Positions 1 through 26,810 of a stretch of DNA of 26,810 nt are shown one piece after another. The notes below the pieces were generated by a model. The model searched no databases, was not told the DNA's origin, and saw only the letters and a list, made by a program, of their open reading frames with translations. The translations under genes were made by a program, and so were the position numbers. Numbering within the stretch: the first letter of the stretch is position 1; each line of letters begins with the position of its first letter. This stretch comes from a virus (lineage: Duplodnaviria; Heunggongvirae; Uroviricota; Caudoviricetes): the IMG/VR virus record IMGVR_UViG_2740892035_000001, positions 1-26,810 of that record; one strand, given 5' to 3'.

Positions 1-1053
1 TTACGGGGTAATGCCAACCGCTGCCGCCACTTTGTCGCCACTTGGCAGCGTTGCCAGAGGATTGAAACGGAGCGCCGTTTCTAGATGATCCGGTGCCAGA
101 TGTGCGTAACGCATAGTCATTTTTATATCGTGGTGTCCGAGAATTTTTTGTAAGGCCAGAATGTTTCCACCCGACATCATGAAGTGCGCCGCAAACGTAT
201 GGCGCAGAACGTGTGTGAGTTGACCGCGAGGGAGCACGATAGACGTTTTTTCCATCACGGATAAAAATTGAAAATAGCAGTCTGTGAAGAAATTGAACCC
301 ATCAAGCGCCATGATCTCTTCGTAAAGCTCTTTACTGATAGGGATGCTTCTGTTTTTCTTCCCCTTCGTTCTGACAAAGGTAATTCGGTATTTGGTCACC
401 TGTGAGCGGGTAAGATTTACGGCTTCACGCCAGCGTGCGCCTGTGCTTAAGCATATCTTAACTACCAGTGCCAGAATTGGGTCCTGACGTTTGCAATCAG
501 CCAGCAATTCAACAATCTGCTCATGGGTAAGCCATGCCATCTCTTTTTCTGCGATGGTGAATTTTCGCATGTTCTCCAGTGGGTTCGGATACGACCATTC
601 GCCCAGACGGGATAGTTCGCTAAAAACACTACTTAGATAGCTTTGCTCCAGGTTAATGGTGACCGGGCTTGCTCCTTTCTTCCATTTCTCGCTGAAGTAG
701 ATCTCGCCTGTCAGGCGTTTATCTCGATAGTGGGCAAACATTTTAGAGGTAAGATCGGTTGCAAGAGGATTGCCCAGAGCGTCAACCATCAACAGCAATT
801 TGTCATAGACATGCTGCCCAGCTGTCAGAGATTTACCATGTAGTTTGAACCATAGCTCAACCACGTCTTTCAGTGTTCGACGATCCACTGATTCACCCAG
901 CCAGGGCTTTGCTTCGGTTTCTTCCATCGTGTGGCGCTCAAAAGCCAGTGCTTCGCCTTTGGTAGCGAATTGTTTACGCACACGACGCCCACTTCGTCCG
1001 GCGGGGTAACATTCGCAAAGCCATTTCCCTGTGGTTAGTTTTCGTACTGCCAT
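1..1053 (-). CDS. int: Tyrosine recombinase, P2-type phage integrase (350 aa, complete; stop at 1-3)
   Basis: Translation shows P2 Int-like blocks (ICLSTGARWREA; HVLRHTFAAHFMMSGGNILALQKILGHHDIKMTMRYAHLAP with R-H-R-Y catalytic context); position at prophage edge next to repressor operon. Confidence 0.92.
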   Translation of the reverse strand: MAVRKLTTGKWLCECYPAGRSGRRVRKQFATKGEALAFERHTMEETEAKPWLGESVDRRTLKDVVELWFKLHGKSLTAGQHVYDKLLLMVDALGNPLATDLTSKMFAHYRDKRLTGEIYFSEKWKKGASPVTINLEQSYLSSVFSELSRLGEWSYPNPLENMRKFTIAEKEMAWLTHEQIVELLADCKRQDPILALVVKICLSTGARWREAVNLTRSQVTKYRITFVRTKGKKNRSIPISKELYEEIMALDGFNFFTDCYFQFLSVMEKTSIVLPRGQLTHVLRHTFAAHFMMSGGNILALQKILGHHDIKMTMRYAHLAPDHLETALRFNPLATLPSGDKVAAAVGITP

Positions 1054-1057
1054 AAAA

Positions 1058-1077
1058 AGCCCTCATATCAGAGGGCT
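1058..1077 (-). terminator. Hairpin (7-bp stem AGCCCTC / GAGGGCT, 6-nt loop) followed on the minus strand by TTTT and then the int ATG
   Basis: Inverted repeat read directly; on the minus strand the GAGGG that could act as int Shine-Dalgarno lies in the stem. Confidence 0.45.
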
Positions 1078-1135
1078 AAATTTAACTGTATATGTAACCA
1101 GTAATCAATGTGTGATTACTATGAAACATACATTG

Positions 1136-2812
1136 CTAAGCAACATGTAGTTCATCGTTGGCGGAAGTGGCTGCTTTGCGCTCCTGCTCAATAGCTAGAG
1201 ACTCTCTATATTCTTTCGCCTCTGCAAACATTGTCCAGTGGGCGTTGATGTTCATGTCTTCAATAACTGATTTGATTTCTTTTAAATTTACGTTAAAAAA
1301 CTCTTTTCGTGAGTTAATTTTATTGACCTGCTTTTCGTTGAAAACTTTATGCAGATGGTTTTCTAATGATGGTGCATCATCACTATAAATCATCGCATGA
1401 ACATCGAACGAAAAAGGAACACTAGCATCTCCGAGTTCACGAACACGATCAAGTGGTTCAAGGCGGCGTGTCATTCCAATTTTATATACATCTTCGCCAA
1501 ATGAACCAATATTACTAATGATATAGACGTGGCCTGATCTGGTTTGTTGAGCCATAGAAATAGCTCGTTGATTTTTAGCTTCAGCTTCTTCATATTTTAA
1601 CTGTAGTTCAGCTATTTTTTGCTCTAAAGCTAAGCGTTGTTCTTCATTTGCAAGCATAAGTTCTTTCGTTGCTTTATTTATAGCTTGCTGAATAGCTTTT
1701 TCTTCTTTTTCAGCTTCTTTTATCGCTTTTTCATATTCTCTACGAGCTCTTTCCTCTTCACGAAGCTGTTCTTTAATCCTTCTTTGCTCTTCTTTTTCTT
1801 CGAGCATAATTTCATTAACTGCTACACCCCATTTTAGCTCGTTGAGTCTTGCCTGAAGATAGATGTCACTTATTTTTGCGGACCTAAAGGCAGAGCCATT
1901 GTAATTTACTAGTTGAAATGCATCTTTTATTTCTTGGGAAAGTTTTCCAAAATTGTTGTGTTTGACTTTTGATAAAATACTGTCAACTCTTCCATTGAAG
2001 GCATCCAAAACAAAGTTTATGGCAGTATTACGCCTGTTTTGCTCAACATAATCACACGAAGCAGCTTTATTAGTTTTTATTAATGATTTGGTTAACTCTC
2101 TGGCTTTTTGTAATTCCTTGCCTGCATCTGTAAATTCATAATTTTCTGCCAGCTCATCAAGTACACTACGGTTAGGGATGATCCATTCATCACCATAACC
2201 TTCAATTTTATTTTTCATTGATTTTGCAACTGCTTCATATTTTTCTGCAAACTCTTTAGCTTCATATGCTGAACCAGCAATCTCCTTTGCTCTTTCTTCT
2301 GCATCAGAAATAATTTTTACTGCATTGTCATTAGCATTTGAGATTAGCTCATTTGCTTTATTATTAGCATTATCAAGACGTTCTTTGGCTTTCAGGCGTG
2401 CATCGCGAGCGTCTTTGGTGATTGCTATAGCTTCGCTATTAGCGTTGCTTATTGTCATCTGAGCTTGATAATTTGCTTCGTTTACTGTTTTAGCCGCCTT
2501 AATTTGGGCTTCATCTATTTTTTGCTTGGCTATTGAGTCCGCATTTTTTATCTTATTCTCTGCATCCATTACTGCGCTGTGCAATTCTTCGTATTGCCAC
2601 AATGGTGCTGCTCGCCCTTCAAGCTCTGATAATTCTCGTACGGTCTGTGCTAGTTTTTCTTGATTTTCAATCAGTTGGTTAGAAAGGGCTATGTTGTTAG
2701 CTGTCAGGTTATCTATAGCCGCTTTGTGTTTTTTACTTTGTTTAAATAATATTACAGCTAGAACAGGGGCGAGAAATGCTAATAAGAGTATAACGATGGC
2801 AAATGAATTCAT
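1136..2812 (-). CDS. Accessory (moron) protein, 558 aa: N-terminal TM helix, ~330-aa Ala/Glu/Lys/Asn-rich predicted coiled coil, C-terminal T5orf172/MUG113-like (GIY-YIG-related) domain; architecture resembles DUF4041+T5orf172 proteins
   Basis: N-terminus MNSFAIVILLLAFLAPVLAVILF hydrophobic; C-terminus VYIISNIGSFGEDVYKIGMTRRLEPLDRVRELG...PFSFDVHAMIY resembles the T5orf172 motif; AT-rich compared with int and cI; starts 20 nt after the cI stop with AAGGA SD. Confidence 0.6.
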   Translation of the reverse strand: MNSFAIVILLLAFLAPVLAVILFKQSKKHKAAIDNLTANNIALSNQLIENQEKLAQTVRELSELEGRAAPLWQYEELHSAVMDAENKIKNADSIAKQKIDEAQIKAAKTVNEANYQAQMTISNANSEAIAITKDARDARLKAKERLDNANNKANELISNANDNAVKIISDAEERAKEIAGSAYEAKEFAEKYEAVAKSMKNKIEGYGDEWIIPNRSVLDELAENYEFTDAGKELQKARELTKSLIKTNKAASCDYVEQNRRNTAINFVLDAFNGRVDSILSKVKHNNFGKLSQEIKDAFQLVNYNGSAFRSAKISDIYLQARLNELKWGVAVNEIMLEEKEEQRRIKEQLREEERARREYEKAIKEAEKEEKAIQQAINKATKELMLANEEQRLALEQKIAELQLKYEEAEAKNQRAISMAQQTRSGHVYIISNIGSFGEDVYKIGMTRRLEPLDRVRELGDASVPFSFDVHAMIYSDDAPSLENHLHKVFNEKQVNKINSRKEFFNVNLKEIKSVIEDMNINAHWTMFAEAKEYRESLAIEQERKAATSANDELHVA

Positions 2813-2832
2813 TTTAAAATCCTTTTACTATA

Positions 2833-3429
2833 TTAATTCGAGACTATTGTACTTCTTATACAAGCAACCACTTCAATATCAGAAAATGCACATTCAAAGC
2901 TATTCTCTGCTGTTGTAATTTTAATCATTCCTTTAGGAAGCCTTGTGATTTTTCGAATGGAATAGGTTCCGTCGATATTGATTAACCAGTTTCCATCAAG
3001 TACTTCAGAAAATTTTTGATCACAAATGTATGTGACGAGTCCATCCTGAACAACAATTGGTGATGAAAGGTTTGCAGGAAGAAATGATGAATCGAAGACA
3101 TATGAACCGTCTTCAATCATTTTGCCTGCGGCAAGGCGAAACTTAACAAGCTCTTCTGTAGCTGCTGTCAGCGAGCTTTGCTTAAGGCCTTGTCCGGTAG
3201 TTAACCATTTGAGGGAGGTTCCTGTTTCAAGAGCACATTGGATTATCCAGTCAGCAGGAAATGTATCCCGCAAATACCTGTTCGCTAGTGTGCTTTTTGA
3301 TACTTCCAAGTGATCAGCTAAAGCCTGTCGTGTCGTAAAGCCATAGGCTTCGACTAATCGCTCAATCGCAGCCTTACCACCTTTATTGGGATTTATTTTG
3401 ATCTCACTTGGGTACTTTGATGTTGACAT
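2833..3429 (-). CDS. cI: 186-type CI immunity repressor (198 aa)
   Basis: N-terminal HTH region (AYGFTTRQALADHLEVSKSTLANRYLRD...CALETGTSLKWLTTGQG) follows the 186 CI pattern as recalled; sits between int-side cargo and divergent early operon. Confidence 0.8.
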   Translation of the reverse strand: MSTSKYPSEIKINPNKGGKAAIERLVEAYGFTTRQALADHLEVSKSTLANRYLRDTFPADWIIQCALETGTSLKWLTTGQGLKQSSLTAATEELVKFRLAAGKMIEDGSYVFDSSFLPANLSSPIVVQDGLVTYICDQKFSEVLDGNWLINIDGTYSIRKITRLPKGMIKITTAENSFECAFSDIEVVACIRSTIVSN

Positions 3430-3474
3430 ATCTCTTTTGCGATCCTAGTATCAGTTTTGTACCCAATTGGGTAC
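3423..3474 (+). promoter_or_regulatory. Candidate early lytic promoter (pR-like): -35 TTGACA 3423-3428, 17-bp spacer, -10 TAGTAT 3446-3451, then a perfect 16-bp palindrome GTACCCAATTGGGTAC (3459-3474), a likely operator
   Basis: Hexamers and palindrome read directly in the cI-apl intergenic region. Confidence 0.5.
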
Positions 3475-3524
3475 TTGTCACGATTACTACAGGCTCACCA
3501 CAAGCCAATAGGAGATGTTGCATC

Positions 3525-3746
3525 ATGACCCCTAACATTTCAATAACTCTGAATACGCCACACGTCACAATCGAGCGTTATAGCGAACTTACTGGTCTTT
3601 CAATCGACACAATCAACGATATGTTGGCGGATGGTCGCATTCCTCGGCATCGTCTTCGTAAAGACAAGAAAAGAGAAAAGGTAATGATCAACCTTGCTGC
3701 TCTTACCGTTGATGCACTTACTGATTGCAATGTTGTATTCAACTAG
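3525..3746 (+). CDS. apl: Apl/Cox-like small HTH protein (excisionase and switch regulator), 73 aa
   Basis: First gene of the rightward early operon; ATG at 3525 in frame inside track ORF 3408-3746; small basic HTH-like protein ([25 protein letters not shown]). Confidence 0.6.
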
Positions 3747-3778
3747 TTCCATTTTGGGATACATCAGAGGTGTCGACC

Positions 3779-4288
3779 ATGTTTGATTACCAAGTTTCCA
3801 AACATCCACATTTTGATGAAGCCTGTCGTGCATTCGCACTGCGCCACAATCTGGTGCAACTGGCAGAACGTGCGGGCATGAATGTGCAGATTCTGCGGAA
3901 CAAGCTGAACCCAGCTCAACCTCATTTATTAACCGCACCAGAAATCTGGCTGCTTACCGATCTGACTGAAGATTCAACGTTGGTAGATGGTTTTCTGGCA
4001 CAGATTCATTGTCTGCCATGTGTACCGATTAATGAGGTAGCAAAAGAGAAACTGCCGCATTACGTCATGAGCGCAACTGCAGAGATCGGGCGTGTTGCAG
4101 CAGGTGCGGTATCTGGTGATGTAAAAACTAGTGCCGGTCGTCGTGATGCTATCAGCAGCATTAACTCTGTAACACGACTGATGGCGCTGGCTGCTGTTTC
4201 ATTGCAAGCCCGTTTACAGGCTAATCCTGCGATGGCGAGTGCAGTTGATACCATGACTGGCCTTGGTGCTTCATTCGGTTTGCTGTGA
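3779..4288 (+). CDS. cII: CII-like establishment regulator (186 CII family), ~169 aa
   Basis: [45 protein letters not shown]... matches the 186 CII pattern as recalled; AGAGG SD 8 nt upstream of ATG 3779. Confidence 0.75.
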
Positions 4289-4295
4289 GGTGTTT

Positions 4296-4592
4296 ATGCT
4301 GACGAAAGAACCATCATTTGCATCGCTGCTGGTAAAACAAAGCCCGGCAATGCACTACGGTCACGGCTGGATCACGGGTGAGGATGGAAAACGCTGGCAT
4401 CCATGTCATTCACAAGATGAATTGCTGTCTGAATTGACCACGAGGAAACGGAGAAAGTCCAAATGTATGCGGCAGAAAGTGAAGTGGTTTATCAGTTTCG
4501 TTACAGAGGGGAGAGTTATTCAGTACCTGAAGATGATTTGCTCTGTTGCTATCCGTCATTGTCGGGCGATGGCAGTTACTTTTTCACGTTAA
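4296..4592 (+). CDS. Hypothetical early protein (position of fil/dhr-type early genes); 3' end uncertain
   Basis: ATG 4296 with GTGAGG SD; overlaps the next ORF by 130 nt in another frame. Confidence 0.35.
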   Translation: MLTKEPSFASLLVKQSPAMHYGHGWITGEDGKRWHPCHSQDELLSELTTRKRRKSKCMRQKVKWFISFVTEGRVIQYLKMICSVAIRHCRAMAVTFSR

Positions 4593-4687
4593 AGGATGGG
4601 ACGTTTTTACGGGGAGAGCAGGTTAAAGAGACGATACGAAAAAATGTATCTCCTCTTGAGCGTTACCGTAAGAACAAAGAACGATAG
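4463..4687 (+). CDS. Hypothetical early protein, 74 aa
   Basis: Open frame with GGAG 13 nt upstream of ATG; no recognisable motif. Confidence 0.35.
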   Translation: MYAAESEVVYQFRYRGESYSVPEDDLLCCYPSLSGDGSYFFTLKDGTFLRGEQVKETIRKNVSPLERYRKNKER

Positions 4688-4709
4688 CTGCGTTTGGGGG
4701 ATATGAAGT

Positions 4710-5051
4710 ATGGCAATTAATGGCGCTGCAGCAACTGTTCCATTAAGCCCCGGTGAACGCCTGAATGGACTTAATCACATTGCGGAGTTAAGGGCGAAAG
4801 TTTTTGGCCTGAATATTGAGTCAGAGCTTGAGCGGTTTATTAAAGATATGCGTGATCCACGGGATATCAATAATGAACAAAATAAACGGGCACTGGCTGC
4901 CATATTCTTTATGGCAAAAATTCCAGCTGAACGTCATAGCATCAGCATTAATGAGCTGACCACTGACGAAAAGCGGGAGCTGATTAAAGCAATGAATCAT
5001 TTTCGTGCAGTGGTGAGCTTATTTCCCAGACGGCTAACCATGCCGAATTAA
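4710..5051 (+). CDS. Hypothetical early protein, 113 aa
   Basis: ATG 4710 preceded by GGGGG SD; fits early operon spacing. Confidence 0.5.
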   Translation: MAINGAAATVPLSPGERLNGLNHIAELRAKVFGLNIESELERFIKDMRDPRDINNEQNKRALAAIFFMAKIPAERHSISINELTTDEKRELIKAMNHFRAVVSLFPRRLTMPN

Positions 5052-5118
5052 CCAACTAATGAAATTAATGGCGTAAACCCGCCGGGCATCCCTTTATCTA
5101 AATTCAGGAGAATTGATT

Positions 5119-5352
5119 ATGCGTAATATTGAAACCCTCACGACTAAAACCGGACCGGATGACGCAGGGCTTAATATTTTACTGACAGAGGCTCGTCTGG
5201 AAGAACGCCGGGCAAGGGCTGAAGCAATGGCTGCTCGCCTTGATAGCCTGGCGTGTCATATCTCATCCCGCCAGCTAAACCACGTGGAAGCGGCAGAACT
5301 GCTGCGCGTGACTGCTGAAGCAATCCAGAACGAAGCGCAGGAGATCCACTAA
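5119..5352 (+). CDS. Hypothetical early protein, ~77 aa
   Basis: ATG 5119 with AGGAG SD 8 nt upstream; the track's 5113 start is a TTG. Confidence 0.5.
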   Translation: MRNIETLTTKTGPDDAGLNILLTEARLEERRARAEAMAARLDSLACHISSRQLNHVEAAELLRVTAEAIQNEAQEIH

Positions 5353-5579
5353 TGGCTGATGCAATGGATCTCGTACAGCAGCGCGTTGAAGAAGAACGCC
5401 AGCGCCATATCCGTGCAGCCCGTGCCAAATCACCGGGCGTGTCACGCGTACTTTGCATTGAATGTGAAGCGCCAATTCCGCCAGCACGACGCCGCGCCAT
5501 TCCGGGAGTGCAGCTTTGCATTACCTGTCAGGAAATCGCAGAACTGAAAGGCAAACATTACAACGGAGGTGCTGTATGA
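5352..5579 (+). CDS. TraR/DksA-family C4 zinc-finger protein (P2 orf82-like), 75 aa
   Basis: CIECEAPIPPARRRAIPGVQLCITCQE has four Cys in C-x2-C...C-x2-C arrangement typical of the TraR/DksA finger; its stop overlaps the next ATG (ATGA). Confidence 0.7.
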   Translation: MADAMDLVQQRVEEERQRHIRAARAKSPGVSRVLCIECEAPIPPARRRAIPGVQLCITCQEIAELKGKHYNGGAV

Positions 5580-6433
5580 GCACCATCCTGAAATGGGCGG
5601 GAAATAAAACCGCCATTATGCCAGAACTGAAAAAATACCTTCCTGCTGGCCCGCGACTGGTTGAACCTTTCGCGGGTTCCTGTGCTGTGATGATGGAAAC
5701 GGATTATCCCAGCTATCTGGTTGCGGATATTAATCCTGATTTAATCAACCTCTATAAAAAGGTTGCCGCTGATTGTGAATCGTTTATATCTCGCGCCAGA
5801 GTTTTATTTGAGATCGCAAACAGGGAGGTGGCTTATTACAACATAAGGCAGGAGTTTAACTGCTCAACTGAAATTACTGATTTCATGAAAGCGGTATATT
5901 TCCTGTATCTCAATCGTCACGGTTACCGTGGTTTATGTCGCTATAACAAGAGCGGGCATTTCAACATTCCCTACGGTAATTATAAAAATCCGTATTTCCC
6001 TGAAAAAGAACTTCGCACATTTGCAGAAAAAGCCCAGCGAGCAACGTTTATCTGCGCCAGCTTTGATGAAACGCTGGCGATGTTGAAGGCGGGAGATGTG
6101 GTGTATTGCGATCCGCCATATGACGGTACGTTTTCCGGCTATCACACTGATGGTTTCACTGAAGATGACCAGTATCACCTGGCATCCGTTCTTGAACATC
6201 GGTCATCAGAAGGACATCCGGTCATTGTTTCTAACAGTGACACATCCCTGATCCGTTCGCTGTATCGCAATTTTACTCACCACTATATCAAGGTAAAACG
6301 CAGCATCGGTGTGGCAGCTGGCGAGGGTAAATCAGCAACAGAAATCATTGCTGTTTCCGGGCCGCGCTGCTGGATGGGATTTGATTATTCGCGTGGCGTG
6401 GATAGTTCTGCCGTGTACGGAGTACGTGCATGA
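5576..6433 (+). CDS. N6-adenine DNA methyltransferase, Dam-like (orphan, no adjacent endonuclease), 285 aa
   Basis: Motif [10 protein letters not shown] and catalytic DPPY ([12 protein letters not shown]) present; GGAGG SD before ATG 5576. Confidence 0.85.
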
Positions 6434-8844
6434 GTCATGCCGATATGAACAACTGCTGCGGCTTTAACGAGGCTGCCGCAGCATTCTCATGGAACAGCCC
6501 GAAAAAGGCCATTAACCCTTATCTGGACCCGGCGGAAGTTGCGCCGGTTTCTACGCTTTCAAACCTGATCACTCTGTACGCTGCCGATAACGAGCAGGAA
6601 CAGTTGCGCCGCGAGGCACTGAGTGATCAGGTCTGGGAGCGTTATTTCTTTAATGAATCACGTGATCCTGTCCAGCGCGAAATGGAGCAGGATAAGCTCA
6701 TTAGCCGGGCAAAGCTGGCGCATGAGCAGCAGCGTTTTAATTCAGACATGGTCATTCTGGCGGACGTCAACGCCCAGCCTTCCCATATCAGCAAGCCGCT
6801 GATGCAACGTATTGAATACTTCAGCAGCCTGGGCAGGCCAAAGGCTTATTCCCGCTATTTACGTGAGACGATTAAGCCATGTCTGGAACGACTGGAGCAT
6901 GTACGCGACAGTCAGCTATCTGCATCTTTTCGCTTTATGGCAAGCCATGAAGGGCTGGACGGCCTGCTGATCCTGCCTGAAATGAGTCAGGATCAGGTGA
7001 AACGCCTGTCCACCCTGGTAGCTGCGCATATGAGTATGTGCCTTGATGCAGCTTGTGGTGATTTGTATGCCACCGATGACGTTAAGCCAGAAGAAATCCG
7101 CAAGACGTGGGAAAAGGTGGCAGCGGAAACCCTGCGTCTGGATATCATCCCACCTGCGTTTGAGCAACTCCGTCGGAAAAGAAACCGCCGTAAACCCGTG
7201 CCCTATGAACTCATTCCGGGTTCGCTGGCGCGTATGTTGTGCGCCGACTGGTGGTATCGGAAATTATGGAAGATGCGTTGCGAATGGCGGGAAGAGCAGT
7301 TGCGCGCTGTTTGCCTGGTCAGCAAAAAAGCATCTCCTTATGTCAGCTATGAAGCCGTGATGCATAAACGTGAGCAGCGCCGTAAGTCGCTGGAGTTTTT
7401 CCGTTCTCATGAACTGGTGAACGAAGACGGCGACACGCTGGACATGGAGGATGTGGTAAACGCCAGCAGCAGCAACCCTGCGCATCGCCGCAATGAGATG
7501 ATGGCCTGTGTTAAAGGTCTGGAGCTTATCGCGGAAATGCGCGGTGACTGCGCCGTTTTCTACACTATCACCTGTCCGTCGCGTTTCCATTCCACGCTAA
7601 ATAACGGCAGACCAAACCCGACCTGGACAAACGCGACGGTAAGACAAAGCAGCGATTATCTGGTCGGCATGTTTGCTGCATTTCGTAAGGCGATGCACAA
7701 AGCCGGGTTGCGCTGGTATGGCGTGCGGGTGGCTGAGCCGCATCATGATGGCACAGTTCACTGGCACCTGTTGTGTTTCATGCGCAAAAAAGACCGCCGT
7801 GCCATCACTGCATTACTGCGTAAGTTTGCCATCCGTGAAGACCGCGAGGAGCTGGGCAATAACACTGGGCCGCGCTTTAAGTCTGAGTTGATTAACCCGC
7901 GCAAAGGAACGCCGACAAGCTACATCGCGAAATATATCAGTAAGAACATTGACGGTCGTGGTCTGGCTGGCGAGATCAGCAAGGAAACGGGTAAATCTCT
8001 GCGTGATAACGCTGAATACGTGAATGCCTGGGCGTCTCTGCATCGTGTTCAGCAATTCCGCTTCTTTGGTATTCCGGGGCGTCAGGCTTACCGTGAACTT
8101 CGCTTGCTGGCTGGTCAGGCGGCAAGGCAACAGGGTGACAAAAAAGCAGGTGCGCCGGTACTGGATAACCCGCGTCTTGATGCCATTCTGGCTGCTGCTG
8201 ATGCTGGTTGTTTTGCCACCTACATCATGAAGCAGGGCGGCGTACTGGTTCCCCGTAAATATCACCTCATCAGAACCGCTTATGAAATCAACGAAGAGCC
8301 GACCGCCTATGGCGATCACGGCATTCGTATTTATGGCATCTGGTCACCCATTGCAGAGGGCAAGATCTGCACTCATGCAGTGAAGTGGAAAATGGTTCGT
8401 AAAGCCGTTGACGTTCAGGAGGCGGCAGCCGACCAGGGCGCTTGCGCCCCTTGGACTCGTGGCAATAACTGTCCCCTTGCTGAAAATTTGAACCAACAAG
8501 GGAAAGACAAATCAGCTGATGGGGATACCAGGACGGACATTACCCGCATGGATGACAAGGAGTTGCACGATTACCTGCACAGTATGAGCAAAAAAGAGCG
8601 CCGGGAACTGGCTGCAAGGTTACGCCTGGTGAAACCGAAACGGCGTAAAGACTACAAACAGCGAATTACAGACCATCAGCGACAGCAGCTCGTCTATGAA
8701 CTGAAGTCCAGAGGATTTGATGGCAGCGAGAAAGAGGTCGATTTACTCCTTCGCGGCGGCAGTATTCCGTCAGGAGCAGGCCTGCGTATCTTCTATCGGA
8801 ACCAGCGTTTGCAGGAAGATGATAAGTGGCGAAACCTGTATTAA
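6430..8844 (+). CDS. A: Replication initiation endonuclease, P2 gpA family (rolling-circle initiator), 804 aa
   Basis: Size and position as in P2 A; contains the HWHLL-type histidine motif (TVHWHLLCF) and downstream active-site Tyr context (YIAKYISKN); start overlaps Dam stop. Confidence 0.85.
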
Positions 8845-8938
8845 TTACGCGGGTTAACAATTCGTGCTCTTAATAATACCAGGCATATCAGGCTGATGAA
8901 CGTAAAAAAACGTTTTACATCAGTAAGATTATTATATA

Positions 8939-8954
8939 CTGTAAATATAAACAG
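8939..8954 (+). promoter_or_regulatory. LexA (SOS) box CTGTAAATATAAACAG, next to a TTTACA -35-like hexamer at 8914-8919
   Basis: Exact CTGT-N8-ACAG match read from sequence, ~45 nt upstream of the tum-like ORF. Confidence 0.7.
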
Positions 8955-8997
8955 TGGTTATGAATACAGTATTGCTTGTGGTGTCATAGGAGGAAAG

Positions 8998-9186
8998 ATG
9001 CAGGACTATTTTTTGGAGTCTTTGAAGCTCCAGCGCATTGATTTTTTTCTTAAGCTTGTAGCGGCTAGTGAGTGTAGTGATGAAGAGAAGGGGCTGGCTT
9101 TGCAGTGGGTTTCTGAACTGACAGATGAACTCATGGCAAAAATCAGAACCCACGAATACAACCGCTCAATGGATGTCATCAGCTGA
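8998..9186 (+). CDS. Tum-like antirepressor N-terminal part (62 aa as read); probably the frameshifted 5' portion of a longer tum gene
   Basis: GGAGGAAAG SD before ATG 8998; downstream of LexA box; frame overlaps the start of the DinI-like ORF (see findings). Confidence 0.4.
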   Translation: MQDYFLESLKLQRIDFFLKLVAASECSDEEKGLALQWVSELTDELMAKIRTHEYNRSMDVIS

Positions 9187-9196
9187 GGTGACTTTT

Positions 9197-9430
9197 ATGC
9201 GCATTGAAATAATGATCGATAAAGAGCAGAAGATTAGCCAGTCTACCCTGGATGCCCTTGAATCCGAGCTTTACCGCAATCTGCGCCCCCTGTATCCCAA
9301 AACGGTAATTCGTATCCGCAAAGGTAGCTCTAACGGTGTGGAACTGACCGGACTGCAACTGGACGAAGAAAGAAAACAAGTGCTGAAAATTATGCAGAAG
9401 GTGTGGGAAGACGACTGCTGGCTGCATTGA
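9197..9430 (+). CDS. DinI-family protein (Tum72/DinI-like), 77 aa
   Basis: MRIEIMIDKEQ...ESELYRNLRPLYP...KVWEDDCWLH follows DinI family hallmarks (MRIE start, acidic Trp-containing C-terminus); own GAGGTGA SD. Confidence 0.65.
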   Translation: MRIEIMIDKEQKISQSTLDALESELYRNLRPLYPKTVIRIRKGSSNGVELTGLQLDEERKQVLKIMQKVWEDDCWLH

Positions 9431-9566
9431 TAGGTTTCGTTTGTAATGAGTCATGTTTTTTGAGTCCGATAGTAGACAGCTAGAGGGATAAATGATTAAT
9501 AGATAGATTAAACATAGTGATGGGCGTAAAATCGCGCGCATTTTATTGGCAACGGATCTGAACTCA

Positions 9567-10460
9567 ATGGCGGATAAGACTCAATCAGTAAGTATTGTGT
9601 ATCAAGGCAAAGCTCTCGACGATCATAAGATGGATATTCTTTCGTTTGCGAAAAGTTTGCAGGGGCTAGGTGAGGCTATCTACTCTGCAAATGAGATTGT
9701 AAACGGAGGGCGAGACATTGAAGTTAACGTTGACGCTGAATTGATAGCCGGTTCCTTTGGGTTTGATATTGAGGTTGTACAACATCTAGCTAATGCTAAA
9801 GATGTTGTACAAATTTTAGGTTTGTCAGCCATTCCTTTAGCCGTTGGCGGTGCTACAGTTTTAGAGGTTCTCAAGAAGCTTAACGGGCGTAAGATCGACA
9901 TAGTCGAGAAAGCTAACGGTAGTGACAAAGTTAAGCTGAAAGTCGATGGTGAAGAGATTGTTTGCTCTGAAGATGTCGAAAAAATCGTTAATGCCCCAGA
10001 GATTCGTAAGGCTGTTGACGCGTTTGTCAGACAGCCTCTGTTACAAGATGGTATCGACAATTTTGTGGTAAAAAAATCGCGCACCTCTAAGAAAGAAATC
10101 CTCAAAATTCATAAAGATGAGGCAGAAGAGTTTAAGTCGCCAAAAGTTCTCTTTGAAACCAAAGAAGAAGTTGACGAATTTGAAACAACCGTGACATTCG
10201 TTTCGGCGCATACTGACAAAAAAAGTGGCTGGCGTGTTGAGTTTGGCGGTGAAAAGCGCAATGTCAGAATGGAAGATAATGAGTTCATCAAGCTTGTTAC
10301 TGGACCAGACGCCCCCAAAATTTTTGGCGAATTGTTTGCTGTGAAGATGAAGAAAATTGTGAAAGATTCCGGTGGCCAGGTAGACGAAAAGTTATCGATC
10401 ATCAAAGTGGGTCGACACTTTGCCGCCAAAGATAGAAAAATAAAACCTGATGCGGATTAA
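9567..10460 (+). CDS. Accessory cargo protein X, ~297 aa, soluble, no recognisable motif (track start 9546 is a TTG)
   Basis: Long open frame in an AT-rich insert; first gene of a tightly coupled three-gene operon. Confidence 0.6.
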   Translation: MADKTQSVSIVYQGKALDDHKMDILSFAKSLQGLGEAIYSANEIVNGGRDIEVNVDAELIAGSFGFDIEVVQHLANAKDVVQILGLSAIPLAVGGATVLEVLKKLNGRKIDIVEKANGSDKVKLKVDGEEIVCSEDVEKIVNAPEIRKAVDAFVRQPLLQDGIDNFVVKKSRTSKKEILKIHKDEAEEFKSPKVLFETKEEVDEFETTVTFVSAHTDKKSGWRVEFGGEKRNVRMEDNEFIKLVTGPDAPKIFGELFAVKMKKIVKDSGGQVDEKLSIIKVGRHFAAKDRKIKPDAD

Positions 10461-10462
10461 AA

Positions 10463-10726
10463 ATGTCTATAGATATTAGTGTGTTAGGATGGTTGGGGCT
10501 GCTTGTTGCAGCTCCAGCTATATTTATAGGTGCTAGAGTGGCTATACGTAGCCTGCTCGATCGAGTTATTGTCGAAACAAAAGTTTCTATCACTTATACT
10601 GATGCAAACAAAAATGTCTATAAAACAAATATTTATATAAACAATGATGATGAGTTAATAAAGCTCATCGATGATATAGCAGAGAAAAATAAGCGTGAGA
10701 GGAAGGAGTCAGCCTCTCATGCCTGA
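10463..10726 (+). CDS. Accessory small membrane protein Y, 87 aa, one N-terminal TM helix plus charged C-terminal tail
   Basis: ISVLGWLGLLVAAPAIFIGARVAI hydrophobic segment; starts 2 nt after X stop. Confidence 0.55.
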   Translation: MSIDISVLGWLGLLVAAPAIFIGARVAIRSLLDRVIVETKVSITYTDANKNVYKTNIYINNDDELIKLIDDIAEKNKRERKESASHA

Positions 10727-11135
10727 ACAAAAGAAAACAAGCGGTAAAGCAGTCGGTGTTACAGGTGGCGGCGGTGTAGGCCTTTTCCTAATAAAGCTGG
10801 CTAGCTTCATTACAGATCCAACATGGAAAGACCTTTACATTGCTTCAATACCGATGGTGTCAATTCTTTTAAGCGAAGTTTTTACTTTTGCATGGACGAT
10901 TTATGCTGTTGATCCGCAAGAAATCAAACTGAAAAGGCGGTTGAAGGCTCTGAAGAAGCAAGCCGAAGCAGTTTTAAATGCACCATCGTCCCCTGTTTCT
11001 CCAGAAATGCGAGAGAAAGCGCAGGCTCGTTACGACGTGATCTGTGGAATTGAAATGGGAATTTACCCCCTCTCAATTGTAAATACGCTAGATGGAAAAG
11101 TATCCCCCACAGCGCAAACGCCGGACGTTAAATAG
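10719..11135 (+). CDS. Accessory membrane protein Z, 138 aa, two TM helices then soluble C-terminus
   Basis: ATG 10719 with AGGAAGGAG SD; overlaps Y by 8 nt; hydrophobic segments GVGLFLIKLASFI and IASIPMVSILLSEVFTFAWTIYAV. Confidence 0.55.
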   Translation: MPEQKKTSGKAVGVTGGGGVGLFLIKLASFITDPTWKDLYIASIPMVSILLSEVFTFAWTIYAVDPQEIKLKRRLKALKKQAEAVLNAPSSPVSPEMREKAQARYDVICGIEMGIYPLSIVNTLDGKVSPTAQTPDVK

Positions 11136-11200
11136 CAGTTTCTACTTTGCATGACTATGCTGCATGAAATCGCATGATCGTTTGAGGATCGTTTTTGCAA

Positions 11201-11227
11201 AAGCCCGCCAGAACTGGCGGGCTTTTG
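11201..11227 (+). terminator. Rho-independent terminator (GCCCGCC stem, 6-nt loop, TTTT tail) ending the X-Y-Z operon
   Basis: AAAGCCCGCCAGAACTGGCGGGCTTTT read directly. Confidence 0.7.
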
Positions 11228-11271
11228 CGTAGAGCATGCATCTGCATGAAAACCACTACATAAAGCGGGCA

Positions 11272-11290
11272 GGCGTGGCGGGGATACGAG
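11272..11290. other. Candidate cos (cohesive end) core: GGCGTGGCGGGGATACGAG
   Basis: First 13 nt match the G-rich 5' part of the 19-nt P2/186 cohesive end as recalled; lies between the accessory operons on the Q-proximal side. Confidence 0.35.
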
Positions 11291-11377
11291 CGCGCGCAAT
11301 AGGGTTATGTACAATAAATTTTTGACGATCTTCGAGTGTTATTAGCTTGAGGCTGTCAGGGAAAATGAATACAATAA

Positions 11378-11409
11378 GAAGCGCCTAGCAGAATGTTACT
11401 AGGCGCTTC
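11378..11409 (-). terminator. Hairpin (11-bp perfect stem GAAGCGCCTAG / CTAGGCGCTTC, 10-nt loop) downstream of the minus-strand micro-ORF operon
   Basis: Inverted repeat read directly; the minus-strand transcript would have a U-rich tract after it. Confidence 0.5.
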
Positions 11410-11442
11410 GAATATATAACCTGTATGACTTTCTTAACCTAC

Positions 11443-11550
11443 TTATCTTTTTGATTTCTTCTTCGTATCATCGTGATCGAATACTTGGCGGGTAGGCGGC
11501 TTGCTGGGTGGTGGCGGCGGCGGTAAATTAGATTTCTCATTTTTGCTCAT
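11443..11550 (-). CDS. Polyproline micro-ORF 1 (35 aa): MSKNEKSNLPPPPPPSKPPTRQVFDHDDTKKKSKR
   Basis: ATG-initiated; overlaps the stop of micro-ORF 2 by 14 nt; paralogous to micro-ORFs 2 and 3; below the ORF-track size cutoff. Confidence 0.45.
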   Translation of the reverse strand: MSKNEKSNLPPPPPPSKPPTRQVFDHDDTKKKSKR

Positions 11551-11671
11551 CTTTATTTTTCCTATTTTTTGGATCATTGCCATAGCTTTCTCTAACTAAC
11601 CGAGTGATTGGCGGTTTAGGTGGTGGTGGTGGTGGTGCTTCATTTTTTTTAGGATTTTTGTGTTCGGTCAT
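11537..11671 (-). CDS. Polyproline micro-ORF 2 (44 aa): MTEHKNPKKNEAPPPPPPKPPITRLVRESYGNDPKNRKNKDEQK
   Basis: In-frame ATG inside track ORF 11537-11725 (whose first M is a TTG); hexaproline tract; overlaps micro-ORF 3. Confidence 0.45.
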   Translation of the reverse strand: MTEHKNPKKNEAPPPPPPKPPITRLVRESYGNDPKNRKNKDEQK

Positions 11672-11786
11672 TTTTATCGTCCTTTCTGTCTCTTCGTAGT
11701 TGCCTTGCTTTTGAATCATCTTCAATAACGATCCTTCTTGCGGGTGGAGTAGGCCGAGGAGGTGGTGGCGGTAACGGTTTGGTCAT
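11649..11786 (-). CDS. Polyproline micro-ORF 3 (45 aa): MTKPLPPPPPRPTPPARRIVIEDDSKARQLRRDRKDDKNDRTQKS
   Basis: ATG overlaps the TAA stop of the upstream membrane protein gene (TAATG); translated by hand from the reverse complement. Confidence 0.45.
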   Translation of the reverse strand: MTKPLPPPPPRPTPPARRIVIEDDSKARQLRRDRKDDKNDRTQKS

Positions 11787-12436
11787 TAAGTTCTCCTGAC
11801 ATTTTCAATAGGTATTATCAAATAGTTAGGGGCGTTATTTTTCCGCGGTGATGCTGCATCTAAATCAGCTAAAAGAAATATGACTACTGCTGCGATAATT
11901 GGAATCCATGACCAGACAAGATACTTTGTTGACTCAAATAGTTTACTGGAACGTTCCTCATTGATATTACTGTTCCAGCTAGCACACTCTCTGATTTCTT
12001 GATGAATAAACTCCCAAAGTTTATTATCAGGGTTATAACTTTCATCGTATGTAAGTCCATTGTCATCGCAATATTTTTTATATTTCACTTCGTAACTAAT
12101 CAGATCTATGTGATAATCATGCAATGCTTTAGGTGCAGGGCAATACTTAAATTCATTTCCCCATATGACTTGTTTCAACAGAATTGATGATACAAGAACT
12201 AAGCCAAATGAAATTGCGGTACATAAAAATACTAGGCAAGCTAGCCTTGGGTGGGATTCATAAGATGTGTTTTTGGCGAGATAAGTGAGTATAGTTGCGG
12301 TAATGACAACTAATCCGAATTCGGCTTGAGCGCGAGTATGTATCTTGTCTTTATTCTCAATTTCTGAGAAATAAAGTTTTTCGTAAAATTCTAATGCTTT
12401 ATCCTTTTTCATTTTTAGATTCAGTGTGATGTCCAT
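11786..12436 (-). CDS. Accessory integral membrane protein, 216 aa, ~3 TM helices, no recognisable motif
   Basis: Hydrophobic segments FGLVVITATILTYLA, LACLVFLCTAISFGLVLVSSILL and YLVWSWIPIIAAVVIFLLA; AT-rich; between portal gene and cos-like motif. Confidence 0.6.
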   Translation of the reverse strand: MDITLNLKMKKDKALEFYEKLYFSEIENKDKIHTRAQAEFGLVVITATILTYLAKNTSYESHPRLACLVFLCTAISFGLVLVSSILLKQVIWGNEFKYCPAPKALHDYHIDLISYEVKYKKYCDDNGLTYDESYNPDNKLWEFIHQEIRECASWNSNINEERSSKLFESTKYLVWSWIPIIAAVVIFLLADLDAASPRKNNAPNYLIIPIENVRRT

Positions 12437-12469
12437 GTATCAAACATATCACGATAACAAAAAAAGAAA

Positions 12470-12487
12470 AGCCGCAATTCTGCGGCT
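12470..12487 (-). terminator. Rho-independent terminator after the portal gene (AGCCGCA stem, ATTC loop, then U-rich tract on the minus strand)
   Basis: On the minus strand the hairpin is followed by TTTTCTTTTTTTG. Confidence 0.65.
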
Positions 12488-12496
12488 GTTGGGAAG

Positions 12497-13534
12497 CTAA
12501 TCTAGCGATAATTCGTAATTTGTGAACCCTATCGCGTTTTTATCCAGCCATTTATTAAGCTCCTCAAAGCGTCTCTGAAGCGGAATAAGTTCATTACGAA
12601 CGAATACGCGGCTGGCCTTCTCCACATCCCCAAATCCCCCAACATTATTAGGCATAATCCCCATCATTTGCGGTGGCACACGATGCGCCGCCATCATGTC
12701 ATCCCGGCTCACGTTCTTGATGTTTAGAAACTCATCCTTCGCCGCGACTTCTGACAGAGGAATGATCTGAAGCCCATCCTTTTTGCCGTTAGGCGAGTAC
12801 ATAAACAGGTTGCGGAAGTTACCCGGTCCTTTGGCGCTTTTCATCGCATTGCGGAGGTTGTTCACATCCTCCTGGTTCTGCGCGGCATCGGTCATGTACA
12901 TGATGAAGCCTGCATGACTACCGTTAATGTAATACTTCCGGCGGAACAGCGTGGCGGACTCGTTGAGCAAAGCGGATGGGATGGCAGAAAGATAGCCGGG
13001 CAGGCCGTAGATCTCCTGATTAATATCCGGTTCCATCAGATGAAAAATGCTGCCTTTCGTGAACTGATACGGCTGGGTTGTCATACCGTATTGCACAAAC
13101 CAGTAGGTATCCAGGTCTAACCCGCGTCGGGTATATTTTGCCAGAGCAGGCTCAAGGGCGATAACTTCACCGAAGCGGTTCGTGCGTTTCTCCAGATAGG
13201 CGTTACCAAATACCAGATAGTCCTGCACAAAACGTGAAAAAGCCTGCTGGCTGAGCAGCGGGTGAGGGATGTAGGTACTGGTCAGTATGTTGCATTTCAC
13301 CGCAATTGGTGAACTGTGATGCACGGCAGCGCGGAAGGTGCGCGCCAGTCCGTCAAAGCTTACTGGCGGCTCATACCAGCGATCTGTCTGTACGCATTCC
13401 ACATAGTCCAGCAGTTCTCGGCGGTCCAGAACAGGAACGGGATCGCCGAAGCTGAATGCTTCGGCTGTAGTTTGACTTTTAAGCTGGATCTGTTTCGTCG
13501 CCGAAGCGCGGTTCTTCTTACTCTTTCCCATCAA
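12497..13534 (-). CDS. Q: Portal protein (P2 gpQ family), 345 aa
   Basis: Size and position as P2 Q, overlapping the terminase gene by 4 nt in the divergent Q-P operon. Confidence 0.9.
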   Translation of the reverse strand: MMGKSKKNRASATKQIQLKSQTTAEAFSFGDPVPVLDRRELLDYVECVQTDRWYEPPVSFDGLARTFRAAVHHSSPIAVKCNILTSTYIPHPLLSQQAFSRFVQDYLVFGNAYLEKRTNRFGEVIALEPALAKYTRRGLDLDTYWFVQYGMTTQPYQFTKGSIFHLMEPDINQEIYGLPGYLSAIPSALLNESATLFRRKYYINGSHAGFIMYMTDAAQNQEDVNNLRNAMKSAKGPGNFRNLFMYSPNGKKDGLQIIPLSEVAAKDEFLNIKNVSRDDMMAAHRVPPQMMGIMPNNVGGFGDVEKASRVFVRNELIPLQRRFEELNKWLDKNAIGFTNYELSLD

Positions 13535-15297
13535 AAAATCTCCACAATATTGCTGGTATTGGCGGACTCGCCCTGCAGCGGTTCGTTAAACAGTGCGTGC
13601 ATTGTTGCCCAGGCCAGATCGGCGTGACTGGCTTCTTCGCTGCGGCTGGCTTCATAGGTCGGGCGGTTGCCGCTGGCGGTGGTGGCGCGACGGATTGCCA
13701 TGAATGACTGCGCTATGTCGGTGTGTCCGGCGTCAAACTCCAGACGGCGGTGGCTGATAATGTCGTAGGCCTTGAGTACCAGGGCGTTTTTAACATTGGG
13801 GTTGTAGACAAACTCCCGGACGGCAGGAAAGAACGCTTTCACGTTCTCGTAAACCCCGTGGCCGACCCCAGTTGAGTCGATGCCGATATAGGTCACGTTG
13901 TACTGTTCGGTCAGTTTTTTGATGGCGTCAGCCTGGGCGCGGAAGTCCATCCCGCGCCACTGGTGACGCTCAAGAATGCGGAACTTACCGCCCGGCACGG
14001 CTGGCGGTGCCACCACCACGCATCCGGCACTGTCGCCGTTCTGCGTACCTTTTGCCGGGTCATAACCGATCCATACTTCGCGCCAGCCAAACGGGCGAAG
14101 GGCCAGTGCATGAAAGTCGGTCCAGACTTCCCAGCTGTCCACCATGCACGCCTGCAGCTCGCTGAGCGGAAACACGGACGCGAGATCGTCCACAAACTCG
14201 CACATCAGCAGGTTCTGGTATTCGTCCGGGCTGTACTCCATGCGCAACTGGTCAAGGTCGAACAGGTTGCAGCCGCCGCGCACCGCATCTTCCACGGTGA
14301 CTATCTGGCGGTATTGCCCGTCTGCGCACAGCAGGCCGGGGGCCAGATTGCTGTGGGACAGGTCGATGTCCACCTTGTCAGCTTTGTTGCGTCCACGGTT
14401 GAACAGCGCACCGGACCAGAACGGATAAGCACTGTGGGTCAGGCTGGATGGCGTGGAAAAATAGGTTTGTCGCCATTTCTTGTGAATAGCCATCCCGGAA
14501 GCCACTTTGCGCAGCTCCTGGAATTTCGGTATCCAGAAATATTCATCCAGATACAGGTTGCCGTGATAACTCTGGGCCGTGCGGGCATTGGTGCCGAGGA
14601 AGTAAAGCGTGGCCCCATTAGGAAGCACCATCGGATCGCCTTTTAGCTCCACCTCGACTTCTTTGGCGAAGTCGATGATGTATTGTTTAAAGACGTGGGC
14701 CTGAGCCTTACTGGCAGAAAGGAAAATCTGGTTGCGTCCGGTAAGCAGGGCGTCAATCAGGGCTTCACGGGCAAAATAGAAGGTCGCGCCGATCTGGCGT
14801 GACTTCAGCAGGTTGCGGATGCGGTTGGTTTTTCCGGCTTCCCACCAGTGGCGCTGGTAGTTGAACATGGAGGAATGGAAGATTTCTTCCAGCTTCTCAA
14901 TCTGCTCATCGGTGAAAACATTCTTTTCCGGCTGACGGCGTGGGCCTTTGTTGCGGTTGGCGACGTTAGGGTTTAAGTCGGCTTCGTTGCCGCCATTGTT
15001 AAACTTGCCGATCCGCGCGTGGCGCTCCGACTGGCGCGCCAGCAGGTCAATCTCTTTGAAATCTTTCCCTTCTTTGTGCTCCTTCATAATGAGCTGGCAG
15101 TAGCGTGCGGCGGTGGTGAGCTGCATCTGATCCAGCGGCCCATAGTCACCCCACTTGTCGCGTTTTTTCCAGCTGTGAACAGTTGCAACTTTCTCGCCCA
15201 GCATTTCAGCAATGCGGGCGACGCGGTATCCCTGAAAGTACAGCAGCATGGCCTGCCGACGGGGATCGAGATCTGCGGGTGTCAGTGTGGTGTTCAT
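13531..15297 (-). CDS. P: Terminase large (ATPase) subunit (P2 gpP family), 588 aa
   Basis: Size and position as P2 P; divergent from the O-N-M-L operon. Confidence 0.9.
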   Translation of the reverse strand: MNTTLTPADLDPRRQAMLLYFQGYRVARIAEMLGEKVATVHSWKKRDKWGDYGPLDQMQLTTAARYCQLIMKEHKEGKDFKEIDLLARQSERHARIGKFNNGGNEADLNPNVANRNKGPRRQPEKNVFTDEQIEKLEEIFHSSMFNYQRHWWEAGKTNRIRNLLKSRQIGATFYFAREALIDALLTGRNQIFLSASKAQAHVFKQYIIDFAKEVEVELKGDPMVLPNGATLYFLGTNARTAQSYHGNLYLDEYFWIPKFQELRKVASGMAIHKKWRQTYFSTPSSLTHSAYPFWSGALFNRGRNKADKVDIDLSHSNLAPGLLCADGQYRQIVTVEDAVRGGCNLFDLDQLRMEYSPDEYQNLLMCEFVDDLASVFPLSELQACMVDSWEVWTDFHALALRPFGWREVWIGYDPAKGTQNGDSAGCVVVAPPAVPGGKFRILERHQWRGMDFRAQADAIKKLTEQYNVTYIGIDSTGVGHGVYENVKAFFPAVREFVYNPNVKNALVLKAYDIISHRRLEFDAGHTDIAQSFMAIRRATTASGNRPTYEASRSEEASHADLAWATMHALFNEPLQGESANTSNIVEIF

Positions 15298-15343
15298 GGC
15301 ACAAACCTACAGCCTTGAATGAAGGCTTTCCCCGCCTGCGGTT

Positions 15344-15361
15344 TGTGTGGTTGTCGGTACA
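15344..15361. promoter_or_regulatory. Late promoter activator site, TGT-N12-ACA dyad (Ogr/B-type), in the P-O divergent region
   Basis: TGTGTGGTTGTCGGTACA read directly, ~80 nt upstream of the O start. Confidence 0.55.
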
Positions 15362-15439
15362 AATACCACGCATTGTTTCACTGCCCCCATCACCGCAACC
15401 ATAAGGCTCCAGTAAGTTTTTTCTAACGGAGCACGGCTC

Positions 15440-16273
15440 ATGACAGTGAAAGCAAAGCGTTTTCGCATCGGGGTGGAAGGTGCCACCACCGACGGACGCG
15501 AAATCCAGCGTGAATGGCTGGAACAGATGGCAGCCAGCTACAACCCGGCGGTGTATACCGCGCTGATTAACCTTGAGCACATCAAGTCTTATCTGCCGGA
15601 CAGCACCTTTAACCGCTACGGCAAGGTGACGGCGCTATTTGCTGAAGAAATCACGGAAGGTCCGCTGGCAGGCAAGATGGCGCTGTATGCCGACGTTGAG
15701 CCAACGGAATCCCTGGTGGAACTGGTGAAAAAAGGCCAGAAATTATTCACCTCTATGGAAGTCAGCCCGAAGTTTGCTGATACGGGCAAAGCCTACCTGG
15801 TCGGCCTGGCTGCCACTGATGACCCTGCCAGTCTGGGCACTGAAATGCTGACATTCAGCGCCAGTGCAGCCCATAACCCGCTGGCAAACCGCAAGCAGAA
15901 TCCCGCCAATCTTTTTACCGCTGCAGAGGAAACGGTGATCGAACTGGAAGAAATCCAGGATGACAAACCGTCCCTGTTTGCCCGTGTCACGGCGCTGTTC
16001 ACCAAAAAAGAGCAGTCCGATGACGCCCGGTTCTCTGATGTGCATAAGGCCGTGGAACTGGTCGCCACTGAGCAGCAGAACCTGAGTGCGCGCACCGAAA
16101 AATCCCTGTCTGAGCAGGAAGAACGCCTGTCTGAGCTGGAGACTGCCCTGCAGGCACAGCAGACCGCCTTTAACGAACTGGTGGACAAGCTGAGCCAAGA
16201 AGACAGCCGCCAGGACTACCGCCAGCGTGCAACAGGTGGTAACGCCCCCGCTGACACTCTGACCAATTGCTGA
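15440..16273 (+). CDS. O: Capsid scaffolding protein (P2 gpO family), 277 aa
   Basis: Size and position as P2 O. Confidence 0.9.
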   Translation: MTVKAKRFRIGVEGATTDGREIQREWLEQMAASYNPAVYTALINLEHIKSYLPDSTFNRYGKVTALFAEEITEGPLAGKMALYADVEPTESLVELVKKGQKLFTSMEVSPKFADTGKAYLVGLAATDDPASLGTEMLTFSASAAHNPLANRKQNPANLFTAAEETVIELEEIQDDKPSLFARVTALFTKKEQSDDARFSDVHKAVELVATEQQNLSARTEKSLSEQEERLSELETALQAQQTAFNELVDKLSQEDSRQDYRQRATGGNAPADTLTNC

Positions 16274-16289
16274 TGGAGCACAAAACCTG

Positions 16290-17348
16290 ATGAAGAAGAA
16301 TACCCGCTTTGCTTTTAACGCTTACCTGCAGCAACTGGCGCGTCTGAACGGTGTGGCAGTTGAAGAACTGTCCAGCAAGTTCACCGTAGAGCCGTCCGTG
16401 CAGCAGACATTGGAAGACCAGATCCAGCAGTCCGCCGCTTTCCTGACGCTGATTAACGTCACGCCAGTGACTGAGCAGTCCGGTCAGCTGCTGGGGTTGG
16501 GAGTTGGCAGCACCATTGCCGGAACCACTGATACCACCGCGAAAGAGCGTGAACCTGTCGATCCGACGCTGATGGTCGATGTGGAATATAAATGCGAGCA
16601 GACCAACTTTGACACGGTACTGACCTACGCGAAGCTGGACCTGTGGGCGAAGTTTCAGGATTTTCAGGTGCGTATCCGTGACGCCATCGTGAAACGTCAG
16701 GCACTGGACCGCATCATGATCGGCTTTAACGGCGTGAAGCGTGCGAAAACCTCCAACCGTAGCGAAAACCCGTTACTGCAGGATGTGAATAAAGGCTGGC
16801 TGCAGAAAATCCGTGAGGATGCACCGGATCACGTCATGGGCAGCACCACCACGGGCGGTGAAACCACACCGGGTGCGGTGAAAGTCGGGAAAGGTGGCGA
16901 ATATGCCAACCTGGACGCCGTGGTGATGGATGCCGTTAATGAGCTTATCGACGTGGTCTATCAGGACGATGACGATCTGGTGGTGATTTGCGGTCGTGAA
17001 CTGCTGTCTGACAAGTATTTCCCGCTGGTCAACAAAGAGCAGGAAAACAGTGAAAAACTGGCTGCCGATATGATCATCAGTCAGAAACGCATGGGTGGCC
17101 TGCAGGCCGTGCGTGCGCCGTTCTTCCCGCCGAATGCGCTGCTGATCACCCGTCTGGATAACCTGTCCATCTACTGGCAGGAAGACACCCGCCGCCGTTC
17201 AGTTATCGACAACCCGAAACGTGACCGGATTGAAAACTTTGAATCCGTTAACGAAGCCTATGTGGTTGAGGACTACCGCTGCGCCGCACTGGTGGAAAAC
17301 ATCCAGATTGGTGATTTCAGCGCCGCCGCAGCCGAAACCGGAGCGTAA
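16290..17348 (+). CDS. N: Major capsid protein (P2 gpN family), 352 aa
   Basis: Size and position as P2 N. Confidence 0.9.
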   Translation: MKKNTRFAFNAYLQQLARLNGVAVEELSSKFTVEPSVQQTLEDQIQQSAAFLTLINVTPVTEQSGQLLGLGVGSTIAGTTDTTAKEREPVDPTLMVDVEYKCEQTNFDTVLTYAKLDLWAKFQDFQVRIRDAIVKRQALDRIMIGFNGVKRAKTSNRSENPLLQDVNKGWLQKIREDAPDHVMGSTTTGGETTPGAVKVGKGGEYANLDAVVMDAVNELIDVVYQDDDDLVVICGRELLSDKYFPLVNKEQENSEKLAADMIISQKRMGGLQAVRAPFFPPNALLITRLDNLSIYWQEDTRRRSVIDNPKRDRIENFESVNEAYVVEDYRCAALVENIQIGDFSAAAAETGA

Positions 17349-17351
17349 TCC

Positions 17352-18002
17352 ATGAGCCTGAGTCCCGCACGGCAGCATCGCCTGCGCGTTCAGGCTGAAC
17401 AGGCCGCCCGCGAGGGCGGCAGTGTTCGCCACGCATCGGGCTATGACCTGATGCTGCTGCAACTGGCGGAAGACCGCCGCCGTCTCAAGGGCGTTCAGTC
17501 CACGGTCAAAAAAGCGGAAATCAAGGTGGAGCTGCTGCCGAAGTACGCCGCCTGGGCGGAGGGCGTCCTGGCTGCCGGAGGCGCTCAACAGGATGACGTG
17601 CTGATGTACGTGATGCTGTGGCGCATTGATGCCGGAGATTATGCCGGGGCGCTGGAGATCGGGCGTCATGCCCTGCGTCATGGCTGGGTGATGCCGCTGG
17701 GTAACCGCAACGTGCAGACCGTGCTGGCAGAGGAAATGGCAGATGCAGCGCAGAGCGCAATGCTTGCCGCCACCGACTTTGATGCCGATCTGTTGCTGCA
17801 GACGCTGGAGCTGACAGACGGTCTGGATATGCCGGACCAGTCACGGGCGCGTCTGCATAAAGCGATTGGCGCTGTCCTGAGTGAAAGCAATCCGGCTTCC
17901 GCCCTTAATCATCTCAACCATGCGTTACAGCTCGATCCCCGCTGTGGCGTGAAAAAAGACAAACAGCAGCTGGAGCGCAGACTGCGCAATGACAGCCGCT
18001 GA
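17352..18002 (+). CDS. M: Terminase small (endonuclease) subunit (P2 gpM family), 216 aa
   Basis: Size and position as P2 M. Confidence 0.85.
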   Translation: MSLSPARQHRLRVQAEQAAREGGSVRHASGYDLMLLQLAEDRRRLKGVQSTVKKAEIKVELLPKYAAWAEGVLAAGGAQQDDVLMYVMLWRIDAGDYAGALEIGRHALRHGWVMPLGNRNVQTVLAEEMADAAQSAMLAATDFDADLLLQTLELTDGLDMPDQSRARLHKAIGAVLSESNPASALNHLNHALQLDPRCGVKKDKQQLERRLRNDSR

Positions 18003-18097
18003 CAGAACGTGCCCCCGCGCACGGGCGGCACGGGGTGGCGAAAGGCACTGCCACATCAAAATCCCGTCCACCGCCCTCTATTTCAGGAGAAAGCAGC

Positions 18098-18562
18098 ATG
18101 AAGTTTGTTGCGCCAGAACAGGCACCGGAACAGGCGGAAATCATCAGAAATACGCCGTTCTGGCCTGATGTGGACCTGTCGGAGTTTCGCTGTGTCATGC
18201 GCACTGACGGCACGGTGACGCAGCCGCGTTTAAAGCAGGTTGCGCTGTCGGCAATTTCGGAGGTCAACGCAGAGCTGTATGAGTTTCGCAGACGTCAGCA
18301 GATGCTGGGATATGCCTCGCTGGCAGAGGTTCCGGCGGAACAGCTGGACGGCAAAAGTGAGCGCATTCATCACTATTTCAACGCGGTTTACTGCTGGGCA
18401 CGCGCCATGCTCAACGAGCGTTATCAGGACTATGACGCCACGGCATCCGGTGTGAAGCGGGGCGAGGAACTGGCGGAAGCAAGCGGTGATTTGTGGCGTG
18501 ACGCCCGCTGGGCCATCAGCCGGGTGCAGGATGCGCCGCACTGCACAGTGGAGCTTATCTGA
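18098..18562 (+). CDS. L: Head completion/stabilisation protein (P2 gpL family), ~154 aa
   Basis: ATG 18098 with AGGAGA SD, in frame inside track ORF 18035-18562; position after M. Confidence 0.8.
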   Translation: MKFVAPEQAPEQAEIIRNTPFWPDVDLSEFRCVMRTDGTVTQPRLKQVALSAISEVNAELYEFRRRQQMLGYASLAEVPAEQLDGKSERIHHYFNAVYCWARAMLNERYQDYDATASGVKRGEELAEASGDLWRDARWAISRVQDAPHCTVELI

Positions 18563-18765
18563 TGAAAGTGCGTGCGCATCAGTATGACACGGTGGACGCG
18601 CTTTGCTGGCGTCATTACGGGCGCACGCAGGGTGTCACGGAGCAGGTACTGAAGGCAAATCCGGGGCTTGCCGAATACGGCCCCTTTTTACCTCACGGGC
18701 TGCAGGTGGAGCTGCCGGACATTCCGACAACCACCACCGTGCAGACCGTCCAGCTATGGGACTGA
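18562..18765 (+). CDS. X: Tail protein X (P2 gpX family), 67 aa
   Basis: 67 aa, same size as P2 X; ATG overlaps L stop. Confidence 0.8.
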   Translation: MKVRAHQYDTVDALCWRHYGRTQGVTEQVLKANPGLAEYGPFLPHGLQVELPDIPTTTTVQTVQLWD

Positions 18766-18768
18766 ATT

Positions 18769-18984
18769 ATGACGCTTGAGCGAATCAGCGCCTTTATCAC
18801 GTATTGCATCGCCGTCGTGCTGGCCTGGCTGGGCGATTTGTCCATCAAGGATGCCTCAACGCTGGGCGGCCTGATGATTGGTGTACTGATGCTGGCTATC
18901 AACTGGTACTACAAACACAAAGCCTACCAGCTTCTGCGCGACGGGCAGATCTCGCGGGAGGACTATGAATCCATCAATCGTTAA
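18769..18984 (+). CDS. Holin, 71 aa, two TM helices (class II/pinholin-like)
   Basis: Two hydrophobic segments and charged C-terminus; immediately upstream of the endolysin and overlapping it by 20 nt. Confidence 0.75.
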   Translation: MTLERISAFITYCIAVVLAWLGDLSIKDASTLGGLMIGVLMLAINWYYKHKAYQLLRDGQISREDYESINR

Positions 18985-19477
18985 ACGCTGCCTTGTCGGG
19001 GCCGTGCTGGCTATTGCTGCCACGCTGCCGGGTTTTCAGCAGCTTCACACCTCCGTGGAGGGGCTGAAACTGATTGCTGATTACGAAGGCTGTCGTCTGC
19101 AGCCGTATCAGTGTAGCGCGGGTGTCTGGACCGACGGCATTGGTAATACGTCGGGCGTCATTCCCGGCAAAACCATTACGGAGCGACAGGCAGCAGAAGG
19201 GCTGATCTCCAACGTGCTGCGTGTGGAGCGGGCGCTGGAAAGGTGTGTGAAGCAACAGCCGCCGCAGAAGGTGTATGACGCTGCGGTGTCGTTTGCCTTC
19301 AACGTGGGAACGGGCAATGCCTGCAGTTCCACACTGGTGAAATTACTCAATCAGCGGCGCTGGGCGGATGCGTGCCGACAGTTGCCGCGCTGGGTTTATG
19401 TGAAAGGTGTTTTTAATCAGGGGCTGGATAACCGCCGTGCGCGGGAGATGGCCTGGTGCTTACAGGGAGCAAACTGA
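18965..19477 (+). CDS. SAR endolysin, T4-lysozyme-fold muramidase of P1 Lyz type, 170 aa
   Basis: N-terminal Cys-containing SAR-like segment (RCLVGAVLAIAATLPG) and catalytic block EGCRLQPYQCSAGVWTDGIGNT that follows P1 Lyz (EGCRRDPYMCPAGVWTDGIGNT) as recalled. Confidence 0.85.
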   Translation: MNPSIVKRCLVGAVLAIAATLPGFQQLHTSVEGLKLIADYEGCRLQPYQCSAGVWTDGIGNTSGVIPGKTITERQAAEGLISNVLRVERALERCVKQQPPQKVYDAAVSFAFNVGTGNACSSTLVKLLNQRRWADACRQLPRWVYVKGVFNQGLDNRRAREMAWCLQGAN

Positions 19478-19478
19478 A

Positions 19479-19856
19479 ATGAAAAAGAAAGTAATCAGCG
19501 GGCTGTTTCTGATGTTATGGATGGCGCTGTTGATCGCAGCAATGGTGTATCCACAGGGGATTTTTCCGGTACTGGCAGCGTCCGGTGTCTGGGTAGCCTG
19601 TCTGCTGACATGGGCGGTAATTCCGGTAGCACTGGCTGCGTTAATTAAGAACGGCCCGCTCTGGCAGGAGTTGAGGGCATCTTTGCTAAAGACCATTACC
19701 CGAAAAGAAAACGTATTTATCAGCTGGGTGATGCGATTGCTGATTGTCGTAAGTTTCGCCTGGACGGGGTGGGCTATTACCCTGGTCTTTTATCTGCTGA
19801 CCGTTATTGCCTTCTGGATGATCCGTAATCAGATTGCGCAACAGGTAGCAGCATGA
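19479..19856 (+). CDS. lysA: LysA-like multi-TM lysis regulator (putative antiholin), ~125 aa
   Basis: ATG 19479 in frame inside track ORF 19407-19856; four hydrophobic segments; position as P2 lysA. Confidence 0.65.
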   Translation: MKKKVISGLFLMLWMALLIAAMVYPQGIFPVLAASGVWVACLLTWAVIPVALAALIKNGPLWQELRASLLKTITRKENVFISWVMRLLIVVSFAWTGWAITLVFYLLTVIAFWMIRNQIAQQVAA

Positions 19857-20281
19857 ACCGGTTGCTGCTGGTTGTGCTGGCGTTATTACTGGCGGCGCTG
19901 GGCTGGCAGACGTGGCGGCTGGCTGATGCCAGCCAGACCATCAGCACGCAGGCAGACGAGCTTCGGAGCAAAAGCCAGGCACTGGCAAAGAGCAACAGCC
20001 AGCTTATCAGCCTGTCCATTCTGACTGAAACCAATAACCGGGAGCAGGCGCGGCTCTATGCCGAAGCAGAACAGACCAGTGTACTGCTGAGACAACGACA
20101 ACACCGGATTGAGGAACTGAAACGTGAGAACGAGGATTTACGCCGCTGGGCTGATACTCCTTTGCCTGCTGACATTATCCGGCTGCGGGAACGCCCCACA
20201 CTCACCGGAGGTGCAGCTTACCGTCAGTGGTTGTCCGCGAGTGACGCCGTGTCGGCTGGGGCAGGCAGCGCCGCGCACTAA
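19853..20281 (+). CDS. lysB: LysB, Rz-like inner-membrane spanin, 142 aa
   Basis: N-terminal TM helix then coiled-coil-like region; position and size as P2 lysB. Confidence 0.8.
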   Translation: MNRLLLVVLALLLAALGWQTWRLADASQTISTQADELRSKSQALAKSNSQLISLSILTETNNREQARLYAEAEQTSVLLRQRQHRIEELKRENEDLRRWADTPLPADIIRLRERPTLTGGAAYRQWLSASDAVSAGAGSAAH

Positions 20282-20414
20282 CGGTGACCTGAACGCGTTG
20301 CTGGATGAAACGGAGGCCGCCTGGGCGGTCTGTGCAGACAAAGTGGACATGATTATTGCGTGTCAGGAGCGAAACAGTGAACAAACCACAATCCCTGCGC
20401 CACGCCCTCAATAA
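20124..20414 (+). CDS. lysC: LysC, Rz1-like outer-membrane lipoprotein spanin, out of frame and overlapping the 3' end of lysB, 96 aa
   Basis: Lipoprotein signal with lipobox LSGC (MRTRIYAAGLILLCLLTLSGC); overlapped spanin arrangement. Confidence 0.75.
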   Translation: MRTRIYAAGLILLCLLTLSGCGNAPHSPEVQLTVSGCPRVTPCRLGQAAPRTNGDLNALLDETEAAWAVCADKVDMIIACQERNSEQTTIPAPRPQ

Positions 20415-20808
20415 AGCGGTGCCTTATGTCCGCAATAACCCGGACAAACTGCATCTGTTTGTGGATAACGGTTCGCTGGTTGCCACGGGGGCCGGCTCCA
20501 TGTCATGGGAGTACCGCTATACCCTGAACGTGGTGATAGAGGATTTCAGCGGCGACCAGAATCTGCTGATGGCCCCGGTTTTACTGTGGCTTCGGGATAA
20601 CCAGCCCGATGCCATCAATAACCCGGCGTTACGGGAAAAGCTATTCACCTTTGATGTGGATATTTTGCGCAACGATGTCTGTGATATCAGCCTTAATCTG
20701 CAACTGACGGAACGTGTGCTGGTCAGCACTGACGGCAGTGTGTCGAGCGTTGAAGCTGTAGCAGAACCCGATGAACCTGAAGAAATGTGGACGGTGAAAC
20801 GTGGCTGA
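20377..20808 (+). CDS. R: Tail completion protein R (P2 gpR family)
   Basis: Position and size as P2 R; likely GTG start at 20377 with AGGAG SD (track start 20356 is a TTG). Confidence 0.8.
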   Translation: MNKPQSLRHALNKAVPYVRNNPDKLHLFVDNGSLVATGAGSMSWEYRYTLNVVIEDFSGDQNLLMAPVLLWLRDNQPDAINNPALREKLFTFDVDILRNDVCDISLNLQLTERVLVSTDGSVSSVEAVAEPDEPEEMWTVKRG

Positions 20809-21247
20809 ACTGCAGAAGGTGGACGACTGGCTGAGTGCCTTGCTGGCGAATCTGGAACCAGCCACGAGAAGCCGCATGATGCGCCAGCTGGCGCAGGAAC
20901 TGCGCCGGACACAGCAGCAGAATATCAGGATGCAGCGCAATCCAGATGGCAGCAGTTATGAACCGCGCAGGGTAACAGCACGCAGCAAGAAAGGGCGCAT
21001 CAAACGTCAGATGTTTGCAAAGCTGCGCACCACAAAATACCTGAAAACTGCCGCCAGCGCCGACTCTGCCAGTGTACAGTTTGAAGGCAAGGTGCAGCGT
21101 ATTGCCCGTGTTCACCATTACGGCCTGCGTGATCGCGTCAGTCGCAAAGGACCGGAGGTCCGTTACGCAGAGCGCCGCCTGCTGGGTGTAAATGATGATG
21201 TTGAGGCAATGACCCGCGACATGATTCTGCAATGGCTGGCGGGGTGA
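20801..21247 (+). CDS. S: Tail completion protein S (P2 gpS family), 148 aa
   Basis: Position and size as P2 S; GTG start overlapping R stop. Confidence 0.8.
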   Translation: MAELQKVDDWLSALLANLEPATRSRMMRQLAQELRRTQQQNIRMQRNPDGSSYEPRRVTARSKKGRIKRQMFAKLRTTKYLKTAASADSASVQFEGKVQRIARVHHYGLRDRVSRKGPEVRYAERRLLGVNDDVEAMTRDMILQWLAG

Positions 21248-21251
21248 TCTT

Positions 21252-21269
21252 TGTATCAGCACTGATACA
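21252..21269. promoter_or_regulatory. Late promoter activator site, perfect palindromic TGT-N12-ACA dyad (TGTATCAGCACTGATACA) upstream of V
   Basis: Read directly; position corresponds to the P2 V-operon late promoter. Confidence 0.65.
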
Positions 21270-21315
21270 AGTTGCAGCACTGCCGCCTTTCTTCCCCTGA
21301 TGGCAACCTTTCCCT

Positions 21316-21894
21316 ATGAACGCACAATTAACCGAAATCATGCGCCTTATCACCAATCTGATCCGCACTGGTGTAGTCACCGAAGTGGACCGGGAACACT
21401 GGCTTTGTCGGGTGAAAACGGGCGACCTTGAAACCAACTGGATTAACTGGCTGACGCTGCGCGCGGGTAATGCCCGCACATGGTGGAAACCATCGGAAGG
21501 TGAGCAGGTGGTGCTACTGAGTCTGGGCGGCAATCTGGAAACTGCCTTTGCGCTGCCCGCTGTCTATTCGAATCAGTTCGCACCACCGTTGACGTCGGCA
21601 GACGCCTGCGTGACAGAACATCCTGACGGTGGCTGGTTTGAATACGAACCCGCCACCGGGCGCTGGTATGTCAGGGGCATCAAATCAATGGTCATTGAGG
21701 CCGCTGACAACATCACCATGAAAACCAGTGAGTTTGTACTGGAGGCTGACCGCACGCGCATTAACAGCGAAGTGGTGATCAATGGTGGCGTTACCCAGGG
21801 CGGCGGAGCGATGAGTTCTAACGGGATCGTGGTTGATGCGCATCAGCATACTGGCGTCCTGAAAGGCGGCGACACAACCGGAGGCCCGGTATGA
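21316..21894 (+). CDS. V: Baseplate spike/assembly protein V (P2 gpV family), 192 aa
   Basis: Position and size as P2 V; first gene after the late promoter dyad. Confidence 0.85.
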   Translation: MNAQLTEIMRLITNLIRTGVVTEVDREHWLCRVKTGDLETNWINWLTLRAGNARTWWKPSEGEQVVLLSLGGNLETAFALPAVYSNQFAPPLTSADACVTEHPDGGWFEYEPATGRWYVRGIKSMVIEAADNITMKTSEFVLEADRTRINSEVVINGGVTQGGGAMSSNGIVVDAHQHTGVLKGGDTTGGPV

Positions 21895-22250
21895 CGCTTT
21901 ATAGCGGGATGAACAATACCAGCGGTAAAGCCATTACTGATATTGACCATCTGCGCCAGTCGGTGCGGGACATTCTGCTGACGCCGCAGGGTAGCCGCAT
22001 TGCTCGTCGGGAATATGGTTCCCTGCTGTCGGCACTGATAGATCAGCCACAAAATCCGGCGTTACGCCTGCAGGTTATGTCGGCTGTGTATGTGGCACTG
22101 AGTCGCTGGGAGCCACGGCTGACGCTGGATTCCATCACTATTAACAGCAATTTTGACGGTTCAATGGTGGTGGCGCTGAACGGGCGGCGTAATAACGGTG
22201 TGCCTGTTTCCCTTTCCGTATCAACAGGAGCAGAGAATGGCAGTGATTGA
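21891..22250 (+). CDS. W: Baseplate protein W (gp25-like, P2 gpW family), 119 aa
   Basis: Position and size as P2 W; ATGA overlap with V. Confidence 0.85.
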   Translation: MTLYSGMNNTSGKAITDIDHLRQSVRDILLTPQGSRIARREYGSLLSALIDQPQNPALRLQVMSAVYVALSRWEPRLTLDSITINSNFDGSMVVALNGRRNNGVPVSLSVSTGAENGSD

Positions 22251-23145
22251 CCTTTCGCAGTTGCCTGCGCCGCAGATTGTGGATGTGCCGGACTTTGAGA
22301 CGCTGCTTGCCGAACGCAAGGCAGAATTTGTGGCGCTTCATCCGAAAGATGAGCAGGAAGCAGTGATCCGCACGCTGGAACTGGAATCTGAACCCGTCAC
22401 CAAATTGCTGCAGGAGAACGCTTACCGTGAGTTGCTTCTGCGCCAGCGCATTAACGAAGCCGCGCAGGCTGTGATGGTGGCTTACGCGATGGGCAGCGAT
22501 CTTGACCAGCTCGCTGCCAACTACAACGTGAAACGCCTGACGGTGACGCCTGCTGATAATGACGCTGTGCCGCCCGTTGCAGCTGTGATGGAAAGCGATG
22601 AAGCGTTACGCCTGCGTGTGCCTGCAGCCTTTGAAGGGCTTTCAGTTGCGGGGCCAACTGCAGCTTATGAATTTCATGCCCAAAGCGCCGACGGTCGGGT
22701 GGCGGATGCCAGTGCAACCAGCCCGGCACCTGCAGAGGTGGTGCTGACTGTCCTTAGCCGCGAAGGCGATGGAACTGCAGAAAAAAACCTGCTGGACGTG
22801 GTGGAAAAAGCTCTGAACAGTGAGAACGTCCGCCCGGTGGCTGACCGTATTACGGTTCGCAGCGCAGAAATCATCCCGTATCGCGTGGAAGCCACCATTT
22901 TTCTCTATCCGGGACCGGAAGCAGAGCCGGTAATGGCAGCGGCAAAAGCCAGCCTGCAGAAGTACATCGCCAGTCAGACACGTCTTGGTCGGGATATTCG
23001 CCGTAGCGCCATCTTTGCCGCCCTGCATGTTGAGGGTGTGCAGCGTGTGGAGCTGGCTTCTCCTCTGGCGGATGTGGTCCTGAACAAAACACAGGCGGCA
23101 TCATGTACGCAGTGGAGCGTAACCAACGGAGGAACGGATGAATAG
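22237..23145 (+). CDS. J: Baseplate protein J (P2 gpJ family), 302 aa
   Basis: ATG 22237 in frame inside track ORF 22198-23145; position and size as P2 J. Confidence 0.85.
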   Translation: MAVIDLSQLPAPQIVDVPDFETLLAERKAEFVALHPKDEQEAVIRTLELESEPVTKLLQENAYRELLLRQRINEAAQAVMVAYAMGSDLDQLAANYNVKRLTVTPADNDAVPPVAAVMESDEALRLRVPAAFEGLSVAGPTAAYEFHAQSADGRVADASATSPAPAEVVLTVLSREGDGTAEKNLLDVVEKALNSENVRPVADRITVRSAEIIPYRVEATIFLYPGPEAEPVMAAAKASLQKYIASQTRLGRDIRRSAIFAALHVEGVQRVELASPLADVVLNKTQAASCTQWSVTNGGTDE

Positions 23146-23743
23146 TCTGCTGCCGCCGGGTTCAACACCACTGGAGCGCCGACTGGCGCAAACCTGCAGC
23201 GGGATTTCTGATCTGCAGGTGCCGCTTCGTGACTTGTGGAATCCGGCAACCTGTCCGGTCAGTTTCCTGCCTTATCTCGCCTGGGCGTTCTCTGTGGATC
23301 GCTGGGACGAGGGCTGGACAGAAAGCGTCAAGCGCCAGGTGGTGAAGGATGCTTTTTATATTCATCAGCATAAAGGGACCACCAGTGCCGTGCGGCGGGT
23401 GGTGGAGCCGTTCGGCTTTCTGATCCGCATTATTGAGTGGTGGCAGACCGGAGAGGCACCGGGCACGTTTCGCCTGGATATCGGCGTGCAGGACCAGGGC
23501 ATCACTGAAGATACCTATCTGGAACTTGAGCGACTGATAAGCGATGCCAAACCATGTAGCCGCCACATGATCGGCATGTCCATCAATCTGCAGACCAGCG
23601 GCCCGCATTGGGTGGGAGCCGCCAGCTATCTTGGCGAAGAAATCACGATCTATCCGTATATCAACGAAACGATTATTTCCGGTGGCACCGCGCATGAAGG
23701 CGGGGCGGTCCATGTTATTGACACAATGAGAGTGAATCCATGA
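23138..23743 (+). CDS. I: Baseplate/tail formation protein I (P2 gpI family), 201 aa
   Basis: Position between J and H as in P2; overlaps both neighbours. Confidence 0.8.
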   Translation: MNSLLPPGSTPLERRLAQTCSGISDLQVPLRDLWNPATCPVSFLPYLAWAFSVDRWDEGWTESVKRQVVKDAFYIHQHKGTTSAVRRVVEPFGFLIRIIEWWQTGEAPGTFRLDIGVQDQGITEDTYLELERLISDAKPCSRHMIGMSINLQTSGPHWVGAASYLGEEITIYPYINETIISGGTAHEGGAVHVIDTMRVNP

Positions 23744-25242
23744 GCACAAAATTTTATACCCTGCTGACGGATATTGGCGCGGCGAAACTTGCCAGCGCCG
23801 CCGCGCTCGGTGTGCCGCTAAAAATTACCCATATGGCGGTGGGCGATGGCGGCGGAGTATTGCCAACGCCGGACGCAAAGCAGACGGCACTGGTAAATGA
23901 GAAACGCCGGGCTGCGCTGAATATGCTTTATATCGACCCGCAGAACAGCAGCCAGATTATTGCTGAACAGGTGATCCCTGAAAACGAGGGCGGTTGGTGG
24001 ATACGTGAAGTGGGCCTGTTTGATGAGTCCGGGGCATTGATTGCCGTGGGAAACTGCCCGGAAAGCTATAAGCCGCAACTGGCTGAAGGCAGCGGGCGTA
24101 CCCAGACCGTGCGCATGGTGCTGATCACCAGCAGCACGGACAATATCACCCTGAAAATCGACCCTGCTGTAGTGCTGGCAACCCGTAAATACGTGGATGA
24201 TAAAGTCCTGGAATTAAAGCTGTATGTGGATGACCAGATGAGAAACCACATTGCCGCACAAGATCCTCATACCCAGTATGCGCAGAAACATAATCCGACA
24301 TTTACCGGAGAACCAAAAGCGCCGACGCCTGCAGCAGGAAATAACACCACTCGGATTGCGACCACAGAGTTTGTTCAGGCCGCTATTACTGCTCTGATTA
24401 ACGGTGCGCCAGCCACGCTGGACACACTGAAAGAAATTGCCGCAGCCATTAACAATGACCCGAAATTCAGTACCACTATTAATAATGCACTGGCACTGAA
24501 AGCGCCGCTGTCGAGTCCGGCACTCACCGGAACGCCAACAGCACCTACTGCGGCACAGTCGGTCAACAATACACAGATTGCCACCACGGCATTTGTGAAA
24601 TCGGCGATTGCGGCAATGGTGGGTTCTGCACCTGCGGCACTGGATACACTGAACGAACTGGCGGCGGCACTGGGGAATGATCCGAACTTTGCCACGACAA
24701 TGCTTAATGCGCTGGCAGGTAAACAACCGCTGGACAATACGCTGACTCATTTGAGTGGAAAGGATGTAGCAGGTCTTCTCGCATACCTTGGTTTGGGAGA
24801 AGCGGCAAAACGAAATGTGGGCAACGGGGAAAACCAAATCCCTGATATGTCTTTCTGGACGGTTACTGGTGGCAATGGAAATTTTGTGATTCGTCAACCT
24901 GACGGGCTAATCACTCAGATGGTTACTGTAAGTATAAGCGGTCCAGTGGCGATGAATGGAATGACTGATAATGCTTATGCCATTACAGGTTCTAATAAGT
25001 CTTATATTGCCACAGCCACATTGCCCTTTGTATTTCCTAATAAGGTGCTGGGCGTTATCCCTCTGGTATCAACAACAGCTTATGGTGGTGTATCCAGTAA
25101 TATTACAGGTTCATACGCGACGGCGGTTTGTTCTTTTGCCGCTGTCAGGGGGAATAATACGATTGTGTTCAAAGTCGACAAACCACTGAATGCAGCCTTT
25201 CCTTCAGATACCAGCGTCTCAGCGTTAATCATTGGACGGTAA
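23740..25242 (+). CDS. H: Tail fibre protein H in its current orientation: constant N-terminal part (to ~24788) fused to variable C-terminal receptor-binding part Hv (24789-25242), 500 aa
   Basis: Position as P2 H; repetitive Ala/Thr/Asn-rich fibre sequence; hix-like crossover site inside the ORF at 24776-24801. Confidence 0.88.
   Translation: MSTKFYTLLTDIGAAKLASAAALGVPLKITHMAVGDGGGVLPTPDAKQTALVNEKRRAALNMLYIDPQNSSQIIAEQVIPENEGGWWIREVGLFDESGALIAVGNCPESYKPQLAEGSGRTQTVRMVLITSSTDNITLKIDPAVVLATRKYVDDKVLELKLYVDDQMRNHIAAQDPHTQYAQKHNPTFTGEPKAPTPAAGNNTTRIATTEFVQAAITALINGAPATLDTLKEIAAAINNDPKFSTTINNALALKAPLSSPALTGTPTAPTAAQSVNNTQIATTAFVKSAIAAMVGSAPAALDTLNELAAALGNDPNFATTMLNALAGKQPLDNTLTHLSGKDVAGLLAYLGLGEAAKRNVGNGENQIPDMSFWTVTGGNGNFVIRQPDGLITQMVTVSISGPVAMNGMTDNAYAITGSNKSYIATATLPFVFPNKVLGVIPLVSTTAYGGVSSNITGSYATAVCSFAAVRGNNTIVFKVDKPLNAAFPSDTSVSALIIGR
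24776..24801. promoter_or_regulatory. Left 26-bp hix/gix/cix-like crossover site TTCTCGCATACC-TT-GGTTTGGGAGAA inside H
   Basis: Right half-site is the reverse complement of the left half of the site at 26760-26785; central dinucleotide TT versus AA, i.e. inverted orientation. Confidence 0.7.
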
Positions 25243-25244
25243 GA

Positions 25245-25688
25245 ATGAACTCAGTATTCTTTTCACCCGGAAGTAAAAGTTTTTATCTGCAAGAATTGTT
25301 TCCAGAATATGAGGATGCGGGAACGCTTCCTGATGATGTTATTGAAATTACCAGAGAAACATATGAGCAATTTCTTGGGCTGCATCCAGAAGGGAAAGAA
25401 ATTGGCGCTGACAGTTCAGGACGACCAGTATGGATTAATTCCCCACCGCCTTCAAAAGAGGATGAGGTGCTGGCGGCTGAAATGAAAAAAATATCTTTGG
25501 TTTCAGAAGTCAATACCTACATCAATACCCATCAGTGGCCTGGCAAAGCTGCTATTGGTCGTCTGAAAGGTGACGAGCTGGAACAATATAATTTATGGCT
25601 GGATTATCTGGACGCACTGGAACTGGTCGATACTTCCGGTGCGCCAGATATTGAATGGCCTACGCCTCCGGCAGTTCAGGCCAGATGA
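25245..25688 (+). CDS. G: Tail fibre assembly protein G (Tfa), 147 aa
   Basis: Conserved Tfa C-terminus (NLWLDYLDALELVDTSGAPDIEWP); immediately after H. Confidence 0.85.
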   Translation: MNSVFFSPGSKSFYLQELFPEYEDAGTLPDDVIEITRETYEQFLGLHPEGKEIGADSSGRPVWINSPPPSKEDEVLAAEMKKISLVSEVNTYINTHQWPGKAAIGRLKGDELEQYNLWLDYLDALELVDTSGAPDIEWPTPPAVQAR

Positions 25689-26262
25689 CGTCCGGCGCTG
25701 TGCTGGTATCTGTTGCCGTCACCGCGTCAATATAATCCAGCACAGCGTTAAGTCGGGTGTTTTCTGGCTGCGTCAGCTTCCGCCCGGCCTGTAATTTCAG
25801 TTGAATCAGATTGATGGAAGCCATTGCAGCATCAATCAGCGACTGGCGCTGTGCTTCTGCCGCTTCTACTGCGGCGCTATGCTGTGCCTCAGTATCTGTC
25901 ACCCATTTCTCACCATCCCATTCATCGTATGGCGTTAACGGGGCGATAGTGGTTGTATTTTCAGGATAATCACCAGGAGCTGTGATTTCTTTCGATTCTC
26001 CTGTTTCGGTGCTATAGATGATTTCACCGCGATGGTCTGGCACATATTCCCATGAGTTAAAATCTGCAGAACGGCAGATTGCATAACCAGCTTTATGTGT
26101 AACTGGTGCATCTAAACAAGAACATGCCGGGATACCGACGCCAACCGCAAGATATTCAGTTGATGTGGAAATATATTCCCGCGTTTCACCATCATAATTA
26201 TAAATGGTAATGTCTCCCGCTTTTATGGCAATGAGTTCGTTATTTAATACGGCTTTATTCAT
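25660..26262 (-). CDS. Alternative tail fibre assembly protein (tfa of the inverted orientation), 200 aa
   Basis: Conserved Tfa C-terminus (LNAVLDYIDAVTATDTSTAPDVIWP); convergent with G, 29-nt 3' overlap. Confidence 0.85.
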   Translation of the reverse strand: MNKAVLNNELIAIKAGDITIYNYDGETREYISTSTEYLAVGVGIPACSCLDAPVTHKAGYAICRSADFNSWEYVPDHRGEIIYSTETGESKEITAPGDYPENTTTIAPLTPYDEWDGEKWVTDTEAQHSAAVEAAEAQRQSLIDAAMASINLIQLKLQAGRKLTQPENTRLNAVLDYIDAVTATDTSTAPDVIWPELPEA

Positions 26263-26772
26263 CAGGCAGCCCTCACGATATAATTAAAGGCAATGTTACG
26301 AGGACGGTTTTCGTTTGCAGTTGGAACGATTCTTGAAGCATCAAGGCCAATCACTTTTGGGTAAACAGCGCCATCTGTTCTTTCTGTCACCATACTTCTG
26401 ATTAAGGAGAAATAACTATTGTTCGTTGAGGGATTCAAAGGCACCACTGCCCCCTTAAACGAGCCTGCTGATTCCCATATTGAATAATTTTCGGTGTTTA
26501 CAGTCTTGAACTCACCATAGATATTACGTATGGCATCGCCCTGAGCTGATAATATTGTTCTCCCCGCATCCGCACTACGCCCATCATCCCAGCCACGAAT
26601 AAATTCACCGCGTAAATCAGGCAATTTATTTGTCGGGTAAGCCTTTGCCAGTTCCGGGTATTCTTCAGCAGAAAAAGCTGCTCCGTTGCATTTCAGCCAG
26701 CCTGTTGGCGGAGTGGCTGAGGGCCACGGAACAGGCACCCCAACAGGTAATGCAGAGCCTTCTCCCAAACCA
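26262..26772 (-). CDS. Alternative tail fibre C-terminal variable domain (tail-collar type), ~170 codons, with no start of its own; expressed only after inversion fuses it to the H constant part
   Basis: GVPVPWPSATPPTGWLKCNGAAFSAEEYPELAKAYP resembles the Mu S/P1 S/e14 StfE tail-collar domain; the open frame runs through the hix-like site to the window edge. Confidence 0.75.
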
Positions 26773-26785
26773 ACGTTTAAGAAAA
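26760..26785. promoter_or_regulatory. Right 26-bp hix/gix/cix-like crossover site TTCTCCCAAACC-AA-CGTTTAAGAAAA
   Basis: Closely resembles hixL (TTCTTGAAAACCAAGGTTTTTGATAA) as recalled; inverted relative to the site at 24776-24801. Confidence 0.75.
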
Positions 26786-26810
26786 TGCAGAGGTAACAGC
26801 TAACTGGCAT

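Follow-up and report, generated by a model that had tools for sequence, protein, structure and literature searches.

A SNIPE (PD-λ-1) family gene in the cI-int interval of a 186-like prophage

The window analyzed in this study is a stretch of 26,810 nt of viral DNA (Caudoviricetes, IMG/VR record IMGVR_UViG_2740892035_000001). By BLAST, it departs from strain MS8345 between 9429 and 12585. It carries a lysogeny module of the phage 186 type, with an additional gene between cI and int. The features of this locus are as follows, with the evidence for each given in brackets:

1..1053, minus strand: tyrosine integrase (int), 350 aa, with an attachment site adjoining rcdA/ybjJ (Pfam Int_N and Phage_integrase; chromosomal context)
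1054..1135, minus strand: int-upstream element, fixed boundary of a cargo slot, with a terminator-like hairpin at 1058..1077 (kept at 8 loci whatever the cargo)
1136..2812, minus strand: SNIPE/PD-λ-1 family gene, 558 aa, putative single-gene defence system (ORF, PADLOC, Pfam, identity to the reference)
2813..2832, minus strand: spacer of 20 nt between cI and this gene, with a Shine-Dalgarno sequence AAGGA at 2824..2820 (sequence reading)
2833..3429, minus strand: 186-type CI repressor, 198 aa (Pfam Phage_CI_repr 8e-32, Phage_CI_C 3.5e-27)
3423..3451, plus strand: putative pR-like lytic promoter TTGACA-17-TAGTAT, facing pL (consensus scan, 10/12 matches)
3515..3543, minus strand: putative pL-like lysogenic promoter TTGAAA-17-CAACAT (alignment to the annotated pL of phage 186, TTGCGA-17-CATGAT)

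The module has much in common with the pL-cI-int operon of phage 186, namely a CI protein with both Pfam domains, an Apl/Cox-like gene, CII (CP76) and a CII site at the pE position, pR and pL placed face to face, and an int gene that follows cI on the lysogenic strand. The two promoters were assigned by alignment and consensus alone; the pL-like sequence is identical among sister prophages, and the pR-like sequence and the pR of phage 186 take the same position with respect to the start of cI. In phage 186, cI and int overlap by one base, and both are annotated in the pL lysogenic operon; the original prediction, made from the raw sequence, had stated that they are adjacent and transcribed together. 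Here, in contrast, 1,779 nt lie between the two genes (2832 down to 1054), and this interval holds the putative defence gene of 1.68 kb and a structured element of 82 nt.

The additional gene starts with ATG, 20 nt past the cI stop codon, and carries AAGGA 7 nt 5' of its start, which agrees with the predicted 558-aa gene between cI and int with its own Shine-Dalgarno sequence. The spacer is equal in length and nearly equal in sequence in the copies from Klebsiella, Salmonella and Enterobacter. The predicted AT-richness was likewise found, with a GC content of 37.0% compared to 48.7% for int and 50.0% for the whole window. Since this low GC content is shared by cI (40%), the composition suggests that the two genes form one linked module, and not that a single gene was inserted into a cI-int pair already in place. 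The original prediction of an insertion into the cI-int operon was therefore right in that the gene separates cI and int, but a linked module is likelier than an insertion. The 198-aa cI allele and the SNIPE-like gene co-occur across Escherichia, Klebsiella, Salmonella and Enterobacter, and among complete E. coli genomes this allele was found only together with the gene. Both have co-diverged across the genera, with identities of 81-86% for cI and 83-85% for the gene. The gene occupies the same position in the isolated phages vB_EcoM-813R9 and KP12, and no copy was found on the plasmids searched.

Given the pL homologue upstream of cI and the gap of 20 nt, in which a terminator scan predicted no terminator, we infer that the SNIPE-like gene is plausibly expressed in the lysogen and cotranscribed with cI from pL. 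The sole terminator candidate in this unit is weak and lies inside the cI coding sequence. On the int side, the gene ends 82 nt before int, and this interval is taken up by the int-upstream element. The hairpin of the element consists of 7 pairs (5 of them G-C) with a T5 run according to the terminator scan, its RNA folds at -32.1 kcal/mol (z = -5.5), and one compensatory change (A-T to T-A) was found between alleles. The cI gene and its cargo may thus form a transcription unit that is partly insulated from int by this conserved terminator-like hairpin. An inverted repeat 5' of int (ATGTATG...CATACAG) was considered as a CII site that would mark a λ pI-like promoter, which is unsupported: true 186-type CII half-sites (ATGTTTG-N13-CAAACAT) sit at the pE position and are unlike the repeat in sequence and spacing, and ATGTATG occurs across the window at chance level.

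The encoded protein was divided into the following parts, all on the minus strand:

2744..2803, minus strand: codons of the predicted transmembrane helix, residues 4-23, FAIVILLLAFLAPVLAVILF (Kyte-Doolittle; helical in the AF2 model)
2201..2743, minus strand: lineage-specific helical stalk, residues 24-204 (AF2 helices; without alignment to ECOR26 SNIPE)
1823..2170, minus strand: DUF4041/SNIPE domain with a conserved N-terminal extension, residues ~215-330, Pfam core 267-322 (PF13250, 3e-12)
1538..1822, minus strand: charged linker helix, residues 331-425 (AF2 helices 316-387 and 390-425)
1238..1537, minus strand: GIY-YIG-type nuclease domain (T5orf172/MUG113), residues 426-525 (Pfam)
1361..1363, minus strand: codon of E484, the counterpart of catalytic E414 in SNIPE (pairwise alignment)

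The membrane anchor of the original prediction is supported by the hydrophobicity of residues 4-23 (19-residue Kyte-Doolittle mean 3.16), their helical AF2 model and the lysines that follow them (K24, K27, K28, K30). Together with an N-terminal stub of only three residues (MNS), this Lys-rich C-terminal flank fits a topology with the N-terminus outside and the C-terminus inside, which would place the nuclease on the cytoplasmic face of the inner membrane. The AF2 model built on a diverse alignment (mean pLDDT 85.3) shows the transmembrane helix, two helices spanning 2-67 and 78-204, DUF4041 as a bundle of helices (~217-309), a long helix (316-425) and an α/β C-terminal domain. The coiled coil of ~330 aa that had been proposed is therefore not a single element, but is broken up into these helices and the DUF4041 bundle. 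A model built on a shallow alignment (83-100% identity) reached a mean pLDDT of 51.8 and was usable for secondary structure alone. The stalk is matched only by weak coiled-coil profiles, for example DivIVA and V-ATPase E, and within the 558-aa clade it shows the lowest conservation (~80% compared to ~90% elsewhere). The DUF4041 region is modelled with pLDDT >90, and the domain is present in 39 of the 40 full-length proteins that share residues ~100-264.

Both the DUF4041 domain and the C-terminal T5orf172 module named in the original prediction gave significant Pfam matches, and the lack of such matches, set out there as a refutation, did not occur. Together with MUG113, these matches all lie above the gathering cut-offs: DUF4041 (PF13250) at residues 267-322 with 46.6 bits against a cut-off of 27, T5orf172 at residues 427-520 (3e-17, 63 bits) and MUG113 (4e-20, 73 bits). 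The canonical GIY-YIG model PF01541 gave no direct match, and when the C-terminal domain was scanned by itself at relaxed Pfam thresholds, T5orf172 and MUG113 were the sole matches. The GIY-YIG designation is accordingly taken from these two matches and from the description of SNIPE (PMC13190303). A sequence search of the PDB gave no match, that is, no sequence homologue with a solved structure, and fold searches with the full-length model returned no informative matches for the nuclease domain.

The system that had been left unnamed was identified by the search against defence profiles as PD-λ-1, which is SNIPE. The PADLOC model PD-Lambda-1 PDLC03976 aligns to residues 106-550 of 558 over its positions 36-481 of 491 (E = 2.4e-120, 400.7 bits), PDLC03977 matches with 7.9e-117, and phrog_1847 with 7e-133. 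This match and the homology to SNIPE support the predicted role as a prophage-encoded defence effector, probably located at the inner membrane. Homologues of 84% identity bear the precomputed label 'PF13250:SNIPE', and some RefSeq records call the identical gene 'SNIPE associated domain-containing protein'. The SNIPE system is thus already known, and annotation by PADLOC, Pfam PF13250 'SNIPE' and RefSeq already recognizes this exact protein. The gene stands alone in that it is flanked by cI and int, which belong to the phage core, and the reference gene is likewise alone in its lambdoid context.

PD-λ-1 was discovered functionally in E. coli ECOR26 (Vassallo et al. 2022, PMC9519451), and it was renamed SNIPE when its mechanism was explained (Saxton et al. 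2026, PMC13190303). It is a membrane-anchored nuclease that cuts incoming phage DNA during injection, with a DUF4041 domain that binds DNA and the tape measure protein, and both defence and nuclease activity are abolished by the exchange E414A (PMC13190303). We took the reference protein from phage PhiR26_1 and verified nine of nine published landmark residues in it. The window protein and ECOR26 SNIPE (RCP76574.1) are both prophage-borne and share the order of a single-pass N-terminal transmembrane segment, a helical region, DUF4041, a long linker helix and a T5orf172/GIY-YIG domain. They align with 50% identity over 283 aa (293 columns) at residues 265-555 (BLASTP, E = 5e-77) and with an hhalign probability of 100%. 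Conservation is highest in the nuclease domain, where 70 of 94 residues are identical (~74%), compared to 48% in the linker and only ~28% in the DUF4041 core. The catalytic-position glutamate (E484) is found in 31 of 33 aligned family members, and GHVY427-430, YKIG443-446, R449/R450, H472, E484 and N497 are conserved across the SNIPE family, with catalytic-type residues kept in at least 30 diverse homologues.

Differences to the reference are found mainly towards the N-terminus. The window protein has 558 aa compared to 500 aa, and its first ~215-264 residues are unrelated in sequence to those of ECOR26 SNIPE and ~70 residues longer. Residues 1-264 have no pairwise alignment to the reference, and the family profile alone reaches back to ~106-170. 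As judged from these alignments, the transmembrane helix and stalk (about residues 1-170/215) are the sole lineage-specific part. This divergence falls within the documented N-terminal variability of the SNIPE family: 474 homologues accompany its description, 59% of homologues have one transmembrane helix, and the N-terminal part varies (PMC13190303). Residues corresponding to the tape-measure contacts of SNIPE also differ (E223 is S292, N250 is Q320 and W257 is K327). Moreover, the ECOR26 gene lies beside ren/rha in a lambdoid prophage, whereas a 186-like myovirus prophage carries the window gene between its cI and int. According to our analysis, the gene at 1136..2812 is a member of the SNIPE (PD-λ-1) family, and very likely one that acts in direct (non-abortive) single-gene anti-phage defence.

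Sister prophages at the same attachment site carry other genes between cI and int, which are as follows: Old (PADLOC 9.2e-235), a KAP NTPase/PDC-S20 (4.2e-82), unknowns of 325 aa and 349 aa, or a 63-aa ORF. The int-side boundary of the exchanged segment lies at ~1064-1133 of the window. Judged by these contents, the position between cI and int serves this E. coli prophage lineage as a variable cargo slot and behaves as a defence hotspot. Hotspots have been described at the gpA-portal (old/tin) and fun loci of P2-like prophages (Rousset 2022, PMC9122126; Vassallo 2022, PMC9519451) and between cI and integrase in K139-like Vibrio phages (Rousset 2022, PMC9122126), and a minor 'integrase-primase' hotspot was reported as a broad 'between integrase and primase' class only (NAR 2026, PMC13586616). 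The slot resembles these hotspots in that a short stretch flanked by conserved phage genes varies and holds alternative defence genes. Unlike in the published hotspots, the cI allele here varies with the cargo, and the border that stays constant is formed by an 80-nt element in front of int. In the accessible literature, we found no explicit description of a cI-int slot in E. coli 186-like prophages. In phage λ, the exclusion genes rexAB are cotranscribed with cI. The window gene would resemble rexAB in serving defence or exclusion and in following the immunity repressor gene immediately, presumably cotranscribed and constitutive in the lysogen, although the proteins and the mechanism are unrelated.

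By homology to SNIPE, membrane anchoring would hold a non-specific GIY-YIG nuclease off the chromosome. Upon injection of a phage genome (of siphoviruses in the case of SNIPE), DUF4041 would contact the tape measure protein as well as the DNA on its way in, and the nuclease would then shred this DNA at the entry site. In the lysogen, pL most likely drives the gene together with cI, and the gene might protect the host and its prophage from heterologous phages. SNIPE leaves the induction of a resident λ prophage unaffected (PMC13190303), and we posit that the resident 186-like prophage's own induction may be spared likewise. [quoted passage not shown] Since the transmembrane helix and stalk are unlike those of the characterized SNIPE, the membrane partner and the exact target range of the window protein may differ.

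The same fold might also serve an abortive effector, with a nuclease that is released or activated after infection, degrades host and phage DNA and kills the cell. T5orf172 domains do occur in other candidate defence systems (e.g., PDC-S57, 4.5e-20), the divergent N-terminal half could bring a different regulation, and SNIPE without its transmembrane helix is toxic and cleaves the chromosome (PMC13190303). The characterized homologue, however, defends directly, with cells surviving and no self-cleavage even of membrane-tethered DNA (PMC13190303), the window sequence holds no hint of a release or cleavage site, and the ~90% conservation of the catalytic and DUF4041 regions in the 558-aa clade is as expected for the same mechanism, which leaves the abortive mode quite improbable. 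A SNIPE-type nuclease could alternatively serve mainly in superinfection exclusion of P2/186-like myoviruses, including hetero-immune relatives, instead of siphoviruses. This would be in line with the tight linkage to one cI immunity allele across genera, with other genes of inter-phage competition such as Old in sister slots, and with a stalk and tape-measure-contact residues unlike those of SNIPE. We nevertheless regard it as highly improbable, since SNIPE protected against no myovirus or podovirus of the BASEL collection and recognizes siphovirus tape measure proteins (PMC13190303), and no positive sign of another target class was seen here.

Two GenBank records (ON470620, OM835953) annotate the protein as a 'chromosome segregation ATPase', and weak coiled-coil matches to SMC, DivIVA and V-ATPase E would suit such an SMC-like structural or housekeeping protein, but it has no Walker A motif and no ATPase domain in Pfam, and SMC_prok_A reaches 15.5 bits, with its cut-off set at 729. 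Its location within the lysogeny module could equally indicate a lysogeny-control factor; sister prophages, however, replace the gene by unrelated cargo or the 63-aa ORF while keeping the module, and it is therefore dispensable for lysogeny control. A structural, housekeeping or lysogeny-control role is thus effectively refuted. Some enzymes of the GIY-YIG superfamily are homing endonucleases, and with its low GC content (37%) the gene might be a selfish mobile element of this kind that inserted itself between cI and int. The chance of this is minimal considering the membrane anchor and DUF4041 domain, the fixed position and spacers, the co-divergence with cI across four genera, the low GC shared by neighbouring cI and the absence of intron or intein features.

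Direct defence of the SNIPE type thus remains our preferred reading, and the membrane-anchored nuclease defence that was predicted blind from the raw sequence proved to be a sound prediction. Tentatively, and as a possibility that we do not hold to be the probable one, the 558-aa clade might be a functionally distinct SNIPE variant that docks at an inner-membrane conduit other than ManYZ and acts on a different phage range. It would be co-inherited with one cI allele as an 'immunity plus entry-nuclease' cassette, insulated from int by a terminator/SD-sequestering hairpin. Across Enterobacteriaceae, 186-like prophages carry between cI and int a widespread SNIPE clade whose membrane-proximal half is different, and this clade could serve as a natural test case for the proposed role of the N-terminal region in SNIPE specificity.

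The 558-codon gene lies between cI and int in the following surroundings:

3543..3515, minus strand, upstream of cI: equivalent of the 186 lysogenic promoter pL (TTGAAA-17-CAACAT), placed by alignment to the annotated 186 promoters
3423..3451, facing the pL equivalent: strong promoter resembling the lytic pR
2833..3429, minus strand, upstream of the 558-aa gene: 198-aa CI with both phage CI domains (Pfam)
1136..2812, minus strand: the 558-codon ORF, ATG start (ORF call)
1054-1135, minus strand, directly 5' of int: conserved element of ~80 nt, kept with any cargo
1..1053, minus strand, downstream of the 558-aa gene: tyrosine integrase of 350 aa (domain matches)

An Apl/Cox-like ORF and a CII (CP76) homologue are found beyond the divergent promoter region from cI. 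Exactly 20 nt separate the cI stop from the ATG, with AAGGA 7 nt 5' of the start, so that the predicted position 20 nt past cI and the gene's own Shine-Dalgarno were both read in the sequence. The gene is AT-rich as claimed, with 37% GC compared with 50% in the window (cI 40%, int 49%). The adjacency of cI and int proposed for 186-type phages holds in phage 186, where the two genes have one base in common and both lie in the annotated pL lysogenic operon.

The protein displays all computationally testable features of the SNIPE/PD-λ-1 family. DUF4041 (residues 267-322), T5orf172 (427-520) and MUG113 each exceed their Pfam gathering thresholds, and matches were obtained to PADLOC PD-Lambda-1 (E = 2.4e-120, residues 106-550) and to phrog_1847 (PHROGs, 7e-133). 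As reference SNIPE we used the 500-aa CDS annotated 'PD-lambda-1' in phage PhiR26_1, in which all nine residue landmarks of PMC13190303 were recovered (E223, N250, L253, W257, E264, K305, I308, T319 and E414). Residues 265-555 align to it with 50% identity (E = 5e-77; hhalign probability 100%); the nuclease domain is the most similar part (~74%), followed by the linker helix (48%) and the DUF4041 core (~28%). E484 is aligned with SNIPE E414, and the GHVY, YKIG, RR, H and E motifs hardly vary among at least 30 diverse relatives. These profile and reference matches support the original prediction of a membrane-anchored defense effector with DUF4041 and T5orf172 and allow it to be named.

PD-λ-1 was first found in a functional screen (ECOR26, RCP76574.1, 500 aa; PMC9519451) and renamed SNIPE by Saxton et al., Nature 2026 (PMC13190303). 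[quoted passage not shown] The literature already covers this type of system, how it works, its association with prophages and the idea of hotspots, and the exact protein is recognized by current annotation resources.

Residues 4-23 are strongly hydrophobic, preceded by a three-residue N-terminal stub and followed by a Lys-rich flank. In an AF2 model built from a diverse alignment (mean pLDDT 85.3), the TM helix runs into the stalk without a break (helices 2-67 and 78-204). DUF4041 then forms a compact helical region (~217-309), and a further long helix (316-425) leads to an α/β C-terminal domain (427-530). A TM anchor, as foreseen, is predicted here too, and the T5orf172 module is present; the single coiled coil of ~330 aa is replaced by two helical stretches around DUF4041. 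Identical or near-identical genes of two isolated phages (GenBank ON470620.1 27790-29466 and OM835953.1) are labeled 'chromosome segregation ATPase'; we found neither a Walker A motif nor any other ATPase motif or domain in the 558-aa protein and reject this label as a misannotation from coiled-coil similarity.

The window is a P2/186-like (Peduoviridae) prophage whose integration site adjoins rcdA/ybjJ. Many E. coli genomes contain DNA identical to window 1-3800; at least 80% of the segment is present in 164 of 5,426 complete genomes, and in some RefSeq records the gene is called 'SNIPE associated domain-containing protein'. Same-position copies are carried by the isolated phages vB_EcoM-813R9 and Klebsiella KP12. 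The integrase is common to ~1,100 genomes, with homology ending at window ~1064-1133. Sister prophages at the same attachment site carry other cargo between cI and int:

P2 Old homologue (PADLOC 9e-235)
KAP NTPase, PDC-S20 (PADLOC 4e-82)
proteins of 325 aa and 349 aa without assigned function
a 63-aa ORF alone

Every cargo begins 0-43 nt past its cI, and the slot is a defense hotspot; a cI-integrase hotspot has been described in K139-like Vibrio phages (PMC9122126). Some sister prophages encode a CI of 312 aa (L004 3630-4568 in E. coli S3, similarly L005 and L003), which pairs with Old or with the 325-aa or 349-aa proteins. The Pfam Phage_CI_repr helix-turn-helix domain matches it in two stretches (1.9e-57), and it looks like a tandem-HTH repressor variant.

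The original prediction had the gene inserted into the cI-int operon. The position is correct, but recent insertion is contradicted by the relationship of the gene to its repressor. In complete E. coli genomes the gene is strictly linked to the cI allele of 198 aa, and in Klebsiella, Salmonella and Enterobacter (loci L012, L016 and L017) the pair retains unchanged spacers of 20 nt and 82 nt, although integrase length varies (339, 344 and 350 aa). Divergence across genera is parallel (cI 81-86%, 558-aa gene 83-85% identity). Linkage, geometry and co-divergence together argue for an old linked module.

With the predicted pL upstream and no terminator predicted in the 20-nt spacer (the sole candidate in the unit is weak and within the cI coding sequence), the gene is likely co-transcribed with cI in the lysogen. 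The int-upstream element, to which phage 186 has nothing comparable, contains TTGAC(A/C)-16/17-TAAAAT-like hexamers and an ATGTATG...CATACAG inverted repeat, and ends in a G+C-rich terminator-like hairpin (1077..1058) followed by a T-run. The hairpin's 3' arm (GAGGG) contains the int Shine-Dalgarno, and its two alleles differ by one compensatory A-T to T-A change. This conservation and compensation suggest that the cI-cargo unit, unlike in 186, is insulated from int at least in part; the element may end transcription of the cI-cargo unit, control translation of int, or both. SNIPE leaves induction of a resident λ prophage unaffected (PMC13190303), and by analogy such a gene need not disturb induction of its own prophage.

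The gpA-portal region (window 9429-12585), the classic P2 defense hotspot, contains:

9546-10460, plus strand: 304-aa protein matching PADLOC candidate system PDC-S42 (8e-44)

No Pfam or PADLOC match was obtained for several further ORFs of this region, among them 10695-11135 (plus) and 11786-12436 (minus). In strain MS8345, whose prophage is otherwise almost identical, the place is taken by a PD-T7-1 homologue (1.3e-196) and a DUF4145 protein. Window 25783-26313 (minus-strand ORFs 25660-26262 and 26262-26810) is tail-fiber-assembly-like and matches MS8345 at only 82% identity in opposite orientation, and the tail-fiber 3' region 24702-25782 had no match in that comparison, suggestive of a host-range cassette that has been exchanged or can invert.

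Residues 1-264 gave no pairwise alignment to ECOR26 SNIPE. An exhaustive search with them returned 325 representative clusters; because DUF4041 was present in 39 and T5orf172 in 31 of 40 full-length hits, residues ~170-264 form a conserved part that extends the family core. Judged by these comparisons, only the TM helix and the stalk (~24-170) are clade-specific, in agreement with the highly variable length and sequence of SNIPE N-terminal regions, which may serve as specificity adapters (PMC13190303). They also evolve fastest inside the 558-aa clade (TM helix 60-68% identity, stalk ~80%, remainder ~90%). K327 (codon ~1832-1834) and S292 naturally stand at the positions of SNIPE W257 and E223; W257R strongly raised defense against phage Bas14, E223K was also enhancing, and such substitutions are common among homologues (PMC13190303). 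The distinct TM helix and stalk may steer the nuclease toward another route of entry or another range of phages.

Follow-up and report, generated by a model that had tools for sequence, protein, structure and literature searches.

The split tum locus of a P2-like prophage read as the natural two-gene form of an SOS induction operon

Two short open reading frames (ORFs) that follow a LexA box in different frames, and that the removal of a single nucleotide would fuse, raise the question of whether a phage gene has been broken or whether the locus simply holds two genes. The locus lies in a window of 26,810 nucleotides, i.e., the whole stretch of viral DNA analysed herein. An initial sequence-only reading described it as tum-like, and this identification is upheld: it is the LexA-controlled tum locus of a 186/Fels-2-type P2-like prophage. 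The same reading took the gene to be split by a frameshift, as a pseudogene, a programmed frameshift or a homopolymer error, and this part is refuted by the comparative data. Very probably, region 8914-9430 represents the ordinary two-gene version of the operon through which a Fels-2/PSP3-type P2-like prophage is induced by the SOS response. Support within this analysis comes from sequence anatomy, homology, the conserved split, the variable frame and codon-level constraint, and the literature contributes the inactivation of CI by 186 Tum and the antirepressor activity carried by PSP3 tumA. The two-gene tumA/tumB arrangement is already known.

Gene content and profile searches of the window identify a P2-like prophage, with the following genes outside the tum locus:

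1-1053, minus strand: integrase
1136-2812, minus strand: 558-aa PD-Lambda-1 match (PADLOC E=2e-120; Pfam T5orf172/MUG113 and DUF4041)
2833-3429, minus strand: 186-type CI repressor, candidate target of TumA (Pfam Phage_CI_repr E=8e-32, Phage_CI_C E=3.5e-27)
6430-8844, plus strand: P2 gpA-type replication endonuclease, conserved on the left side of the tum operon
9567-10460, plus strand: PDC-S42-like gene, 297 aa (PADLOC candidate defence family, E=8e-44; phrog_3243)
10463-10726 and 10719-11135: two small ORFs after the PDC-S42-like gene, with no family match

A CII-like activator and a DNA methylase are also encoded in the window, and portal, terminase and tail genes come after the gpA-type gene. 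The tum locus (8914-9430) lies directly 3' of the gpA-like gene (6430-8844), the position of the tum module in 186, PSP3 and Fels-2, and the order gpA then tum is common to 186, Fels-2, PSP3, SopEPhi and others. In coliphage 186, the slot after gene A is occupied by the LexA-repressed p95-tum-orf97 SOS operon (annotated 186 record).

Both P2 cargo slots of the window are filled by candidate defence genes. The 558-aa PD-Lambda-1-like gene sits between the integrase gene and cI as cargo at the other P2-type hotspot, and the PDC-S42-like gene fills the slot of orf97 in 186 and Fels-2. A terminator scan called none between tumB and the PDC-S42-like gene, so this cargo may share the SOS transcript, by analogy with orf97 in 186. 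A GC-rich hairpin followed by T4 was seen by eye at 11203-11226, 3' of the last small ORF; it was missed by the scan because the T residues number only four.

The operon itself comprises the following features:

8914-8919, plus strand: -35-like hexamer TTTACA of the putative SOS promoter, counterpart of 186 p95
8937-8942, plus strand: -10-like hexamer TACTGT, overlapping LexA box 1
8939-8954, plus strand: predicted LexA box 1, CTGTAAATATAAACAG (pattern match)
8954-8969, plus strand: LexA-like box 2, GTGGTTATGAATACAG, sharing one base with box 1 to give a double operator
8988-8993, plus strand: Shine-Dalgarno sequence AGGAGG of tumA
8998-9186, plus strand: tumA-like gene, 62 aa (ORF62), putative CI antirepressor (PHROG profile, Fels-2 identity, RefSeq)
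9138-9142, plus strand: A5 run within tumA, codons Ala47-Lys48-Ile49, not read as a frameshift site
9185-9190, plus strand: Shine-Dalgarno sequence GAGGTG of tumB, overlapping the tumA stop codon (9184-9186)
9197-9430, plus strand: tumB, 77-aa DinI-family protein (Pfam, PHROG, PDB and RefSeq matches)

The SOS promoter was placed by analogy with the annotated p95 of 186, in which the -10 is the identical TACTGT hexamer inside the LexA site; the layout of the window matches. TTTACA and TACTGT are separated by 17 nt, and TTTACA is kept at the equivalent position in most homologous loci. A consensus promoter scan did not call this promoter at 8914-8942, because TACTGT agrees with TATAAT at only three of six positions. 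The LexA box, reported initially upstream of both ORFs, is found there at 8939-8954 and is the sole CTGT-N8-ACAG in the window. Taken alone, it is statistically not remarkable and proves little, given a chance expectation of 0.36 per window and at least one match in 26 of 100 shuffles. Its weight derives from its position over the -10 and from its conservation rather than from the motif. The predicted operator (8939-8954) overlaps the -10 (8937-8942), and among 36 species-level loci, collected by a related-locus search seeded with a six-sequence alignment, 32 have a CTG-N10-CAG box 5' of the homologous ORF; one of the four loci lacking the box has too little upstream sequence.

Of 111 IMG/VR loci, 104 carry the double pattern CTG-N10-CA(G/C)TG-N10-CAG, as do the window and most Fels-2-type loci, whereas 186, PSP3 and ESSI-2-type loci show a single LexA box. 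Close alignments of about 37 nt also link the double operator to a ColE1-like E. coli plasmid and to the region upstream of pst, the pesticin gene of Y. pestis pPCP1. In colicin genes, two overlapping SOS boxes bring about tight repression (Kamensek 2010, PMC2994835).

Downstream of the operator, both ORFs proposed initially were recovered. The 62-aa ORF (8998-9186) has its own Shine-Dalgarno sequence, and the pattern AGGAGG(G/A)AA(A/G)ATG is conserved among tumA homologues. RefSeq annotates it as an intact CDS (WP_001154434.1), and its product is identical to Fels-2 STM2728 at 61 of 62 residues (98%). A longer, 96-aa ORF starting from ATG 8896 (8896-9186) was considered and rejected, as it would run across the promoter and the LexA box; the extension is very unlikely to be coding, because a one-base difference in the A-run at 8904-8910 places it out of frame in Fels-2. 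The long form is annotated in some phage records (Klebsiella ST437-OXA245phi4.1; L005, 596-889).

The relationship of this protein to 186 Tum emerges from profile comparisons. Both ORF62 (E=3.6e-38) and residues 7-44 of 186 Tum (E=2.4e-5) are matched by phrog_698, a family of stand-alone proteins of 62-63 aa; in addition, phrog_8554 and phrog_1993, two families of proteins of about 65 aa, match both. The antirepressor module is thus homologous to the N-terminal half of 186 Tum at profile level only. Pairwise BLASTP of ORF62 against 186 Tum gave no alignment, so the homology rests on the PHROG profiles, and the two proteins show an alignment identity of only 18%. No family was found for ORF62 in a Pfam search, and a profile search of PDB sequences likewise returned nothing. 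Single-sequence AF2 predicts TumA to be a two-helix hairpin (helices 2-23 and 28-61, pLDDT 91.6), in which the second helix would span residues 48-61, that is, the residues after the A-run. The conserved C-terminal tail (...KIRxHEYxRSMDVxS) is placed in this helix by the model, and the protein carries 12 acidic against 7 basic residues. Foldseek of the model against the PDB yielded generic helical hairpins only, none at E<=0.001, and this result holds no functional information because the matches are generic.

The second ORF is a complete DinI homologue, located after the antirepressor module as in the tum module of related phages. TumB matches Pfam DinI (PF06183) at E=4.3e-21 and 75.4 bits (gathering cut-off 24.2), its residues 14-76 covering profile positions 1-63 of 63, and phrog_189 at E=4.8e-28. 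Furthermore, it aligns end to end with E. coli DinI (PDB 1GHH; residues 1-75 vs 1-77, E=6e-6) and is recorded in RefSeq as WP_001217573.1, DinI-like family protein. The Pfam and 1GHH matches thereby substantiate the 77-aa DinI-like ORF at 9197-9430 in a frame other than that of tumA. The claim that it keeps its own start also holds, with Shine-Dalgarno GAGGTG followed by ATG; a purine-rich G-run is found in every homologous tumA-tumB spacer. The tumB frame, +1 relative to ORF62, is open from 9122 and has its first ATG at 9125, so that it overlaps ORF62 up to 9186, in agreement with the overlap of 9125-9186 noted initially.

A small hairpin (9175-9192, GTCATC-AGCTGA-GGTGAC) has a loop that contains the tumA stop codon and a 3' arm that contains the tumB Shine-Dalgarno sequence. 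Hairpins over the tumB Shine-Dalgarno sequence occur, with differing sequences and an ambiguous alignment register, in the window, in Fels-2 and in some Klebsiella/Raoultella types; the equivalent in Klebsiella phi4.1 and Raoultella types is ATTTCC/GGGAAT. Comparison of the homologous junctions, in the same ambiguous register, gave no hairpin over the tumB Shine-Dalgarno sequence in the SopEPhi type. The hairpin at 9175-9192 may be a translational-coupling device.

Across homologous loci, the tumB frame relative to tumA is +1, +2 or 0, the spacers measure 3 or 9-12 nt, and the tumA stop is TGA, TAA or TAG:

Window and Fels-2: frame +1, spacer 10 nt
SopEPhi and Klebsiella phi4.1: frame +2, spacer 11 nt
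Yersinia MLG42: frame 0, spacer 12 nt
Two Enterobacter loci: frame 0, spacer 9 nt
PSP3: frame 0, spacer 3 nt

Such variation in the relative frame is what two independently translated genes would show, and no single indel explains the split. In addition, a LexA-boxed tumA-like ORF occurs without a nearby DinI gene in 16 of 36 species-level enterobacterial loci as well as in ESSI-2-type phages, so that tumA represents an autonomous module (loci L135, L139, L148, L152-L161, L163-L165; L007, L008). In two further loci (L144 and L162), tumB is truncated or frameshifted and tumA is intact. From these sequences, only the DinI module of the two gives the impression of being dispensable.

The proposal that a single gene was broken can be weighed against these data. 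Its arithmetic is correct: deleting one A would join the two ORFs into a protein of 143 aa, near the 146 aa of 186 Tum, a length borne out by the 186 record, and in the window 25 codons of open +1 frame precede the tumB ATG. The A5 run exists as well, one base further on (9138-9142) than the 9137-9141 first given. The shorter 186 product was named Tum72 in the initial reading; the shortest nested tum product of the record has 76 aa, not 72, and a GTG start. As for the relatives, 186 Tum does consist of fused modules, and Fels-2 is split into two ORFs just as the window is, with an identical 10-nt spacer and A5 run; the sole indel between the two lies in the non-coding A-run upstream of the promoter (8904-8910), where Fels-2 has one base fewer.

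That an ancestral 143-aa tum gained one A, leaving a broken antirepressor and a prophage that is not SOS-inducible, is extremely improbable in view of the lineage as a whole. At least 120 IMG/VR contigs contain the 20-mer across the A5 run, and its A4 version occurs in none of 2.9 million viral contigs; a fused allele is thus missing from the lineage, and close relatives do not hold an intact single-ORF allele beside which the split one would be a minority. Both ORFs are intact in 110 of the 111 IMG/VR contigs holding the complete region, and the functional homologous phages Fels-2, SopEPhi and PSP3 share the two-ORF arrangement, in relative frames that differ between homologues. Moreover, the tumA frame downstream of the A-run is under purifying selection up to its stop codon. 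Over codons 49-62 of 34 distinct homologues, 54% of the codon differences are synonymous in the tumA frame, compared with 10% and 7.5% in the other frames, so coding constraint has not been lost beyond the supposed lesion. The would-be linker QKSEPTNTTAQWMSSAEVTF is not conserved, and the +1 frame that encodes it contains a stop in 28 of the 34 homologues. A sequencing or assembly error is the least probable explanation of all and can practically be set aside, even though homopolymers are error-prone on some platforms and the record of phage 500465-1 has several indels in this region. Independent projects have yielded at least 120 viral contigs with the A5 run, which recurs in Fels-2 (LT2 genome), in many Klebsiella phage records and in about 1,060 complete E. 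coli genomes. E. coli records with the region number 1,129, of which about 1,060 cover its full length, and RefSeq annotates it as two intact CDS without a pseudogene flag. A5 is too short a run for efficient transcriptional slippage, which counts against the notion that the fused protein arises as a minor Tum-like product, whether by such slippage or by a programmed +1 ribosomal frameshift on GCA-AAA-ATC. The Lys-tRNA could indeed re-pair from AAA 9139-9141 to AAA 9140-9142, and the +1 frame runs open into tumB in the window and in Fels-2, which would yield a product with the junction peptide ...MAKSEPTNTTAQW... Nevertheless, the site is accompanied by no stimulator in the form of a stop codon, a rare codon or an upstream Shine-Dalgarno sequence, the A-run is absent from SopEPhi tumA, and spacers of 9, 11 and 12 nt, including those of five IMG/VR loci with A5, would not fuse on a +1 shift. 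The +1 frame, closed in 28 of 34 homologues, is devoid of coding constraint, and neither the slippery site nor the open shifted frame is conserved across homologues. Programmed frameshifting is therefore very unlikely. Altogether, the comparisons indicate that tum of this prophage is not a gene broken by a frameshift; it is the natural two-gene form.

Copies that are truly frameshifted do exist in databases and look unlike the window. Escherichia phage 500465-1 (L003, CP025900.1; 701-1231, unannotated) has a tumA with compensating indels and a tumB that is frameshifted twice, most likely through errors of assembly.

Within the two-gene reading, the operon would function as follows. In an undamaged cell, LexA is expected, by homology, to occupy the double operator (8939-8969) over the promoter -10 and to keep the operon off. 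Upon DNA damage, LexA would be cleaved and the operon transcribed, and translation would start separately at two ATGs, each behind its own Shine-Dalgarno sequence, to give two proteins. TumA, the predicted acidic two-helix hairpin, would then bind the 186-type CI (2833-3429) and block its operator binding, leading to lytic development, as extrapolated from its homologues. TumB presumably acts on RecA filaments, as DinI homology suggests, to tune the SOS signal. The model for TumA is 186, in which SOS de-represses p95 and Tum binds, sequesters and inactivates CI (Shearwin 1998, as related in papers citing it). In keeping with this model, a 186-type CI is encoded in the same prophage; it is 32% identical to 186 CI and 42% identical to Fels-2 CI.

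Whether the 62-aa protein acts as an antirepressor in this clade at all, or has another SOS-linked role with induction proceeding via another factor, is a question on which opposing observations bear. Its similarity to the 186 Tum N-terminus is weak, identical TumA proteins are linked to very different CI proteins, and the experimental evidence for a stand-alone TumA is second-hand, since its antirepressor activity is documented only by a GenBank note and by a personal communication that two papers pass on. The main doubt stems from this second-hand evidence together with the divergence of the window CI, only 42% identical to that of Fels-2 when TumA is 98% identical. Against another role stand the position, promoter and operator, which are as in 186 tum, the profile-level homology, and the PSP3 annotation that links tumA to UV induction. 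Furthermore, tumA persists under a LexA box without a DinI gene, as expected of an essential induction gene, and the invariant residues of the linked CIs cluster in the DNA-binding domain. On balance, a role other than antirepression is very unlikely, and a CI antirepressor remains the preferred assignment for TumA.

Among IMG/VR loci (L010-L129), TumA of 98-100% identity, a value biased high because the loci were selected by a tumA 20-mer, is accompanied by 186-type CI repressors of at least a dozen kinds. Compared with the window CI, the linked repressors are 61-100% identical in the N-terminal domain and 30-100% in the C-terminal domain, and in Klebsiella phages with identical TumA, CI identity is 41-51%. 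Over 20 distinct linked CIs, 29 of the 32 invariant residues fall at positions 17-79, in the HTH domain. One TumA with many CIs suggests, from sequence comparison, either that the antirepressor acts broadly by targeting the DNA-binding domain or that many of the pairs are mismatched products of recombination. A bolder proposal, which is speculative and rather doubtful at present, is that the tum cassette of the Fels-2 clade constitutes a 'universal' induction module. In this view, TumA would recognise the DNA-binding domain of CI, perhaps by mimicking DNA with its acidic helices, and might cross-induce P2-like prophages that are heteroimmune, with its expression gated by a double operator of the colicin/pesticin type. 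A trace of +1 slippage at A5 giving fused Tum could be added to this proposal and is far less likely.

The locus leaves current understanding unchanged, and its value lies in annotation. A tum locus of two ORFs in a P2-like prophage is neither to be marked as a pseudogene nor taken as a sign that the prophage is non-inducible, and TumA-like antirepressor is a fitting name for the 62-aa 'hypothetical protein'. The same two modules occur fused (186), split in any frame (Fels-2, SopEPhi, PSP3) or without the DinI part, a pattern that supports the published view of 186 Tum as a fusion of two modules.

Among known systems, PSP3 resembles the window in having two separate genes right after gene A, behind a LexA box: a relative of the 186 Tum N-terminus of about 60 aa and then a 77-aa DinI homologue. 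Its record (NC_005340) describes PSP3p39 tumA as 'similar to 5' end 186 tum; UV induction of prophage' and PSP3p40 tumB as 'similar to dinI and 3' end of 186 tum'. The TumB proteins of PSP3 and the window are clearly alike, whereas the TumA proteins are only about 14% identical, and the PSP3 genes lie in one frame, separated by a stop codon and 3 nt. According to the account of Lemire et al. (2011, PMC3121763), which cites Bunny et al. (2002), tum of Fels-2 and PSP3 is split in two by a stop codon; in PSP3, the antirepressor is the upstream gene and the DinI homologue the downstream gene (PMC3121763). Fels-2 is the closer relative, its module (STM2728.Fels2 and STM2726.1.Fels2) sharing 97.6% DNA identity and the same double LexA operator with the window; it differs in carrying an orf97-like gene downstream, where the window carries the PDC-S42-like gene.

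Phage 186 shares with the window the slot, the promoter/LexA layout, the order of modules and a 186-type CI. In contrast to the window, it joins both modules in a single ORF that has nested internal starts (Tum, 146 aa), and its N-terminal module is distantly related, at profile level. The 186 gene keeps AAGGAGG and a GTG exactly before the DinI module, annotated as the start of a nested product. Given this retained internal start, and with profiles linking the N-termini, the most plausible reading of 186 Tum is that of a two-module system in fused form, a suggestion also made by Lemire et al. (2011, PMC3121763). TumB, for its part, aligns with E. coli DinI (1GHH) over its full length and differs from it in being phage-borne and paired with an antirepressor; its effect on RecA would be that of its homologue. 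A parallel in lambdoid phages is provided by the dinI-gfoA/gftA operons of Gifsy-1, -2 and -3, in which LexA controls a DinI homologue together with a small antirepressor that inactivates an uncleavable repressor (PMC3121763). There, dinI comes first, the reverse of the order in the window, and the antirepressor and repressor belong to unrelated families.

Follow-up and report, generated by a model that had tools for sequence, protein, structure and literature searches.

The three-gene cassette A-B-C, which lies in a P2/186-like (186-like) prophage, is already known, since its exact three protein sequences have been published as an anti-phage candidate (System #37, in which A belongs to the candidate family PDC-S42). 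What is new here is, first of all, that A-B-C travels as a unit across phage backbones with a conserved overlap between the start of C and the stop of B, and also that A is part of a large family, one clade of which has neither B nor C and is usually found directly downstream of a prophage repressor gene. We propose that A-B-C is a lysogen-expressed module for anti-phage exclusion or abortive infection, with A as its core and B and C as a membrane partner. The mechanism of such a module is inferred, and we consider the proposal about equally likely to be right or wrong. At present, the cassette is a well-supported candidate and neither a discovery nor a surprise to specialists.

Organization and setting of the cassette

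The window that we analyzed is a 26,810-nucleotide stretch of viral DNA (IMG/VR record IMGVR_UViG_2740892035_000001). Within it, the cassette (Table 1) is located after gpA (Pfam Phage_GPA, 8.7e-128) and a DinI/tum-like gene (8.4e-21), and before the portal gene. These gpA and portal flanks are those of the documented P2 hotspot, and confirm the position that an earlier note on this DNA had assigned to the cassette. The same note had described the three genes as AT-rich and tightly coupled, and both descriptions hold. The GC content over 9501-11000 is 0.40-0.42, compared to 0.52-0.60 in the flanking phage genes. Genes A and B are separated by 2 nt, whilst the end of B shares 8 nt with the start of C (ATGCCTGA), and the trio is conserved as one unit (see below). 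The overlap of the C start with the B stop indicates translational coupling, and a strong Shine-Dalgarno sequence, AGGAAGGAG (10700-10708), is found ahead of gene C. The ATG form of gene A corresponds to RefSeq WP_000764102; translation could alternatively begin at an in-frame TTG (9546).

Table 1. Features of the cassette and its flanks (nucleotide positions in the window) and modelled regions of protein A (residues)
Feature	Position	Strand	Details
AT-rich intergenic region, 136 nt	9431..9566	+	Upstream of gene A; presumed site of the cassette's own promoter
Gene A	9567..10460	+	297 aa; ATG start; putative core protein of the cassette
Gene B	10463..10726	+	87 aa
Gene C	10719..11135	+	138 aa
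GC-rich hairpin between A-tract and T-tract	11197..11228		RNA fold -32.6 kcal/mol, z = -6.0
A, N-terminal beta-alpha-beta-beta domain	residues 1-72		Modelled
A, Gly/Ala-rich hydrophobic helix-loop-helix	residues 78-105 (approx.)		Conserved; modelled, and from hydropathy
A, middle alpha/beta domain	residues 112-190		Modelled
A, C-terminal OB fold	residues 199-285		Modelled

To assess coding status, dN/dS was estimated from six pairs of diverged copies, with 2 of the 18 estimates undefined due to saturated dS. The estimable values were 0.02-0.06 for gene A, 0.07-0.16 for gene B, and 0.07-0.15 for gene C. All three genes are under purifying selection, and the low ratios indicate that they are real coding genes and not chance ORFs.

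A consensus scan of the intergenic region upstream of gene A revealed no convincing sigma-70 site on the + strand. Similarly, nothing resembling a terminator was found in the stretch from the DinI/tum stop (9430) to gene A. Read-through into the cassette is therefore possible from the promoter marked by a perfect LexA box (8939-8954), which lies upstream of the adjacent tum operon. The CI gene (2833-3429) is on the - strand, opposite to the cassette and ~6 kb away from it. On the downstream side, the GC-rich hairpin is likely to be a bidirectional intrinsic terminator that ends the operon. However, of 5,426 E. coli genomes, 1,275 contain the ~150 bp segment that surrounds it (11148-11300) with 90-95% identity, irrespective of the cargo, and the terminator therefore belongs to the cos-proximal phage backbone. 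Thus, the "clean terminator" seen earlier does exist as a hairpin with a T-run, but it is a backbone element near cos and not part of the cassette.

The three proteins and their prior cataloguing

Full-length A, B, and C are found verbatim as "System #37" of the E. coli P2 hotspot in Table S5B of Rousset 2022 (PMC9122126), and Table S5A of the same study includes the accessions WP_000764102, WP_000020716, and WP_001115044. System #37 was catalogued by its arrangement only, with 104 occurrences and without Pfam domains (Rousset 2022, PMC9122126). Given the identical proteins, hotspot, and TM annotation (2 TM + 1 TM), we regard it as the same entity as the cassette, and the novelty implied by the earlier note is consequently lost. 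Its suggestion that the cassette is a defense candidate fared better, as two independent catalogues, Rousset 2022 and PADLOC, agree on that status. Protein A matches the PADLOC PDC-S42 HMM with E = 8.8e-44 (residues 5-288 of 297 align to positions 3-293 of the 302 in the profile), as do all 36 sampled relatives. PDC-S42 is a single-gene phage defense candidate of an unvalidated class, and the genes from which it was derived lie within BREX, DISARM, or type I RM loci (Payne et al., 2024, bioRxiv 10.1101/2024.01.29.577857). The cassette differs from it in the strict linkage of A to two small TM genes, and this three-gene form is a distinct clade that the PADLOC definition does not cover. Protein A is also a member of phrog_3243. 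A literature search for PDC-S42, DUF7946, phrog_3243, the LAPAL motif, and the accessions of the three proteins returned no reported phenotype and no paper about the family, which comprises ~3,600 clusters at 50% identity.

The model of protein A comprises three domains, together with a conserved Gly/Ala-rich hydrophobic hairpin. The C-terminal domain was recognized as an OB fold from its barrel of five strands, in which a helix separates b3 from b4, and its sequence is 4-15% identical to the OB-fold single-strand-binding domains of RPA, SSB, PriB, and RMI1. The domain has a net charge of 0 and is not basic, such that nucleic acid binding is only a guess; OB folds bind proteins and sugars too. 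The description of A as a soluble protein of ~300 aa is correct with regard to its length (297 aa), but the conserved hydrophobic segment at ~78-105 means that A is not plainly soluble. A potential GxSxG-type hydrolase motif at G62-S63-F64-G65 was rejected, since it reads G-S-F-G and is modelled in a beta-hairpin rather than in a nucleophile elbow.

Searches of Pfam, PHROGs, NCBIfam, and PADLOC matched A only to families of unknown function and gave nothing usable for B or C, and a PDB profile search with the A alignment gave nothing at E <= 1. No enzymatic or known effector domain was recognizable in A, B, or C. In agreement with the initial impression that none of the proteins has a recognized motif, the Pfam and PDB searches assign no characterized family to A, B, or C. 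Furthermore, the profile-HMM and structure searches (Pfam, PHROGs, NCBIfam, and PDB sequence and fold) identified no characterized non-defense homologue, the kind of match that would have spoken against a role in defense.

Protein B has one strong N-terminal TM segment (residues ~6-28, hydropathy 2.15) with a conserved APAI motif, followed by a soluble domain of ~55 aa. Arg residues are located just past the TM segment, and the positive-inside rule predicts a short N-terminus on the outside and a C-terminus in the cytoplasm. In protein C, hydropathy identifies a strong segment at 39-64 and a weaker, Gly-rich one at 11-31; the alignments show a hydrophobic hairpin (~11-31 and 34-63) and an invariant GGGGxG glycine-rich segment. 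The hairpin is followed by a basic amphipathic helix and then a helical C-terminal domain, and the AF2 model of C is all-helical (pLDDT 68). The N-terminus (+2) and the C-terminal tail (+3) of C are both basic, the loop is acidic, and both ends of the protein are predicted to lie in the cytoplasm. For B as well as for C, the predicted topology places the soluble parts on the cytoplasmic side. Phobius, as reported in Table S5B of Rousset 2022 (PMC9122126), assigns 2 TM segments to C and 1 TM segment to B, and together with our hydropathy values supports the original description of these small proteins as 1-TM and 2-TM. Neither B nor C has a lysis match (holin, spanin, or antiholin) in Pfam, PHROG, or NCBIfam.

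Distribution of the trio and of A without B and C

Within the trio clade, the B gene is found directly 3′ of A in 34 of 34 loci (using an HMM built from the alignment of B), and the B/C overlap is kept at -4, -8, or -11 nt in all 14 of the variants examined. The trio moves together across P2-like, lambdoid, Mu-like, and siphophage backbones. P2-like phages have diverged versions of it in the same hotspot (A at 100, 94-97, 64, and 61% identity), Proteus lambdoid prophages carry it directly after a CI-type repressor, and Mu-like phages carry it between the G-like and I genes; it is also found in Klebsiella and Proteus siphophages. Twelve more viral loci, in which A is ~27-47% identical to the query alignments, likewise carry a 1-TM gene of ~80 aa and a TM gene of ~130 aa, again tightly joined. 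When genome contigs were scanned with alignment A1, 4 loci only were returned. We also looked for partners of C outside the trio, but the profile search with C matched the trio clade only.

Our survey of 5,426 complete E. coli genomes found the cassette in 7-8 of them. Among 18,150 P2 loci it has 104 occurrences, or ~0.6% of P2 hotspot loci (Rousset 2022, PMC9122126). Closely related P2-like phages lack it, and neighbors have other cargo in the slot. Such a sporadic distribution, combined with low GC content, is typical of swapped accessory cargo.

A second, large clade of the A family has neither B nor C. At no fewer than 40 of its 76 viral loci, a CI-type repressor gene is located immediately upstream on the same strand, and in E. 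coli Rac-like prophages the A homologue sits between a racR-like repressor and kilR/recE. The slot adjacent to the repressor classically houses exclusion genes that are expressed in the lysogen, such as lambda rexAB, Rac/P22 sieB, and BTP1 bstA. That so large a clade does without B and C makes A the core component, with a role that probably goes beyond sensing, and because A stands alone in many phages, the effector cannot consist of B and C only. The earlier picture of a cytoplasmic protein paired with small membrane proteins applies to the trio clade, where the pairing is strict, but a simple "sensor + TM effector" division of labor is too narrow.

Proposed function and alternative explanations

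In the model that we favor, A-B-C would be a mobile "moron" of temperate phages that acts on the cytoplasmic side of the inner membrane and guards the lysogen there against other phages. B and C would be made in a fixed ratio via translational coupling and would form a small inner-membrane complex, with its soluble parts in the cytoplasm, that may dock or regulate A. The C-terminal OB fold of A, together with its N-terminal domain, may recognize an infection cue in the form of a phage protein or nucleic acid, whereupon the triggered complex would compromise the membrane, or block an early step of the incoming phage. The Gly/Ala-rich hydrophobic hairpin of A and/or the glycine-rich hairpin of C are candidates for the active element. 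A classical entry block from outside is argued against, since the predicted topologies of B and C leave almost no part of either protein in the periplasm.

Support for exclusion or abortive infection comes from the location of the cassette in the gpA-portal hotspot of P2, its previous cataloguing as System #37 and PDC-S42, its mobility as a unit with a sporadic distribution, and the placement of the clade without B and C beside repressor genes. Several systems in the P2 hotspot were validated by Rousset 2022 (PMC9122126), and a 2026 survey (PMC13586616) reported complete or putative defense systems in 81% of P2-like elements, many of them in the gpA-portal hotspot. We would extend the proposal only tentatively, and with somewhat more doubt than belief, to the family as a whole. 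A-B-C and the repressor-adjacent A homologues without B and C may represent an uncharacterized, widespread family of lysogen-expressed exclusion modules (the ~3,600 clusters at 50% identity), unrelated to RexAB, SieB, BstA, TIR, CBASS, and retron effectors. In such a family A, with its three domains, OB fold, and buried Gly/Ala-rich hydrophobic hairpin, would sense infection and also serve as the membrane-active executor, and the coupled mini membrane pair would have been recruited in one clade as a docking or regulatory platform. If defense were to be shown, a catalogued orphan (System #37, PDC-S42) would become a new defense family without homology to known sensors or effectors, and a comparison of the two natural forms (A alone, and A with B and C) could separate the part that senses infection from the part that kills or excludes. 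The relatives without B and C lie beside the repressor in many enterobacterial prophages, including the E. coli Rac-like ones, and could be a common, overlooked contributor to the immunity that prophages confer.

It is conceivable, though in our view unlikely, that the cassette is instead a lysogenic-conversion or fitness moron unrelated to defense, the membrane complex of which alters stress tolerance, the envelope, colonization, or the timing of induction in a way that benefits the lysogen or prophage. The evidence shows only mobile, sporadic, lysogeny-associated cargo, and non-defense cargo is known from P2 hotspots as well, with partition systems and a cytolethal distending toxin as examples (Rousset 2022, PMC9122126). 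The perfect LexA box would, in addition, permit SOS-linked expression. However, no signal peptides and no adhesin, toxin, or transporter domains were found using Pfam and NCBIfam, the A family was independently recovered from genes in BREX, DISARM, or type I RM loci, and the repressor-adjacent slot is one classically used by exclusion genes. Distinctly improbable is selfish stabilization, a toxin-antitoxin-like addiction in which either A or B/C is toxic and the other part neutralizes it, or else counter-defense or host takeover, in which the OB-fold protein shields phage DNA or blocks a host defense. A is stable alone in a large clade, the single profile search with C gave no copy outside the trio clade, and in Providencia stuartii one copy of A is frameshifted whilst the adjacent B and C are intact, which is hard to square with A as an essential antitoxin. 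Anti-defense is, moreover, rare in P2, with two types only, in 28 elements (2026 P2/P4 survey, PMC13586616). These observations have to be set against the tight coupling of B with C and the fact that A and B/C are strictly inherited together within the trio clade, both of which fit a toxin/regulator pair, the frequent toxicity of small TM proteins, and one locus at which an A homologue without B and C adjoins a hok/gef toxin gene at the prophage edge.

Least probable, and by our estimate very improbable indeed, is an accessory role in the virion, in morphogenesis, or in lysis, as suggested by the name of NCBIfam NF053583 ("LAPAL motif-containing putative phage structural protein"), against which A scores 191.7 bits (cutoff 60). 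Some copies are located inside late, structural operons, co-oriented with head or tail genes (Mu F/G-like to protease I; tail-chaperone-like to tape-measure), and these copies, like the NCBI name, run counter to an exclusion function. Yet the Proteus trio copies, and at least 40 of the 76 loci without B and C, adjoin a repressor and are far from structural genes, and fold searches with A gave no capsid, tail, or scaffold match. The LAPAL motif itself is invariant in the clade without B and C (L28 A29 P30 A31 L32), but is literally absent from protein A, where the aligned residues are F27-A-K-S-L31. Finally, the cassette does not appear to be needed for lysis or morphogenesis, since the window already has a complete set of holin (18769-18984) and lysozyme (18965-19477), and the great majority of P2 hotspot loci, close P2-like relatives among them, do without the cassette.

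Of the known systems, lambda RexA/RexB resembles the cassette in that a cytoplasmic protein of ~280-300 aa is accompanied by a small, polytopic partner in the membrane, and relatives of A (the Proteus trio and the repressor-adjacent loci without B and C) hold the same slot immediately 3′ of the repressor gene. The cassette differs in having two small membrane proteins (1 and ~2 TM) in place of the one 4-TM protein of Rex, and in being located in the P2 hotspot and not beside CI. Homology was rejected, with an hhalign probability of 0.2% for A versus RexA and for C versus RexB, and no RexA chain was present among the PDB sequence or fold matches of A. The AC1 system, "2TM + 1TM + TIR", which was validated against lambda, LF82_P8, and P2 (Rousset 2022, PMC9122126), occupies the same hotspot and likewise combines a ~300-aa cytoplasmic protein with a 1-TM and a 2-TM protein. 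However, its gene order is reversed, its small proteins are 126 and 185 aa compared to 138 and 87 aa here, and A has no TIR domain in Pfam or PADLOC searches. Identity with AC1 (Rst_2TM_1TM_TIR) was rejected, as the three protein pairs showed no significant similarity using hhalign, blastp, and hmmsearch. Identity with 3HP (Rst_3HP, hp+hp+hp, E. coli E1114) was rejected too, as blastp and hmmsearch gave nothing significant; its three soluble proteins of ~340, 350, and 230 aa are unlike A-B-C in size and TM content.

The P4-hotspot system "HP + 4TMs" (pFR87) is among the additional tested, non-validated systems in Table S2B of Rousset 2022 (PMC9122126), a status that counts against an exclusion role for the cassette. 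It shares with Pfam DUF7946 a weak similarity to the first ~35-40 residues of A only (a Y-D-G...H...L..L.aL motif), with an hhalign E = 0.016 for the A N-terminus. The family HMM matches pFR87 protein 1 with E = 1.7e-4 in a set of 8 sequences, and DUF7946 is found sub-threshold in 18 of 36 members of the A family (best 1.4e-5). The remainder of the proteins is unalignable and all of these scores are under the family thresholds; a further likeness to the cassette is that a TM protein accompanies a protein of ~300 aa, and that the location is a satellite or phage hotspot.

Gene layout of the cassette

The window is a 186-type prophage of the P2 family; its genes A, B and C form a cassette downstream of the replication genes. 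An earlier note on this DNA had described a tightly coupled, AT-rich three-gene operon, and the gene layout, drop in GC content and dN/dS bear this out. A and B are separated by 2 nt, B and C overlap by 8 nt, C is preceded by a strong Shine-Dalgarno sequence, and GC content is 0.40-0.42 across the cassette versus 0.52-0.60 in the phage core. In six pairs of diverged copies, dN/dS was 0.02-0.06 for A, 0.07-0.16 for B and 0.07-0.15 for C (ranges covering only estimates with unsaturated dS), and we therefore regard all three as genuine protein-coding genes.

Features of the prophage (window positions) and of protein A (residues)
Feature	Position	Strand	Details
Integrase	1-1053	-	
PD-Lambda-1 gene	1136-2812	-	558 aa; PADLOC 2.4e-120; Pfam DUF4041 + T5orf172/MUG113
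186-type CI repressor	2833-3429	-	
CII and Fil	after CI repressor, before Dam-type methylase		
Dam-type methylase	5516-6433		D12-class adenine methyltransferase; Pfam 2.7e-75; PADLOC orphan MTase 1.6e-110
gpA replication endonuclease	6430-8844		
LexA box, perfect	8939-8954		CTGTaaatataaACAG; 5′ of small ORF and DinI/tum-like gene
Small ORF and DinI/tum-like gene	after gpA, ending 9430		
Gene A	9567-10460		297 aa
Gene B	10463-10726		87 aa
Gene C	10719-11135		138 aa
Hairpin terminator	11197-11228		probably bidirectional; -32.6 kcal/mol, z = -6
216-aa membrane protein gene	11786-12436	-	two strong TM segments; phrog_36961 match
Portal gene	12497-13534	-	
Terminase, capsid, lysis and tail genes	beyond portal gene		
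A, N-terminal beta-alpha-beta-beta domain	residues 1-72		AlphaFold2 model
A, hydrophobic helix-loop-helix	residues 78-105		AlphaFold2 model
A, middle alpha/beta domain	residues 112-190		AlphaFold2 model
A, C-terminal domain	residues 199-285		AlphaFold2 model; OB fold, canonical order b1-b2-b3-helix-b4-b5

The "clean terminator" with which the operon was said to end is a real hairpin, but it does not belong to the cassette. It sits in a segment of ~150 bp (11148-11300) that 1,275 of the 5,426 complete E. coli genomes share at 90-95% identity, with any cargo, and that recurs in Klebsiella, Salmonella, Yersinia and Erwinia P2-like phages. Since this segment is conserved irrespective of cargo, we assign the terminator to the phage backbone, where the segment marks a fixed cos-proximal boundary dividing two variable cargo slots. 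On the other side of the cassette, the LexA box matches the SOS-controlled tum promoter of phage 186. The interval separating tum from gene A showed no terminator-like site, and transcription started by SOS induction may possibly read through into the cassette.

Catalogue entries and relatives of the cassette

Both the exact cassette and the family of A are already in published candidate catalogues, and the observation as originally stated is not new. The RefSeq names of the three proteins (WP_000764102, WP_000020716, and WP_001115044) recur in Rousset et al. 2022 (PMC9122126; Table S5A), and Table S5B of that paper gives the full A, B, and C sequences verbatim as its "System #37", recorded 104 times in the P2 hotspot, without a Pfam domain and with the remark "2 TM in protein 2, 1 TM in protein 3"; the Phobius counts in the same paper are 1 TM for B and 2 TM for C. 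System #37 is absent from the paper's Tables S2A (validated systems) and S2B (additionally tested systems). Profile searches, which the earlier note had called for, placed A in three families but gave it no characterised function: A matches PADLOC PDC-S42 end to end (E = 8.8e-44), phrog_3243 (a family of unknown function), and NCBIfam NF053583, "LAPAL motif-containing putative phage structural protein" (191.7 bits, cutoff 60). PDC-S42, which was matched by 36/36 sampled members of A's family, is one of 145 unvalidated "phage defence candidates" drawn from genes inside BREX, DISARM or type I RM loci (bioRxiv 10.1101/2024.01.29.577857). Literature searches with PDC-S42, DUF7946, "LAPAL motif", phrog_3243 or the WP accessions returned no paper about A's family.

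Within the searched literature, the following appear to be previously undescribed: that the three-gene unit is conserved and mobile; that the A family divides into clades with and without B/C, the latter having a repressor-adjacent slot; the domain model of A, including its OB fold; and the predicted topology of B and C. One more uncharacterised P2-hotspot candidate will not surprise specialists; the added context, clade and structure findings make the cassette a reasonable target for testing.

A profile search with A against 1.84 billion cluster representatives retrieved 3,613 proteins at E <= 1e-3, of which 552 reached E <= 1e-30, and the best 150 matches were nearly all 250-350 aa long and aligned over essentially their full length. 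At every readable locus of the trio clade (the A homologues accompanied by B/C), down to ~27-47% identity, A is followed by a ~80-aa 1-TM gene and then a ~120-155-aa TM gene. HMMs of B and C matched directly after A in 34/34 of these loci (L001-L011, L014-L035), and the same layout was seen in L014 and L038 and in 12 more viral loci found by searching with alignments of two diverged subfamilies. The A-B spacer ranged from 2 to 38 nt in the variants examined. A B/C start-stop overlap of -4, -8 or -11 nt was kept in all 14, which implies that B and C would be translationally coupled, probably with a fixed stoichiometry.

Among 5,426 complete E. coli genomes, only 7-8 carry the exact cassette. 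In P2-like phages, versions of A at 100, 94-97, 64, and 61% identity all lie between gpA and the portal gene. Elsewhere, the trio is found in Proteus lambdoid prophages, where it immediately follows a CI-type repressor gene (HTH + Peptidase_S24); in a Klebsiella siphophage, where SSB/primase and tail genes flank it and an Imm_superinfect gene is adjacent; in a Proteus siphophage, flanked by a tail-chaperone-like gene and the gene for the tape measure; and in a Mu-like phage, with Mu F/G-like genes on one side and the protease on the other. A second clade of A (~305-317 aa), with a literal LAPAL motif in its N-terminal helix, had no B/C partners in 80 viral loci (L040-L119). Of the 76 loci whose upstream sequence was available, at least 40 have a co-oriented CI-type repressor gene as their immediate upstream neighbour, a lower bound given by detection with five reference repressors. 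In E. coli Rac-like prophages (L137-L139, 3501-4421), an A homologue without B/C occupies the interval between a racR-like repressor and kilR/recE, which is the place of sieB in K-12 Rac. This slot corresponds to the position of rexAB in lambda and to that of bstA in BTP1. Mu G-like and I genes flank the A gene in eight LAPAL-clade loci and the cassette in three trio loci, and one LAPAL-clade homologue lies beside hok/gef at a prophage edge.

Predicted proteins and possible function

A is not the plain soluble protein supposed earlier: a Gly/Ala-rich hydrophobic helix-loop-helix spans residues ~78-105, and no other stretch is as hydrophobic in any clade of the family. The AlphaFold2 model of A (24-sequence alignment; mean pLDDT 80.5, pTM 0.61) has the four parts listed in the table. 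Y12, W222, D237, and F240 are invariant family-wide, and G62-S63-F64, G85, P157, and V281 nearly so; no recognisable catalytic signature was found in A. The OB domain has a net charge of 0, so nucleic-acid binding would be just one possibility for it. Over its N-terminal ~35 residues, A is similar to the beginning of Pfam DUF7946 (sub-threshold in 18/36 members, best E 1.4e-5) and also to the large protein of the P4 candidate "HP + 4TMs", which is listed among additional tested, non-validated systems (PMC9122126).

B has one strong N-terminal TM helix, and its short acidic N-terminus and the Arg residues following the helix predict an N-out, C-in orientation with a cytoplasmic ~55-aa domain. 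From its basic N-terminus, C runs through an invariant GGGGxG segment and a short acidic loop into a long hydrophobic helix (34-63), which is followed by a second, amphipathic and strongly basic, helix (66-86) and then by a helical tail; the hydrophobicity profile of C has one strong segment and one weaker, glycine-rich segment. This pattern of charge and helices predicts that both termini of C are cytoplasmic, and the periplasmic exposure of B and C is predicted to be almost nil. Neither matched RexB, AC1 TM proteins or any holin family. Identity with two validated P2 three-gene systems, hp+hp+hp (3HP) and AC1 2TM+1TM+TIR, was rejected, as profile and blast comparisons found no similarity.

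These data establish the cassette as a mobile, sporadic accessory element under purifying selection, whose relatives are found preferentially at positions that temperate phages use for exclusion or defence genes expressed in the lysogen. Because close P2-like relatives hold other cargo in its slot and the prophage encodes a separate holin and lysozyme, the cassette is dispensable for the phage life cycle. On these grounds, the best-supported function, which we rate at about an even chance, is anti-phage exclusion or abortive infection benefiting the lysogen. A lysogenic-conversion function outside defence is an unlikely alternative, and an addiction or counter-defence module is more doubtful still. 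The structural or morphogenetic role suggested by the NCBIfam name is the most improbable, since the repressor-adjacent and hotspot contexts speak against it.

If the cassette does act in exclusion or abortive infection, A could be the core that senses infection and at least partly executes the response, and B/C a cytoplasm-facing inner-membrane platform that would dock or regulate A. The large clade without B and C indicates that A would be more than a sensor feeding a B/C effector. In Providencia stuartii NCTC11800 (L018, 5001-5868), the A homologue is frameshifted into two pieces beside intact B and C; it looks like a decaying copy, and B and C are evidently tolerated there without intact A.

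Neighbouring genes in the prophage

PD-Lambda-1, between the integrase and the CI repressor, is a second, known defence gene of this prophage, in another hotspot. The Dam-type methylase lies directly 5′ of gpA, the end of the one and the start of the other sharing 4 nt. Across cos, the 216-aa gene is a frequent neighbour of the portal gene in P2-like phages and co-occurs with varied cargo, which argues that it is independent of A-B-C. E. coli PEC148 (L001) carries an A-B-C cassette identical to ours, and its portal-side slot holds, in place of the 216-aa gene, a SieB-family superinfection-exclusion gene (5981-6526). The slots on either side of cos are thus filled independently. The 216-aa gene and the three overlapping minus-strand mini-ORFs of ~45, 44, and 35 aa that follow it occupy 11443-12436; for the mini-ORFs, gene callers give a single ~60-aa ORF. 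The mini-ORFs are apparently coupled, the first beginning at a TAATG stop/start overlap, and are followed by a strong terminator (11409-11378). Each contains the motif PPPPPP..PP.R, and such tandem polyproline mini-genes are an unusual arrangement.

Follow-up and report, generated by a model that had tools for sequence, protein, structure and literature searches.

The window analysed here, a stretch of DNA of 26,810 nucleotides, very probably contains a functional or ancestral cos site at positions 11148-11299, to judge from its sequence, with the ends of the virion chromosome at the nicks predicted below. This cos block divides the accessory genes lying between gpA/DinI and Q into two cargo slots. 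The original prediction had read a G-rich motif of this block as a cos site, and that call is correct; the kind of element is already known and the gpA-gpQ locus in which it lies has already been published. Beyond the map that it provides and the split between the slots, the cos element is ordinary.

By gene order and Pfam matches, the window is a P2-like prophage whose closest relatives are P2-like prophages of E. coli and Klebsiella and the Fels-2 group. It is apparently an intact Fels-2-type (Felsduovirus-like) P2-family element of E. coli. The gene order starts with an integrase (1-1053, - strand), followed by the gpA replication endonuclease (6430-8844, + strand) and a DinI homologue (9197-9430, + strand), after which the accessory genes come. 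On the other side of these lie the portal gene Q (12497-13534, - strand; Pfam Phage_portal) and the large terminase gene P (13531-15297, - strand; Pfam Terminase_5, Terminase_6N and Terminase_6C), the predicted cos-cutting nuclease/ATPase. Scaffold O and capsid N follow P, and then come the small terminase gene M (17352-18002, + strand; Pfam Phage_term_smal, E = 9e-41), the presumed cos-recognition subunit, and the late genes. According to these Pfam matches, the cognate gpM and gpP terminase and the gpQ portal are all encoded by the same element as cos.

The motif GGCGTGGCGGGGA is present, as predicted, at 11272-11284 on the + strand. It is the sole exact copy in the window, against a mean expectation of 0.01 copies in dinucleotide-preserving shuffles. 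When the extended P2-family pattern GGCGWGGCGGGGA-N7-GCGCGC is searched with up to three mismatches, the window contains a single match, at 11272-11297, so that a second cos-like site, for example beside the Q stop, is absent from it. The circular junctions of P2, 186, PSP3, EtG and P4 were rebuilt from their record ends and aligned with the window. The resulting alignment (...AAAGCGGGCA/GGCGTGGCGGGGATACGAG/CGCGCGC) is ungapped and in register with the end junctions of all these phages: the window junction reads ...TGCATGAAAACCACTACATAAAGCGGGCA/GGCGTGGCGGGGATACGAG/CGCGCGC and that of phage 186 reads ...TGCATTAAAACCGACCCATAAAGTGGGCA/GGCGTGGCGGGGAAAGCAT/TGCGCGC. The in-register alignment with the cosL of P2, 186, PSP3 and P4 predicts a 19-nt 5' cohesive end, GGCGTGGCGGGGATACGAG, at 11272-11290 (+ strand), with predicted nicks between 11271 and 11272 on the top strand and between 11290 and 11291 on the bottom strand. 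This 19-mer fits the cohesive-end form of the P2 family, GGCG(A/T)GGCGGGGA......, and is identical to 186 and PSP3 at 15 of its 19 positions, to P2 and P4 at 14, and to SEN8 at all 19. The cohesive end of 186 had been given correctly as GGCGTGGCGGGGAAAGCAT, and the claim that its final six nucleotides differ from those of the window stands for four of them and fails for the other two, which match. An alignment with the P2, 186 and Fels-2 cos regions had been proposed as a check on the original prediction, and it bears the prediction out, as P2 and 186 align without gaps and the 19-mer and a 26-nt core are identical in the Fels-2-type phages. The register shared with the virion-end junctions established by experiment for P2, P4, 186 and PSP3, the discrete island of conservation described below and the identity of the 19-mer with the annotated cos of SEN8 all point to a cos site.

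Salmonella phage SEN8 is a Fels-2 relative whose "putative cos site", identical to GGCGTGGCGGGGATACGAG, was assigned by annotation, without end sequencing (PMC5427200), and its record begins at the aligned cut base. The cos of Stenotrophomonas phage Smp131 is an 18/19 variant of the window 19-mer (PMC3931495). Only the records of SEN8 and EtG start at the aligned cut and, since these starts were set by annotation or by homology to 186, they provide no independent support for the virion ends. None of the records found combines exactly this cos type with experimentally mapped ends.

The last seven bases of the predicted cohesive end read ATACGAG in the window versus AAAGCAT or AAAGCAC in the mapped P2 and 186 ends; because of this divergence, the exact bottom-strand nick is placed by homology and by the flanking heptamer. 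One possibility is that the site is a true cos with a cut geometry unlike that of P2 and 186, either an overhang of another length or shifted nicks, as the divergence of the 3' third of the 19-mer and the four differences from 186 among its final six bases might suggest. Ends of the phiRSA1 type, quoted in PMC5694545, are also documented for other members of the P2 family. Nevertheless, the inverted GCGsGCr heptamers are spaced exactly as in P2, P4 and 186 and there are no indels from -29 to +26, which makes an altered geometry highly unlikely and favors the 19-nt cohesive end.

The whole conserved cos module (11148-11299, + strand) is 152 bp long: 124 bp precede the cut on the gpA side, and the 19-nt cohesive end is followed by another 9 bp. 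It includes, at 11243-11297 (+ strand), the ungapped equivalent of the 55-bp P2/P4 cos core (-29 to +26), a concept that goes back to Ziermann & Calendar 1990, as cited in PMC5694545 and PMC3931495. Over these 55 positions P2 and P4 are identical at 52, and the window shares 42-45 with P2, P4, 186 and PSP3 without indels. The core pattern of the window is TGCAT-AAAACC ... GCGGGC/19-mer/GCGCGC, and the columns that are invariant in a 12-way alignment are retained. Three phased distal boxes, TGCATGA (11148), TGCATGA (11161) and CGCATGA (11171), occupy 11148-11177 (+ strand) and are putative gpM recognition boxes; their distances from the cut are unchanged in P2, P4, 186 and PSP3, as well as in Chitinimonas and other genera. 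The proximal boxes, GCATGCA and TGCATGA followed by AAAACC, lie at 11234-11249 (+ strand), and the TGCAT plus AAA near -29 is invariant in 12 of the 12 divergent cos regions aligned. In total, GCATG occurs five times in 124 bp, where the window-wide frequency predicts 0.12 copies. The heptamer GCGGGCA (11265-11271, + strand) lies directly 5' of the predicted top-strand nick and GCGCGCG (11291-11297, read on the - strand) directly 5' of the predicted bottom-strand nick. This inverted GCGsGCr pair brackets the 19-mer at identical spacing in the window, P2, P4 and 186, and its symmetry accounts for the conservation reaching 7-9 bp beyond the cohesive end on the Q side.

The 12-way alignment serves as a phylogenetic footprint, since it includes four loci from Chitinimonas (Betaproteobacteria) in which the block is otherwise diverged. 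The surviving elements are three distal (T)GCAT boxes at about -124, -111 and -101, a central GCCAG..CTGGCG palindrome at about -65 to -45 and, proximally, TGCAT plus AAA at -29, AAG at -11 and cosN. The five GCATG boxes, the central palindrome and the inverted GCGsGCr heptamers at both nick sites are conserved out to Chitinimonas. The boxes may be recognition elements of the small terminase (gpM) and the heptamers putative nicking contexts of the large terminase; a literature search found no direct demonstration of gpM binding to GCATG boxes or of a role of the heptamers. Two GATC (Dam) sites at 11176 and 11187, 11 bp apart in the direct repeat GATCGTTT..GATCGTTT, are located between the third distal box and the hairpin T1 described below. 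They are conserved across the Fels-2-type cos group and absent in P2, 186, P4 and Chitinimonas.

Across more than 150 related loci, nothing between the two hypervariable regions is conserved except this 152-bp island. Its limits are given by E. coli prophages that share just one side of the locus with the window: homology to those with other cargo ends at -124 (11148) and at +28 (11300). Similarly, in at least 120 IMG/VR contigs with the 26-nt core, conservation of the per-position consensus is confined to about -124 to +26, between unrelated flanks. The core itself was found in at least 120 IMG/VR loci and in 38 reference-genome loci from about 30 species, and some 54 phage records match the cos block at 87-95% identity with unmatched flanks. 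Among the matches listed, all 67 related loci with both anchors have the order gpA/DinI (+), cos, Q (-).

The original prediction also placed the motif between two terminators, and two strong hairpins (z about -6 for both) do flank it. They have the form of a rho-independent terminator, a GC-rich hairpin followed by a T-run, and are predicted terminators. T1 (GCAAAAGCCCGCCAGAACTGGCGGGCTTTTGC; 11197-11228, both strands) is a perfect 14-bp palindromic hairpin with an A-run 5' and a T-run 3', which makes it bidirectional and intrinsic-terminator-like. Its folding energy on either strand is about -28 to -31 kcal/mol (z about -6.2 to -6.7 versus shuffles), and the hairpin is followed by TTTTGC on the + strand and by TTTTGCAAAAA on the - strand. 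T1 lies within cos, with the distal boxes on one side and the proximal boxes on the other, and a strong hairpin (-15 kcal/mol or lower) is present at this position in 131 of the 156 related loci listed, its stem being conserved and its loop variable. The equivalent position in 186, PSP3 and Chitinimonas is occupied by a shorter GCCAG..CTGGCG palindrome without a T-run, which suggests that the palindrome is an ancestral feature that was lengthened here into a bidirectional terminator. T2 (11378-11409, - strand), the terminator of the leftward polyproline cassette, is a hairpin that the conserved block does not include; its folding energy is -24 kcal/mol (z -6.4), and it has a 13-bp stem and a T-rich tail, TTATTGTATT, that is only a weak T-run. 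It is found only in loci with the same left cargo (L014, L015 and L016), is missing from L013 and is part of the cargo, not of cos. A further hairpin at 11253-11268 (- strand) was considered as a terminator and rejected as weak (z about -1). A permissive Rfam scan of 10900-12600 returned only terminator-like matches, all of them sub-threshold, so no known RNA family accounts for the cos block.

The presence of a very strong bidirectional terminator in the middle of the block raises the possibility that the conserved 150 bp are chiefly a terminator, an insulator or some other regulatory element, that the likeness to cos is incidental and that the true cut lies elsewhere, for instance by the Q stop. 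The distance between cos and the Q stop, 1225 bp here versus about 190 bp or less in P2 and 186, could be taken in the same sense. Yet, this cut-to-Q distance varies continuously from 172 to 3553 bp among the 56 listed IMG/VR loci that have the DinI and Q anchors and the same core, and no other cos-like sequence exists in the window at up to three mismatches. Moreover, 186, PSP3 and Chitinimonas lose the T-run and keep the GCAT boxes and cosN, and the EtG and SEN8 records begin at the aligned position, even if those starts were set by annotation or homology. A primarily regulatory element is therefore extremely unlikely, and the block is better read as a cos that contains a terminator.

Another possibility is that the site is a cos by descent and now a disused relic of a defective prophage, which would only mark the old genome ends. 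Many P2-like prophages are cryptic, an identical copy in E. coli 22AR0118 lies in an IS1-truncated prophage and a copy with one mismatch is found in a non-phage context in Pantoea stewartii. Against this, the portal, both terminase subunits, the scaffold and the capsid are all full length in the window, with strong Pfam matches, and no insertion element or frameshift was noticed near cos. Plaque-forming relatives such as SEN8 and Yersinia phage MLG42 also have the same 26-nt core and boxes. A relic is very unlikely in these circumstances, and a cos in working order is favored. The copy in 22AR0118 (locus L016, NZ_CM132257.1) is 100% identical to window positions 9810-12500; its prophage is cut by IS1 inside the 304-aa gene described below and everything from the integrase through gpA is missing. 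This copy shows that a defective remnant can retain this cos together with its cargo.

The motif separates two convergent accessory gene sets, one on the + strand (9546-11135) and one on the - strand (11443-12436), as originally proposed. A three-gene operon sits at the right end, between gpA/DinI and cos, where P2 has old/tin, and a polyproline cassette sits at the left end, in the cos-Q interval, where P2 and 186 hold only a terminator. The further proposal that the two slots are independent also holds. When slot contents were clustered over 67 listed loci, comprising the IMG/VR loci with anchors together with genome and E. coli loci, they formed 29 right classes and 42 left classes in 59 combinations. 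One right class of seven loci combines with seven different left classes, and the left class of the window, with four loci, combines with four different right classes. Individual E. coli strains illustrate the exchange: 13E0767 has the three-gene right cargo of the window with a DUF262 gene at left, strain 639 has its left cargo with an empty right slot, and CFIAFB20180540 has its left cargo with ASCH/IS2 in the right slot. The slots range from empty to about 3.5 kb, as the distance from the end of DinI to the cut is 206-3457 bp in the 56 listed IMG/VR loci with both anchors, of which 25 have both slots filled, 23 only the left, 4 only the right and 4 neither. The slots were probably exchanged by recombination at conserved anchors. 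The published gpA-gpQ hotspot is then really two slots divided by a constant 152-bp module and a gene list that runs across cos mixes two separately acquired cassettes, which matters for catalogues of defence cargo.

The right-end slot, at the tin/old position (9546-11135, + strand), holds genes for proteins of 304, 87 and 146 aa. In PADLOC the 304-aa protein matches a candidate only, PDC-S42 (E = 7.8e-44), and it also matches phrog_3243. The trio corresponds to system #37 of Table S5B in PMC9122126, with 104 occurrences, which was not among the systems assayed there, and its two small proteins were annotated with transmembrane segments by Rousset et al. (PMC9122126). An equation with the validated "hp+hp+hp" system of the same authors was rejected, as the proteins differ (PMC9122126).

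The left-end slot (cosL-Q; 11443-12436, - strand) encodes a 216-aa protein and three overlapping polyproline micro-ORFs, pp1 (11649-11786), pp2 (11537-11671) and pp3 (11443-11550), all on the - strand and each with a Shine-Dalgarno sequence upstream. The micro-ORFs have the form M-x-K/N...P6-8-(K/R)-x-P-x-(P/T)-R...DD...K-rich tail. Translation through stretches of 6-8 prolines should require EF-P. No match to the left cargo was found in defence databases, and the 216-aa protein has no match to a Pfam family; its own family has only 17 protein clusters, whose named members are all from Enterobacterales. The four-gene module also occurs at L059, L066, L178 and L179, and it is kept where the large protein is just 53-56% identical, in Pantoea stewartii and beside Q in a metagenome P2-like phage. 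This conserved polyproline micro-ORF cassette is a more unusual object than the cos beside it. Several other signals were noticed in this interval. A promoter-like TTGAGG-17-TACAAT (11347-11375, + strand) just to the right of cos runs antisense into the cassette, and antisense ORFs with TTG or GTG starts, encoding polyglycine plus hydrophobic residues, are found at 11501-11599 and 11604-11699 (+ strand). The substitutions between homologues tend, on thin data, to fall at third positions when read in the - strand frames (pp3, for example, has 4/5/15), which favors the polyproline reading over the antisense ORFs. At the far side of the slot, a tQ-like terminator (12470-12487, - strand) follows immediately after the Q stop, only about 34 nt from the ATG of the 216-aa gene, and a promoter-like TTCACA-16-TAGATT (12499-12526, - strand) overlaps the Q stop upstream of this terminator.

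The distribution of the cos block was also considered outside typical P2-like phages. P4-like satellites sharing this cos were not found: none of the at least 120 IMG/VR loci had homologues of sid, delta, psu or alpha. The exact 26-nt core of the enterobacterial type is present in Chitinimonas spp. (L141-L144, L147, L161, L164, L172), on up to six contigs of one assembly, where the boxes are kept and the flanks are otherwise diverged. In two of these (L142 and L161) a distant gpA-like gene immediately follows cos. In L172, an AAA_21 ATPase and DUF4062 cargo occupy the left-end side of cos and are followed by a P4-like integrase (51-62% identity); neither Psu nor Sid could be recognised there, and the satellite-like layout is suggestive only. 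A different arrangement is seen in L046 (IMGVR_UViG_2700989567_000009), a mosaic in which a Rac-like early region (RecE/RecT, YdaT, a DnaC/IstB-like protein, a ParB-HTH protein and an integrase) is fused directly to a P2-type cos block, with a DndB-like gene across cos. It would seem that the cos block moves together with the structural module.

The arrangement suggests how the element may work. After induction and replication, the gpM/gpP terminase would recognise about 125 bp on the gpA side, in which the five GCATG boxes are phased by about one helical turn within the three distal and the two proximal boxes around the palindrome. Two nicks, set 19 nt apart, each immediately 3' of the GCGsGCr heptamer on its own strand and positioned by homology, would then produce linear virion DNA with 5' overhangs GGCGTGGCGGGGATACGAG. 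The left end of the virion DNA would carry the polyproline cassette followed by Q and P, and its right end the three-gene PDC-S42-like operon, the recognition boxes and T1. T1 and T2 may keep convergent cargo transcription off the cut site whether the DNA is circular or in the prophage state: T1 would halt rightward early and cargo transcripts 45 nt short of the cut, as well as leftward transcripts crossing cos in either state. The cos block and the conserved gpA/DinI and Q genes could serve as homology anchors for the independent exchange of the slots.

With cos fixed at 11272, the true linear phage map can be drawn, and it becomes apparent which accessory genes occupy the genome ends; the position may also be useful for the design of cosmids or transducing particles with Fels-2-type helper phages. 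Given a cut at this site and the geometry of the linear genome, the cargo would be the first and last DNA to enter the cell. If lambda is a guide, packaging would start with the right end, which has the recognition boxes and the three-gene operon, and the left end would be packaged last and ejected first. Any biological consequence of this order of entry is speculation. It seems improbable that the cargo at both chromosome ends is functional there, and not merely tolerated, with the cos block as an insulator and recombination anchor. If that were so, the polyproline cassette beside cosL would enter the cell first and could act before the genome circularises, and the cos block with its embedded terminator would be a fixed insulator and recombination anchor between slots that evolve separately.

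Among known systems, the closest are the Fels-2-type Peduoviridae (Felsduovirus: Fels-2, SEN8, RE-2010 and SopEPhi, and related Klebsiella and Yersinia phages), in which the 19-mer and the 26-nt core are identical and the 152-bp block is about 87-95% identical, at the same position between DinI/gpA and Q. Their flanking cargo alone differs: the cos-Q interval holds a 565-aa ORF in Fels-2 and two other genes in SEN8. The cos of the window also matches P2, P4, 186 and PSP3, with their mapped 19-nt 5' ends, in architecture and spacing, as they share the three distal and two proximal TGCAT boxes, the palindrome, AAAACC, the G-rich 19-mer and GCGCGC. It differs from them in the 3' third of the 19-mer, ATACGAG versus AAAGCA(C/T), and in the lengthening of the palindrome into a strong terminator. 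In P2 and 186, unlike in the window, no genes intervene between cos and Q, and cos lies at most about 190 bp from the Q stop. The resemblance to the cosQ-cosN-cosB arrangement of lambda is one of organization, with staggered nicks, partial twofold symmetry and an adjoining asymmetric array of small-terminase repeats. Nevertheless, the two sites share no sequence similarity, the overhang measures 19 nt here and 12 nt in lambda, and the recognition array lies on the right end of the mature DNA here and on the left in lambda. The terminase of the P2 family is also reported to prefer circular monomers.

The gpA-gpQ interval beside cos is a known defence hotspot of P2 (Rousset et al. 2022, PMC9122126; NAR 2026, PMC13586616), and the exact gene set of the window appears in Table S5 of the former (WP_000764102, WP_000020716, WP_001115044 and WP_061090207; PMC9122126). 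The fast swapping of the hotspot content has been described already (PMC13586616), and an insertion hotspot between cosL and Q was proposed in the 1990s (Dodd & Egan 1996 and Nakayama 1999, as cited in PMC5694545). Published surveys treat A-Q as a single hotspot, whereas here cos splits it into two slots that assort independently. This split is a refinement of the published picture, not a new kind of element.

Follow-up and report, generated by a model that had tools for sequence, protein, structure and literature searches.

Organization of a cargo operon between cos and the portal gene

The 26,810-nucleotide stretch of DNA analyzed here (the window) is from a P2-like E. coli prophage. A minus-strand operon (11378–12451) is inserted between the terminator of the portal gene and cos, and comprises an extended −10 element, a gene for a protein of 208 (or 216) amino acids with three predicted transmembrane (TM) helices, three overlapping micro-ORFs and a terminator of its own. 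The upstream boundary of the cassette is tQ, the terminator of the portal operon (12470–12487, minus strand), an equivalent of which is annotated in P2, and the portal gene Q itself flanks the cassette at 12497–13534. The putative extended −10 promoter TGATATGTT (TGn plus TATGTT; 12443–12451, minus strand) is situated just downstream of tQ. At the opposite end the operon is closed by an intrinsic terminator in which a 13-bp stem is followed by a T-rich tail (11378–11409, minus strand), and the cos core GGCGTGGCGGGGATACGAG (11272–11290), which was aligned to cosL of P2, forms the downstream boundary.

The GC content of the cassette is 0.34–0.42 compared to 0.51–0.62 in the adjoining structural genes. 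Alignment to P2 revealed that cos is separated from the Q stop codon by 1225 bp in the prophage, but by 187 bp in P2; the cassette occupies ~1 kb between cos and Q, and P2 lacks the insert. These data bear out the first-pass annotation, which had proposed an AT-rich cargo between Q and a cos-like motif. The location is that of the P2/P4 cos hotspot, the gpA-gpQ interval beside cos whose occupancy varies between related phages. The cassette is rare, being present in 6 of 5426 complete E. coli genomes. The lysB and lysC genes of this phage are encoded elsewhere, outside the cassette.

All Enterobacterales loci, among them L005 and L016 with their non-P2 contexts, retain the sequence TG(A/C)TATGTT 35–45 nt 5′ of the start codon, and from consensus alone we infer that this element is a promoter. 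A late promoter of the Ogr type was rejected as the TGT-N12-ACA motif is absent from the cassette promoter regions that were examined. The conserved extended −10 element combined with the lack of a late-promoter motif suggests that the cassette is expressed in the lysogen. The operon is an autonomous prophage cargo and probably is transcribed constitutively.

The membrane protein and its family

The membrane protein is encoded at 11786–12412 (minus strand; 208 amino acids) and has 16 orthologues with 53–86% identity. The three-TM protein of 216 amino acids noted initially after the portal terminator (12487–12470) exists as a longer ORF (11786–12436, minus strand), which begins at the very position (12436) where transcription is predicted to start. 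The start at 12412 is favored both by the homologues and by PGAP. The AlphaFold2 (AF2) model (pLDDT 86) is α-helical with helices at residues 2–48, 55–84, 94–117, and 128–181, and three TM helices are predicted. A Shine-Dalgarno (SD) site precedes the membrane gene in only 1 of 11 distinct upstream regions.

Searches with the 208-aa protein against Pfam, PADLOC, and NCBIfam produced zero matches at E < 1, nothing in these collections matched the micro-ORF products, and blastn and tblastn comparisons with 50,697 phage records also gave zero matches. The sole match in PHROGs was phrog_36961 of unknown function, a family-profile search of PDB sequences retrieved nothing, and fold searches returned generic helical bundles only. 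The view that the locus matches no named defense or lysis module therefore is maintained. The protein belongs to a widespread unannotated family of 957 representative clusters with the conserved motifs FYEKxYF, WGNxYK, and DxDxSSPRK. This family of ~1000 representative protein clusters is devoid of a Pfam, PADLOC or NCBIfam model.

The micro-ORFs are conserved genes on the minus strand

Three ATG-initiated micro-ORFs for products of 45, 44, and 35 amino acids follow the membrane gene, as originally described. Micro-ORF1 (11649–11786, minus strand; MTKPLPPPPPRPTPPARRIVIEDDSK...) bears the type-A motif RRIVIEDD, has orthologues in 15 loci and shows a pN/pS ratio of 0.48. Micro-ORF2 (11537–11671, minus strand; MTEHKNPKKNEAPPPPPPKPPITRLVRESYGNDPK...) has orthologues in 14 loci with a ratio of 0.55, and micro-ORF3 (11443–11550, minus strand; MSKNEKSNLPPPPPPSKPPTRQVFDHDDTKKKSKR), which carries the type-B motif R-x-[VA]-F-D-H-D-D, has orthologues in 15 loci with a ratio of 0.31. 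The TAA codon of the membrane gene and the ATG of micro-ORF1 share one base (TAATG). Micro-ORF1 and micro-ORF2 overlap by 23 nt and micro-ORF2 and micro-ORF3 by 14 nt, successive ATG codons are 115 and 121 nt apart, and the three occupy three different frames. The sequence AGGAG is positioned 7 nt 5′ of the micro-ORF1 start codon and AAGGA precedes that of micro-ORF2. Only one of the three was called by PGAP, namely micro-ORF2, and this as a 60-aa product from a non-conserved upstream start. None of the three micro-proteins possesses Cys, a signal peptide, a lipobox, a hydrophobic N-terminus or a hydrophobic segment. No gene is present downstream of micro-ORF3, which instead is followed by the terminator.

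The (CCN)5 pattern gives five overlapping matches at three sites, which are confined to 11507–11771 of the minus strand, compared to an expectation of 0.04 from shuffled sequences. The locus had been described as three tandem units of ~120 bp. The spacing supports this description, but the units are not a fresh tandem repeat: they are only ~62% identical in DNA, TRF detected the GGT run alone and did not see the ~120-nt units, and a repeat search recovered G-rich cores at spacings of 115 and 133 nt. The units thus are old paralogues.

The proposed search for the same repeat family elsewhere was productive: it was found in orthologous loci, in P4-like satellites and in far relatives. The orthologous set consists of 15 loci in which the membrane protein is 51–100% identical. 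In all 15 the micro-ORFs keep their strand, begin with ATG (rarely GTG) and retain overlapping stops, and SD sites precede 37 of 41 micro-ORFs. The pN/pS values are indicative of moderate purifying selection. In-frame variation in the length of the proline tracts was discounted as coding evidence because CCN repeats slip in triplets whether or not they are translated. A programmed frameshift that joins the micro-ORFs also was rejected: the frame relation is +1 here, but +2 in locus L005, and each ORF has its own SD site and start codon. Overall, the comparative data confirm that the micro-ORFs are real, conserved, co-inherited genes on the minus strand.

The proline-rich motif exists in fused and split forms

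In relatives, the hexaproline tract is replaced by (TPP)n, (PPQ)n, PPSSPQPP or PxxP-type stretches. What is conserved instead is an N-terminal M-[ST]-x-N-[ED]-K sequence, a proline-rich stretch and a post-proline R-hydrophobic-hydrophobic-x-[ED] motif. The conserved N-terminus and post-proline motif are the signature of a peptide ligand rather than that of a peptide that arrests ribosomes or serves as a leader. Many family members carry the proline-rich motif at the C-terminus, as the fused tail of a 250–310-aa protein, in a separate downstream micro-ORF, or in both forms, and all of these arrangements were observed among metagenome and Vibrio loci. A homologue with 25% identity in a Campylobacterota metagenome-assembled genome is accompanied by an ATGA-overlapping micro-ORF (MSNNDETPATPKESPPPPPPRHRRGYVKPPKKK), and single micro-ORFs related to micro-ORF3 trail 31%-identity homologues at loci L022 and L023. 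Thus, the pairing of the membrane protein with proline-rich micro-proteins, as traced by sequence, spans phyla and recurs from Vibrio to soil bacteria. In fused genes, an SD-like site accompanies the Met codon at the junction in 11 of 17 distinct loci compared to 8% of other ATG codons in these genes (p = 5e-9). As a result, fused genes may also yield a free peptide, produced by an internal start at the junction Met.

A possible contact between the tail motif and a conserved loop emerged from AF2 modeling of a fused Vibrio homologue. Only two strands of ≥3 residues were predicted; Y88-K-G90 belongs to the conserved loop and R286-S-V288 to the motif of the tail, and the tail had a pLDDT of 64 compared to 38–51 in its flanks. 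The model pairs, with low confidence, the R-hydrophobic-hydrophobic-x-acidic motif with the conserved WGNxYK loop. Loop and tail classes also covary, FWGN occurring with R-type tails in a ratio of 32:0 and LTG with Q-type tails in a ratio of 11:1, although this covariation is confounded by clade structure. A positive-inside count placed the WGNxYK loop on the cytoplasmic side, and therefore peptides without signal sequences could reach it. However, the tail of fused homologues leaves TM3 on the side opposite to that of the proposed docking loop.

Possible kinship with suicide effectors and relation to hotspot cargo

Among 143 relatives, PADLOC matches were all weak: 15 to PycTM over three models (best E-value 2.8e-6), 5 to RTasSLATT, and 6 to the CBASS 2TM effector. 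Roughly one in six relatives matched the PycTM, SLATT or 2TM models in this weak manner, over most of the model length. One relative matched NCBIfam SLATT_5 (E = 0.047), and no Pfam SLATT family was among the 25 families listed at E ≤ 0.01. The likeness could reflect TM composition. In the AF2 model, an N-terminal helix continues into TM1; TM2 and a helical hairpin follow, and TM3 is additional. The arrangement includes a TM hairpin flanked by cytosolic helices. The PycTM, SLATT, and CBASS 2TM effectors similarly are small α-helical membrane proteins with a TM hairpin and cytosolic helices that reside in defense islands and mobile elements. Unlike these effectors, the window protein matches no model, possesses a third TM helix and the conserved DxDxSSPRK exit motif, and is partnered by proline-rich micro-proteins that are absent from those systems. 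Moreover, no cyclase, SMODS/CD-NTase or reverse transcriptase gene was found in or beside the operon in the window or at the loci examined. On sequence grounds, the membrane protein possibly is a distant relative of the PycTM/SLATT/2TM suicide effectors.

The cassette is located in the P2 gpA-cos-gpQ hotspot (Rousset 2022, PMC9122126) and is carried also by P4-like satellites. In Table S5B of that study the 208-aa protein is system 96, a hypothetical protein with 33 occurrences, "2 TM" and no domain. Apparently it was not tested, as it is absent from the table of cloned systems. The literature and supplements searched described the cassette or family only in the tables of that paper. The cassette resembles the cargo reported there in its locus, carriage by P4-like satellites, AT-richness, and rarity, but the micro-ORFs were not recognized as part of system 96. 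A further difference from the hotspot cargo is the position of the cassette, which lies downstream of tQ and flanks cos on the Q side, whereas old and tin are on the A side.

A soil P2-like phage harbors a distant family member beside a portal gene whose product is 60% identical to the window portal protein, and the neighbors of other relatives include ParE/Phd cassettes and genes for an OLD-family nuclease, AIPR, HsdR-like, TIR-like, and caspase-like proteins. Judged from these gene neighborhoods, relatives occupy mobile elements and defense hotspots.

A model for a peptide-gated membrane effector and its alternatives

The module, which is unstudied, probably is of a phage-exclusion or toxin-antitoxin-like type. 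The reading that we favor, and to which we give a little less than an even chance, is that of an anti-phage cargo operon in which a membrane effector is gated by cognate micro-protein ligands in a toxin-antitoxin-like manner. It builds on the reality of the genes, their family-wide pairing, the fused and split architectures, and the mobile-element and hotspot context. Docking, the direction of regulation, membrane damage, and an anti-phage role are its proposed components. The three proline-rich micro-proteins would be cognate peptide ligands of the three-TM protein, each built of the short N-terminal M-[ST]-x-N-[ED]-K sequence, a polyproline-II-like spacer and the R-hydrophobic-hydrophobic-x-acidic motif, which would dock as a β-strand on the cytoplasmic juxtamembrane loop WGNxYK. 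The peptides, with strong SD sites and presumably well translated, would hold the SD-less, poorly translated effector closed. Infection or a lost supply of peptide would release the effector, which would permeabilize the membrane so that the competing phage is aborted or excluded. The peptides could equally act as activators or adaptors.

This organization is reminiscent of toxin-antitoxin systems with small protein antitoxins and of dual-start holin/antiholin genes. Each is a compact, translationally coupled operon, a membrane protein of low translation would adjoin well-translated small partners to judge from the SD-less and SD-bearing starts, and in-frame internal starts could yield a second product from one ORF. 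However, there is no sequence relationship to toxin-antitoxin families, the membrane gene is first, and the peptide paralogues number three. A toxin-first gene order with three antitoxin-like peptides is unusual.

The principal alternative, which we regard as unlikely yet deserving of weight, is superinfection exclusion or another envelope function without suicide, for example a block to DNA entry, in which the proline-rich modules would serve as structural partners or as arms that cross the periplasm, as in the fused forms, and not as regulators. A membrane protein encoded by a prophage behind a conserved putative σ70 promoter at a locus known for the exclusion genes old and tin would suit this role, as would the fused homologues in which TM3 is followed by a 55-residue helix and a proline-rich spacer, predicted to be periplasmic, in a TonB-like layout. 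Indeed, fused homologues share with TonB/TolA and the proline-rich o-spanin Rz1 a TM anchor, a rigid proline-rich spacer and a short terminal motif for β-strand addition. However, AF2 and the covariation point to a cytoplasmic loop, and the split micro-proteins cannot reach the periplasm unaided as they lack a signal peptide, lipobox, and hydrophobic segment. Moreover, in contrast to TonB, TolA, and Rz1, the micro-proteins are devoid of a TM segment, a C-terminal globular domain is missing and homology is absent. An Rz1-type o-spanin was rejected specifically because there is no Cys or hydrophobic N-terminus and this phage has lysB/lysC at another site.

A translation-state sensor based on EF-P and polyproline stalling, with pausing as the signal and the peptides as by-products or leaders, is improbable. 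Runs of 6–12 consecutive prolines at codons 5–20 of translationally coupled ORFs are compatible with such a device, as is the polymorphic run length (6, 7, 8, or 9–10 prolines) among near-identical prophages. Stalling had been raised initially as the defining property of the peptides and fails in this capacity: relatives exchange the homopolymer for other proline-containing stretches while the flanks and C-terminal tails are kept, micro-ORF3 precedes a terminator and not a regulated gene, and the same motif forms the tail of a larger protein. Accordingly, kinship with ribosome-arrest and leader peptides (SecM, TnaC, ErmCL, polyproline sensors) was rejected as the homopolymeric proline run is lost in relatives and there is no downstream gene. 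Within the favored reading of a gated effector, EF-P dependence of the peptide supply is possible, but secondary.

Several small paralogous peptides beside a small membrane protein also resemble bacteriocin loci, and the stretch PRPTPPARRIV in micro-ORF1 resembles the pyrrhocoricin sequence PRPTPPRPIY. That the micro-proteins are exported proline-rich effectors akin to bacteriocins or antimicrobial peptides, with the membrane protein as exporter or immunity protein, nevertheless is very improbable. Peptides of the oncocin/pyrrhocoricin type are secreted and strongly cationic with Pro-Arg repeats that lack acidic residues. The micro-proteins have no leader or signal sequence and their tails contain many Asp/Glu residues alongside Lys, so they were not assigned to this class, and the covalent fusion of the motif to the membrane protein in many relatives is a poor fit to a diffusible toxin.

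The presence of fused versions in relatives and of three ORFs in three frames might indicate that a once-fused tail has decayed through frameshifts and that the micro-ORFs are its non-functional remnants. The probability of this is slight: each micro-ORF has its own orthologue set and specific motifs down to 51% identity of the membrane protein, starts and SD sites are kept, pN/pS is below 1, and separate micro-ORFs occur in distant lineages too. Finally, it is scarcely credible that the other strand is expressed or that the units are non-coding, cos-flanking terminase-binding repeats: two plus-strand ORFs (TTG and GTG starts) do encode GGGGGG followed by a hydrophobic tail and the units are within 150–500 bp of cos, but stop codons interrupt the Gly frames at most orthologous loci and that of the third unit ends after a few residues, hydrophobic residues are what the antisense of Lys/Glu/Asp/Asn codons is expected to encode, the 187-bp cos-Q interval of P2 lacks such repeats, cos is 61–3107 nt distant in other loci and absent from some, non-phage contexts among them, that have the units, the units bear coding signatures, and there is no meaningful Rfam match. 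Both grounds for refutation given in the first-pass annotation thus fail.

Implications

If the gated-effector model is correct, a compact and unusually built module would be added to the repertoire of anti-phage systems and prophage cargo, its specificity or regulatory part would consist of micro-proteins that are missed almost entirely by genome annotation, and the P2 cos site would have a cargo slot on its Q side. A more speculative and doubtful extension is that proline-rich micro-proteins of 33–55 amino acids, made from separate ORFs or internal starts, gate a widespread family of membrane pores and thereby form a novel class of peptide gatekeepers, with a supply dependent on EF-P or elongation such that phage-induced collapse of translation opens the pore. 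A defense sensor would then be made of micro-proteins instead of an enzyme. The family provides a natural case in which the same peptide module is fused, split, duplicated and possibly internally initiated. The motifs FYEKxYF, WGNxYK, and DxDxSSPRK together with M[ST]xN[ED]K-Pro-rich-R-hydrophobic-hydrophobic-x-[ED] suffice for detection models, and the proposal offers a testable function for a family of ~1000 representative clusters.

Organization and probable transcription of the cassette

The minus-strand open reading frames reported in the first-pass annotation, a membrane protein followed by three hexaproline micro-ORFs, are present exactly as claimed in both coordinates and overlaps. The membrane protein gene (11786-12436, minus strand) encodes 216 aa, or 208 aa if translation starts at 12412 as in homologues and in the PGAP annotation. 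Its TAA stop shares one base with the ATG of micro-ORF1 (TAATG; 11649-11786, minus strand, 45 aa), which overlaps micro-ORF2 (11537-11671, minus strand, 44 aa) by 23 nt, and the latter overlaps micro-ORF3 (11443-11550, minus strand, 35 aa) by 14 nt, with the three in different frames. The motif (CCN)5 occurs at three sites within 11507-11771, on the minus strand only, compared to 0.04 expected by chance. The three ~120-nt units described previously also were recovered, but not as a fresh tandem repeat: mutual identity of only about 62% and the failure of TRF to detect the units argue that they are old paralogues.

The cassette is bounded upstream by the predicted portal gene terminator (12487-12470, minus strand) and possesses its own predicted terminator (11409-11378, minus strand). 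Alignment to P2 located the cos core GGCGTGGCGGGGATACGAG at 11272-11290. The interval between cos and the end of gene Q is 187 bp in P2 and 1225 bp in the window phage, and therefore about 1 kb of AT-rich DNA (GC 0.34-0.42) has been inserted, which bears out the earlier view of an AT-rich cassette between Q and cos.

In all Enterobacterales loci, whether P2-type or not, an extended -10 element (TGATATGTT; 12451-12443, minus strand) is conserved at a distance of 35-45 nt upstream of the start, and an Ogr-type late promoter motif was not found at the cassette loci. This combination suggests that the cassette is transcribed autonomously and probably constitutively. The ATG of the 216-aa form (12434-12436, minus strand) is exactly 7 nt downstream of the conserved -10 hexamer, a spacing at which the mRNA in the E. 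coli lineage could be leaderless with a 5′-AUG. This upstream ATG is missing in other lineages, where the downstream ATG is the start. On the cos side, a sigma-70-like match (TTGAGG-17-TACAAT; 11347-11375, plus strand) is directed into the cassette, and transcription from it would be antisense to the micro-ORFs; matches of this kind are no more numerous than expected from shuffling.

Conservation of the micro-ORFs

Identical or nearly identical copies of the cassette are present in 6 of 5426 complete E. coli genomes. The membrane protein and one micro-ORF are the only products called by PGAP, and that micro-ORF is given a longer start: at locus L001 (9238-9420, equivalent to 11537-11719 in the window) RefSeq/PGAP extends the middle micro-ORF to 60 aa by starting at an upstream ATG (MIQKQG...), an extension that is not conserved across other loci, and micro-ORF1 and micro-ORF3 are unannotated. 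Close relatives of the membrane protein are few and form 17 clusters, all from Enterobacterales where the source names the organism. Pro-rich micro-ORFs lie downstream on the same strand in every retrieved locus (Enterobacter P4-like elements, Cedecea and metagenomic P2-like prophages, Pantoea and IMG/VR contigs), with three in most loci and two in one. P4-like elements also carry the same cassette.

Conservation was assessed at 15 loci whose membrane proteins are 51-100% identical to that of the window. The micro-ORFs start with ATG, or GTG in two cases, Shine-Dalgarno sequences of the AGGAG/AAGGA type precede 37 of 41 distinct starts, and the stop/start overlaps are kept. Conserved tails characterize micro-ORF1 (RR[IV]VIEDDSK), micro-ORF2 (R[LM][VI][RK]E[SN]Y) and micro-ORF3 (R.[VA]FDHDD.KK), for which pooled pN/pS values are 0.48, 0.55 and 0.31, respectively. 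By these sequence criteria the three micro-ORFs are genuine genes. The proline run of micro-ORF2 (11619-11637) comprises 6, 7, 8 or 9-10 residues among near-identical prophages (L002, L008-L011), a polymorphism due to slippage of the CCA/GGT triplet repeat.

Codon periodicity cannot tell the strands apart as the plus-strand Gly and Pro frames share the wobble position. Expression of plus-strand Gly-rich peptides instead, raised initially as a contrary possibility, was rejected because these frames are broken by stops in most orthologous loci, that of the third unit ends within a few residues, and hydrophobic residues are what Lys/Glu/Asp/Asn codons yield when read in antisense. A role for the units as cos-flanking terminase binding repeats was ruled out since the cos core is 61-3107 nt past the last micro-ORF, depending on the locus, and P2 has no such units.

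Fused and split forms of the family

A profile search (E≤1e-3) assigned 957 representative clusters to the membrane protein family, many members of which are 250-310 aa. In these longer proteins TM3 is followed by a conserved DxDxSSPRK motif, a helical linker and a Pro-rich module like the micro-ORFs (for example, ...YMSDKKPPPPPPQAPARPIARVFNDEALPKSSK). Every architecture is present among metagenomic and isolate loci: a fused tail only, a fused tail with an overlapping separate micro-ORF (V. harveyi MSRDKPSPPPPPTPPTPPPSRLIKDGYPKPNKK), and a short membrane protein with one to three micro-ORFs. Even at 25% identity, a homologue from Campylobacterota still has an ATGA-overlapping micro-ORF. The conserved elements of the module are M-[ST]-x-N-[ED]-K, a Pro-rich spacer and [RQ]-hydrophobic-hydrophobic-x-[ED]. 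Where the module is fused, it is preceded by a Met; in 11 of 17 distinct loci this junction Met has an SD-like sequence before it, compared to 8% of the remaining ATGs within those genes (p=5e-9), an enrichment to be read with the caveat that the charged linker may be rich in GGAG-like codons. The SD-like site raises the prospect that free peptide may arise from fused genes by internal initiation.

Predicted structure of the membrane protein and potential interaction with the peptides

The AF2 model of the window membrane protein (pLDDT 86) has four long helices: an N-terminal amphipathic helix that runs on into TM1 (residues 2-48), TM2 (55-84), a soluble helix (94-117) and a helix that runs on into TM3 (128-181). 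Searches by structure returned only generic bundles, a PDB sequence search yielded no relative, and the protein matched no model in Pfam, PADLOC or NCBIfam, in keeping with the initial impression that this is not a named defense module. Among 143 relatives there were matches to PycTM (15, best 2.8e-6), the CBASS 2TM effector (6) and RT-associated SLATT (5), and no consistent Pfam match; these provide a lead towards membrane-disrupting abortive-infection effectors without establishing membership.

For a fused Vibrio homologue, AF2 (model pLDDT 76) predicts just two strands that are at least three residues long, Y88-K-G90, which lies in the conserved WGNxYK loop following TM2, and R286-S-V288, which is the tail motif; pLDDT is 64 in the tail block compared to 38-51 in its flanks. 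As the model has no other such strands, the two presumably pair with each other. Tails are R-type where the loop is FWGN (32:0) and of the Q-x-S-T-E-S-Y type where it is LTG (11:1), a covariation (Fisher's p 1.6e-9) that is confounded by clade structure. A positive-inside count for the 143 members placed the N-terminus, bundle and WGNxYK loop on the K/R-rich side (net charge +2.6, versus -0.75 on the other side), which is presumed to be cytoplasmic, and free signal-less peptides could reach the loop there. An SD site is present at 1 of 11 membrane genes versus 37 of 41 micro-ORFs, which suggests that peptide is made in excess over the membrane protein. In fused homologues the tail exits TM3 on the side opposite to the loop, which is out of reach in cis; loop docking might still be compatible with this topology if peptide arises by internal initiation or if TM3 is dynamic.

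Genomic context and likely function

The cassette occupies the gpA-cos-gpQ hotspot, in which the 208-aa protein was cataloged as system 96 (33 occurrences, '2 TM', no domain) and the middle micro-ORF (WP_061090207) was entered only as 'hypothetical'; the protein is absent from that study's table of cloned systems and therefore apparently was not assayed there (Rousset et al., 2022; PMC9122126). Separate cargo lies on the A side of cos (9546-10460 and 10695-11135, plus strand). The first gene encodes a 304-aa protein that matches the PADLOC candidate PDC-S42 (E=8e-44), the NCBIfam 'LAPAL motif' family and phrog_3243. The second, a 146-aa ORF, has no family match and probably encodes a membrane protein, its product containing hydrophobic stretches and a Gly run; a terminator follows near 11200-11230. 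E. coli strain 639 has an identical Q-side cassette without the ~1.6-kb A-side block and strain WS0115A has different A-side genes, and therefore the two sides of cos assort independently.

One distant family member adjoins a P2-type portal gene whose product is 60% identical to that of the window. Other neighbors of distant members include integrases, IS66, TnsE, ArdC, AIPR, HsdR-like, TIR-like and caspase-like genes, ParE/Phd cassettes and an OLD-family nuclease. In a Campylobacterota MAG (L007, 1388-4274) a 256-aa ORF precedes the homologue and its single micro-ORF, and two genes follow, one for a 129-aa protein that contains a TIR-like FISHSW motif and the other for a 324-aa protein that is caspase-like and has the motifs AGHG and CHSG (domains called by eye), which suggests a larger defense island or multi-gene system. 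The long ORFs directly 3′ of two marine members (L040, ~4290 onward; L043, ~3680 onward) resemble by eye the HsdR N-terminal domain of type I restriction enzymes at their N-termini. In Vibrio rarus (L064, 4513-5766) a fused homologue directly adjoins two ParE/Phd toxin-antitoxin pairs, an arrangement typical of the cassette arrays in Vibrio superintegrons.

The original observation is real and stronger than could have been known from the window by itself. Tentatively, the most likely function is that of a membrane effector gated by micro-protein ligands, which would follow a toxin-antitoxin-like logic to exclude phages or abort infection. The main rival, appreciably less probable, is a role at the envelope or in exclusion that does not involve cell suicide. 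The proposal that the peptides sense translation by polyproline stalling is improbable as the primary explanation as (TPP)n, (PPQ)n, PPSSPQPP or PxxP stretches replace hexaproline in relatives. With its putative membrane effector the cassette resembles known hotspot cargo, but differs from comparable known systems in its Pro-rich micro-protein component. Essentially unannotated, the pairing of this membrane protein with Pro-rich micro-proteins is, on comparison of the loci, conserved across phyla.

Follow-up and report, generated by a model that had tools for sequence, protein, structure and literature searches.

Tail-fibre inversion systems of Escherichia coli phages and prophages

Switching of phage tail fibres by DNA invertases has been textbook knowledge since the description of the G segment of phage Mu, the C segment of phage P1, and the P segment of the e14 element. 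The latter, with its invertase PinE, was described in E. coli K-12 (Plasterk & van de Putte 1985, as cited in PMC4272514). The locus considered here lies at the right end of a 26,810-nt stretch of viral DNA (IMG/VR record IMGVR_UViG_2740892035_000001, termed hereafter “the window”). It very probably represents a Din-family (Gin/Cin/Hin/Pin) inversion switch of the e14 P-segment type, within the tail-fibre operon of a P2/186-family E. coli prophage that looks intact from the integrase to the fibre.

The e14 element exhibits the same layout: a constant part, a tip with its chaperone, a chaperone and a tip on the opposite strand, and an invertase gene reading outward. Its sites, CTCTCGAAAACC-TT-GGTTTGGGAGAA and TTCTCCCAAACC-AA-CGTTTATGAAAA, depart from those of the window by 3 nt (left) and 1 nt (right); the left one, in full CTCTCGAAAACCTTGGTTTGGGAGAA, thus differs at 3 of 26 positions. 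The distance between the site centre and the invertase ATG is equal (67-68 nt), and the tfaE/stfE half shares 88.6-91.8% DNA identity with the window (88.6% in the tfaE region). The context, however, is different, e14 being defective and lambdoid: its constant part, StfP, is short and its stfE is a pseudogene, whereas the window harbors a full P2-type fibre gene, H. Furthermore, the variable C-terminus of H (Hv) and its 147-aa chaperone differ from the StfP/TfaP cassette of e14, with only 51 nt around the site being alignable.

A P2-like prophage of EPEC E2348/69 also carries a locus of this kind, reported as phase-variable, with 93% in the forward orientation (Goldberg et al. 2014, PMC4272514 Table S1). 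Both orientations have been shown experimentally to coexist in single-colony cultures (PMC4272514). The invertase-proximal site of this locus (L007 5955-5980) is 26/26 identical to the right site of the window. It belongs to a P2-family tail module displaying the same gene order, with a tfaE/collar half 92-94% identical, followed by the sheath and tube genes. In contrast, the EPEC 2.98 Mb locus is a remnant, truncated beside an integrase fragment and devoid of the H shaft; the identity of its invertase is no more than 77.7%, and a different, gp53-like tip occupies the second cassette. Escherichia phage pro483 (Peduovirus pro483), an ICTV-classified P2-like phage, also possesses the same order, i.e., tail protein, chaperone, chaperone (minus strand), tail collar fibre protein (minus strand), “DNA invertase”, and sheath. 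It matches, however, only 55% of the window region from H to the site, at 88% identity, and its expressed tip differs. In Salmonella, Fels-2 carries the Fin invertase (PMC12529663).

The initial annotation of this DNA had singled out the P2-type fibre as the setting of the switch. This setting is not unusual, as switching has already been demonstrated experimentally in P2-like E. coli prophages (PMC4272514) and is annotated in pro483; invertible fibres of P2-like prophages have also been noted in surveys (bioRxiv 10.1101/2024.10.15.618418; PMC9881135). The finding is correct and ordinary, this kind of switch being already known.

The P1 C/Cin and Mu G/Gin systems belong to the same mechanism class and use a 26-bp site of the same consensus, 26 bp being the length of the recombination sites in Din-family inversion systems (PMC3798978). 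The inner half of the P1 cix site, TTCTCTTAAACC, is identical to that of the window at 10 of 12 positions, and the site of the P1 S gene lies in the same fibre-gene frame (GLRE in P1 S vs GLGE in the window). P1 also harbors two cassettes, each with a tip and a chaperone, and an enhancer located within the invertase gene, at its 5' end. The geometry, however, is not the same. Because P1 cin reads toward the segment, its enhancer is found ~470-540 bp from the nearest site. In the window system, in contrast, the invertase gene points outward, and the putative homologue of the enhancer begins ~86 bp from the crossover, nearer to the ~100 bp geometry of Hin (PMC3798978). The P1 and Mu segments span 3-4.2 kb, have longer variable parts, and belong to other virion types.

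Crossover sites and the two fibre tips

The features of the locus are gathered in Table 1. The segment is bounded by an inverted repeat (I1; 24776-24802 / 26759-26785) of 27 nt, 81% complementary, the two copies being 1956 nt apart. The inner half-sites of the left and right sites are identical (TTCTCCCAAACC) and found on opposite strands, and the core dinucleotides are reverse-complementary, TT on the left and AA on the right, the latter being TT on the other strand. In serine invertases, the religation of the staggered ends after a 180-degree rotation needs the same core dinucleotide in both inverted sites. When the window was scanned for the Din-family consensus TTNTCNNAAACCNNGGTTTNNGANAA with a tolerance of 3 mismatches, exactly two matches emerged, namely these two sites, with 1 mismatch each. 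In shuffled sequences, 0.01 match is expected by chance, and none of the 100 shuffles contained two or more. The repeat and the scan together confirm the two 26-bp sites with a common half-site and reverse-complementary TT/AA cores, as read at the outset. The EPEC 1.89 Mb locus is a three-site shufflon, whereas the window has two sites: the consensus scan detected no third crossover site within it, and a shufflon arrangement was rejected.

Table 1. Features of the tail-fibre locus (positions refer to the window; Hc, Hv, and Hv' are the constant part, the expressed C-terminus, and the presumably silent C-terminus of H).
Feature	Position	Strand	Description or basis
Gene H, tail fibre, 500 aa	23740-25242	+	Current orientation
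Hc, constant part of H	23740..24787	+	Codons 1-349 and first base of codon 350; P2-type N-terminus
Left crossover site (pixL-like)	24776-24801	+	TTCTCGCATACC-TT-GGTTTGGGAGAA; H codons 346-354; TT at 24788-24789
Invertible segment, 1,986 bp, both central dinucleotides included	24788..26773	.	In-silico inversion; alignment with the E. coli 22AR0118 prophage (L005)
Hv, variable C-terminus now expressed, H residues 355-500	24802..25242	+	Weak Gp53-like_C-type domain
Chaperone of tail-fibre assembly at the gene G position, for Hv; 147 aa, now expressed	25245-25688	+	Pfam Caudo_TAP E=1.5e-27; PHROG 188 E=1e-55
tfaE-like chaperone of tail-fibre assembly, silent, cognate to Hv'; 200 aa	25660-26262	-	Pfam Caudo_TAP E=1.3e-31
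Hv', silent alternative C-terminus of H	26262..26771	-	Tail-collar domain
Right crossover site (pixR-like), invertase-proximal	26760-26785	+	TTCTCCCAAACC-AA-CGTTTAAGAAAA; AA at 26772-26773
Start of the spacer toward the invertase gene (gene outside the window)	26786..26810	+	Source contig and alignment with relatives

H is a P2-family (Peduoviridae) fibre gene, by its N-terminal domain and by the P2 order V W J I H G, sheath, tube. Its residues 1-150 match Pfam PF12571 (Phage_tail_fib, E=5.5e-65), and it is preceded by gpI (Tail_P2_I), as in P2. In two related loci (L003 and L004), the genes are ordered GpV, GPW_gp25, Baseplate_J, Tail_P2_I, H, chaperone, and, further on, sheath and tube.

The expressed tip, Hv, matches Pfam PF21882 (Gp53-like_C) with an E-value of 3.2e-4, under the family cut-off, and PHROG 12714, a family of unknown function, with an E-value of 9e-48. 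A sequence search against solved structures gave no match at E<=1. Since its homologues among the matches listed are all at least 96% identical, no useful alignment could be obtained, and the structure predicted from the single sequence (mean pLDDT of 37) is unusable. The silent tip, Hv', matches Pfam Collar (PF07484, E=8e-16) and the tail collar fibre proteins of PHROG 523 (E=4e-75), as well as two PDB entries, a short tail fibre (9cuy, E=1.2e-25) and T4 gp37 (2xgf, E=3e-17). The mechanical extent of its ORF (26262-26810, minus strand) reaches an ATG at 26810, beyond the invertible segment. In relatives, PGAP labels the silent 200-aa chaperone tfaE. H, the chaperones, and Hv' are not covered by any NCBIfam model. 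The Pfam Collar and Caudo_TAP matches bear out the assignment of the silent cassette as a tail-collar C-terminus with its own tfa.

Each tip is followed by its own chaperone, and the two cassettes are convergent. BLASTP reveals no sequence relationship between the tips (E=0.68), which fall into different families, Collar vs weak Gp53-like_C. Hv had been described as a different, Gly/Ser/Thr-rich domain: the difference stands, but the richness is only modest (28.8% in Hv vs 22.4% in Hv'). To judge from their sequences, the two tips may bind different receptors, and with two alternative tips the prophage would probably have two host ranges.

The flipped arrangement and the invertase in relatives

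In-silico inversion of 24788-26773 yields an unbroken 519-aa protein, H', which has residues 1-354 in common with the 500-aa H. The in-frame fusion of H to the collar C-terminus, proposed in the initial annotation, is thus reproduced, although the junction had been placed at codon 349. The crossover TT is actually located in codon 350 (Leu, CTT), and the GLGE motif corresponds to residues 351-354.

This flipped arrangement exists in nature. A prophage of E. coli 22AR0118 shares 99.2% identity with the inverted window across 8.3 kb. Relative to the window as it stands, its segment aligns on the minus strand with 99.85% identity and both flanks on the plus strand, the breakpoints being confined to 24788-24802 and 26759-26776, within the crossover sites. 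The junction generated in silico is found in this strain with 100% identity over 601 nt, and the 519-aa fusion is annotated there as one CDS (L005 5253-6812). Among complete E. coli genomes harboring the same cassette pair, 24 display the window orientation and 36 the flipped one, a comparison made between genomes. With both orientations occurring naturally and breakpoints falling inside the sites, the phase-variable inversion proposed by analogy with Mu G, P1 C, and e14 P is supported. Isolates 1604D011 and 1504D004 (L009 and L010) have flanks 100% identical and the segment in opposite orientations; reading this pair as a clean in-situ flip was rejected, given a cluster of 16 substitutions in the half of the segment that carries Hv and its chaperone.

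The invertase was expected just outside the window. It is indeed found there in all six close relatives examined. In the source genome, it is not visible because contig LRWP01000025.1 ends 28 nt past the window, 2 nt before the expected ATG. These 28 nt are identical to those of the related locus L003, in which an intact invertase comes next. An exact search of a species-representative genome collection with the 77 nt of the window right end gave no match; an exact-protein look-up was successful instead. In the six relatives (L001, L002, L003, L005, L009, and L010), the ATG of the silent ORF (26810) is followed, 30 nt further on, by the start of a gene for a Pin-like serine invertase of 188 aa. 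The protein harbors the Pfam Resolvase (E=2e-53) and HTH_7 (E=1e-15) domains and matches Mu Gin (3UJ3, E=1e-92); its identity amounts to 83.5% with PinE and 76.6% with Cin. The invertase of phage 500465-1 is 99.5% identical.

The relatives' invertase retains the catalytic serine, S9, as well as R42, K46, K47, and R50. In an alignment with 1HCR, the chain of which begins at residue 139 in Hin numbering, Q, R, and L of helix 1 of the DNA-binding domain align with Hin 151, 154, and 155. The residues reported to be unique to the Fis/enhancer-dependent invertases are, in Hin, K47, K/R48, and K/R51, and Q151, R154, and L155 (PMC3798978). Din-family inversion involves a recombinational enhancer that carries two Fis sites and lies in cis. 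Nucleotides 19-90 of the relatives' invertase gene are identical to the annotated P1 enhancer at 56 of 72 positions; the gene-wide identity of 74% is not clearly lower, so this conservation may reflect coding constraint. A simple sigma-70 promoter and terminator scan around the site and the invertase yielded no convincing invertase promoter in the spacer, the counts being at chance level.

Proposed switch, alternatives, and wider reading

In the proposed mechanism, a Pin-like serine invertase, whose gene lies just past the right site and points outward, would occupy both 26-bp sites as dimers. An enhancer bound by Fis, located in the initial ~90 nt of this gene, would take part in their synapsis, inversion being expected to depend on Fis. 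Both sites would then be cut at the central TT/AA with a 2-nt stagger, one half of the tetramer would rotate by 180 degrees, and religation would leave the 1,986 bp inverted. Because the left site is inside H, the shaft can join either Hv or Hv'. In the present state, the shaft (residues 1-350) would be joined, via the site-encoded GLGE, to Hv, expressed with the 147-aa chaperone; in the flipped state, the same shaft would continue into the collar-type Hv', with the 200-aa TfaE-like chaperone. The cassette facing away from H would have no late operon upstream and is presumed to be silent. Given the two orientations of the segment, a lysogen population would release virions with two alternative fibre tips, a form of host-range bet-hedging. 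The switch would presumably be active in the source strain.

Three other explanations have to be weighed against this switch. The inverted repeat could be a chance match, or a substrate for occasional homologous recombination, rather than a site-specific recombination site. A shared identical stretch of ~15 nt and a complementarity of only 81% might point that way, but two consensus matches were found vs 0.01 expected, near-identical sites, lying in the same fibre-gene frame, serve for crossover in e14 and P1, and the invertase gene is adjacent in all relatives. Efficient RecA recombination requires far more than fifteen nt of identity; the shared stretch is far too short for it, yet both orientations are common. 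This explanation is effectively refuted. A second possibility is a frozen relic, with sites and cassettes inherited from an active switch; the cognate invertase would be missing or defective and the fibre locked in the Hv orientation unless the invertase of another prophage acts in trans. In its favour, the gene is unseen, the source contig stopping 2 nt before the expected ATG, and many E. coli copies of the module are remnants, such as the truncated EPEC locus and the stfE pseudogene of e14. Contig breaks are common, however, at multi-copy invertase genes. The 28-nt spacer past the window is that of L003, with its intact invertase next, and the 188-aa gene is intact in each of the close relatives inspected. 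Furthermore, neither site departs from the consensus by more than 1 mismatch, no damage is apparent elsewhere in the prophage, from integrase to fibre, and the EPEC remnant, although truncated, still flips (PMC4272514). A locked fibre is hence quite improbable.

The switch might also serve the host rather than, or besides, the phage, if inversion created fibre-derived proteins that keep other phages from adsorbing, as recently reported for PinQ and the e14 P segment. Inversion of the P segment reportedly inhibits T2 adsorption (PMC12529663), and the module is homologous to that segment, the tfaE/stfE half being 89-92% identical and the sites near-identical; for the silent ORF of Hv', an ATG of its own is available (26810), and many genomes have it annotated as a free-standing CDS. 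In the window, however, the segment belongs to the complete late operon of an apparently intact prophage, and the full-length H shaft is in frame both ways, which is what a functional virion fibre requires. A service to the host therefore deserves very little credence, less still than a frozen relic.

Beyond the inversion switch itself, a wider reading can be put forward, although it is on balance unlikely. Hv and its 147-aa chaperone might form an uncharacterised receptor-binding cassette, portable via the LGLGE junction to at least three unrelated shafts, with Din-family sites acting not only as switches but also as standard splice points for tip exchange between phage lineages; the lysogen, too, might gain protection from other phages through this locus, as reported for e14/PinQ.

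Any host-range prediction made from the H protein of this prophage must allow for two alternative tips. In assemblies, the segment appears in an arbitrary orientation, and breaks may occur at the locus. Of the two cassettes, the silent one is annotated by pipelines as a free-standing “phage tail protein” or “hypothetical protein”.

Crossover sites and fibre tips

The distal part of the tail-fibre gene H lies within a segment of 1,986 bp (24788-26773, both central dinucleotides included) bounded by two 26-bp sites. Scanning the whole 26.8-kb window with the Gin/Hin/Cin/Pin consensus TTNTCNNAAACCNNGGTTTNNGANAA, at up to three mismatches, yields exactly these two, each with one mismatch, against 0.01 matches expected from shuffled controls (0 of 100 shuffles contain two matches). 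The paired sites are therefore real and far beyond chance. They also form the best inverted repeat detected by a repeat finder in 23000-26810 (24776-24802 / 26759-26785; 27 nt, 81% complementary, 1956 nt apart). The half-sites facing the segment are identical, on opposite strands, and the outer ones are not alike; the central dinucleotides are reverse complements. Both searches agree with the initial annotation, which had proposed two such sites at these coordinates, with a common half-site and centres TT and AA.

Features of the fibre module and of the cargo genes
Feature	Position	Strand	Size	Assignment or sequence
H	23740-25242	+	500 aa	P2-type fibre N-terminal domain PF12571, E=5.5e-65
Chaperone gene after H	25245-25688	+	147 aa	Caudo_TAP
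Second chaperone gene	25660-26262	-	200 aa	Caudo_TAP
Tail-collar ORF (silent)	26262-26810	-		PF07484, E=8e-16
Left site	24776-24801		26 bp	TTCTCGCATACC-TT-GGTTTGGGAGAA
Right site	26760-26785		26 bp	TTCTCCCAAACC-AA-CGTTTAAGAAAA
Cargo gene	1136-2812	-	558 aa	DUF4041 + T5orf172/MUG113; PADLOC PD-Lambda-1, E=2.4e-120
Cargo gene, gpA-to-portal hotspot	9546-10460	+	304 aa	PADLOC candidate defence model PDC-S42, E=7.8e-44
Dam-type gene	5516-6433	+		D12-class N6-adenine methyltransferase

Inverting 24788-26773 in silico produces H', an uninterrupted fusion of 519 aa. The predicted in-frame fusion to a collar-type C-terminus with its own tfa gene is thereby borne out, both the collar ORF and its Caudo_TAP neighbour being found. 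The junction had been placed one codon too early, at 349: the crossover TT forms bases 2-3 of codon 350 (Leu), followed by the site-encoded GLGE (residues 351-354) common to H and H'. The present tip, Hv, and the silent one, Hv', show no sequence kinship (BLASTP E=0.68), as had been proposed; the Gly/Ser/Thr richness ascribed to Hv is a modest excess (28.8% vs 22.4% in Hv'). Hv' matches solved collar-type fibre tips (9cuy, E=1e-25; T4 gp37, E=3e-17). A sequence search of solved structures found no relative of Hv, which has a sub-threshold match to Gp53-like_C (E=3e-4) and belongs to a PHROG of unknown function.

The Hv tip (window 24802-25239; proteins P0059, P0002, and P0046) mostly occurs in other contexts. 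Through the same LGLGE junction it is carried in 382 contigs by a 247-aa protein whose N-terminus differs (MHRIDTKTAQ...); it is also joined to a PF03406-type shaft, and exists as a silent 163-aa "MPVS...NVGLGE" form. Judging from these contexts, the crossover site appears to be where the cassette moves from one fibre type to another. The two convergent chaperone genes share 29 nt (25660-25688) and contain an inverted repeat, I4 (25598-25615 / 25724-25741; 18 nt, 89% complementary). Its probable origin is the conserved C-terminal motif of the chaperones, which the two genes encode on opposite strands.

Invertase and probable enhancer in related prophages

The exact H protein is encoded by two public contigs. 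One of them, LRWP01000025.1 (assembly GCA_001561635.1), ends with the window at 100% identity and runs 28 nt past position 26810 (L004, the locus from this contig, 9072-9099), stopping 2 nt short of the expected invertase ATG. The invertase is hence known here from relatives alone. In all six close relatives examined (prophage loci L001, L002, L003, L005, L009, and L010), its gene starts 30 nt past the ATG of the silent ORF and is directed away from the segment; the sheath and tube genes come next. An invertase just outside the window had been anticipated, and relatives place it there; the source contig stops too early to display it. In L003, a 96.9%-identical prophage (GCA_028020955.1), the ATG 2 nt beyond the matching spacer opens a 188-aa gene starting MLIGYVRVSTNDQNTDLQ. 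The contig probably ends here because the assembly broke at an invertase gene or module present in several copies.

The relatives' invertase harbors Resolvase and HTH_7 domains, gives an E=1e-92 match to Mu Gin (PDB 3UJ3), and is 83.5% identical to e14 PinE and 76.6% to P1 Cin. It retains the catalytic Ser9, Arg42, the basic helix-B residues K46, K47, and R50, and the Gln/Arg/Leu of helix 1 of the DNA-binding domain. These helix-B and helix-1 residues are reported to be conserved only in Fis/enhancer-dependent invertases (McLean et al., PMC3798978). Nucleotides 19-90 of the gene are identical to the annotated P1 enhancer at 56 of 72 positions, which is not clearly above the gene-wide nucleotide identity, and an enhancer inside the gene is for this reason rated only as probable. 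This homologue starts ~86 bp from the crossover, near the ~100 bp spacing of Hin (PMC3798978).

Both orientations and competing explanations

A 601-nt probe spanning the left junction of the in-silico inverted window matches E. coli 22AR0118 at 100.0% in a single piece. The prophage of this strain aligns unbroken with the inverted window (99.2% over 8,323 nt) and as plus/minus/plus with the window as given, switching only in 24788-24802 and 26759-26776, within the sites; the 519-aa fusion is annotated there as one CDS. This between-genome evidence establishes that the inverted arrangement exists. With the whole H-to-site stretch as query, the cassette pair is found in the window orientation in 24 complete E. 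coli genomes and flipped in 36.

In 1604D011 and 1504D004, pig isolates from a single site, the chromosomes are of equal length, the flanks are 100% identical (9,063 and 8,052 nt), and the segment lies in opposite orientations between the same two sites (L009 and L010, both 9037-10995). The pair does not represent a clean flip: 16 substitutions separate the two loci, and every one falls in the Hv/chaperone half (L009 9135-10020), leaving the collar half unchanged; this cluster could reflect gene conversion from a second copy, or a polishing artefact. NZ_OU342919.1 carries one locus copy per orientation, at 7907-10962 (in L001) and 4891693-4894748. In L001, a terminase fragment adjoins baseplate gene J, a sign that the two prophage copies of this genome may have rearranged with each other.

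Inversion would exchange the H tip together with its matching chaperone, and the two orientations would give two virion types. It is very probable that a Din-type switch, still functional or functional until very recently, swaps the last ~150-165 residues of H and the cognate chaperone; the feature is real, and the inversion mechanism initially proposed is correct. The main rival is a switch frozen in the source strain by a missing or broken invertase. It is unlikely: both sites are intact, the 28 nt preceding the contig end are identical to the L003 spacer, and the invertase gene is intact in all relatives examined. A host-protective role like that reported for e14/PinQ (PMC12529663), as an added function, is highly improbable; nothing in the present data points that way. 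A chance repeat or RecA-mediated inversion is effectively excluded.

Known modules and the rest of the prophage

Among described modules, the E. coli K-12 e14 P segment comes nearest. It has the same layout (stfP, tfaP, tfaE (-), stfE (-), pinE), sites differing by 3 nt and 1 nt, and a tfaE/stfE half of 88.6-91.8% DNA identity; the ~86-bp distance from crossover to enhancer homologue is also as in e14. The P1 cix sites share the consensus and fall within the fibre gene in the same reading frame (GLRE in P1, GLGE here), but the P1 enhancer lies ~470-540 bp from the nearest site, because cin points towards the segment. In EPEC E2348/69, paired-end sequencing combined with PCR has demonstrated phase variation at two loci of P2-like prophages (Goldberg et al. 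2014, PMC4272514). The simple two-state locus of this strain (NC_011601.1 2977580-2979467) has the gene order of the window, an identical invertase-proximal site (26/26), and a tfaE/collar half 92-94% identical. Phage pro483, an ICTV-classified Peduovirus, shares the layout, with an annotated "DNA invertase". This P2 hotspot often encodes a DNA invertase, with adjacent genes inverted (2024 preprint, bioRxiv 10.1101/2024.10.15.618418), and a 2023 survey (PMC9881135) names tail-fibre genes as one kind of gene on which programmed inversions repeatedly act. An invertible tip on a P2-type phage is thus not new: this kind of locus is already described, has been demonstrated experimentally, and occurs in dozens of complete E. 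coli genomes, and its interest is therefore low.

The window, bounded by the stop codon of the integrase and the ATG of the silent ORF, represents a P2-family prophage in the style of 186 and Fels-2, with genes for integrase, 186-type CI, Dam methylase, gpA, head, lysis, and baseplate. Matches to models of anti-phage defence were obtained for two cargo genes. The 558-aa one sits between the integrase and the 186-type CI repressor; the neighbours of the 304-aa one, at 10695-11135 (+) and 11786-12436 (-), have no Pfam or PADLOC match. In the related 1604D011 and 1504D004 prophages, an inserted TIR-domain gene separates the virion morphogenesis gene (S) from baseplate gene V (L009 4700-5500); the window lacks such an insert at this position. 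The Dam-type gene lies directly upstream of replication gene A, a Fels-2-type trait unlike classical P2.
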